Of a DNA stretch of 64,000 nucleotides, positions 1-64,000 are shown in pieces. The notes beneath the pieces were generated by a model. It ran no database searches. It had not been told where the DNA came from and was given only the letters and a program-made list of their open reading frames with translations. How positions within the stretch are numbered: position 1 is the stretch's first letter; the number at the start of each line of letters is the position of its first letter. The position numbers were made by a program, and so were the translations under genes. The DNA comes from the human T2T-CHM13v2.0 reference genome, Homo sapiens: the NCBI RefSeq assembly GCF_009914755.1, contig NC_060927.1; one strand, written 5' to 3'.

Positions 1-1619
1 TTCAAAGGAAAATATTTATTACTTAAATAGTTATTTTATAAGTTATGCTGGAATAAGATAATGGGTTTGCTTTTTCATTGTGAGAAGGATTTTTCAATAT
101 ATGTTAATATTATGAAAGGGATTTTGTTCAGAGTGCTATACAAAATAGTTCTGGCAGGGCAAGGCACATATTAGACATTCATTTATTTCATCTATTCCAA
201 CTCCTGAAAAGAATGTAACAGAACAGTTACAAAATGTAGTTTCAGCCAATTCCTTCAGTTTATGCAATAAAAATCATACAGATTAAGAGCACACCTGAAA
301 TAGTTGTTATATGTACTCTATCTCGTCATTGTTCCAGTGACCTGATGAGTTCTGTCTTAGAGCATATCAATTCAGTGTCTACATATTAAGAGTTTATGAG
401 GAGATGCCAATTTTGTTAAAGCAGCTTTATAAGACATGATGTAAGATTTGTCACCATTAAAAAAGTGATAACCAAAGAAATAAATGAGTATAAAATTCTT
501 GAACTCAACATTCATTCTCCTGACCTGATTGCCAAGATATATATATATAACTTGCCAGTTAGCTATTTTTCCTAATTCCCATCATATCTATTTATTCCAT
601 TTGTTTACTTACATATTCATCATTAATTAATTTATAAAAATTAATTATTAAAAAGAAGAAAAACCTGGCTGGTACAACATATAGGCCAAGAAAGAGAAGA
701 AAATGTGAAAAAACTTGAAAATGTAAATTAATAAAAAGATGAGTTCAATACAGCTATGACAAAGAGAAGCTGAAAATATAACAAGAAAACATAAAGACGT
801 ATACTACTAAGTTAAGAAAATAAAATGAAGACAAATAAAGCATTATTAGAGATACTAAAAAATTAATTGAAAATCAGAAAAGGAACATTGAACTTACTGA
901 AGTAGAAGAAAAGGTTGAGAAGATTATAGTGTGTGAAATAAAAAAAGAAAAAGTTTAAAGCATTTAGGAAGACAATAATAGATATGTAATGAATAAAGAC
1001 CTTCCAAAACATGGAAAACATTTATTCCTGTGAAAGAAACCAGCAAATTGGACAGTGCATTAAAATATAATTTTTAAAACTTTGGAAATAGTTTCAAAGG
1101 GCCCGTATATTCCAGATAAAATTATTCCAGAATAATGTATACTAAGCCACTTGCTTATGATTGAATTTTAATAAAAGTTCATTTCTAGCCATCCAGAAAT
1201 AAGGAAACAAACCGTTTAGAGTCAGTAAAAGACAGAAACAAGTCACTTCTCCTCATGGACATTAAACATTAAAATCAACATTAAAAATCACAACAAAGTA
1301 TAGCGAGGTAGGCAAAATTATCAATGAAGTGAAGTGTGAACTAAGCATATTAAACACCCCAAATTTTTGTTCCTTTTTAAAGGCAGTGGACAAACATTAG
1401 AAAACATCTAAGAATTTGAGGCAGCAGCACCTCTGAGTTCATTTTGAAAAATATCAATTGCAAAATCACATATACACACAAACACATACATACACATAAA
1501 TAAAATGCAAAACAAATCAGCTTCATTATTTTTCTATTGAAACTGACACAATTTCTAGCACAATTTTAGACTCCATTTAAGCTCTACTCTCTTTCTCCTC
1601 AATCTATCCCTAACCTCTT

Positions 1620-2028
1620 TTCTGTTTTTTTTCTGTGAGAGGGTCTCATTCTGTTGCTTAATCAGAGCTCTCTGCTTCCTCAAATTCCTGGGCTCAAGTT
1701 ATTCTCCTGCCTCAATCTTTCAAGTAGCTGCAACTACAGGCATACTCCACTATGCCCGACTACGTTTTTTGGTGTTTGTTTGTTTGTTTGTTTCTGTTTA
1801 GTAGAGATGTGGTCTTGCTATGTGGCCCAGGCTGGTCTCTAACTCTGGGCTCAAGCGATCTTCCAGGCTCAGGAGGCCGAATTAGAGACCAGCCTGGACA
1901 ACATAGCAAGACCTCCCTGGAAAACATAGCGAGACCTCATGTCTTCTAAACTCCTGCTGGGATTACAGGAGCGAGGTGGGATTACAACTCCTCCTGGCAT
2001 TACAGGAGTGAGCCACCATGCCTGGCCT
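1620..2028 (-). mobile_element. Old Alu (AluJ-like) with an internally scrambled left arm
   Basis: Antisense Alu motifs (gggctcaagttattctcctgcctc, tttagtagagat, gtgagccaccatgcctggcc) interrupted at ~1864-1995 by inverted and duplicated Alu pieces. Confidence 0.85.
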
Positions 2029-3042
2029 CTCTCACTGCTTGAATCCAGTGAGGACCCATCTGAATTTCCACAGATCTCTCTTGCTACAGAGTTAAGGGAA
2101 AGCAAGTCATTATTACTGATATTTATCACAAGAAGTAAAAACAAGCGTATATTCAGGAAAGAGTAAGATGAAGATGCAGGTACCTCAGTTACAATGTCTG
2201 TAGCTGCAGAAAAATCAAACTGAGGGAATGGAGAAAAATGAAGCCAGGATGCAGCAATTTCTAAACACACGTAAAAAGTCATAGTCATGGATGCGACCTC
2301 AGAAACTGGAACTGAACCAGTAGAGCTTGTTGCTATTGTTGGTTTTTTCCATCACATGACAAAGTTTTGGCTGAAGAATTATTTCGTTTTAACTCACCTG
2401 GATATTTTATGGGTTCATCTGATTGAAGAACTTTGACTGTTTTATTTGCATTTCTAGAGATAAAATAAAGATTACATTATTTTCTCCGAAGTGTTTTTTT
2501 CTTAGTTGAGGAAGTGTTATATCTGTAAAAGTAGGTGACTGACTTATCCCACAAAGCAATTTTGATATATATCGCACTATAGGGTGTCAGAGAAAAGTGT
2601 GGCCAGTTGGGTAGTTTTGCTCTCAGGAAAGTTGGCTAGAGAAAGCAAATTATAAATGAAGAGTACAATACAGATTGTGTTTATTGCATTAATAAACAAA
2701 GAATATGTCAAGGTCAGGTGATCATAGCTGAGTTAGGGACCAGACAGGAAGAAGTCATGTGAGGACATTTTCTAGAGACATAGAATGAAAGATGATATGT
2801 GGTGGTGATAGGGAAGGAAGGAATCAAAAACAGAAAGTAATACTAAAAGGCAGAAAATAGGCTGTAAAAGGACAAAAAGTCAGGAATTGACAAGTTAAAA
2901 ATATTAAGTCATATAATAGCACCTTGGAATAAAATAAATGTCAGATGGTACATTTACAAAACTAGAATGAATTGTATGACTAAAATTCTAAGTGTGATAG
3001 AAAAGGAAAAATGATTTTGTAGAAATAAAGTTCCTTATATAA

Positions 3043-3344
<302 letters not shown>

Positions 3345-4044
3345 GTAATGTTGCTTCTTAAGTAAAAAGGGACACCTGTATTAGAGCTAGCAGAATGGTT
3401 TTATAAAAAAATTATCTCTTTCAGGGAATTTATAACTTTGTTGTTAGCATAACTTGTGATGCTTAAGTAGTTTTGATTTTTTTTTTAAAGATTACATTTT
3501 AGAGTCAAAGTGACAGTGATCTAAGGAGTCTTTTACTCGTTGGAGTTTATAAGTGAAACATTAAAACTTTTTTTTCCTGGCTTAAAATTCATTTAGAAGT
3601 TAATTTCACAAACTGTGGATAATTTAGTATTCAAAAATTGTACAATGCATTAAATAAAAGTATGCTGGTTGCTATTAATTTAATTAAACCCACTTAATGA
3701 TAAATATCTGCTATGCTGCAAAAGGATGTCTTAACTCTACTGGTGGTGACAGCAGGTTGTCTCAACTGGAAAATTATGTAATTAAAAGTAAAGGACCTTG
3801 GTAATTACTCATTAACATTCTTCATTGAACTTACAATTCACAGATTATGACTCTACAACAATCACTTATTTTTTAAGAATACATTATTTCTAGGCTTCAA
3901 TATTATGAAAAGTTATCTTAAAATTTTTTTTACATACAGCGTGATTTTAATAATGTAAACAGAAATATGCTCAGAAAATGACTAGAAAGAAATGTATCAA
4001 AATGTGATTTCCTTCAATGGTAGATTCATGGATTTCTATTGTCT

Positions 4045-4178
4045 TCTTTTCTTTTTTTGTTTTATTATATTTTAAATTCTAGGGTACATGTGCACAACGT
4101 GCAGGTTTGTTACATATGTATACATGTGCCATGTTGGTTTCCTGCACTCATCAACTCATCATTTACATTAGGTATTTC
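4045..4178 (-). mobile_element. Short L1PA 3' end fragment
   Basis: tagggtacatgtgcacaacgtgcaggtttgttacatatgtatacatgtgccatg is the antisense L1PA 3' terminus. Confidence 0.9.
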
Positions 4179-4444
4179 TGTTTGTAGCTTGTTGAATTGC
4201 TTGTATAAACATATTGAAGGTCATTTTCTTTTTTAATTCTTTGGCATGCTTTATTCTTACTATTTTATAACTACAGAAAAATTTAAATGACATAGATATC
4301 GTAACAAGTAAATATAACTTTCTTTCCATATGTGCTAATTTTTATTCAGAATTTTGACTATACTCTAAAAGCAGTAGTAAACTATGTAAAAAATTTTAAT
4401 TCAGTTCTAGCATCTTAGAAACATTTTTTATGTGTGCCTGCATT

Positions 4445-5095
4445 TTTTATTTATTTTTATTTTAATCCCATTTTATAAATGTATAATTGACAAATGAAAA
4501 TTGTATATATTTATGGTGTACAACGTTTTAAAATATGTTTACATCATGAAATGCTTAAATGAAGCTGATTAACATATTTATCAACTCACATACTTATTTT
4601 TTGTAGTGAGATCATGTAAAATACACTCTTTTAGCAATTTTATATGCACATCATTAATTAAAACACCATGCTGTACAGTAGATCTCCAGAACGTACTCCT
4701 CCCGTGTATCTGAAACTCTGTACTCTTTGACCAACATCTCACCACTTCCCCCACTCCTTACAGCTCCAGCAACTACCATCCTTCTCTCTGCTTTTATAAG
4801 TTCAATTCAGAAATAAGCAAGATCATGCAGTATTTGACTTTGCCTAGCCTAAAGTTCTCCAGGTTCATTATGTTGTGTCAAATGACAGGATTTCCTTTTT
4901 TTTTTAAGCTGAATAGTATTCCATTGTTCATGTACCACATTTTTAAAATCCATTCATCCATCAATAGACACAAGTTAGTTTTGTATCTTGCCTATTATGA
5001 ATAACATTGCAATGAAAATGGGAGAACAGATATCTTCTCGACATATTGATTTTATTTCCTTTGTGTCTATACTTAGAGGTAGAATTGATAGATTA
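4445..5095 (-). mobile_element. L1M (L1MA/MB-like) 3' fragment
   Basis: Antisense L1M 3'UTR/ORF2-end motifs (ttgtatatatttatggtgtacaac, gaatagtattccatt, cattcatccatc). Confidence 0.75.
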
Positions 5096-6345
5096 TAAAT
5101 CCATTTAATAAAAAAGGAATTAAATTTTATGCTTTAGATTGAGGATTCACGCTAATAAATATTTTTCATGTTTAATTTCTTACTATCTATTTTATTTTTA
5201 TGAATTAACAGATGCACATAGTAAAAAAAAATTAAATAGCCAAAAAATGTTATGATAAAAAGATATCCATCTCTAAATGTGCTCCCCAAGCCCATAATCA
5301 CAAGTTACCAGTTTCTGTTCTGCTTGTTTGATTACAGGATGTAGCAATTGAAAATACTCATCTCTACCTTTTCTTTAGTACATCATGAAAATTGTTCCCC
5401 ATCAGTACTTGCAGATCTGCCTCATTGTTCAAATTTTAAATAGTATTGTATTGTTGGAAAATACCATAATTTATATAACTAATTTCTAGAAAATGAATTT
5501 TAAGTTTTTTGAACTAAATTGGTACAGGTGATTTGGGTTAAGATATCTATGTCAAAAAATTTAGTTTGGGGTTACTTGGGTAAGTTCTTTAACATTTCAC
5601 TGTAAGTTTCATGGAATACACAGGATCAAACTGAAGAAAATTTGCAAGCATTTTTTGTAAAATATGCATTTCAAACTATTTTTGTTTTCTCTAAAGTAAG
5701 AAATCTAATTATTTGGTTGACAATTACACATTTGCCTCACCAACCTGAGCAGTTAAATTGAAATAACACAATTATTGAAATAACACAAATAATCAAAGAG
5801 ATTATTTCTAGCCCACTGATGACTCTAGATGCATCTTACAGGAATTTAGGAAAATGCTAAAATTAGCAAAATAAACACACATTCCAATGTTAGTCTTGAC
5901 TGATGTTTCTCTTCTAATCCAACATTTAAAAAATGATCAAAAGATTGCTTTATTCAGTTCTTGTAAGGCAATTATATAACCAGTTCGATTCTAGGTGCAT
6001 GGAAAGAAGTTAATTCATTACATACAATAGATGCATTGGTCAGAAAGGTGTAATTTTCACCAATAACCTTGAAAAAGAAATGACACTCTGTGAGATTGAC
6101 TATAATATACATTATGAATATATTGAAGGGAGATACCAAATGTTGAGCTTTTCTTTGAGTGGTATCTTTTGAGGATAATCAATTTTCATAAAAATAATAT
6201 GGACAGAATGGACAGAATCTGAAAAAAAGAGAGCTAAAAGAAGCCACCAAAATTTACCTAATATCCATATCCCACTGGATTGATTTTTAATCTAAATTTT
6301 ACTAATGAGAGAATTGAGAGTCAGAGATATTTCCCCAGCATCACA

Positions 6346-6478
6346 CTTTTTTTTTTTTTTAAGCAAACAAAATCTGACTATTTGCCCAGGCTGGTTTCAA
6401 ATTCCTGGACTCAAGCAATCCTCCTGCCTTAGTATCTCAAAGTGCTAGGATTACAGGCATGAGTTACTGTGCCTAACC
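6346..6478 (-). mobile_element. FLAM/Alu monomer
   Basis: Poly-T then ttgcccaggctggtttcaaattcctggactcaagcaatcctcctgcc...gattacaggcatgag. Confidence 0.85.
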
Positions 6479-7212
6479 TCCATCATGACAATAAGTGTCA
6501 AAGATTCAAATTAAAATCTGTCTCTGATATACCCAAAAGCTTTGAGGTCTCTTATAAAGATGAAACAGAAATCAAAAGGTAGAATAGGTAGCTAAAATGA
6601 GAGGAGCAAAGATTTCCATAGCCCATGTTCAACAAGTCAGTTTTCTTCTACTAGCTTAAAATTTTGAATTATATTTTATCACAAAGAACGAATAAATTAT
6701 TAAAAGCATCTCCATTGGAATGTAAATATTATCAACCTCAACAAATCATAATAGCATAATTTGATAGAATTAATCAAAGAATAACTACTGCTCTTTGATG
6801 AAAATCATGTTGCTTATCAAACTTCATTAGTGTGTGTACTCTGAAACACACTGCTGCTTATGGATGTAATATCTTTTCTTATTCTTTCTTTCAAGTCCTC
6901 TCAGCTCCATAAGCTTCCGATTATCATTTTATCGAACAAAATCTATGTAAGCTCATCAAAGTGTGCTCCCTCATACTTATAAAGTGGGATTTTGTTTCAC
7001 CAATATTGTTTTTCCCCATAATATCAATTTAAACTAAAGTAAAATCTAAAAATGTAACATGTGCCCAAGTTCTTGGTATCATGATTTTAATTTTACCAGG
7101 AAAAGTAATTGTCTTCTACTCTGCTTTATCTAAGCCTGGTCTAAAGTTTTGTTACTATTAGACCCCTCTATTCACCTAGATTATTTAGGTCAATCGAATA
7201 CAAATTGATGCT

Positions 7213-7690
7213 TCTTTTTTTAAATTTTTATTTTTATTTCAATTGTTTTTGTGGTACAGGTGCTTTGGGGTTACATAGGTAAGTTCTTTAGTGGTGATTT
7301 CTGAGATTTTGTGCACCTGTCATCTGAGCAGTGTACACTGTACCCAGTATGTAGTCGTTTATCCCTCACCCCCAAAGTCCATTATGTAATTCTTATGCCT
7401 TTGTATATTCATCGCTAAGTTCTCACTTTTAAGGGAGAATATGCAATATTTGGTTTTCCATTACTGAGTTATTTCACTTAGAATAATGACCTCCAGCTCC
7501 ATCCAAGATGCTGTAAAAGACATTATTTCATTCCTTTCTATGGCTGAGTAGTATTCGATAGTGTATGTATACCACATTTTCTTTAACCACTTGTTGGTTG
7601 ATGAGCACTTAGGTTGGTTCCATATCTTTTCAATTGTGAATTGTTCTGCTACAAATATACATGTGCGTGTGTCTTTTTCATACAATCCCA
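7213..7690 (-). mobile_element. L1PB-like 3' end
   Basis: aagttctttagtggtgatttctgagatttt motif; ORF 7461-7691 (IWNQPKCSSTNKWLKKMWY...) is the L1 ORF2 C-terminus. Confidence 0.85.
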
Positions 7691-8064
7691 TTTCCTTTCA
7701 GTAGTTACCAAGTACTGGGATTGTTGCCTTTTTCTTAAAAGAAACTGTCAAAGGGATCAGATCACATTGAGCCAGCCTGCCTTTCAGCTAATAAATCTGT
7801 TTTTATCTCTTGCTTTTAAACATTGTAATATTTTTTGCATAGGCTAAATATTTTTGCATGGTATTTCAGTTTTGCCTCATTAAAATAGGTGCATAAGAAA
7901 AGAAAAATCCAGAGATTTGTGATATATGTCTACATATAGAACTTATAGAAAGGAATGTGCATTCACAAATTGCCTGTATTATTAAACATAGGCATATTTT
8001 GTTCTTCACTACCCCAAATATTGCAGAGTTTCAAACTATTCATTAATATTTTGAAATTGAATTT

Positions 8065-8433
8065 AAATAATTTCTCTTTTTTTAATTTTACTTTAAGTTT
8101 TAGGGTACATGTGCACAACGTACAGGTTAGTTACATATGTATACATGTGCCATGTTGGTGTGCTGCACCCATTAACTTGTCATTTAACATTAGGTATATC
8201 TCCTAATGCTATCCCTCCCCCCTCCCCCCACCCCACAACAGGCCCTGGTGTGTGATGTTCCCCTTCTTGTGTCCATGTGTTCCCATTGTTCAATTCCCAC
8301 CTATGAGTGAGAACATTCGGTGTTTGGTTTTTTGTCCTTGCGATAGTTTGCTGAGAATGACGGTTTCCATAAAAAATGATGAGTTCATGTCCTTTGTAGG
8401 GACATGGATGAAGCTGGAAATAATTTCTCTTTT
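8065..8433 (-). mobile_element. 5'-truncated, 5'-inverted young L1PA with 16-bp TSD
   Basis: Antisense L1 3'UTR ~8081-8369, sense L1 piece ~8367-8420; TSD aaataatttctctttt at 8065-8080 and 8418-8433. Confidence 0.93.
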
Positions 8434-8854
8434 AAATCTCTAACAGAAGAGAGCACATTGGATATTAACATATGATTTTAATAAAAATGAATTCCAAGTT
8501 TCCATGACAATATCTTCAATATAAAGACAAGGAGAAACATGCACACTTCATCATAATAAATTAAATCATGTATATAGTGTTTCAAAAAATTGCTATTATA
8601 TGCTAGAAATCTCAATATCTTCTATATGGCAATAGCATAATCTTAAAGATAGCATGCCATAGAATAAGCTATGTTAAATTAGCAATCCATATAATTTTTA
8701 AATGAATCAGAATAACATTTAAATTGGAATACATTTATAGCCACTCTTTCAAATTTCAAACTATTCAAAAAAATAGACACAAAACCAATTAACTCCTATT
8801 TAAAGAAGACATGTCCGAAAAATCACCAAAAGCAAGATGTTATTTGTTAGGAAT

Positions 8855-10050
8855 AAAAATATAAATGTAAGACCCCAAACTATAACTGCCAGAAGGAATA
8901 GTGGGAACATTTCAGGACATTCATCTAGGCAAAGATTTTATGGTTAAGACGTCAAAAGCACAGGCCACAAAAACAACAATAGACAAATGCAAATGCAGCT
9001 AGATTAAACTACAAAGCTTCTGTACAGCAAAGAAAATATTCAACAGAAAGAAGGACAACCTGCAGAATGGAATAAAACATTTGCAAACTATTCATCCAGT
9101 GATGAAATAATATCTAAAATATACAAAGGACTCAATACTAAAAACAGAAACAACAAAACAAAATGAATAATCCCAATAAAATGGGCAAAGAATTTAAGTA
9201 GACATTTATCAATAGAAGAAATACAAATGGCCAGTAGGTTTATTAAAAAAATCAACATCAGTAACCATCAGCAAAATGTAAATCAAAACGCAATGAGTTA
9301 TCATTTTACCCTAGTGAGAATGGCTATTGTGAAAAAGATGAAAAGTAACAAATAATAGTGAGGATGCAGAGGAAAGGGAACTCTTATACACTGTTGGAGA
9401 GAATATTGTGGAAAACAGTATGGAGTTTTCTCAAAGTATTGAAATTAAAGCTACCATACAATCCGGCAATCCAACTACTGGCTATTTATCCAAAAGAAAG
9501 GAAATTAGTATTACCCATGTCCCCATATTTCTTGCAGCACTCCTCACAATAGCCAAGATATAGAATCAACCTAAGTTTCTATCAGTGGGTGAATGGATAA
9601 AGAAAATGTGGTATAAATACACACATAATAGAAGACCATTCAATTGTAAAATAGAATGAAATTCTGTTATTTACAGCAACATGGATGAAACTGGAAGTCA
9701 TTATGTTTCACATGTTCTCATTCATAGGTGAGAACTTAAAAAGGTGATCTCAAGGAGGTAGAAAGTACAATAATCTTCACCGGAGATTGAGTGAGGGGAG
9801 AGTAGAGGGATTGGTTAATGGGTACAAATACACAGTTAAATAGAAAAAATAAGTTTTGTGTTCAATAATTCATTGCATATTTCAAAATAGGTAGGAGAGA
9901 AGGTCTGAAATTTTTCCAAAACACACAAAAAATAAATGTTTGAGACTATGAATATTCTAAATACCCTGATTTGATCCTTATACTTTGTATGCATGTATCA
10001 ACATATCACATGTATCCCAGAAATGTATACAATTATTATATATCAATATA
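8855..10050 (+). mobile_element. L1MA-like ORF2 C-terminus and 3'UTR
   Basis: aaagcttctgtacagcaaag, gctaccatacaatccggcaatcc, catggatgaaactggaagtcattatg; ORF 9358-9552 resembles degenerate ORF2. Confidence 0.85.
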
Positions 10051-11513
10051 TTTTTTAAAGATATAGCCAAATAAGTGGGGAGGAAAATGCATTACCTGAT
10101 ACAATTGTATTAAGAAATGAGAAATAATTGTTATAAAGGATTTAAGTATCCAAATTTAAAATATAGGAAGAAACAATGAAAAAAATTTCAATAAAACTTT
10201 CTAAAGATTAAAAAAAAAACAAAATAAGCCAGATTAACTTTATAGATATAATTCGCAATTTTTATTTTTTCTCAGAAACAGTGAAAAGGACATTAGAATT
10301 ATCCCTTACTTAAATGCATTGTACTATTATCATATGAAACTGTTTATTCAAGTGCTTTCTTTCTAAAGGAAATGAAGTATTGTATTTTGACAGCTTAATC
10401 TATTTCTCTGATGGTAATTTTCTGCTTAGATTTCCATGCTAATAAAATCAGTTCTTGGCATGTACGTTTATCTTTTAAAAAAATCCCATATTAAATACAT
10501 GTTTTCAGAACTATATGCAAAGTATTCCTGATTCTTTGAAATAGCTCTCTGACTAGTTATTTCTCCATTATTATTTCCTGTTTATGAATTTGTTTTTTCT
10601 CCCGTTTTTCTTGATATAATATAGTAGGTGGATTTATTTTACGTTTCTTTTGAATATCTTGTTTTTATATTTAATAGACCTACCTTTTTCTGTTTTAAAA
10701 TTTATTGATTTAAATCATTATAAAATAATAATCTATGTCTTAGTTTATTCAATAATAAATTGTTAAAATTCACTGAGTGCCTACCGTTAAGCAATCACTG
10801 TTATGTTACCCTGCTAGGTAGGCACTCTTATTTTGTTATTCTCATAGTACATGAAGCTTAAGAAATTTAAGACTGCTTAAGAAATCAAGAAGCCTAAGAA
10901 ATTTAAGAAAAATGTACTATGCTCACATGATAAGAATATAGCATAGGTAGGAATTTAGTACCTGACTAAAATCAGGAATCTAAGATTCCAAACCACTTAT
11001 GGTCCATGCTCTTTGAGAAACTTTTTCAAGACTACTGAGCCAATTAGCCTAAAATTAGCTAAATAGAATTATTGAGAAAAATAAAAAGTCAACAATTAAT
11101 CCTTTGTTGTTTGATTTTAGTTCGCTGAATTAATAAGCATGATTATATAATAAATTATTCAATAATTCTGACAAAGACAGCCAGCAAACAAATTTAGTTG
11201 ATTATTCAGAACCTTACTCCCTCAAGGATTATTTTTAAATATATTATCTTACAAACTTTTCAATCATATTTTCCAGAAATAAGAATTAGTATTTTTTGTA
11301 CATAAATATAGACTCTGAAGACCACAAATGTTATGACTTTCTTAAGTCTGAACTTAAAGCTTCCAAATCAGAATTTAGTAGTTATTCTGCTTGTGTATAA
11401 TATTTCTCCATGGCTGGTCAGAAAATTTTAAAGTTAAAGATTATATAGAAACTGTCCATATTGTGTTACTGTTTCAAACAAAGTTTTGAGAGAGAAGAAC
11501 AGAGAAAGAGTGA

Positions 11514-11886
<373 letters not shown>

Positions 11887-14592
11887 AGACCATCTTATTT
11901 TAAAAAATGAGTAACTTTTTTCCTGTACTTAAAACTTCACCATCATTTGTTTATTTATTATAATTGACTTATTTGGTAAGTATATAAAATATTAACCTAG
12001 ATCTAAAAATCAGCACTGTTTAAAAAGTAAGTATTCTGAAAGAAATGTAACCCCCAATTTATTTACCATGTTTCCATGCCTCTGTGCTTGTGTCTCATAC
12101 CCATCCACCCCCACAGATAACCATTCTTATTTGTTTCGAGTAATGTCATCTTGCTTCTTCTTTCTATTATGTTAGTTCACAATCTTTCTTAATTTGCTTT
12201 TTGTCACAGCAAATTATCAAGATGTACTCTGAAAATTAGATATCAGTTCATAGAAGTATTTATCATTATTTTTACATAGTTGACTATTGAATAATACATT
12301 ATAGTCTATTCACCCTCCCCACATATGAACATATGTTGTTTCTCATTTTTGCGATTACAAACAGTGCTGCAGAAAATACACTTGACCGTGTGCGTTTTTA
12401 TCTTATTGAAATTTGTTCTCAGGATAAATTCCTAGAAGTGGAAATTGCTGGATCAATTGGGAGTTTTGTTAGATATGCAAATTCCCTTCCATGTTAGTTC
12501 TGTGAGTGCGCCTCTTCACCACAAGTATATGAGTGTCAGTATCATCACAGATGTACTGAGACAATATATTATTATTTTAGGTTTCATGTATTAAACATTT
12601 CACATATCTGATACGTAGGCAATAAATGGTGTTTTGTCTATTTTTAGACTTTTATGGTTTCCATTTCCCTGCTGAGATTCCTCAGGTGTTCATGTATGTT
12701 GCCCACCTTCGCTTTTAAAAATGTTAAACATATTAATCTTAGTTTTTTACAGCCACTATTTGATAGTTCAACGATCTGGGTCATCTCTGAGTTGTTCAGT
12801 TGATTTCTTTGTTTCTATACTGTATGTATGTATATCTATACCTATATATGTGTGTGTATGTGTGTTTCCCACTTTTTTGTTTGACTTTTTTTTGTGAGGA
12901 GGGGGGGATTGTAGAAAGCTGGATATCATGTGTAGAACAATCAAGACCAAGGCAAAAATACATATATTTGCCTAGAAATAAGCATTTTTCTGCTAGGATT
13001 TAGGTGAATATTTGATAGAGGTTAAGCCAGTCTAATCAAGAGTTGAGCTAGTTCAGGGATTTTGTTTTTACTATGATTATCTTTAGTGCAAAACTGGCTC
13101 CAAATTCCTCTAGCACTATTTTGTGCCTAACTAGGGACTAGAGTGTCAGTGTAGTGCAGAAGAAGTGGTGAGATGGAGGGCATTTCCTGTTGTCTTATTT
13201 TAGTGTTATAGGTAGGCACTATGTCTCTTGATTTCAGGACTAAGGATCTTGTAGTGATCCTGCTCCTGCCAGTAGTGGTGGAGAATTCCCAGTGATCTGG
13301 GCCCCGGATGTTTTCCTGCTCCTTCTTCAAGAAAAGAAGGCTTTTATGTGTTTTTGGCTTTGTTTCTTGTGTTTGTTGCCCTCACCCAGCTTCGGTAAAG
13401 GAATAAAATAATCTTGGTGGACTTTTATGCCTTTTTCACAGAAGCACTTGCAACACACGCCATGACCTGCATGTTTTGCAGTCACCTGCCCTGCCTTCAA
13501 TCGTTTTAATGAGCATTTGGAGGGAAACCTATCAAAAACGTTAAGAGTGAATATGAACTCCCCCTTGTATCCATGGTTTTCCAGGGCTCTAAGAACTCTT
13601 ACTAGCTCACACCCAGTCTTTAGCAATTTACTGAAAATTTTAGCAGAAATGTGACTCCTTAATGGTGACAAAATCCCTATCTCTGGGTTCTCACCAAGAT
13701 AAGTGTTTTGTGTCCCTTTTCTCTTTGGAGGCACCTTTCTTTAGATTTCAAGCTACTTGATGACTATAGAATCTCAGTTCTCAGCTTTATCACAGGTTCA
13801 AGAAAAATTATGATTTTGTAGACTTTTTCCTATCTTTGGGGTTGGATTGATGCATTTTAAGCAGATAGTAGAATTTATCTCTTTTTTAATAAGTAAAAAA
13901 ATTGGACATTTCTTTCTATGTTTAGGAGTAATCTCTAGAGATATATTTATGTAATATGTTTTATTATTTACATATTACAGTATATAATATTATACATATA
14001 TCTTCCATTTTAGTATTGGATTTTGGTCCTTACTGTCTCAATTTTAAAGAGTTCTCTAGCTATTAGGGATATTATTGTATCTTTTATTTTATTTAGTGTT
14101 TATATTTTATTTTATTTCACCTTTATAATTATGTCTCCAATTGATTTATTTTGCCTAATAATTGGCAAAATTATTGGCTAATACCTCTAGCACCTTGTTG
14201 AATAGCAGTGAAGATAATGGATGTTCTTGCATTTAAGGGTAATGCTTCCAGTGTTTTCTTATCCACCATAATCTTGGTTTTATTTATTATCACAAGTCAA
14301 TAGCCATCTGTGGCAGATAGAATTTTCCAACAATTGTACCCACCACATAATCTCTCTCAAGTGCTTTAGTTACAATATGATATTAAAAATCCCTCCATCA
14401 AGTGGTGATATCTATGCCCATCTCATTGAATGTAGGTGTATTTGTGGCTGCCTTGAACAAAAGGGTATGACCAAAGTAGTACTGTGTGAACTCTGGGGCT
14501 AAATTTTAAAATATCTTGCAATTCTTTCTTATTTTCCTGAGACTATCAGGTAAAAACTTAAACCTATGAATTAAAATAAAGATAGAACAATT

Positions 14593-14930
<338 letters not shown>

Positions 14931-15234
14931 CTACTTTTATAAAACAGAAACTGAGGGAGATGCCTGAAAACTAGCAATAACCATATTAAAAACAGAACAC
15001 TTTAACACATCACTCTTGCTATGAGACAGGCTAAATAGACATGAAAAGATAGAACAAAAAAAATGGTGTAACAGTTATGATGATATATTTCAAACTTTAT
15101 GCCCCAATAATGAAAAATGCAACTTCTCGTGTGAGTGCAAAACATCTGGAACAGTGAACTTACATTAGGTCACAAAGATAACATAGGTGCATAGAAACAT
15201 TGCAAACGACATTCTGATCACATTGTAATAAAAT

Positions 15235-15950
15235 TAATTTTATATTTACAGAACAATTGAGCAGAAAGTACTGAGAGTTACTACATAACTCATTTCCTCC
15301 AGCCCATAGTTTCCCTTATTTTTTAAAATGTTTTATTGTTGTTATATATTTGATATAATTGATGAGCCAGTATTTAAATATTATTATTAACTACAGTCCA
15401 TAGTTTATATAAGGCTCTCTGTGTTTTATACTCCATGGATTTCAACAAATGTGTACTCATATATTCATCATCAGAGTATGATATAGAATAGATTTACTGC
15501 CCTAAAAATCTATCTCCACCTATCCAACCCTCCCTCAGTCCTATCTGGCAATAACTGATCTTTTTACTGACTCTAAACTTTTGCTTTTTCTAAAATGTCA
15601 TGTAGCCTATAGGAATTATACAGTAGGAATTCCTATATACTCATTATAATTTCTATTATTGTATTTATAGGAATTATACAGTATGCAGCTTTTGTAGACT
15701 GGCTGTTGTCTTCTTTCTTAAAAATATATATTTAGTTTTGCCCCCAGTTCGGATTGTATATTAAGCCCATGTTTTGCTTTCTAAGCAACCACCAAACTGT
15801 TTTCCGAATTGACTGTACCATTTTTTTATTCCCATTAGCAGTGAATGAGAGTTTCTATTGTTCCATAATCTTGCCAGCATTTTGTGTTGTCAGGGTTTTG
15901 AATTTTAATCATTCTTAACGGATATGCAGTGATATTTTGTTGCTTTTTTA
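15235..15950 (-). mobile_element. L1MC-like 3' fragment
   Basis: tttacagaacaattgagcagaaagtac and attattattaactacagtccatagttt resemble antisense L1MC 3' ends. Confidence 0.65.
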
Positions 15951-17994
15951 CCTTTAACTTTTTTATCATTTTTATTTCTCTGATGTATCTTCATCTACTT
16001 CTTCAATTTTGGCTTCTCCAAATCATTCTGTTTTAGGTGCATCTCATACACTGCACAGAGTTGGGTTTTGCTTTGTAATTAAAATTGAAAAGATATATTT
16101 ATTTATTTTAATAGATGAATTAAGTCTGTTCATATTTATTGATACAATTTCTAGATTACGTCTCAACTCTGTTAAAATATTTTAAATTATTATGCATATT
16201 ACATATTAATTTATGTATATCTTATTTAAAATATTTTACTTGTTTTACCTTTTCAATTATTTTTTGTCTTGTAATGAGGTTTATAGTTTTGTCCCAGATA
16301 TAAACTTATATTTTTAAAAATATATTAACCATTACTTTATAAAAAAAATTTATAATATGATGTGTCCAATTTTAATTGAATCCCTTAACTAAAAATATAC
16401 TCTTTTCAAATCCCAACAGCTATTATTTACTGGCATTTTGGAATGAAAAACTAGAATTCTGAGACATTCTCAGGAATTTTAAAATCATGAAGTATTCTTT
16501 ATTCTTGTAACATTTCATTTACATTTTTAATAAAAAATAAATGTATTTGTACATAATTTGTACATAATTGAGCACTGGGAAAGAATCAAACACTGATAAC
16601 TGCTTATATCACTGAAAATGTTACTAGGTAGTATTCAAGTAATATAACATTTAGATATCCTAGCAAAATGAGGAGGAGTCCACATGAACATGTAACAAAA
16701 TTGTCTTAACTATTTCACATCCAAAAGTTTTAAATTTTGAAAGAATACTAATGGGATTTATATAAAGTATACCCTATATACACTTTTGTTAATATTCTTA
16801 TTTACAAGAATGATTCACCATTAGGAGCAGACAGCGTCACTTAAAAAATTGCAACCATAAAAGTAATTATTTGGCTGTAAGTGGTTAAAATTATTAAAAT
16901 GTTTTATATATAAAATGCAAGTTTTTAATTTCCCTTTTCTAAATTTATATTTTATTTCAGAATTATAATAAAATTATAAAATATATTTTGGACAAAAATC
17001 TGAAAAAGGAGAAAAACAGCAGCTTAGTGACAAAATAGATTTAACTGTCATGAAAAAACATATTGCTTACAAATCCTTTTGATTTCCAATTTTTATAATC
17101 AAACAATTCAGTTTAGTACTTCAAATCAAGTTGTATGAGATCTTTTTTGTGAAGAATAAGTTAGAAAACAAATTAATTAGTAAATTTACTTTCAAGGTAA
17201 ATATACCATTGTGAATTCTGCTTATTATCTAACAAATTCTACATTTTACTTAGTGATATTTTACATAGAATGCTCTATTTATACAGTGTATGTGTAATTA
17301 TTTTGATGACATTTTATATCACAATTTATCTGTAGTCAAAATAATGAGCCCCAACTGAAACCTCATACGTTATACAAAAGTTAACTCAAATTAGAATGTT
17401 TAAATATAAAATGGAAAGTACAAAACATTTAGGAAAAAATATTCTGAAAAGTCTTTGAGATCTAAGGATAACGAAAAAATTCTCAGACAAGACACCAAGA
17501 GCACCATTCATAGAAGGAAAACAAATGAATAAATTGGACTTCATAAAAACTTAAAATGTTTAACTCATAGGGTGACCTGGGTGAAGAATACACAGGACTT
17601 CTCCATTCTAGCTCAGCAACTTTTGTAAATGCATAATTATTTTAAAATAAAGGTTTTTAAATAAGCACAATCAGAAATGACAATGGTGACATTACTATAG
17701 ATCCCACAGAAGTACAAAAGAGCCTCACAGATCATTATGAACACTTCTATATATACAAAATAAAAATTTAGGGGACATTTAAAAACTGTGGAAACTACAA
17801 CCTTCTAAGAATAAACCTGGAATATACTAAATTCTTGAGCAGACTAATACCAAATTCTGTAAATAGATCAGTTTAGCTTCCCAGTATATGAAGCAGCATG
17901 TAGAAGAGAAAGAATGGCCTTGAGGGACAAAGAAAGAGTGGAATCAATAAAGAAACTGTGAGCAATTCTGTGGCATTAAAACAAGTCTGGTGAG

Positions 17995-20900
17995 AAGAGC
18001 CAAGATGGCCAAGTAGATGCAGCCAGGACGAGCATCTCCCACTGAGAGACAATATCATCAAGAATACTGGTACACTCCAACCAGATCTTCAAAGAGAAGG
18101 CATTGAGAGTAGACAGAGGGAGGATACAGACCATGGGCTGACTGGAGAGGAAGCTGAGAACCCTGTAAGGTACTTCCTAGCACCAGGACTGATTCCTGGC
18201 CTCCCAGGAGCTCCTGGAAGGGGAGTGAGTGAGATAGGAGAGCATTGGCCCACCGTCTCCACAGACTTTTGAAACCCAAGCTGCAGGATACCCCACGATC
18301 ACCACAAACATCTGAGCTGGAGGCAAGAGCTGCTTGGAAAGGTGGCAATGATAGACCTCCAGCCTGAGTGAAGCTCATGGGAACAGCTGCAGTGGAGCAC
18401 AGCCAAGAACACCTATCACCCAAGGCTTGCCGTGTTCCTCTAGATGGCTTTGGTCTTTGGTTGACTGTCAGAACTGGAAAGAGCACAGTTGTATTGCACA
18501 TAGGATGGGGCCAGTCTATGTGAGCACCCCTGTGTCTGCTGTCCTCTACTGAGATCCCTGCCTGGTCATGGCCACTTGTAGCATAGCTTCAGATGTCCAG
18601 GCAGCATATTTCACAGTGGCCACCACCATAGCTCCTTTGCCAGCAAACACAACCATCAGATAGCTTCTGCAGATGAGTCCCCACCATCATGCATCTGCCC
18701 ACAGGTTCCTGCCAACACACTCAACCGAAGCCTCTCACCACTGCTTTGCTGGAATGCACTTGCCCACCACTGACCCTCTGCTTTGCTAGAACACATGCTT
18801 GCATGGATCTTGCTTCCACTGCCCCACCCCCAGTGGTACATGCACACATGAGAGTATACCCTGCTTCCACTGTCCCAACAAAGTGCATCTGCTGGCACCT
18901 ATCACCTGAGTGTTGTTGCCAGTGACCAGGAACACCTCAGACCCTCCAGTGCAGCAGGTACTTAACTTAGAGGGTCCAGAGAACCAAGTTGGGCCTGGCT
19001 CCACTGCCAGGGTGAGAACACACAGCCCAGGAGTGCTGAGCTGAGTCTTTACCTCCTAAAATCATCCAGTAATGGAGCCCATTGACTGTTCCCAACTTAT
19101 ACCACAGTTAAATCCTAAAGGGCATCAAATAATATAAAAAACAAAAAGCCACATCAAAGGACAGAAACTTAAAAATAAAAGGGACATCAGCTCACACAGA
19201 TGACAAAGAACCAGTGCAATAACTCTGGCAACTCAAAAAGCCAGAGTGTCTTCTTCCCAATGACTGCACTAGTTTACCAGGAATATTTCTTAACCAGGCT
19301 GAAAGGACTCCAATGACAAACATAATTCCAAATCTGGAAGGCAACAAAGATAATTGAGATTCAGGAGAAAGTTGAAACCTAATCCAAGAAATCTAAAGAA
19401 TCCAATAAAGTGATACAAGAGCTAAAAGACAAAAATAGTCATTTTAAGAAAGACTCAAACTGATCTGATACAGCTGAAAAACAGATTACAAGAATTTTAT
19501 AGAAGAATCAATAATTAACATAAGAATACATCAAGATGAGAAAAGGATCTTAGAGCAAAGGACAGTTCTCCAAATCACACGTCAGACAAAAAAAAGTAGA
19601 AAGAAGAATGAAAAAAACTTTTGAAAATAATAGGATTATAGAAAGAAACAAAATGTACAACTCACTAGCATTACTGCAGAGAGGAAGGGAGAGCAAGCAA
19701 CTTGGAAAACATATTTGAGGATATTGTCCAAGAAAATTTCCCCGTCACTGAAGAGGACAACATTCAAACTCATGAAATTCAGAGAACCACTGTGAGATAC
19801 CATGCAAGATGACCATCTCTAGACCCACAGCCATCCTATCTCTAAGATAAATGCAAAAGAAAAAAATCTTAAAGGCAACTAGACAGAAGGCGCAGGTCAC
19901 CTACAAGAGAACCCCATCATGACCAAGTGAGATTATTCCCAGGGATGCAAGGATGGTTCAATATATGAAAATCAATCAGTATGATACACCATACCAATAA
20001 AATGAAAATGAAAACCCTAAGGTAATTTTAATTGATGCTGAAAAAGCATTTGAAAAAATACAACATCCCTTTATGATAAAAACCCTAAAAAAACCTGGGT
20101 GTATAAGGAAAATACCTCAACACAATAAAAGCCACATAACTAGTATGATACAGAATCGGGGAAAACCGAAATCCTTTCTCCTCTAAGATCTGGAACACAA
20201 GGATGCCCACTCACACCACTGTTATTAAACATAGTAATAGAGGTCCTAGCTAGAGCAATTAAACAAAAGAAATAAATAAAGGGCATCTAAATTGGAAAGG
20301 AAGACGTTAAATTATCCTTGTTTGTGACGATATGATCTTATATTTTTAAAAATCTAATGAGTTCACAAAAAACTATTAGAAATGATTAAAAAAATTAGTA
20401 AAGTTGCAGGATACAAGGTCAACATACAAAAGTCAACAGCATTTCTTTATGCCAACAGTGAATAATATGAAATCAAAAACAAGAAAATAATCTAATTTAC
20501 AATAGCTAAGTATAAAATAAAATGTGTATGAATTAACTGAACCAAAGAAGTTAACAGTCTCTACAATGAAAACTATAAGACATGGACTAAATAAATTAAA
20601 GAGAAATCCAAAAATGCAAAAAAAAAAAAAAAAAAAAAACGAGCATGGATTGAAAGAATCAATATTGTTAAAAATGTCCTTAGTATCCAAAGCAATCTAC
20701 AGGTTTAATGCAATTCCTATCAAAATACCAATGAAAGTCTTCATAAAAATAGAAAAAAAATCTAACATTTATATGGAACAACAAAAGACCCAGAATCGTG
20801 AAAGCTCTTCTGAGAAAAAAGAACAAAACTGAAGGAATCACATTTACGGTATAACTTCAAGTTATACTACAGAGCTGTAACAAACAAATGAATGGTACTA

Positions 20901-22505
20901 GCATAAAAACTGACACTTACACTCATGGAACAGAATAAAGAACCCAGAAACAAATCCACACATCTACAACAAACTCATCTTTTACAAAGATACCAAGAAC
21001 ATACATTGAAGAAAGAACAGTCTCTTCATTAAATGGTGTGGGAAAAACTGGATATTCATATGCAAAAGAATGAAACTAAAACTCTATCTTTCACCCTGTA
21101 AAAAACAGTCTAATCAAAATGGATTAAAGACTTAAACATAAGACCTCAAGTTATGAAATGACTGAAAAATGATATTGGTGAAACTCTCCAGGACAAAATC
21201 TTTGTTCTGGGCAAAGATTTCTTGAGGACTGGCAAAAAGCAAAAGGCAAGCAACCAAATAAAAAATGAACAAATGAGATCAAAGCAAGTTAAAAAGCTTC
21301 TACACTGCAAAAGAAACAATCAACAAAGTGAAAAGACAACCAACAGAATAAGAGAAAATATTTTCAAACTATCATTCTGACAAGGAATTCATAACTAAAA
21401 TACGTGTTTACCGTGAAAAAGAGAAGCTCAAACAACTCTACAGAAAAAAATCAAATAATCTGTTTAAAAAATGGGCATGAATAGACATGCCTTAAAATAA
21501 GACATAGAAATTGTAAACAGATACATAAAGGGTGCTAAACATCACTGATCATCAGATAAATGCAAATTAAAACTACAGTGAGATATAATCTCACCCCAGT
21601 TAAAATGGCTTTCATCCAAAAGACAGGCAATAATGAATTCTGGCAAGAATGTGGAGAAAAAGGAAACATAGTATACTGTTGGTGGGAGTGTAAATTGATA
21701 CAAACACTATGGAGAACAGTTTGGAGGTTCCTCGAATATAAAAATAAAACTATTATATGGTCCAGAAATCCAATGCTTATTATATACCCAAAAAGAAGTG
21801 AATCAGTGAAGAGATATCTGCACTTCCATGTTTATTGCAGCACTATTCCAAAAAGTCAAGCTTTGAAAGCATTCTAGATGTCCATCAACAGATGAATGGA
21901 TAAAAAAAAATGTAGTATATGTACACAATGGAGTACTATTCAGTCATTAAAAAATGAGACCCTGCAAAACATGGATGGAATTAGAGGTCATTATGTTAAG
22001 TGAAATAAGCCAGACACGGAAAGCAAACTTTGCATGTTTTCTCTTATTTATAGCAGCTAAAAATTAAAACGATTGAATTTACGGAGATAGAGAATAATAG
22101 TTACCAGAGGATGGGAAGGATAGCTGGGGAGCGGGTGAAGTGGAGATAATTAGTAGGTACCAAAATATATTAATAGCTTGATAGAATGAATAAAATCTAG
22201 TATTTGATAGCACAATAGGATGACTACAGTTAATAATTTATTGTACATTTCACAATAGGGTGACTATAGTTAATAATAATTTATTGTACATTTCAAAATA
22301 ACTAAAAAGTAAAGTTGTATTGTTGGTAACACAAACAAAGGATAAATGCTTGAGGTGATATTTTGATACACAATGGGGTATGAAGATTCTTTATTTATCC
22401 TGATGTGATTACTATGCATTGTATGCCTGTATCAAAATATCTCATGTACCCCATAAATATTTATACCTACAATGTACCCATAAAAATTAAAAAATAAAAA
22501 TAAAA
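17995..22505 (+). mobile_element. Old L1 (5'UTR and ORF1 joined to distal ORF2 and L1MA-like 3'UTR), internally deleted or chimeric
   Basis: Starts gagccaagatggcc with a GC-rich 5'UTR; ORF1 remnants to ~19920, then jumps to the RT region; ORFs 20524-20832 (AIYRFNAIPIKIP) and 21560-21877 (MQIKTTVRYNLTPVKMA) are ORF2 relics; A-rich tail at ~22483-22506. Confidence 0.88.
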
Positions 22506-23669
22506 ACTCCAGCCACATTATAAGTATTTTTATTTATCACAACTTATTTGCAAATGTGTTGTATTTCCAACGTGTTGATGAAATCTGAGTGAAAAGAAAG
22601 AAAAAGTTAATAGCACAATTGTTTTTAAAAAGCAGATAAAGTAATTTAAAATACTGTATAAATGATAAAATAAGAATATGCTCATCTAAGCATCTAGTAT
22701 ATTTAATTGTGGCAGAACATTTACTGAATTTATACGTGGATTAAAGAACTAGAAATGTCCGTATAACAGTTTTAAGTGTAACATATTGACAAGAATCAAA
22801 GGGATAAAAAAAAAACAAAAAACAAACAAAAACCCAATTACCTAGTCAGATTATATTGTGTTTACAGAACTCCATTGGGTATTATCAGTAGTATCTGTCA
22901 GGAGACAATAAGAGGTAAGAACATGTTTGCTATCATGCATGAGTTTCCTGGTTAAGTCAACAAAGATAAGTAGCACAACACCAACAAGAAACAAAAAAAA
23001 AAAAGAAGAAATAAGATGATGTGAAATGCAACTAAATGTTACTCTGCTAGTAACATTTACTTTGTTAATTGTATTACCGTCGCTGACTGCTTATCAAGAA
23101 TTGGTAAAATCATAGAACTATAAGCTAGGTTCATGCTTTTTAATGTCATAAGTCTAGAGGGTTCAGAGATAAAAGTCTTCCTGGTCCTTTTCAATGTGAT
23201 AGAGAGATTCAGTCAGGAGAGAAAGATGTGGCTGGAGAACATTACCATCACTCATACTGGACAAATGTTCCACCAAACCGAGCACTCTCTTATCTGTCTT
23301 TTGGAAGATTACAGTATAGTAAAAAAGATAAATATTTACATAAATGATTATTTTCAAGGTATGATGTGAAGTTCAAATAAAATATGATTTCCAAAAACAT
23401 AAGATTAAATCCAACTGCAGAAAAGTCTTCATATTTAAGCTAGTTGTTTAAAAATGACTAATAGATGAGAGAATTTTTTTTATATAGAAAATAAATCATA
23501 ATAAAATACATCAAGCTAAAGAATCCCATGGCAATATTTAGAAAATAGTGAATTATAGAGTGTGGAAAGTTTCGAGAAATGAGTAAGGAAATGTGGCTTA
23601 AGTTTCATAGTGGATATCAAAGGGCTGTATGTGGGAGATTTTTGAAACAGAAGAGTGATATAAATTAAT

Positions 23670-23960
23670 ATGTACTTTATTTTTTATTTTGAATACTTGA
23701 TTATTTTTGTGGGTACATAGTGGGTATATATATTTACATGGGGTACATGAGAAATATATACATGGGGTACATGAGATGTTTTGATACAGGCATGCAATGT
23801 GAAATAAGCACATCATGGAGAATGGGGTATCCATTCCCGCAAGCATTTATCCTTTGAGTTACAAGTAATCCAGTTTTATTCCTTAAGTTATTTTAAAATA
23901 TACGATCATCATTGACGATAGTCACCCTATGGTGCTATGAAAGAGCAGGGGTATTATATA
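23670..23960 (-). mobile_element. L1MA 3' end fragment
   Basis: ggggtacatgagatgttttgatacaggcatgcaatg...aatggggtatcc. Confidence 0.85.
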
Positions 23961-24002
23961 TTTTAGATAAAAATGTTTTTGTTAGGATAAAAGATAGATG
24001 AA

Positions 24003-26205
<2,203 letters not shown>

Positions 26206-28619
26206 AAAGATAGACTGAAGGAAAAGGTACTGAAGTGAAGAACACAAATTAAAAAGTGGTTATACCAGTAGACCAGATTTTAGGAAGCAAAAGCAGTGAA
26301 GAAAACAGGGGAAATGCATCAGACAGATATGGAATCCTTCCGTGACAAGCTTAATATGAGACAGGATGCAATTGAGAGGACAGGCTAAATACATGGGTCT
26401 ATGCTTTCGAGGTAGCAGCTATAGCTATGAAAAGAGATGAACTCTGACAGATATAATAAACATGTATAAGGCTATAAGCTTTAGTACTAAATATTGGGAG
26501 GAAGGACAAAGAAAGAGGAGGAAAACTGTTTACAAGGAAGCAGTAAGAGGAAGAAGATCATAATAAGAGTCAATAAATATTTGCTAAGCTTACTTGGCTT
26601 TATCCATTACAGTTTTTTACTGAAAACATCAGTGAATGCTTTATTGTTCCCGCCCCCAAGAAGCCCGTGTTTTCTTTGTGACGATGACATTAAAATTATA
26701 GTAAACATGATGTATGTTAAAATAGAAAAGTTAGTAAAGTTTCCATGCAATAAAGAAGCTATTTATACCTGTGCTGAGGTGAAGAAGTTAAAAAATTTTA
26801 GAAGGAAGTTGATATCTTATCAAATCTGTTTGAAAGTTCTCTAATTTTATAATAGTTAGATTTTGTGCTCATTAAACCATCAAGTACTTAAACTCTAATT
26901 AACTAATTTCCAGAGTTCTGAATAATGCAGTGACCACCCACCCACCCCCCCCCCCGCCCCACACACACACATTTGTACGTAAAAAGTACTAGTTTGGCTT
27001 ATATTCTATACTAATTGAAAATAATTAGAAGAAGGACAACTATGTACGTATATTCTAGAGGCAATTACATCCTAGAAATTTATAGGCCAAATTCAGCCTC
27101 AGCTTATTTATACACACTCATTAAAGCATTTGTGTATTAACCGTGGCAAGTAGATGAACTTGAATGAAAACTAATGAACCAGACAAGAACTACTGGCCCA
27201 AATGAGATAAAATATTTCTTGCTTCCATGTTGCTGACAAGCAAAAGCAAATCGCTTAATGCCTTGGAAATCCCTCTCCATCCAAAAATCAATTTGCCATA
27301 GCTTCTGATAACATATTTTTATGCAACCAAACTAAAAATGATTAAATTCATTTTATAAAATATTTTCTTGACTCTCATATTTAGCATAATATTCAACTTC
27401 GCATGCATGGAAAAATAAGTATCTGAAAATATCTAAATTCTAAATGGCACTTATATTGAATTCCACTTAGCAAACAAATTATTTTTCTCCTCAAATATCC
27501 TCATTCTAATTCAATTTTTTTCACTTGTCACAAAAAATATAAGTATCTGAGAAATAACCTTAAACAAAATATTCAGTTTGCCACCTCAGTCCTTAGAAAG
27601 TAGGTCTTGATTCAATTCTGAATATCAGAAATGCATAAAAATGATGCCAGATTATCTGTTTAGTTCTAGAAAATATAAGGTGTCATGAAGTAAAGACGGA
27701 TGGAACTAACTAACTTCCAAGGCCTGATTTTTTTTTCAATATTTACATCCTTTAATAGACAAAGAAAAAGAAAGTATCCAGCTTCAGCTATGGCATTTGG
27801 AGCTGTTCAAGCCCACAACCTCTGAGTTCCACATGTTCCCTGATCCGAAGCATTGAAATGAGAGAGTGCAACAAAGGGAATCCTAAGGAATCAAAGCTCC
27901 AATACTCCTCATTTCCACCTTCCACCATGCCAACCTTGAAGTAGAGATGATGAGGTTTAGGAATAATCATATTTACTTGTATCTAGGGACATATACAAGT
28001 CATAAAGCTTACCACCTCTGCCCACAGGAAGAAAAAAATGTTATTTAAGAACACATAGATGCCTCCATCACTTGGCATGTGATCTTTAGTACGTCACACA
28101 GTGACCTAAAACATTCATTCACATACTGAATATTATTCAGGCCTTGGAGAATACTTCTCCACATCTCCTGCCTTCTGTTCACAAAAAAACATGCGCCAGC
28201 ATCCAGATACTCTGAAAGTCTGTGGCTTTTGAATCTGCTGCCATCAATGACTGACTCAGATAATGTGAACTGAATAGTGGATTTGAACATAATACTTAAG
28301 TAGTAGAAAAGGCAAGTTAGCTTCACAAATCCCTCCTCTCAGAATAAATACAGTAGATTCTTGCAGAAAATTGTAAGGTTTCTTAGTGACATCATATGTC
28401 ATTTTTTTCCCTTTACTTTTCCTTTTTTCTTTAAAATCTAATTTTGTGGCTCATCTTCAATAATTTGACAAAATAAGTTTACATATTTTTGTATTTTATT
28501 ATTATGAAGATATACTTGTAAACTTGGAAATGAAGAGATAATTTAAGAATTTACTGCTTTGATTCATAACTTGTGAATACTTAGGCATAGTATGTGGGCC
28601 TCCATTGTCACTCTAATCA

Positions 28620-29320
28620 ATGCCCTTTATCAGACCAGATCCAGTATCAGGTCTCAACTTTCTCTTATATAATATCTGCCACATTTAACACAACTGGTCA
28701 TTTACTCTTTCTCAAATGCTACCCTTATTGGACATCAGGACTGCCTTCCCTCAATGTATTCACTCTCTGGCCTCATGTGTTCAGTCTCCTTTGGTTGTCA
28801 AGGGTTAACCTCTAAATCATTTCAATTCTAGTTTCTTGACTGTAAATATCAAATACTGATGACATCCACATTTATAGCTGGAGCTCTAATACCTCCTCTG
28901 AACTTAGACACTGATCTCTCATCTTTTCTTCTATGTGTAATAGACATCACAAGTCTAAAATGTTCAAAACCACACTCTTGTGTTCCATCCCCTAAACCTG
29001 TCCTTCCTACAGTCTTCCCCATTTCATTAAATGTCAACTCCATTCTACTCCAATGTCAAGGTCCATAACCTTGATATCTCTTTTCTTTAATGTTGACCTT
29101 CATAGATATAGCTATGAAAAATATCCAGAATCAAAACAATTCTCACCATATCCACTGCTAGGTCTACTCCAGCTACAATCATCCCTCATCTGAAATAGTC
29201 CCCTAATTAGTTTCCCTGCATCAATCTCTATCTACCTGTGGTCTATTTTTTACATAGCAATCCTGCAATACCTTGAAATGAAAGTCTGACCATATTACTC
29301 TGCTCAAAACTATACAGTGC
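28620..29320. mobile_element. L2 (LINE2) relic, resuming at ~30690-31245
   Basis: Degenerate L2-like motifs (aaacctgtccttcctacagtcttccccatttc, aaatatccagaatc) and the gaatgaatgaatg terminus at ~31235-31247. Confidence 0.65.
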
Positions 29321-30151
29321 CTTTCATGCATTTTGGCATTAAAGTATTTTTCAGATAACAAACGTGCATTTTCCTGAACAATTTTTTATATACCAATGGC
29401 ATGCTTCTGATTTATATTGTACTAAAATTATTTTCATCAGTTAGTATTTTTCTACTAATATTTCAAAGTAAATATGTATATGTTAATTAATTACTTGTCT
29501 TATAAAATGTTTGATACATAATACATATAAACAAAATGATAAACAAACAGCTTTAAATTACCCTCAATTTTATGAATTGGAAAAATTGTCAATACTATTG
29601 CATGTATCTATGTAGTTTTCTCTCATCTTACCCCGTTAATTGTTGTGTGTTGTTCATCATTCTGTTTACTTTTTTTGGTTTAGCTTGGTTACATATGTAG
29701 TTATCAAATAAACTATTTTTGTTTTTATAGATACTTATAAAAATACTACCATACCCTGTGTCATCTCCTGGAACTTGCTGATTTTACTATCCACTGATTC
29801 TAAGATCTATGTATGTTGCTGCATTGACATCTAGCTCATACATTTTCACTTCTACATAATAATCCAACATTATAATGGATTTCCTTGTCAATGAATATTT
29901 TAGGTTTTTTCAGATTTTTGCAATTGTAAACAGTGCTGATAAGAAATGGTGTGCATGCATTCTAACATGCATTTGCAAGTTTCTTTGTGGAGTACACCTA
30001 TTAACAGAATTGGTGGCTTATACAGTATATAAATGTTCAACTTCAAAGTATAGCATTACATTGCCTTCCAAAGTGATTGAGACATTTGCACTCTCAGCAG
30101 CACTGAATAGGTACCATGTTTATCCACATTTTCACTATTCATATTAAATTT

Positions 30152-30677
<526 letters not shown>

Positions 30678-32873
30678 TTGACCATTTCATTATACCCTTT
30701 AAAATAAAATGAGGGAAGACAGTATAAAAATCCTCCCCAGCCACTAATACAGCTACTAACACACCTACAATGTCCTAGGTGATCTATTCCTAGGCTGTCT
30801 CTGGCTTCATCTCCTACTCTGCTATCCTTGCTTTCTTCTCTCCAGCATAATGCAAAATCAAGGCACTGAACTTGCAGGTACCTGGAATACTACCACTATC
30901 CCTCTCTCCTTCCACTACTACATACTACACTGTCTATTCTCTTCTCTACATGGCGCCAAATGACTTCTCAAACAGTAAGACTTTCCTGACTCTAAAATTC
31001 AAATAACCTCCAGTACCATCATTGCTTTCTTTGTTCTCCTCTCTCCTTAAATATTTGCGTAGCTCTTACCAACTGATATATTATATATTATTATTTTATG
31101 TATTTCTGATATGTCCTCTTCACATTACAAGATAAGTTATATGATGGCATGGATGTTGACTCCTTCCTTCACCATTATACTATTAATAACTAGATAACGG
31201 CCTGTCCATAGTCTTTTCTCAACAAAAAATTATGGAATGAATGAATGGTGATAAATTATGACCAAAAGATCCACTTAATAAAAAGTTCAAACTATTAAAC
31301 CTATTGTGCTATGAGATTGGAACTGAACTGAAGGCTTTAGTATGTAAAGTGTGTTCATTCTCCAATAAACATAAAACTTCCTCTTAGAAAGACTAAATAT
31401 TCTAAATATTTTAATGAGTTACCATAAAACATTTAATAAAATGTGTTTAAAAGTGACCATGTAAATATTCAAAAATATGTACAATTGAACTTAATAAAAT
31501 TTGAATAATTTTTCCAATTTATTTGTATTCAAGGACATGAGATTAATTTTAATGTGCCTAATGATAATGCAACTACATTTATGTATAGAAATCATAGTTT
31601 ACAACACTTAGTAGTATGTGAGTTGTATTATATTTAATGTATAGCAACTATATTTTTGAAATTATAACATAATTAAGTTCTTACAAAAGATTTTCAAGTA
31701 CCATGCAATTTAATGTCAGAAGCTAAAAGTATTTCTAAATAACATTTTCAACCACTGTTTTATGTTGAACACATTTTTGTTTGAATTACTTTGTATGTGT
31801 TTTACTGAGGCACCTGAGGCTATTTTAAAAAAGGAGAATTTGGTGCTGTGGCAATGGAACCAGACCTGTTTTGCAACTTTTAATCTTGCACCTTTCCTTA
31901 AATTTTTTGAGCTTTAACACTCTTTTTTTTGAAAGGGATTTAGTAATTAATGGTCACTCAACTTAGTTCACAGTTCCTTGTAATAAAAAGGGGGTGGATC
32001 ATCTATTCAAAAGTGTTTTACAAAAGATAAATAGCAATCAAATATTAGTTTATTTTATTCCTCATCACCTAGAGTATTCATTTAACATTCTTGTATTCAT
32101 TCACTCTCCAAACTTTGAGTACCTACCATATGTGATCTACTTTGCACCAAGATGAATAAAACATAGTTTAACTCAAAGAGCTTCACTTATTTTCTTTTTG
32201 TTGGGAATATCTTGATTGCAGATTTTTTTTCTTTCCCCACGTATAAACTCCTCATCACAAATGTTTAACCAATTCTATTTGTTACTTACATGACACAAAA
32301 AATGTCCTCAGTACCCATGACCTTACATAAAATAAATTGTGTTAATCATAAACTCATAGAGTAATATTCTGCCTTATCCTAATAATTTATCTCAAAGCTT
32401 TGTCTAAACAGGCTAAAATATCTGGCTCTGTGGTTTCCGCCTTTGGTCTCTTAACTTTTAGCACTAAGTCCATTGGGGTCCATTTATTTTTCATTAAAAA
32501 ATGAGTATGTTCTACCACAAAATTTGCAGAAAAAAACAGTTTAGATTTCTTGTGCCTTTTTAAATATAGAATATGTATTAACTATGTAGAACTAAATATG
32601 AAACTATAACAATTGAAATTAATTCTGAAAAAATATTGAGTCTCCAAAAATATAATAAAACTGTGTTTAATTAGATACTAAAAATGAACACAATTGTTTC
32701 AGACTGGTGACTGAATGGTAGAGAGCACAAACTAGAGAAGTTAAATTTTTTTTTTCAGGGCTTTGTGTATGAGTTTAGTGTGTTTGGTTCAGAAGAAAAT
32801 AATGTGAAATGCTATTTATAAGAATGTGCATATATAAGATGATCTCAACGCCAGGCAATAGAAGCAAGAAATT

Positions 32874-33354
<481 letters not shown>

Positions 33355-34582
33355 TCACCTAAAAGAATAAATCCTAGCTTTAGAAAACGCTTTTCTTTCA
33401 ATCAGTATATTGAAAATTCACAAAGCATCTGGACCTCTGTAGTTGATAAGTATGTACAGAGTGTTTGTAACATCAAAAACATTGTATGCTATCAGAGAGA
33501 AAAATAGATAAATGAAGAGCCATGTTTGAAGATAAGATGAAGAACTTAAAAGATGTCTTAGAGTTTCCAAAATTTTGACATAGTTAACTCAATGTAAATT
33601 ATCAGTACATGAGATTATATTAATTAGTGTGGAAATAACACTTTATATTACTATGTCCAAACATGTTCTTAGTGTAACTGGGCAAAAACTCTGGCAGAAA
33701 TCTATAATTACACGTAAATACTATGACTTGTTTTCCTAAGGCCAAACTACATGCAATGGGCTGAGTTGAGAAAGAAACCCAGGTCTTCTAATTTACATAG
33801 TTTATCAGAGGCTGATTAGCTCTAGTGGAGAATGTACATTTAACTTAAGCATGAACCAGCAATGAGGACAATCAGGTTAAATGATTCCAGTTTAATCTTT
33901 CATTCCAATAAGACACAACTTAAAATTTAATGTTTTCCTTATAACCAATGACCTGAGTGGGAGCTCAGGAAGGCTTTGAAAATGGTTAATAGAGGAGGTA
34001 ACTTCAGGAAATTAGAGAAATACAGTCTTACATTGGGTTGCAAAAGGTTAGGCTTATAAAATAGAGCAGGAAAAAATATAGACTGCATCTAAAATCAAAT
34101 CTGTAATGAATTAGGATGAAGCTCAGAAGCATTTGTATAACTAACTGCTACTCTCCAGATTTCTGTCTGCAGGGGCCCATAAGCATCTTTCTCATTGCGG
34201 AAATCTATCATTTTTATTGTAAATTTTTTGGTTAGAAAATGCATGCAAAGAACATTTTAGTATCATTGTAGCTATGAAATAAAATTAAAATATAGTTAAA
34301 TATAAAACTTATTCCAGTTATGGAAATGCAATGACCTTAATTTTTTAAATGGTTTTGTTTTTCACTGTTGATATGTTCAGTGAAAATCAATCACACATGG
34401 AACAAATACCACAAGTCTTGTAGACCGACTCAACAAAAATATCAGTTATTAAATAAACTGTGATTTAGCCACCAAAGTCTCAGCAGAAGCTGTTTATAAT
34501 TAATCGTTCCTGTCCTTATGTAGATGCAATGAAACATTTGCAGTAATGTTGCCTGCAATTCTTTTATTAAAGAACAACTCCA

Positions 34583-34897
<315 letters not shown>

Positions 34898-35762
34898 TCA
34901 CAGTTTAACATCTTTTGTGTGAATTTGAATTCTTGTGATCAAATATTATTGTGTCTTATAAAGTAAAATATTTCTGTTATTTTTATATTTATAATATTTC
35001 CTATTATAATAATCTATGTGTGATTAAAATAGCTAAAAGTAAAAATTTTTTGTGGAAACTAAGAATTTAAACATAACTAATATGTATTAAAAACAATTAC
35101 CTTTTCTTCTCAAGTACAAAACTTTATTAAAATAGGAAAATCATACAGGTAGTGACAGAAGAAAATGCCACATAAAAAGTTAACAATGTGCATTTTTGTG
35201 TTACAATTATGATTGCTTATTTTTCTTCTTAATTTCTTAATTTATTTCAGATTGTGTGTTAGTTTTTTAAATGACATTTTATTATTTAATTCTAGAAATT
35301 AGAGATTGTAAATAATTTTTTTAGATTTTATTGTTTCAAAAAAGTAGACAAGGAGTCATACATTTTCTGGGAAAATAACAATTTAGAAAAATGTTGACAA
35401 TCTATCTAATCCTAGGGGAATCTTTGCAAGTGATTGTTGTTTTGAGAGTGGCTCTTTACTGATATTCACCTAAAATAAAATACTTTGAAACAGTATCTCC
35501 ATCCAAGAAAAAAGCTTACAAAAATAAACAGTTGAGTTATCTTGGAAACAAGAAACACTTTTAAAAAGATAATTACATTTTATAATAAATTACTTTAATA
35601 ATCCAAATGGAATCATCCTCCTTAAAAATGTTTTGTTAGTAGTAATTATTAAAATCATAAATCATTTTGTAAAATTTGTACTTTTGGTACAAAATGAGAA
35701 AGTATTTAAAAATTTATTTCAAAAAATTTAGCAATAGTTTGTTAAATTCAGATAGTATATTT

Positions 35763-36193
35763 TTTCATGCGCGTCCGTGTGAAGAGACCACCAAACAGGC
35801 TTTGTGTGAGCAATAAAGCTGTTTATTTCACCTGGGTGCAGGTGGGCTGAGTCTGAAAAGAGAGTCAGCAAAGGGTGGTGGATCATCATTAGTTCTTATA
35901 GGTTTTAGGATAGGTGGTGAAGTTAAGAGCAATGTTTTGCAGGCAGGGGTGGATCTCACAAAGTACATTCTCAAGGGTGGGGAGAATTACAAAGTACCTT
36001 CTTAAGGGTGGGGGAGATTACAAAGTACATTGATCAGTTAGGGTGGGGCAGGAACAAATCACAGTGGTGGAATGTCATCAGTTAAGGCTATTTTTACTTC
36101 TTTTGTGGATCTTCAGTTACTTCAGACCATCTGGATGTATACATGCAAGTCACAGGAGATGCGATGGCTTGGCTTGGGCTCAGAGGCCTGACA
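35763..36193 (-). repeat. HERV-H 3' LTR (LTR7 type, 431 bp)
   Basis: Direct repeat of 42481-42897; minus-strand AATAAA at 35822-35827; three tactttgt-containing U3 repeat units. Confidence 0.97.
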
Positions 36194-36206
36194 TTCCTGC
36201 CTTCTT
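36194..36206 (-). other. Polypurine tract
   Basis: AAGAAGGCAGGAA on the minus strand directly abutting the 3' LTR. Confidence 0.9.
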
Positions 36207-36417
36207 ATATTAATAAGAAAAATAAAACAAAATAGTGTTGAAGTGTTGGGGCGGCGAAAATTTTGGGGGGTGGTATGGAGAGAGAATGGGCGATGTTTCT
36301 CAGGGCTGCTTCAAGCGGGATTAGGGGCGGTGTGGGAACCTAGAGTGGGAGAGATTAAGCTGAAGGGAGATCTTGTGGTAAGGGGTGATATTGTGGGGTT
36401 GTTAGAAGAAACATTTG

Positions 36418-38109
36418 TCATATAGAATGATCGGTGATGGCCTGGATATGGTTTTGGATGAATTGAGAAACTAAATGGAAGATACAAGGTCTGAAAAAAA
36501 GAAGGAGAAAAATGGGTATTAAAGGACTAAGAATTGGAAGGACCCAGGACATCCAATTAGAGAGTGGCCAAGGGGGTTCAGCATAATTACTTGCTTGGTT
36601 GGCAAGATTTTGGGCTTTATCCTTGAGTTTTTTTATGTTGTCATACACCAGGCCAGATTGATTTAGGTAAAAATAAGACTCTTCATTTAAGAATATACAG
36701 AGTCCTCCTTTTTCAGCAGTGAGTAAGTCAAGGCCTTGGCGGTTTTGGAGGACAACTGCAGCTGAAGAGTCAACTTGGGCCTGGAGGCCTGATAAAGTTT
36801 GTGATATGTCTGTAATGCTAGCAGAGAAGTCATTAGACAGGATACGGAAGGTCGTGACAGAGGTTGAAATGCCTGCTATTCCAGTACCGAGAGCAACAGT
36901 GGAGGCAGAAAGTCCTAAACCAACCATCAAGGGAATTAGTGGAATAACTCTTTTTTGTCGTGTCGGTGTCATGAGGGGAACAGGGAGCTCTTCAGTCCCA
37001 TTTGCAAATTGAATTTTGGAGGTAAGGAAAACTAGTGTGCATGTGCCTGTCCAATTAGCAGGTAGACACATGTAGGTAGAGGATCCACAGAGGAAGAAGA
37101 GACTTTGTACTAGGCAAAACTGGAGATGTAAAGTAAAAAGGTGAGAAGGAGTGCTGAAAGGGGTGTCTTGTACCCAGACTCTTAGGGATCCACCTAGGGG
37201 GGCAGCAGTCAGAGGTTGTAATGGGGACTGATGGGGTAACTGCGTAGAGGGGGAGGTTCGATTTTCATGGTATATGAGAAAACGTTGAGCATCTACGAGC
37301 AAACTTTCACTGTTATTTTTGGGGCTGGGTATAAGTAAACAAGAAGAGGGTCTGGGAGGAGAGTCTGATGAGCAAGGGGAAAATAGCCAAGGATGGAGTG
37401 AAATACAGGACAAGTGTCTTCCTAAGCAATAATTACTGCTAACGTTTTTAAGTTTGTCAGTATTGATAGAGGGCTTGTCTGTAATATGGAGCTGGAAGGC
37501 TCCATTTGTTTCAGTGATGTGTGTAGTTGGGCTTCGGAGATGAAGAGTAAAGGAACATCGAGAAGGTGAAAGATTACCTAGGGGAATTCCAGTGGGTCTT
37601 TGCCGAGAGATACATAAAGGAGCGGCCACAGGAATAGTAGTTTGTGTTGTGAGCGGTCCAAATGTGGGGGGAGTAGAGTTAATATAAGGAGAAAGGTTTT
37701 TTAAATAAGTGCAGAGGAGGGCGGCAGCTTGCTGATGTGAAATGTCTGGGGAAGTCTTGCTGGACCTGTCTAGAAAGTAAATGAGTTTTTCAGGAGGGTA
37801 AAGGTGAGGGCTGTTAAAGGAAGTTCGGAGGTGTGGGGAGACAGGAGATGTTGCCCAGTCTGTCTGTAAGGCAGGGACAGCTGGGTAGGCACTGGAAGGA
37901 AGGGAAATGCAAAGCCAGCAGTTTTTCACTAAGGAGGGATTAGAAACGGCTAGGAGAGAATGGGTAAGGTTGATAGTGTGGTGGAGATAGCTGGGGAGAG
38001 GTAAAGGGTGGCATAAGATTGGGAATGAGAATAAGAGTGAGTATAAAAGTAAAGAATAGAACTTCATCAGGGTGGAAGTATTGGAGGATGCCCTGCCAGC
38101 AAAGATCAT
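36418..38109 (-). CDS. env: HERV-H envelope glycoprotein ORF, 563 aa (probably envH2 / HERV-H env60)
   Basis: Signal-like MKFYSLLLYSLLFSFPILC, CWLC (aa64-67), RQKR (aa384-387), fusion peptide VIPLIPLMVGLGL, ISD LQNRQGLDLLTAEKGGL (aa454-470), TM WVLPILSPLIPIFLLLFF. The locus identity rests on recalled length only; expression is not shown by the sequence. Confidence 0.95.
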   Translation of the reverse strand: MIFAGRASSNTSTLMKFYSLLLYSLLFSFPILCHPLPLPSYLHHTINLTHSLLAVSNPSLVKNCWLCISLPSSAYPAVPALQTDWATSPVSPHLRTSFNSPHLYPPEKLIYFLDRSSKTSPDISHQQAAALLCTYLKNLSPYINSTPPTFGPLTTQTTIPVAAPLCISRQRPTGIPLGNLSPSRCSFTLHLRSPTTHITETNGAFQLHITDKPSINTDKLKNVSSNYCLGRHLSCISLHPWLFSPCSSDSPPRPSSCLLIPSPKNNSESLLVDAQRFLIYHENRTSPSTQLPHQSPLQPLTAAPLGGSLRVWVQDTPFSTPSHLFTLHLQFCLVQSLFFLCGSSTYMCLPANWTGTCTLVFLTSKIQFANGTEELPVPLMTPTRQKRVIPLIPLMVGLGLSASTVALGTGIAGISTSVTTFRILSNDFSASITDISQTLSGLQAQVDSSAAVVLQNRQGLDLLTAEKGGLCIFLNEESYFYLNQSGLVYDNIKKLKDKAQNLANQASNYAEPPWPLSNWMSWVLPILSPLIPIFLLLFFRPCIFHLVSQFIQNHIQAITDHSI

Positions 38110-40549
38110 CTATCCACTCTAAGAAGGAGTTAAGAGTGGCAGTTTCGGGATAGCACCAAGAGATATCAGCTGTGATGGCTTGAAGAAACAGTGTAAACTG
38201 GCGGTGTAAACAAGAGTAGGGCATTTATAAGTAGTTGATAATGGAGAATAGGAGTATGACCAGACAGAAGATAGTAGGGATGACTCGTTTTTGGGGGCAC
38301 AGTCTAAGTTAGTCTGCTCTCTGGAATGAGACTGGGGCCTAATAAAAAGGAGCATCTATACAGGAGCTCAAATGGGCTGTACCCTGTAGCATTCTGAGGA
38401 CAGGTCTGACTTCTGAGAAAGGAAAGTGGTAAAAGTATTGTCTAGTCCTTTTTAAGTTGGTGGCTGAGCTTGGTGAGGTGTGTTTTTAAAAGACCGTTAG
38501 TCTGTTCTACTTTTCCTGAAGACTGAGGACTGTAAGGGATATAAAGGTTTCACTAAATATTAAGAGCCTGAAAAACTGCTTGGCTGATTTGACTAATAAA
38601 GGCTGGTCAGTTATCAGACTGTATAGAGGTGGGAAGGCTAAACTGAGGGATTATGTCTGACAGAAGGGAAGAAATGACTGTGGTGGCCTTCTCAGACCCT
38701 GTAGGAAAGGCCTCTACCTATCCAGTGAAAGTGTCTACCTAGACTAAGAGGTATTTTAGTTATCTGACTCGGGGCATGTTGAGTAAAGCTAATTTGCCAG
38801 TCCTGGGTGGGGGCAAATTCTTGAGCTTGATGTGTAGGGAAGGGAGGGGGGCCTGAATAATCCTTGAGGAGTAGTAGAATAGCAGATGGAACACTGAGAA
38901 GTTATTTCCTTGAGGATAGATTTCCACGATGGAAAGGAAATGAGAGGTTTTAAGAGGCGGGCTAGTGATCTGTACTATAGCATAGCCTGCCTTTGCTGGT
39001 GTGTGGTGATTAGGCCTGGTGGAACCGCCATTAATAAATCAAGCATGATCAGGGTGAGGAACAGGAAAGAAGGAAATATGGGGAAATGAGGTGAATGTCA
39101 GGTGGATCAGAGAGATACAGTCATGAGGGTCAGGTGTGGTTTCCAGAATAATGTGGGAGACCGGATTGAAGTCCCGGTCAGGAACAATGGTAATTGTGGG
39201 ACTTAACAAAGAGTGAGTACAGCTGAAGGAGCCGGGGAGCAGAAAGTATATGCATCAGGTATGAGGAAGAAAATAGATTTTGGAAGTTATGAGAAATGTA
39301 GAGAGTAAGTTGAGCATAGTTTGTGATTTTGAGGGCCTCTAAAAGTATTAGGGTGGCAGCAGCCGCTGCAGGGAGACATGATGGCTAGGCTAAAACAGTA
39401 AGGTCAAGTTGTTTGGACAGAAAGGCTATAGGGTGTGGTCCTGGCTCTTTTGTAAGAATTCTGACTGCACTATGCCTAGGAAGGGAAGGAGTTGTTGTTT
39501 TGTAAGGGATTGAGGTTTGGGAGATTAATCGGACACAATCAGCAGGGAAAGCACATGTGTTTTTATGAGAATTGTGCCGAGATAGGTAACAGATGAGGAT
39601 GAAATTTGAGCTTGACTGAAGTAATGGGGGCTGTCTATGAAGACTTGCGGCAGTACAGCCCAGGTAATTTGCTGAACCTAATGGGTGTCAGGGTCAGTCT
39701 AAGTGAAAGCAAAGAGAGTCTGGGATGAGGCGTGCAGGGGAATAGTAAAAAAAGCATCTTTAAGATCGAGAACGGAATAGTGAGTTGTGGAGGAAGGTAT
39801 TGAGGACAGAAGAGTGTACGGGTTGGGCACTACAGGGTGGATAGGCAAAACAATTTGGTTGATAAGGCGCAGATCCTGAACTAATCTGTAAGACTTGTCC
39901 GGTTTTTGGACAGGTAAAATGGGGAAATTGTAAGGAGAGTTTATAGGTTTTAGAAGCCCATGCTGTAGCAGGCGGGTGGTAACAGGCTTTAATCCTTTTA
40001 AAGCATGCTGTGGGATGGGATATTGGTGTTGAGCCGGGTAAGAGTGATTAGGTTTTAATGAGATGGTAATGGACATGTGATGGTAATGGGCATGTCATCG
40101 GTTGCAAGGGAAGGAGTAGAGATGTCCCATACTTGTGGGTTAAGGTGGGGGGATATGAGAGGAAGATGCGAAGGAGGCTTTGGGTTGGGAAGAAGTGCGG
40201 CAATGAGATGCGGCTGTAGTCCAGGAATAGTCAGGGAAGCAGATGATTTGGTTAAAATATTTTGGCCTAATAAGTGAACTGGGCAGGTGGGGATAACTAA
40301 AAAAGAGTGCATTAAAGAGTGTTGTCCAAGTTGGCACAAGAGTGGGGGAGTTTTCAGGGGTTTAGAAGCCTGGCCGTCAATACCCACAACAGTTATGGGG
40401 GCAAGGGAAACAGGCCCTTGAAAAGAAGGTAATGTGGAGTGGGTAGCCTCTGTATTGACTAAGGGGATGGACTTACCTTCCACTGTGAGAGTTACCCGAA
40501 ACTCGGCGTCCTTGATGGTCTACGGGGGTTCCGAGGTGATCGAGCAGCA
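38110..40549 (-). pseudogene. pol: Defective HERV-H pro-pol
   Basis: Protease DTG site reads NTE; RT motifs YRLVQDLR and VLDLKDAFF are followed by TAG stops; LPQVF is joined directly to QISSSSVTYLG (YxDD segment absent); integrase WQIDFT reads WQISFT; frameshifts. Confidence 0.92.
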
Positions 40550-41700
40550 TCAGTCTTCAGCCGCTAAACCGAGAAGGAGTCCGTCAGAGAGCCTTGGGCC
40601 AGAGTTCCAGAGGCTCTGGGAGTAGCTTCCAGGTGAGTTGAACAGTCTGATTTCCAGTGGGGTCCCGCAAAGATGCAACATGGCTTAGGAGGAATCCTGG
40701 GCTGTAGGCATTCCTTGGCCTGGTGGTCAGATTTCTGGCACTTGTAGCAAGCTCCTGGGGGAGGAGGTTCTGGAGGAATGCCTGGCTGCTGCGGTTCAGG
40801 TGTTTGGAAGTTCTTGTGTGCTGGAGGTGTGGCTGGGGTTTGTCTCACAGTGGAGGCAAGTAATTGCAACTTTTTTCTATTATTGTACACCTTGAAGGCG
40901 AGGTTAATTGAATCCTGTTGTGGGGTTTGAGGGCCGGAATTTAATTTTTGGAGTTTTATTTAATGTCAGGAGCAGATTGGGTAATAAAATGTATTTTGAG
41001 AATAAGACGGCCTTTTGACCTTTTAGGGTCTAGGGCTGTAAAGCGTCTCAGGGTTGCTGCCAAACGAGCCATGAACTGGGCTGGGTTTTTATATTTGATG
41101 AAAAAGAGCCTAAATGCTATCTGATTTGGGATAAAGAAAAAGGAGCATTAACCTTGATTATGCCTTTAGCTCCAGCCACCTTTTTAAGAGTAAATTGCTG
41201 GGCAGGTGGGGGAGGGCCAGTCATGGTATGAAACTGTAAGTGGGACCAGGTGTGAGGAGGGGAGGTGATAAAAGGATTATAGGGTGGAGGAGCAGAGGCT
41301 GAGGAAGAATTGGGACTTAGCTCAGCCTGGCGAGGAGGGGAGAGGTCAGATGGTTCTGTAGAAAAGGAAGATTAGAAAGACTCAGTAATGCTTCGGGTTG
41401 GGACTGAGGGGACTGGCAGGAGGGAAAGAAGGAAGAAGATTTGGGACGAGTTGCACTGGACACAGAGACTAGGGAGGGACCGATGTGTAAAAGAATGCTG
41501 GGAAGTCAGGCACCTCAGACCTTTTGCCCATTTTACGACAAGAATTATTTAGATCTTGCAGGATGGAAAAATTGAAAGTGCCATTTTCTGGCTATTTGGA
41601 ACTACTGTTGAGTTTGTATTGGGGTCAACTGGCATTGCAGAAGAAAACAAGATGCTTAGATTTTAGGTCAGGTGAGAGTTGAAGAGGTTTTAAGTTCTTA
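40550..41700 (-). pseudogene. gag: Defective HERV-H gag (5' boundary approximate)
   Basis: Zinc knuckle CYKCQKSDHQAKEC (~40708-40749), degenerate second knuckle CCIFAGPHWKSDC; no long ORF upstream. Confidence 0.85.
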
Positions 41701-41769
41701 AGAACACAGGCTAAGGGAGAAGGAGGAGGAATGGAGGGTGGAAGGTTGCCCACAGTGAAGGAGGCAAGC

Positions 41770-42045
41770 CCAGAGAAAAGAGAGAGTAGAGACATGGAGG
41801 GAAGGGGTTTGGGGGTTCTTACCCTCCAGAAAAGCAGGAAAGGGGTCGGGGCACGGAAATAAGGGATTGGGGGTTCTTGCCCCCTAGAAAAGTGGGACTT
41901 GCCGCTAAGGGTGAAGGAGAAGGGGTTGAGGGGTACTTGCCCCTCCCCCAGGAAAGCAGAGAAGAGGTAGAGACATGGAGAGAAGGAGTTGGGGTACTTG
42001 CCCTTCCCCCAGAAAAGCGGGACTTGCCGCTAAGGGTGAAGGACC
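41770..42045 (-). repeat. Imperfect direct repeats in the HERV-H leader
   Basis: gaaaag(t/c)gggacttgccgctaagggtgaagga, gtagagacatggag and ggggtacttgcccct each occur twice. Confidence 0.8.
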
Positions 42046-42327
42046 AAGGCAGGCGTCCCTGTGTGGTCTGACACCTTTGAAACCTGGGTGAATAATCAGA
42101 GAGGCATCCTTGCAATGATTAAACACCAAGGGAAGGCTGCCTTCCCAGTCCGTGACTGGCGTCGGAGTTTTGGGTCCACGGATAAAACATGTCTCCTTTG
42201 TCTCTACCAGAAAATGAAAGGAATTGAAATTAAGAGAAGGGAGAGATTGAAGTGTGGTGCCAAGATTGAAAGGAGAAAGAGGTTGAGGGATAGTGAGGGA
42301 AGTTGGAGAAGAGAGTAAAAAGAGGCC

Positions 42328-42336
42328 GCTTACCGG
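42328..42336 (-). promoter_or_regulatory. Candidate major splice donor of HERV-H
   Basis: CCG|GTAAGC on the minus strand, ~130 nt downstream of the PBS. Confidence 0.75.
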
Positions 42337-42460
42337 ATTTGAAATTGGTGAGATGTTTCTTGGGCTGGTCAGTCTGAGGACCTGAGGTCATAGGTGGATC
42401 TTTTCTCATGGAGCAAAGAGCAGGAGGACAGGGGATTTATCTCCCAAGGGAGGTCCCCCG

Positions 42461-42478
42461 ATCCGAGTCACGGCACCA
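42461..42478 (-). other. Primer-binding site, tRNA-His
   Basis: TGGTGCCGTGACTCGGAT, an 18-nt complement of the tRNA-His 3' end, 2 nt inside the 5' LTR boundary. Confidence 0.97.
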
Positions 42479-42480
42479 AA

Positions 42481-42897
42481 TTTCATGTGTGTCCATGTAA
42501 AGAGACCACCAAACAGGCTTTGTGTGAGCAATAAAACTGTTTATTTCACCTGGGTGCAGGTGGGCTGAGTCCGAAAAGAGAGTCAGCAAAGGGTGGTGGA
42601 TTATCATTAGTTCTTATAGGTTTTGGGATAGGTGGTGAAGTTAAGAGCAATGTTTTGAGGGCAGGGGTGGATCTCACAAAGTACATTCTCAAGGGTGGGG
42701 AGAATTAGAGTACCTTCTTAAGGGTGGGGGAGATTGATCAGTTAGGGTGGGGCACGAACAGATCACAATGGTGGAATGTCATCAGTTAAGGCTGTTTTTA
42801 CTTCTTTTGTGGATCTTCAGTTACTTCAGGCCATCTGGATGTATACATGCAAGTCACAGGGGATGCAATGGCTTGGCTTGGGCTCAGAGGCCTGACA
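42481..42897 (-). promoter_or_regulatory. HERV-H 5' LTR (LTR7 type, 417 bp)
   Basis: Adjacent to the PBS; TATA-like CCTATAAGAAC at ~42610-42620; three GGGTGGGG (KLF/SP-type) boxes. Confidence 0.97.
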
Positions 42898-44642
42898 TAT
42901 TTGGAGAACAAAAATAACTGAATATCATCAGGAGATGAAATGTAATTTGCATTGAAATTAAGGAACAAGGACAGAATACAAGGAAATCAAGCTATTATAT
43001 TTTATTATACCTTTGTTTTTATTTTTATTGATATTAAATAGCATTTGAAATAAAATAGAAATGATTCTGACATATCATGAATTTGGTGTCTCTGCTGATT
43101 ATAAAACAGACTTCACAGAATATAAAATGAAACACTAACAATTTATTTGACTACTCTGTATTTCTGTGTTGACACAGTAATATTTCATTAAACAGAACTA
43201 TTATCTACCGCTGCCCTTTCCTTGACCCTCAAGTTTATCTTAATTTGTTTTAGATTTCGAAATGAGAGGAATGCAAATAAAAAATGTTGAAACATGGGGT
43301 TGAGTGTAGCGCATTCCTGTTTGCTTTCAATCCCTCCTCTATAGAGCTTTCCTTGTCCAGCTCAGGCTGGAAATTTGTCACTTCTCTGAGCCCCAAGGCA
43401 CCTGATGTCTTTGTGTGTTATTCACTCAGTGATTTGGTATTGTCTTATAATGTTTTAATAATAAGCACATTAGTTCATACAATTGTTTTCATGTGAATTT
43501 TCCTGGGCCTTAACAATAGTCCCAGGGAGTTTGGAGAAGGCAGGTATTATTATCCACACTTTGAGGTAGGGGAATGGAAGTTCACATGTTTGCTTAAGGC
43601 CAACTGGCTTTTTAAATGGTGGTAGCAGATATACAATCTAGAATTATTTTCCATTGTATTATTAAACATTGTAATATTATTTAATTCAAAAATTTATGTT
43701 GAACTTTTAAATATCCAATGGGAATTTTAAAAATCTACCATATTTTTAATTAATTACTTACTAATTTTTATTGTTTTAACTAATTACCACAAAAGATCTT
43801 AAACTAGACTTTTGGACTGCCATTTCTATGTGATAGATGCAAAGGCTGAAGCTTAGAGAGATTCCATAATTAGCCCCAAAGTTATAGTGCCAAGGTTACA
43901 GAATCATTACTGAAATGTAGGTGTTCTGAAATTTTATCCTATACCCCATGATGCTTTTTAATAGAGAATGAACAAACTTATTAGTAAATCCCTCCTTATA
44001 CTTTACAGAATATATACTCATAGTAAATATTATATAAACTATGAGTCATTTTAATTTAACGTGAAAAGTTTTTAATCACTCTCTATCTACACCTGTAAAT
44101 ACAATGATATGTAAATAGATAGACAAACAGATCTTTGCTATTTCACAAAGATTCCTTTATTATTTCATCAAAAAAAAATTGAAGGCTTAAGTCTATAAGA
44201 GAAAGAAACAGCCAGAAAAAGAGCATGTGGCATACTTAAACTTACTAAAATGAATTAAATTGAATTTATCTGAATCACTGAGCTCGAAGTATGGTTTACC
44301 AAATTATACAATGCTGCAAAAATAAGACTGATTTTCAGACAGAAAGTAAAGACATAAATTTTATTCAATATGTATCAAAATACAGAAAATAAAATCATCA
44401 GGGGTCAGTTGATAACAATTCATTTTCACTAAAAATTGACACCAGGTATTAAGATAATAGTCTGGGTAGATGTTTTGGCTGGCTTTGGTATGTGTACTGA
44501 AAAATTAACCCTCAATAATTTCACAAATATCTGTGGAGTGCTTACTGTGTATTACGTATTATATCATGCTATCCTCACAACAGCTCAATAAGATAGATAT
44601 TAACTCTATTAGTGAATGATAAACTGATACTGAGTTTCTAGA

Positions 44643-44862
44643 TCTAGGCTGTCTAATAGGTCTAATGTGGCGGCCACTAGCTAAATGTGGCTATATATTT
44701 AAATTTGAATTAACTTAATTAGATACAATTTAAAATTCAATTATTCACTCACACTAGTCATGTTTCAAGTGTGCAATTGCCACATATGTCTAGTGGCTGT
44801 CCTATTAGGCATACAGATGTAATACATACCATCATCACAGAAATGTTAATCACACAGCACTG
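44643..44862. mobile_element. MER3-like hAT-Charlie MITE
   Basis: gccactagctaaatgtggcta ... ttaaaattca ... ctagtggct internal palindromic pattern; tctagat on both flanks. Confidence 0.75.
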
Positions 44863-45664
44863 ATCTAGATCTCGTAGTTCTTCAAGAGCTTAAGAAAGCT
44901 AATCTCCACTAATTTACTAGCCTGCATGCTCACATTATATAACCCCATTAAACATTTCTTTAGCAAAATGTTTCTTCAGCACATTCTGGTGTGGAGAAAA
45001 AAGCATCACCTCAGGGATATGAGAGTTCATATCTTTTGTGAATTATAGTTCTATAATAGATATGGGTGCCTCCAGCATCATAGAATGAAGCCCTAGTTAC
45101 TGATATATAAGCCAGTAACTCCCTTTGCATTAATGTCATACTCATTAAGAAACTATATTTCCAACAGGGAAAGAATTCTTCTCAGTTAACATTCTGAGCT
45201 GCATAAGAGTTGCATACATTATAATGTAATGTAGGTTAAAAAAGTTCTTGCTAGGCCAAGAAGACTATGGTACACATAGGCACAAAACAATTGGATACAA
45301 AAAAATCTGTTATAACCTCTAATTCTGTCATAGAGAGAACCCAAAGTATTATAGACAGCTTTAGACCTGCTTTCTTTCTCGTCAAATAGTAAAGCATATA
45401 GACAGCTTCTTGTTCAGTTGGAAAGAAACAGTATTTACACAACTGTAAAGAAACTTGAAGCTAACCACCCATTCTTTCTTCTAAAATATGCATAGATAAG
45501 TAAGATCTCCAGCATATGAGGAATGCCAGCCACTTGAAAGAGAAAGGTCAAGAAAAACTAAATTGGGAAAGAAGTAAAAAATTAAAGAATTCTTTAATGC
45601 AATCTGTTATATTTAAGAAGATATAATATCTATAAAACAAGAAAGTAAGTTATAAAAAGGAAAC

Positions 45665-46161
45665 TGTTACAGGAAAGGGGTCCTGATCCAGACCCCAAGA
45701 GAGGGTTCCTGGATCTCACGCAAGAAAGAATTTAGGGTGAGTCCGCAGTGCAAAATGAAAGCCCCGAGGGCTGCTGGTTGCCCATTTTTATGGTTATTTC
45801 TTGATGACATGCTAAACAATAGGTCTGATTATTCATGCCTCCCCTTTTTAGAACATATAGGTAACTTCCTGACGTTGCCATAGCATTTGTAAACTTCAGG
45901 GCGTTGGTGGGAGTGTAGCAGTGAGGACAACCAGAGGTCACTCTCATCGCCATTTTGGTTCTGGTGGGTTTTGGCCGTCTCCTTCTCTACAACCTGTTTT
46001 ATCAGCAAGGTCTTTATGACCTGTATTTTGTGCTGACATGCTATCTCATCCTGTGACTTAGAATGCCTTAACCCTCTGGGAAAACAGCCCAGTAGGCTTC
46101 AGACTCATTTTACCCAGCTTCTGTTTAAGATGGAGTTGCTCTCGTTCACATGCCTCTGACA
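45665..46161 (-). mobile_element. MER41 solo LTR (MER41A-like)
   Basis: Minus strand begins tgtcagaggcatgtgaacgagagcaactccatctt and ends ...cctttcctgtaaca; TG...CA termini; flanks aaac/gaac. Confidence 0.88.
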
Positions 46162-46425
46162 GAACCACTGAACAAGTAGTTTTAAAAGATTAAATATTTT
46201 AATATATCTATTGTATATTTTACATGTTTGGTATTCTTTTGTATAACAAATGGAAACTTTTTAAAAAAAGAAGAAATAACTCACAACATAGTGTAATTAT
46301 ATGGAAATTATAGGAGGAAAAAAAAGAAATAAAGAGTACTTGATGGTTCCACATGTCCAACAAGAGCCTCCGAAAAGTTGGCAGGAAAAAAAATGAATGA
46401 AATAAATTCTTAAAAAGAAATACTC

Positions 46426-46725
<300 letters not shown>

Positions 46726-47319
46726 TAACAAATTCTTCAGAAGTAAAGATAGAGATAAGTCTTCAGTTTGAAAGACTCCTCCAAGTGCTGCTAAGAGTGA
46801 ATTAAAAGAAAGAATCATACTTAAACAGACTCCTTTAAAATTTCAAAGTTTCAAAAATAATGTATTGGATTTCATTTAAAAAATGCTTACAAAAGACATC
46901 ATTAAGAAAATAAACAGAAAAATCAGACTGGAGAATACTTGAAATGCATGTATAGGTCTAAGGAATTATATTCAAAAATTATAAATAACTCCTGCAAATC
47001 AAAAATAAAACAATCCAATGAGAAAATGAGCAAATTACTTGAAAGAGTAATCATTCCTCAAAAGAATCAGAAGAAAAAGTAGCATACGGTATGGTGGCTT
47101 TCTCTTTTAAGAAAGTCTCCTTCATTAATATACAATGCCCAATCCATTAGCTTTTTTTGTTTGTTTTTCACCTTCTTTTACCACTGACTGCACAAAATAT
47201 AAAGATGTGGTTTATATTATACTAAGAAAACTTGCCTGTGAGAACCACATGACAGGTTTGGTGCTTGTGGTGTTGGTGGTAGTTCTTTCATTTTTGTCTT
47301 TTCATATTATCATTACTTT

Positions 47320-48850
<1,531 letters not shown>

Positions 48851-49519
48851 AGGTTGGGTGGGGAAATTGAGCAGTACACAGACCAAGCAGAGCTCTCAGG
48901 GAGGCTGAAAAGAAAATGCAAAAGTATTTGTGTGATAATAATTTTTACCCAGTCTTATAAATTAAATAAAAACATTTTCCCCAAATGGTGCAATTTACAT
49001 TAGCAAAGATTACTTGCTTAAGGAACAATTTAAAAGTAGCAGAGGGTTGTTTACTCAGTTAGATTCTTATCAGAAGATAGATTGAGAGATAGTACTAGGA
49101 ACTGGAAGTGTTTTGCAATGGAGTTGAATTTAAACTAGAACCCCCCACCCCGTCAAAAAAAAAAATGAAAGCACAGGAATTTTACTACCATTAAGAAAGT
49201 GCTGACAACAGTATAGTGAATGCCATATGATGTAATTAAACACTTGATTAAATAATCCCTGTAAATATAGAACTTCTTACCTTCTACCAAATTTATTGTT
49301 ACTTATTTTTATTCACTGAAGATTTTAACTTCTGGAAATTTTTCCAGAATTCTCACAAGACATAAGGTAAATACAGGTATCAGAAAAATTGAATGTATAT
49401 TGTAGCCAAAAGTGGGAAATATTGGTAATTATTTTAAAATATCATTTAGGATGTTATCAATTATTTTTTAAAAGCTAGTAATAAATTTCATAGAAAACGT
49501 GTAAGACATATGCATTTAA

Positions 49520-51320
49520 AATACATATATTTCTAAATAATTAAAAACATCTGCTCATCAAAATAACAATCAAAATTAAATCACAATGAGAGAAAAGATT
49601 TGCAATATAATTACATGACAAATTTTATTTTGATAATATATAAAGCACATCTACATATATATAATAAGAAGACCAAAAAGCACAATTTATAAACTGGTCC
49701 TATGACTTGAACAAACACTCACGTAAGAGTGATTTAATCAAATTATATGTGTATATGTGTGTATTAAGGTGCTAAGCAATATTAGTTAATGGAGAAATGC
49801 AAGTTAAACTTTGTTCCTTTGGGAATGTGAAATAGTACAACCACTTTGAGAAACTGAAAGTTTCTATTAAAATTAATCTTACATCTTTTCCACAAGCCAA
49901 AAATTTTAATTCTAGTATTTACAAAATAAATAAAAATGTATGTTCACAAGAAGATTCTATAAGAATATTCATGGCAGCTTTATTTATAAAAGACAGTAAC
50001 TGGATGCATTCCAAATGTACATTAAGAGAAAAAATGAATAAAAGGACTGTGTTATTAATCACACATGGAAATTTGGCACATAAATAAAAAATTTTATTTG
50101 CAACAACATAAGTGATTTTCAAAATCACTATGTTGCGTAAAAGAAGCCAGACATAAACAAGCATATTTTATGTCATTACATCTTATGAATTTTCAAAACA
50201 AGCCAAACCAATCTATAGTGATGGTGACATAATAGGAAATGTATATTTGGTCTCTGCCCCCAGTTTTTGGCACAGAGTTCCTAAAACCCTTGTAATTTCC
50301 AAAGCAATAGAGGTGCTAGGAGAATCTTTGTTTCTAGTGTTTGGTCTTTGATCTTAGTTTCTGACATAGGGTTTCTAAATCCCTTGGGATTTACTGGAGG
50401 ATAGAATTTTTTTTTTTTTCTAATGAGGTATCTCTTGGTGGCCTTTTGTATAGCTCTTGGATGGGGGCTGGTCACTAAAAAAAACCAAGTCATGATTAGA
50501 AGCTTGGAGCTTGTAGCCCTACTCCTCATCCTCCAAGGAGAGGAGAGGAACTAGAGATTGAGTTAACAATTATCAAGCATACATTAGAAGCTTTTATAAA
50601 AATCCCTAAAGTTTGGAGAGCTTCTGGGCTGATGAACACATCCATATGCCAGGAGAGTGGTATATCCCAGCTCCATGGAGATGCTTGAGACCCTTCCAGA
50701 GCTTGCTCTATGTACCTCTCAATCTGGCTTCTTATCTGTATCCTTTATCATTGCCTTATAATAAAGAGATAAACTTCAGTAAGTGTTTCCCTGAGTTCTT
50801 TGTGCCATTACAATAAATTCTCAAACATGAGGAGAGTATAATGGGAATCCATGAATTATAGCCAAGTCAGACAGAAGTGAGAGTAACCTGGGAACCTACT
50901 ACTTGTGACTGATGTCCAGTAGGGGGCAATCTTACGGAACTGAGCTCTTAATCTGTGGCATCTGGACTAACTTTAAATAGGTAGTATCAGAATTGAGTTA
51001 TGTTGTAGGGCACCCAGGGAGTGTCCAGAGAGTTGGAGAGTCGGTTGGCGTGGCGAAAAAAAATTCATACATTTGGTGTCAGAAATGAGGTATTGAGTGA
51101 GTATAGAGAGGACTGTATTTTCTCTTTGTAGTGATAGAAATCAAAATAATGGCAGAGATGTGTTGATTTAAAAAGGACAAAGGGAGCTTCCTAGTATAAT
51201 GGGAATATTCTATATCTTAACCTGGGTGATAGGTGCATGGGTGCATAAATATGTAAAAATTGATCGGGCTGTAAGTTTAAAATTTGTATGTGGCCTACAT
51301 GTAAATTATATTTCGATGAT
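49520..51320 (+). mobile_element. Old L1M (MC-like) 3' fragment split by the MER21 LTR
   Basis: atattcatggcagctttattt, aaaagaagccagaca; continuity ctatagtgat | tagtgatagaaatc across the LTR. Confidence 0.65.
50224..51129. mobile_element. MER21-family solo LTR
   Basis: atatttggtctctgcccccag...ggcacagagttcctaaaaccctt and catttggtgtcagaa match the recalled MER21B/C consensus. Confidence 0.75.
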
Positions 51321-51479
51321 AAAAAGTACACCTGTAGAAAATCCGTTATTATTATTAAGACACTAGAGTTTTCCTTTATTTGACAATCAGTATTCAAAAT
51401 GCAAAGATATGTTTTTATTTTAACATTGCTTTTTGAACATTATTTACAAAAGATATTTTGCTGTCATATATTTTAAGGT

Positions 51480-51680
51480 AAGCTTGTTCAGCCCACAGTC
51501 CATGGGCTGCATGCAGCCCAAGACAGCTTTGAATGAGGCCCAACACAAATTGATAAATTTTCATAAAACATTAGGATTTTTTTTGCTCATCCAGCTATCG
51601 TTAGTGTTAGTGTATTTTATTTGTGGTCTGAGATAATTCTTTTTCTTCCAATGTAGGAGCCAAAAGATTAGACACACCTG
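51480..51680. mobile_element. MER30-like hAT MITE
   Basis: gctttgaatgaggcccaacacaaatt, cagctatcgttagtgttagtgtatttt, gccaaaagattagacacacctg. Confidence 0.8.
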
Positions 51681-54049
51681 TTATAAACCATTCTGTAATT
51701 TTCTGCTTGAATAAATGGTATAACATTACTTGTTGCTAGAATATGTTTCAGTTACAAATTTTTTAAATACCCAAATAACAGGAGGGGACCAATTGCTATT
51801 AAAAGGAAAAGAATACATAGCTTTAAATTATGTTATCATGAAACATTGACTGAAAATAAGTAAATCACGGATACAAGTAAGGAAGCTAAAAAAATAAAGT
51901 ATGGAAAGGGAGCAATAAGTAAGTAAATTTGAGAATTAATTGAATAATAAACCAACATAAGTCAAGAGCGAAATCTATGAAAAGAATTTTTAATGACAAA
52001 TATGCTAAAATGTTAAGAGAAAAAACACAAAAATAATATTAAATACAAAAAAACTACAAGTGAATAAGAGGACATTAAAATGTTATAGGATATTTCTATA
52101 TGTACTTTATTACACTAAATTGTAAAAGTTTTAACAAATTGATTCAATAATTAAAATGCTAATCAGGCTAAGAAGCACAGAACAAATTGAACAAATTATC
52201 TCTCACAAAATAAACATGGATAATTTTACAGAAAATGTTATGAAAATTTTAAATAGCATCGATATTATTTAAATTGCTTCATTATATTTTTAAAAATTAA
52301 ATACTTACAAATAAATTATAGGAAGCTAGCATAATTATACTACCAAGATTGTACAGAAAAGTACAAATAAAAACCTTATCTATGGTTGAATGTTATTTAT
52401 GAATGCACAGGGAAAGACTCCAAATAAAATATTAGCTTATCAAATACAACAATATATCAAAACATTGATATACCTTGAGTAAATAGAATTTAACTCAGCA
52501 ATGAAAACGAAGTCAACATTTGAATAACTAATAATACTATGATGTATTATCTTAAAAGACTAAAAGACAAAAAACAGCTTCACAGATTATGTAAAAGATA
52601 AGGTGCAATTCACCACCAATTTCCAGTTTAATAAAAGTTTCAGTAACCTAAAAATAGAATGGCACTTTCTTAATTTGATAAAAAGCATCTATTAAAAACT
52701 AACATTATACATCAATTTTAACAGGGAGACCCTAGACAGTTCTATTAAAGGATCCTAATTTCTGGCTTCGCTAGAGGTTTATTAAAGAACATTCTATCCA
52801 ATATGTAGCATTAAAAACTTGACCTGTGAATTAGATATCAGTATCTTCTTCTCTTTCTCACTTAAATCACTTTTGTATTCCGTTGACAAAATGTGTATTA
52901 TGCTACACTTTACACATATCTGTGCAATATACATAGAGCAATAAAAAGGATTAAAGAGTAGAGCAAATGGGTCTTCACTTGACCCTCACAATGAAAAAAA
53001 TTCTACAATGCTTATTTCAACTGTTAAGTATATTTGTCTTCCGTGACTGGTTATACATTATGGTGGATTGGAATTCCATTCACATAAACTCTAATGCTTG
53101 CTTCTATGTCTCAGCAATCAACTTCTATGCCTTACCAGTCTCTGAACACAAAGCTTATTCTATATAATTTAGGATCTGAATCACAAAACAAAAAAAGTAC
53201 GTTGCTATTATCTTATATATGGAATTATTTTCTTTTCAATTTTCCACCTCAAATTAGATTCATTCATTCATGAATATTTACTAAGCTTCTGCTCTGGGTC
53301 AGGCTTTGATCTAATTACTATTGGCACAAAGATTAGTGAGCACCAAAGTAACACAGTTTAATAGTAGAATTATTCAACTAAACAAAGTTGAATAAGTGAT
53401 ATGTAGGAGATACGAATATAGTGCTATGAAAGTACATAGGCGATTTTAAATACATCATCTCTATACTTTACAATACCTGGTGCACAATGAGTTTAGTTAT
53501 TTTAGGTTAGCAACCACCAACTACTTTTGCATAGTTATTTCACAATAAGCATTTAATCTTCTATTGTATGTTTAATGTGTCCCTTGAAATTAACTTGGAA
53601 TCGTCAGAAGACCTGATCTCCTCTTCTCTCAATTTACTCCATTTCATGGTATATTGGTTATATCACTAAAATATATCTGCTCCAGTATCTTTTTATCCTC
53701 TTTAACTACCACATAGACCAAGCTACCACAAAGTACAACCTCATCTCTCCAATAGCCAGCAATCGTATCTCCTTGTTCCCACTTTTAATCTCCAGCCATG
53801 CCACAAACTCAGTGCAGCCTGAGTGGTCTGTTTAAAACACTTTTTTGCCTAAAATATTTAATGGCTACTCATCATACTCAGGAAACACCACGGTTCTTAT
53901 CATGGCCTACAATAGTATTATCTGGCTGAATCTCCCTCAGGAGATTTGTCATGGATGTTTCTTCTACATGAAATTTTCTTCCCTGAACTCTCCTCATGCT
54001 TGTTTCTTCCTCATTGTTTAGGTATCAGTCCTATTACATTCTCAAATAA

Positions 54050-54429
<380 letters not shown>

Positions 54430-55802
54430 AATTTTAGTTTTTTCATAACACTTTTCAGAAAATGAAATTACCTTAGAGTATTGCATAATTGATTTTTATC
54501 TAATCTATTATGCATATACTTAGGAAATTAATGAACATATTATTTTAGCTCAAGAGTTAGCTATCTACTATTAACTCTTTACTTGGTGTCATGAATTTAA
54601 ATCCACTAGGTTAGAAAAGTAGGTTTCTCCATCTTATGCCCCAAACAGAACCCCTGATCCACTCCCCTGACTTCATTCTTCACCAATTATTAGTGCTTAT
54701 TAAAAAAAGGTATCTGGCATAGAGAAAATGTGCCACTAAAAAAAATTAATTAAATTAATGAATGAACAACAACCCTCAGGATATAGGTTTCACCATTGTA
54801 CAGGTGATTGCACTTTGTTAAAGAATCATATGTGACTAAGGGCAATCATTAATTTTATTTAATTTCTCTTAACGTTAACATCCTACAAACATATTAAAAT
54901 AATAATGAGAGTCACTGGAAATATCAGTTGTTCATATATCCATGTTCCTTGTTGGTCCTTATTTTCATGCAAATATGAATTTATAAAATTGTAGTCATGA
55001 ATCAGTTTTGCCGATAGCTTCATAATTCTAATTTAAACTGATGTACAATATTCTATTAATTAGTTGAACTAGAAGTTTGCTACTATTTATACATATTTTG
55101 GTTATCAATAATATACAATACAATGTATGATACTTATTATATACATTCTTTCATTGACTTATCACCTGTCTTATTTCCTAGTATTGAATTATAAAATTGC
55201 ATAAATCAGCTAAAGATTGTAAACACTTTTATGGCTCTTAATATCTATCACAGAAGGTGTAGAAAATATATTAGTGATTATTGCATCTCTAATGTAGTAC
55301 ATCCTTAATGCAGCAAGCATCTCTATTGCATTCCTAATGTGATAAACACATAGTGAATATACAATTAATTTATTAAATGGTGAATATTATCTAAATGGTT
55401 TTCCACAGACACATGCTAATTAATATTGCATATTAATATCAATTGATGTTTTAGACTTTTAATTGCAAAAGGTATCTGTTTTACTGATTTGCTATATTTG
55501 GTCAAATATTTTTCAATATTGAATATTTTCTGGAATTCGGCCTTTCCACATATGCATTTGAGGTGCTTCCCCAAAGTCTGCATCTCCATGGGTATCATGG
55601 TTTGCAGTGGCTTTTCCAAATTTTTCCAGTCTACGTGCAGTGCCCGGGACTGAACAATTCCAGCAAAGGCACCCACACAGGACATTGCAAGGCCAGACTT
55701 GGTCCCACATAAATCCTGGTTGCCAAGATTTGCCAATCAAAACTTTCTGGCTGTACACAGTGGTCATGCATGTAATCCCAGCACTTTGGGGAACTAAGGC
55801 CA

Positions 55803-57254
55803 TGAGAGGTGACAGCGTGCTGGCAGTCCTCACAGCCCTCGCTTGCTCTGGGTGCCTCCTCTGCCTGGGCTCCCACTTTGGCGGCACTTGAGGAGCCCTT
55901 CAGCCCACCGCTGCACTGTGGGAGCCCCTTTCTGGGCTGGCCAAGGCCGGAGCCCGCTCCCTCAGCTTGCAGGGAGGTGTGGAGGGAGAGGCGCGAGCGG
56001 GAACCGGGGCTGTGCGCCGAGCTTGCGGGCCAGTTGGAGTTCCCGGTGGGCGTGGGCTTGGCGGGCCCCGCACTCGGGGCAGCCGGCTAGCCCTGCCGGC
56101 CCCAGGCAATGAGGGGCTTAGCACCCAGGCCAGCAGCTGCGGAGGGTGTACTGGGTCCCCCAGCAGTGCCCGCCCACCGGCGCTGCCCTTGATTTCTCGC
56201 TGGGCCTTAACTGCCTTCCCGTGGGGCAGGGCTGGGGACCTGCAGCCCGCCATGCCTGAGCTGCCCACCCTCTCCGTGGGCTCCTGTGCAGCCTGAGCCT
56301 CCCAGATGAGCGCCGCCCCCTGCTCCAGGGCGCCCAGTCCCATAACCACCCAAGGGCTGAGGAGTGCGGGCGCACAGCGCGGGACTGGCAGGCAGCTCCA
56401 CCTGCAGCCCTGGTGTGGGATCCACTGGGTGAAGCCAGCTGGGCTCCTGAGTCTGGTGGGGACGTGGAGAACCTTTATGTCTAGCTGGGGGATTGTGAAT
56501 ACACCAATCGGCACTCTGTATCTAGCTACTCTGGTGGGGACTTGGAGAATCTTTATGTCTAGCTCAGGGATTGTAAATACACCAATGGGCACTCTGTATC
56601 TAGCTCAGGGTTTGTAAACACACCAATCAGCACCCTGTGTCTAGCTCAGGGTTTGTGAATGCACCAATCAACACTCTGTATCTAGCTACTCTGGTGGGGA
56701 CTTGGAGAACCTTTGTGTCTAGCTCAGGGATTGTAAATGCACCAATCAGTGCCCTGTCAAAACAGACCACTGGGCTCTACCAATCAGCAGGATGTGGGTG
56801 GGGCCAGATAAGAGAATAAAAGCAGGCTGGCTGAGCCAGCAGTGGCAACCCTCTCAGGTCCCCTTCCACACTGTGGGAGCTTTGTTCTTTCGCTCTTTGC
56901 AATAAATCTTGCTACTGCTCACTCTTTGGGTCCACACTGCCTTTATGAGCTGTAACACTCACCACGAAGGTCTGCAGCTTCACTCCTGAAGCCAGCGAGA
57001 CCACAAGCCCACCGGGAGGAAGGAACAACTCCAGACGCACTGCCTTAAGAGCTGTAACACTCACCGCGAAGGTCTGCAGCTTCACTCCTGAGCCAGCAAG
57101 ATCACGAACCCACCAGAAGGAAGAAACTCTGAACACATCTGAACATCAGAAGGAACAAACTCCGGACACGCCGCCTTTAAGAACTGTAACACTGCGGGGG
57201 TCCGTGGCTTCATTCTTGAAGTCAGTAAGACCAAGAACCCACCAATTCTGGACA
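55803..57254 (+). mobile_element. ERV9 solo LTR (LTR12C-like), 1,452 bp
   Basis: Starts tgagaggtgacagcgtgctggcag and ends cccaccaattctggaca; CpG-rich 5' part, CCAAT tandem repeats, gagctgtaacactcacc U5 repeats. Confidence 0.95.
56450..56825 (+). promoter_or_regulatory. LTR12 U3 enhancer/promoter array
   Basis: Six CCAAT boxes in ~35-40 bp tctagct-anchored repeats, TATCT (reverse GATA) motifs, then gggtgggg, agataa and aataaa. Confidence 0.85.
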
Positions 57255-58614
57255 AAGCGGGATGATCACTTGAGATGTGGAGTTTGAGACCAGCCTGGGC
57301 AATATAGTGAGACCCCCACCTCTACCAAAAAATGTTTTAAAATTAGCCTGGCACAGTGGTGCATGCCTGTAGTCCCAGCTACTCAGGAAGCTGAGGTGAG
57401 ATGATCACTTGAGTCTAGGAGTTCCAAACTGTAGTGAGCTGTAATCACACCATTGCACTCAGCCTGAGCAACAGAGCAAGAGCTGGTCTCTTAAACAAAC
57501 AAATTCTAAATCCATTTTAACTGTCAAGGACTGTGCAGTGACCCCTGGACAGGTGACTATGCACAAGAACTGGGATTTGCATAGGCCCTGTCCCAATTTT
57601 TCTCCTTTAGGCCACTCCTTAACCACACATTAAGTTGACCAGATTCCCTAAGGATTTCCAGTAATTCTGACTACTGTGTTTTACAAGAGCCCCATGGACT
57701 GACCCTAGTTCCAGAATGGTGGTTTGGTAAGCAGATAACTCTTGCCAAGCAGCTTTGTTTCACAAGACTGTGTGAGACTGAGCCACCTGAATGATTCAGA
57801 CAATCTGATTTGAGGGGGTTTTCACTTACACTATTCATAAAATGAGTTTAGGGCTCTGGACTACTAATGGCTCACCACCCTAACTTGCACTTGAGATAGG
57901 TGTCTGGGCCCATGTATGTACTCTTGCTCATCCATGTAGGATCCATGATGTCACCTCCAATCTACAACACCTAAGAAGAGTGGGGGTAGTAGCAAGCAAG
58001 CATCTTTAACCTTGTATATCCTTGCCATTGCACTCAGAGATGTTATCCTACCATTTCTGTTGTCTTCACTGGATGAGGCAGTCCTTCTGGGGTGGCCACA
58101 GAATACTTCCTCTGAAGACTTGGAGACAGCCTGCAAGCAAAACAGGACCTTTTGCTTGATGTCCTCTCTTACCTCCACTTACACAGTGACATTAGGCTTT
58201 CCTGGATTTGTCAACGGTCATGTTGGGAGAAAGACAGACACATTCTGCTCAAGTGGGGCCGCTATTAACACCCTTTTCTGGACACTTTACTATTCTCCTA
58301 CTGGTATTACTTTGTGGAAGGCAGAAGTATGGTCAACATGGAAAGAGGTCATGTTCTAGGATTGCATGTTTTGACCTCAAGAGATCAAAGAAGATAGAGT
58401 TTATGCTATAAAGTCCCACATAGTAAATTAAATATGACCAGAAAATGAATTATTTTTCACATTATATTGCATATGCTGGGTAAATTTGCTTTTGTTGTCA
58501 TTACCATAAAGTATAGTAAAAACAGTTAAGAGAGTATTTGGAGTTCAGTATTCACAGGTGGCACAAAGAATAAGTTAGTGTCAAGAATAATGATGCATTA
58601 AGTAAATATTATTT

Positions 58615-63448
<4,834 letters not shown>

Positions 63449-64000
63449 TTAAATAAATATTATTTAATGAGAATTGCAGAGGCAAAAAGTTCTATATTAT
63501 TCATGTACAGTTTCCAAAGAACCATGGCATTGTGAGTAATAACAGCATTGCTAACCTATTTTTTAAATTGGAAGGTATGAGATTCACCAGGAATGACACA
63601 TACAATCATTCCTGCATAAAGAATAGGTCCTAGACCTGAAGAGAGAGAGAGGTGCCTGACTGAATAATATACAGGTGTGCAGGTGATTTTGCCTGAGGTT
63701 TGCAAACCCTAAGAAATCATATTCCTATTCCTTCTAATGCTTTCAAATTTTCTATTTCATTGTTAATATTCTTTGTCTTTGCAAATGACATTCTTCGTCA
63801 TTGTGAGGAAAATTATAGGTAACACCATGAATCCAAGGTAAAATCAAATACGATATTTAATGGAATTGGGTTCAATATAATTATACTTATATTGATTACA
63901 TACTAAAAGACTACACGTAGTGCGAATGAAGAATTTATTTTAGTATTTTTTATACTAGTGAATAATAGAAAGCCATCTAAATAGCTAAATACACAGATGA

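What the first reader, a model, noticed from the sequence alone, without database searches (positions are those of the whole stretch)
36418..38109. Open 563-codon HERV-H env in an otherwise dead provirus
Seen: 1,692 nt with no internal stop or frameshift, retaining the signal peptide, CWLC, several N-x-S/T sequons, RQKR, fusion peptide, heptad/ISD and membrane anchor, while gag, pro, RT and IN are all inactivated. Established (recalled): most HERV-H copies lack env, and only three human loci have long env ORFs (584, 563 and 555 aa), the 563-aa one being envH2/env60 at 3q26. This is therefore probably a known but poorly characterised ORF rather than a new system. Inference: a candidate co-opted Env (immunomodulation or receptor interference), or a chance survivor.
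Basis: partly seen in the sequence, partly recalled or inferred. Interest (0 to 1): 0.8.

Follow-up and report, generated by a model that had tools for sequence, protein, structure and literature searches.

The report
Known HERV-H envH2 gene, decaying
This is the already described 563-codon envelope gene (envH2/p60/Env60) of a dead HERV-H provirus at 3q26, and its own mutations look like neutral decay rather than a gene the host has kept for a purpose.

Summary
Window 36418-38109, minus strand, is an uninterrupted 563-codon gamma-type retroviral env ORF. It lies in a 7.1-kb HERV-H provirus whose gag, protease, RT and integrase survive only as fragments in different frames.

It is the published envH2/p60/Env60 locus at 3q26. 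It is one of only 3 full-length stop-free matches among 87 HERV-H env matches in this genome.

Co-option is not supported.
- Of 27 substitutions unique to this copy, 23 change the protein and 4 do not. Clearly dead copies pool to 162:64.
- Its terminal branch is as long as those of dead copies.
- The two adjacent cysteines of the TM CX6CC motif read Ser-Tyr, and the immunosuppressive domain carries a change.
- A stop at a CpG-prone arginine codon cuts 21 codons off the tail.
- De Parseval et al. 2005 state that this group of env genes is coding only in the human lineage and probably stayed open by chance.
- My estimate of chance survival is about 4-22% per copy.

Verdict: already known, a chance survivor. 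Ape orthologues and human null-allele frequencies could not be examined here.

The parts
35758..35762 (-). Downstream copy of a 5-bp target-site duplication (AAATA on the minus strand)
   Evidence: Read off the junction sequences printed. The same five bases lie directly outside the other LTR at 42898-42902.
35763..36193 (-). 3' LTR of the HERV-H provirus
   Evidence: Direct repeat with 42481-42897. 418 aligned sites, 16 transitions, 2 transversions, 14 gap columns, K2P 0.0448. It starts TGTCAGG after a purine-rich tract.
36355..36417 (-). Remnant of the cytoplasmic-tail coding region beyond the present stop: 20 open codons plus the stop used by the 584-codon form
   Evidence: One search shows the frame stays open after the TGA down to the stop at which the chr2 584-aa copy also ends.
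36418..38109 (-). env ORF, 563 codons plus TGA (envH2 / p60 / Env60). T2T-CHM13 chr3:169,606,418-169,608,109
   Evidence: 100% self-match, open frame 563. Literature identity.
36418..36420 (-). Stop codon TGA at codon 564, where 6 of 12 full-length copies read an arginine codon (CGA) and 3 others also read TGA
   Evidence: The TGA-bearing copies are scattered over the tree, which suggests recurrent CpG transitions.
36457..36555 (-). Membrane anchor (about residues 519-551)
   Evidence: Hydropathy, 19-residue windows with KD above 1.6. Aligned to the syncytin-2 anchor.
36673..36699 (-). Degenerate CX6CC motif: Cys471, six residues, then Ser478-Tyr479 in place of Cys-Cys
   Evidence: One search gives the sequence and shows no Cys between 471 and 542. 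One search aligns it to the CC of syncytin-2 and syncytin-1. One search shows both changes are unique to this copy among the copies compared.
36700..36750 (-). Immunosuppressive domain, residues 454-470; 16 of 17 residues as in the published HERV-H ISD
   Evidence: Codon 458 is CAA here and in 2 others of the 25 copies covering it, CGA in 18 and TGA in 4.
36874..36948 (-). Fusion peptide region (about residues 388-412)
   Evidence: Hydropathy. Aligned to the syncytin-2 fusion peptide.
36949..36960 (-). Furin-type SU/TM cleavage site RQKR (384-387)
   Evidence: Codon 384 is CGA here but TGA in 13 of the 27 copies covering it.
37909..37920 (-). CWLC (CXXC) motif of SU, residues 64-67
   Evidence: Aligned to CWLC of syncytin-2.
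38011..38109 (-). N-terminal signal-peptide region (about residues 1-33)
   Evidence: Hydrophobic windows starting at residues 14 and 20. No signal-peptide predictor was available.
38526..38756 (-). Integrase core remnant (Pfam rve, model 24-102 of 102)
   Evidence: E 3.5e-9, read with X at stops.
39615..39911 (-). Reverse-transcriptase remnant (Pfam RVT_1, model 1-131 of 205)
   Evidence: E 2.3e-10. No RNase H hit. Only about 860 nt separate it from the integrase remnant.
40232..40495 (-). Protease remnant (Pfam RVP), in a different frame from RT
   Evidence: E 3.5e-5.
40708..41090 (-). gag remnants: Gag_p30 fragment (40953-41090) and zinc knuckle (40708-40752), in two different frames, both below Pfam's curated cut-offs
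42461..42478 (-). Primer-binding site, 18 nt, two bases after the 5' LTR. I recall it as the tRNA-His type that names HERV-H.
   Evidence: Sequence printed. PMC3253121 says HERV-H has a PBS similar to tRNA-His. The match to the tRNA was not computed.
42481..42897 (-). 5' LTR
42898..42902 (-). Upstream copy of the 5-bp target-site duplication

Best explanation
The ORF is the env gene of an old, otherwise dead HERV-H provirus. It is the published envH2/p60/Env60 locus at 3q26. It has stayed open through neutral drift, not because the host uses it.

Shown here:
- It has gamma-type Env architecture.
- Its own lineage-specific changes are overwhelmingly amino-acid-changing.
- It has lost both adjacent cysteines of CX6CC.
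- It carries a change in the immunosuppressive domain and another at a heptad leucine that is conserved in the three solved homologues.
- It has lost 21 tail codons to a stop at a CpG-prone arginine codon.

Inferred from established (recalled) knowledge of gamma-type Envs: if the locus is transcribed and spliced, the product would enter the ER, be N-glycosylated and probably be cleaved at RQKR. Without the CC pair it could form neither the TM loop disulfide nor the SU-TM disulfide with CWLC. SU would then be loosely held or shed, and the protein would not be fusogenic.

Any activity, such as acting as an antigen or an ISD-type effect in de-repressed tumour cells, would be incidental and not selected.
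For: Identity:
- The 563-aa ORF is on chr3, minus strand.
- envH2 (p60) is listed at 3q26 with 563 aa, at (-) chr3:168023715-168025406, which is 1,692 nt, in an older assembly, and as 'EnvH2 EnvH/p60 Chr. 3 (-1) Intact'.

No constraint:
- I compared it with 31 other copies, chosen as the best-scoring of the 87 matches. 27 bases are unique to this copy: 23 non-synonymous and 4 synonymous (SU 13:3, TM 10:1).
- Ten interrupted copies pool to 162:64. Adding L013, which I had left out (5:4), gives 167:68 by my arithmetic.
- Fisher p = 0.17 against that neutral pool. P(>=23 of 27) is 1.3e-3 at omega 0.5 and 8e-6 at omega 0.3.
- The terminal branch is 0.033, against a median of 0.029, in a star-like tree.

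Damage:
- S-Y stands where syncytin-2 and syncytin-1 have C-C.
- A serine stands where all three printed homologues have the leucine of 'DSLA'.
- The ISD differs at 1 of 17 positions.
- The TGA at codon 564 is followed by 20 still-open codons.

Chance is sufficient:
- 3.4-4.5% of possible single-base changes create a stop. P(no stop) is 0.29-0.40 for 27 changes. For 56 changes (0.033 x 1692) it is about 0.08-0.15 by my arithmetic.
- 6 of 11 other full-length copies have no frameshifting indel.
- Together this gives roughly 4-22% per copy, and 3 of the 12 full-length copies in hand are open.

Against: - Five CpG-prone CGA codons (95, 184, 192, 284, 384) are still unhit here. At each of them 5 to 13 of the other copies compared read TGA. 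Treating the six CpG-prone internal arginine codons (these five plus 458) as independent gives only about 16% escape by my arithmetic. Independence is doubtful, because some stops may be inherited within subfamilies.
- Three open copies among 12 full-length ones is on the high side of my estimate.
- The N:S test rests on 27 changes. It uses the commonest base of the other copies to classify each change.
- Reviews report Env60 RNA or protein up-regulated in pancreatic cancer cells undergoing EMT, and effects of a HERV-H ISD peptide. The primary paper, Kudo-Saito 2014, was not held.
- Env60 RNA rises on HP1-alpha knock-down, so the locus can be transcribed.
- I could not examine ape orthologues or human variation. 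The 2001 primary paper on ape orthologues was not readable.
Confidence: 0.85

Rival explanations
1. Co-opted host gene. The Env, or its SU alone, is kept in humans for immunomodulation or for blocking a receptor, as suppressyn or Fv4-type Envs do. Loss of the SU-TM link would then be part of the adaptation, giving a shed decoy SU.
For: - The ORF is open only in the human lineage according to PMC1236922, which could also be read as human-specific retention.
- The signal peptide, CWLC, 11 sequons and furin site are intact.
- The N:S of 23:4 is above the neutral 2.5:1, though not significantly (one-sided p = 0.084).
- A HERV-H-related env (suppressyn) is a proven co-option.
Against: - There is no purifying selection in SU (13:3) or TM (10:1).
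- The branch length equals that of dead copies.
- Orthologues are reported as non-coding in apes.
- The authors of the env survey class it with genes drifting to pseudogenes.
- The supplied RefSeq table has no gene model at this locus.
- No paper on selection or translation at this locus surfaced in the searches.
Confidence: 0.05
2. Not selected, but biologically active when de-repressed. In tumours or aged or epigenetically disturbed cells the locus is transcribed, and the protein acts through its ISD or serves as an antigen.
For: - HERV-H/env60 RNA rises after HP1-alpha knock-down.
- It was assayed in haematopoietic stem cells.
- Reviews cite Env60 up-regulation in EMT pancreatic cancer cells and ISD-peptide-induced CCL19.
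- A full-length HERV-H Env was immunosuppressive in a mouse tumour-rejection assay. I recall that this was the chr2 p62 copy, not this one.
Against: - The ISD here differs from the published HERV-H ISD at one position, and the neighbouring cysteines are gone.
- The endometrial study used one primer pair for envH1-3, so it is not locus-specific.
- A microarray study singled out envH3, not envH2, in colon tumour.
- I saw no protein-level, locus-unique evidence.
Confidence: 0.25
3. The relevant product is RNA or a regulatory LTR, as for the HERV-H long non-coding RNAs and enhancers of pluripotent cells. On this reading the ORF is irrelevant.
For: HERV-H loci are widely transcribed as non-coding spliced RNAs and as PSC lncRNAs (abstracts listed). 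Both LTRs and the primer-binding site are present here.
Against: Nothing seen here ties this particular locus to such a role. The active loci listed in PMC3253121 are env-deleted elements elsewhere, and its '3q26' entry is at chr3:189.86 Mb (hg19), a different locus. I could not assign the LTR subfamily.
Confidence: 0.08

Closest known systems
envH2 / EnvH-p60 / HERV-H Env60, 3q26 (GenBank AJ289710; de Parseval et al. 2001, cited)
   Same: Same chromosome band, strand, ORF length (1,692 nt, 563 aa) and family. I take it to be the same locus.
   Different: None detected. I could not fetch AJ289710, so residue-by-residue identity of the T2T-CHM13 allele with the published clone is untested.
envH1 / p62 (chr2, 584 aa) and envH3 / p59 (chr2, 555 aa), the two other open HERV-H env genes
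   Same: Same architecture. 91% and 88% amino-acid identity, 95.4% and 92.7-94.1% nucleotide identity. No indel against envH1 over 1,692 nt. envH3 has the same TGA at codon 564.
   Different: envH1 keeps the longer tail and has only 7 unique changes (4 N, 3 S), against 27 here. envH3 has a 24-nt in-frame deletion. The S-Y replacement of the CC pair is unique to the window copy among the copies compared.
Syncytin-2 (HERV-FRD Env; PDB 7OIX, 6RX3, 1Y4M)
   Same: Closest solved homologue, phmmer E 7.7e-77 over residues 50-558. CWLC, furin site, fusion peptide, ISD and anchor all align.
   Different: Syncytin-2 keeps CX6CC. It is coding in 7 of 7 primate lineages and is fusogenic. The window Env lacks the CC pair, and the literature places it among the env genes coding in human only.
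Suppressyn (ERVH48-1), a co-opted HERV-H48-derived truncated Env
   Same: A HERV-H-related env product. It shows that an Env without fusion function can be co-opted as a receptor antagonist.
   Different: Suppressyn has a documented receptor interaction (ASCT2) and placental role. Nothing comparable is known or indicated for this locus, and no constraint was detected.

Membership tests
Gamma-type retroviral Env (Pfam TLV_coat, PF00429) | Profile match to the family | tested here: met
   E 2.1e-55, 189 bits against a cut-off of 22.5. Syncytin-2 at E 7.7e-77.
Gamma-type retroviral Env (Pfam TLV_coat, PF00429) | N-terminal signal peptide, CXXC in SU, R-x-K/R-R cleavage site, fusion peptide, membrane anchor | tested here: met
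   CWLC 64-67, RQKR 384-387, hydrophobic segments at 14-38, 388-412 and 519-551. The signal peptide was judged from hydropathy only.
Gamma-type retroviral Env (Pfam TLV_coat, PF00429) | CX6CC motif in TM (loop disulfide plus the cysteine that pairs with CXXC of SU; these roles are recalled) | tested here: not met
   C471-x6-S478-Y479, with no other Cys until 542. It aligns to the CC of syncytin-1 and syncytin-2. By descent it is a member; as a working gamma-type fusion protein it fails this feature.
Gamma-type retroviral Env (Pfam TLV_coat, PF00429) | Immunosuppressive domain of the CKS-17 type | tested here: inconclusive
   16 of 17 residues equal the HERV-H ISD printed in PMC13431525 Table 8. 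The effect of the one change is unknown.
HERV-H provirus | LTR pair, target-site duplication, tRNA-His type primer-binding site, gag-pro-pol-env order | tested here: met
   LTRs are 95.7% identical at aligned sites. A 5-bp AAATA lies on both sides, and the PBS follows the 5' LTR. Domain remnants are in the canonical order. 87 env relatives exist in the genome. No repeat library was available to name the LTR subfamily, and the match of the PBS to tRNA-His is recalled.
envH2 / p60 / Env60 locus | 3q26, minus strand, 563-aa ORF | tested here: met
   It is the only stop-free full-length HERV-H env match on chr3.
envH2 / p60 / Env60 locus | Sequence identity to GenBank AJ289710 | not testable with these tools
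   No tool fetches GenBank human records. The protein search returned only the ENH3_HUMAN cluster by name.
Co-opted Env genes (syncytin / suppressyn type) | Purifying selection since integration | tested here: not met
   23 N to 4 S unique changes. Omega <= 0.5 rejected at p = 1.3e-3. Terminal branch as long as in dead copies.
Co-opted Env genes (syncytin / suppressyn type) | ORF conserved at the orthologous locus in other primates | not testable with these tools
   No primate genomes are held. [quoted passage not shown] The figure and the 2001 source paper were not seen.
Co-opted Env genes (syncytin / suppressyn type) | Regulated expression and protein in a normal tissue; a demonstrated activity | not tested
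   Only RNA assays in cell lines, tumours and HSC were seen in passages. The fusion-screen paper (PMC240736) and the transcriptome paper (PMC228468) were not held.

The most novel reading that the evidence does not exclude
A human-specific neofunctionalised Env. The ORF is open in humans only, and the loss of both CX6CC cysteines frees SU from TM. The locus would then make a secreted or shed SU that acts as a receptor decoy or immune modulator. On this reading the excess of amino-acid changes (23:4, against a neutral ratio of about 2.5:1) would reflect adaptive change rather than decay.
Probability: 0.05. Interest if true: 0.6.

Novelty: already known. Interest (0 to 1): 0.12.

Why it matters
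The locus is one of three HERV-H env genes that disease studies repeatedly cite as 'coding'.

It helps readers of that literature to know that this copy carries a disabled SU-TM linkage motif, an altered immunosuppressive domain and a shortened tail, and that it shows no sign of constraint. Assays with family-wide primers, or with peptides of the family's standard ISD, do not speak for this locus.

As a discovery it adds nothing categorically new.

Tried and rejected
- Pfam would not take a frame with stops. I re-sent it with stops read as X.
- The large protein search gave the ENH3_HUMAN cluster at 87% identity plus unnamed fragments. It gave nothing usable on ape orthologues. Clustering at 90% identity would hide them in any case.
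- Three papers were not held: de Parseval 2003 (PMID 12970426 / PMC228468) and Blaise 2003 (PMC240736). De Parseval 2001 (Virology) and Kudo-Saito 2014 are known to me only through citations. Their details on ape orthologues, fusion tests and Env60 protein were therefore not seen.
- Two literature searches found nothing on null-allele frequencies or translation at this locus: 'HERV-H, env, gnomAD' (10 papers listed) and 'HERV-H, Env, Ribo-seq, open reading frame, 2q24' (11 papers listed).
- The '3q26' HERV-H element active in colon tumour in PMC3253121 is a different locus, at chr3:189.86 Mb hg19.
- The passages I saw of PMC6298018, on provirus/solo-LTR dimorphism, list four chr3 loci and none is here. 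Its supplementary tables were not read.
- The 2011 ERV nomenclature paper assigns no ERVH symbol to this locus in the passages seen.
- Pairwise Nei-Gojobori dN/dS against other copies (0.52-0.96) mixes pre- and post-integration change, so I did not use it as the test of constraint.
- I rejected a Poisson reading of stop counts per copy, because several stops recur at the same codons and may be inherited within subfamilies.
- No structure prediction was run. The sequence alignment to solved homologues already places the changed residues.
Full report
**Observation**

One search lists one long ORF in the region: 36418..38109 on the minus strand, ATG to TGA, 563 codons. The plus strand of the same stretch is full of stops. 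Pfam assigns it to TLV_coat (PF00429) at E 2.1e-55.

- CWLC at residues 64-67.
- Eleven N-x-S/T sequons.
- RQKR at 384-387.
- Hydrophobic segments for the signal peptide (windows starting at 14-20), the fusion peptide (388-394) and the membrane anchor (519-533).
- The immunosuppressive domain at 454-470.

The ORF, its coordinates and the motifs are therefore confirmed.

**The provirus**

Two LTRs flank the ORF, at 35763-36193 and 42481-42897. They share 418 aligned sites with 16 transitions, 2 transversions and 14 gap columns, giving K2P 0.0448.

At neutral rates of 1.0-2.2e-9 per site per year (rates recalled) this dates the integration to about 10-22 Myr ago.

The junctions printed show three features:
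- The same five bases (AAATA, minus strand) lie directly outside both LTRs.
- An 18-nt primer-binding site sits two bases after the 5' LTR.
- A purine-rich tract precedes the 3' LTR.

This is one integration event that still has both of its own LTRs.

Between the PBS and env only 4.4 kb remain. Read with X at every stop, the three frames give only partial Pfam matches, in the canonical order but in different frames:
- Gag_p30 and a zinc knuckle, both below the curated cut-offs.
- RVP.
- RVT_1, model positions 1-131 of 205.
- rve, model positions 24-102 of 102.
- No RNase H match at E<=0.01.

One frame of 38000-42480 holds 56 stops. The longest other open stretch is 160 codons. 'Otherwise dead provirus' is correct.

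**Identity**

The window is T2T-CHM13 chr3:169,570,001-169,634,000, so the ORF is chr3:169,606,418-169,608,109, minus strand.

I searched the whole assembly with the protein and obtained 87 matches. That call scored 77 of 3363 first-look candidates, so counts are lower bounds. Only three matches cover residues 1-563 without a stop:
- This one, with an open frame of 563.
- chr2:166.17 Mb, with 584.
- chr2:155.33 Mb, with 555.

These are the sizes and chromosomes of envH2/p60, envH1/p62 and envH3/p59 in the literature:
- PMC3717959 Table 1 lists envH2 (p60), 3q26, AJ289710, 563 aa.
- PMC2853125 gives envH2 as (-) chr3:168023715-168025406, which is 1,692 nt.
- PMC524368 lists 'EnvH2 EnvH/p60 Chr. 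3 (-1) Intact'.

For all papers I saw only passages returned by term searches. I could not fetch AJ289710, so residue-level identity of this allele to the published clone is untested.

**Is the gene under constraint?**

I aligned the env stretches of 31 other copies to the ORF. These were 11 full-length copies and 20 further high-scoring ones fetched. The remaining 55 of the 87 matches were not used.

The ML tree of 18 of these copies is star-like. Inner branches are 0.002-0.006 and terminal branches have a median of 0.029. The window copy's branch is 0.033, as long as those of copies riddled with stops.

I then counted bases found in one copy only, at columns where at least 80% of at least 12 other copies agree.
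- The window ORF has 27 such changes: 23 non-synonymous and 4 synonymous. SU has 13:3 and TM has 10:1.
- Ten interrupted copies pool to 162:64, a ratio of 2.53.
- I had left out L013 (5:4). Adding it gives 167:68 by my arithmetic.
- The two other open copies gave 4:3 (envH1) and 16:6 (envH3).

The window copy does not differ significantly from the neutral pool (Fisher p = 0.17). If anything it leans towards more amino-acid changes (one-sided p = 0.084).

Purifying selection is rejected. P(>=23 of 27) is 1.3e-3 at omega 0.5 and 8e-6 at omega 0.3.

Unique changes amount to 1.6% of sites, against 2.2% for half the LTR divergence. That fits neutral accumulation since integration.

**What the changes hit**

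phmmer against solved structures puts syncytin-2 first (7OIX, E 7.7e-77, residues 50-558). Syncytin-1 and other gamma-type TM ectodomains follow. The printed alignments show three things:
- The window reads Ser-Tyr (478-479) where syncytin-2 and syncytin-1 have the Cys-Cys of CX6CC. Only Cys471 remains in the TM ectodomain. Both changes are unique to this copy among those compared.
- A leucine in the N-helix ('DSLA' in all three printed homologues) is serine here.
- The second arginine of 'LQNRRGLD' is glutamine.

The published HERV-H ISD has RR at that position (PMC13431525 Table 8). Codon 458 is CGA in 18, TGA in 4 and CAA in 3 of the 25 copies covering it.

From recalled knowledge of gamma-type Envs, the first two cysteines of CX6CC form the TM loop and the third bonds to CXXC of SU. 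Losing both adjacent cysteines should uncouple SU from TM and abolish regulated fusion. This step is inference and was not tested.

**The 563-codon length is itself a truncation**

There is no indel against the 584-codon chr2 copy over the 1,692 nt.

At codon 564 the window has TGA. Six of 12 full-length copies have CGA, three others have TGA, and two have other codons. The TGA copies are scattered over the tree. After the TGA, 20 codons remain open down to the stop used by the 584-codon form.

The likeliest reading is a CpG transition that removed 21 codons of the cytoplasmic tail. Inheritance of the TGA from the integrating virus cannot be excluded.

**Is an open frame surprising?**

3.4-4.5% of possible single-base changes in the ORF create a stop. 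This gives P(no stop) of 0.29-0.40 for 27 changes. For 56 changes (0.033 x 1692) it is about 0.08-0.15 by my arithmetic.

Six of the 11 other full-length copies have no frameshifting indel.

Together this makes roughly 4-22% per copy. Three of the 12 full-length copies in hand are open.

One point argues against pure luck. Five CGA codons (95, 184, 192, 284, 384) are still intact here, while each is TGA in 5 to 13 of the copies compared. If the six CpG-prone internal arginine codons (these five plus 458) were independent, escape at all six would be about 16% by my arithmetic. Shared stops may also be inherited within subfamilies, so I give this little weight.

**Literature on function**

- PMC1236922 (passages) reports that the SNP survey of envH2 failed ('multiple sequence profiles').
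[quoted passage not shown] The figure and the 2001 source paper were not seen.
- The T2T assembly holds no second near-identical copy of this locus (one 100% match, the next at 91%). This agrees with the authors' view that their mixed profiles were off-target amplification.
- Env60 RNA rises after HP1-alpha knock-down in a cultured cell line. It has also been assayed in stem cells.
- Reviews cite up-regulation in EMT pancreatic cancer cells and effects of a HERV-H ISD peptide.
- The endometrial study used one primer pair for all three envH genes.

None of this shows a selected function. The ISD and cysteine differences mean that family-level reagents do not necessarily report on this locus.

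**Verdict**

This is a correctly observed ORF that has been known since 2001. The evidence gathered here agrees with the published view and sharpens it: it is a chance survivor in neutral decay, and it already carries changes that should disable a gamma-type fusion protein.

Co-option is not excluded outright, because ape genomes and human variation could not be examined. I put it at about 5%.

Noticed in passing
env codons 95, 184, 192, 284, 384, 458, 564 (window 36418-37827, minus strand) and the matching columns of loci L002-L032: Across the HERV-H env copies compared, stops recur at the same few arginine CGA codons. For example, codon 384 reads TGA in 13 of 27 copies and codon 95 in 8 of 26. 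The same codons often read CAA. CpG decay appears to be the main killer of this gene family, and the ORF has only 20 CpG against about 70 expected from base composition.
   Followed up: partly
Loci L001-L018, env stretches: The tree of env copies is star-like, with terminal branches about ten times longer than inner ones. Indels are rare: 5 of 11 full-length copies have any frameshifting indel over 1.7 kb.
   Followed up: partly
window 33028-34900 and 46407-47674: Four to five copies of a 150-175-nt direct repeat at 77-83% identity. The 114-codon minus-strand ORF at 32989-33333 lies in one of them. They look like Alu elements, which is recalled; no repeat library was available.
   Followed up: no
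window 39699-40076, minus strand: A 125-codon ATG ORF lies at 39699-40076; the RT-domain remnant (RVT_1, 39615-39911) overlaps it, and it is the only non-env ATG ORF of 100 codons or more in the provirus.
   Followed up: partly
window 24009-25930: CBX1P5 processed pseudogene, according to the supplied annotation. It is unrelated to the provirus and I did not examine it.
   Followed up: no
window 35763-36193 vs 42481-42897: The two LTRs differ by 14 gap columns in two openings, besides 18 substitutions of which 16 are transitions.
   Followed up: no
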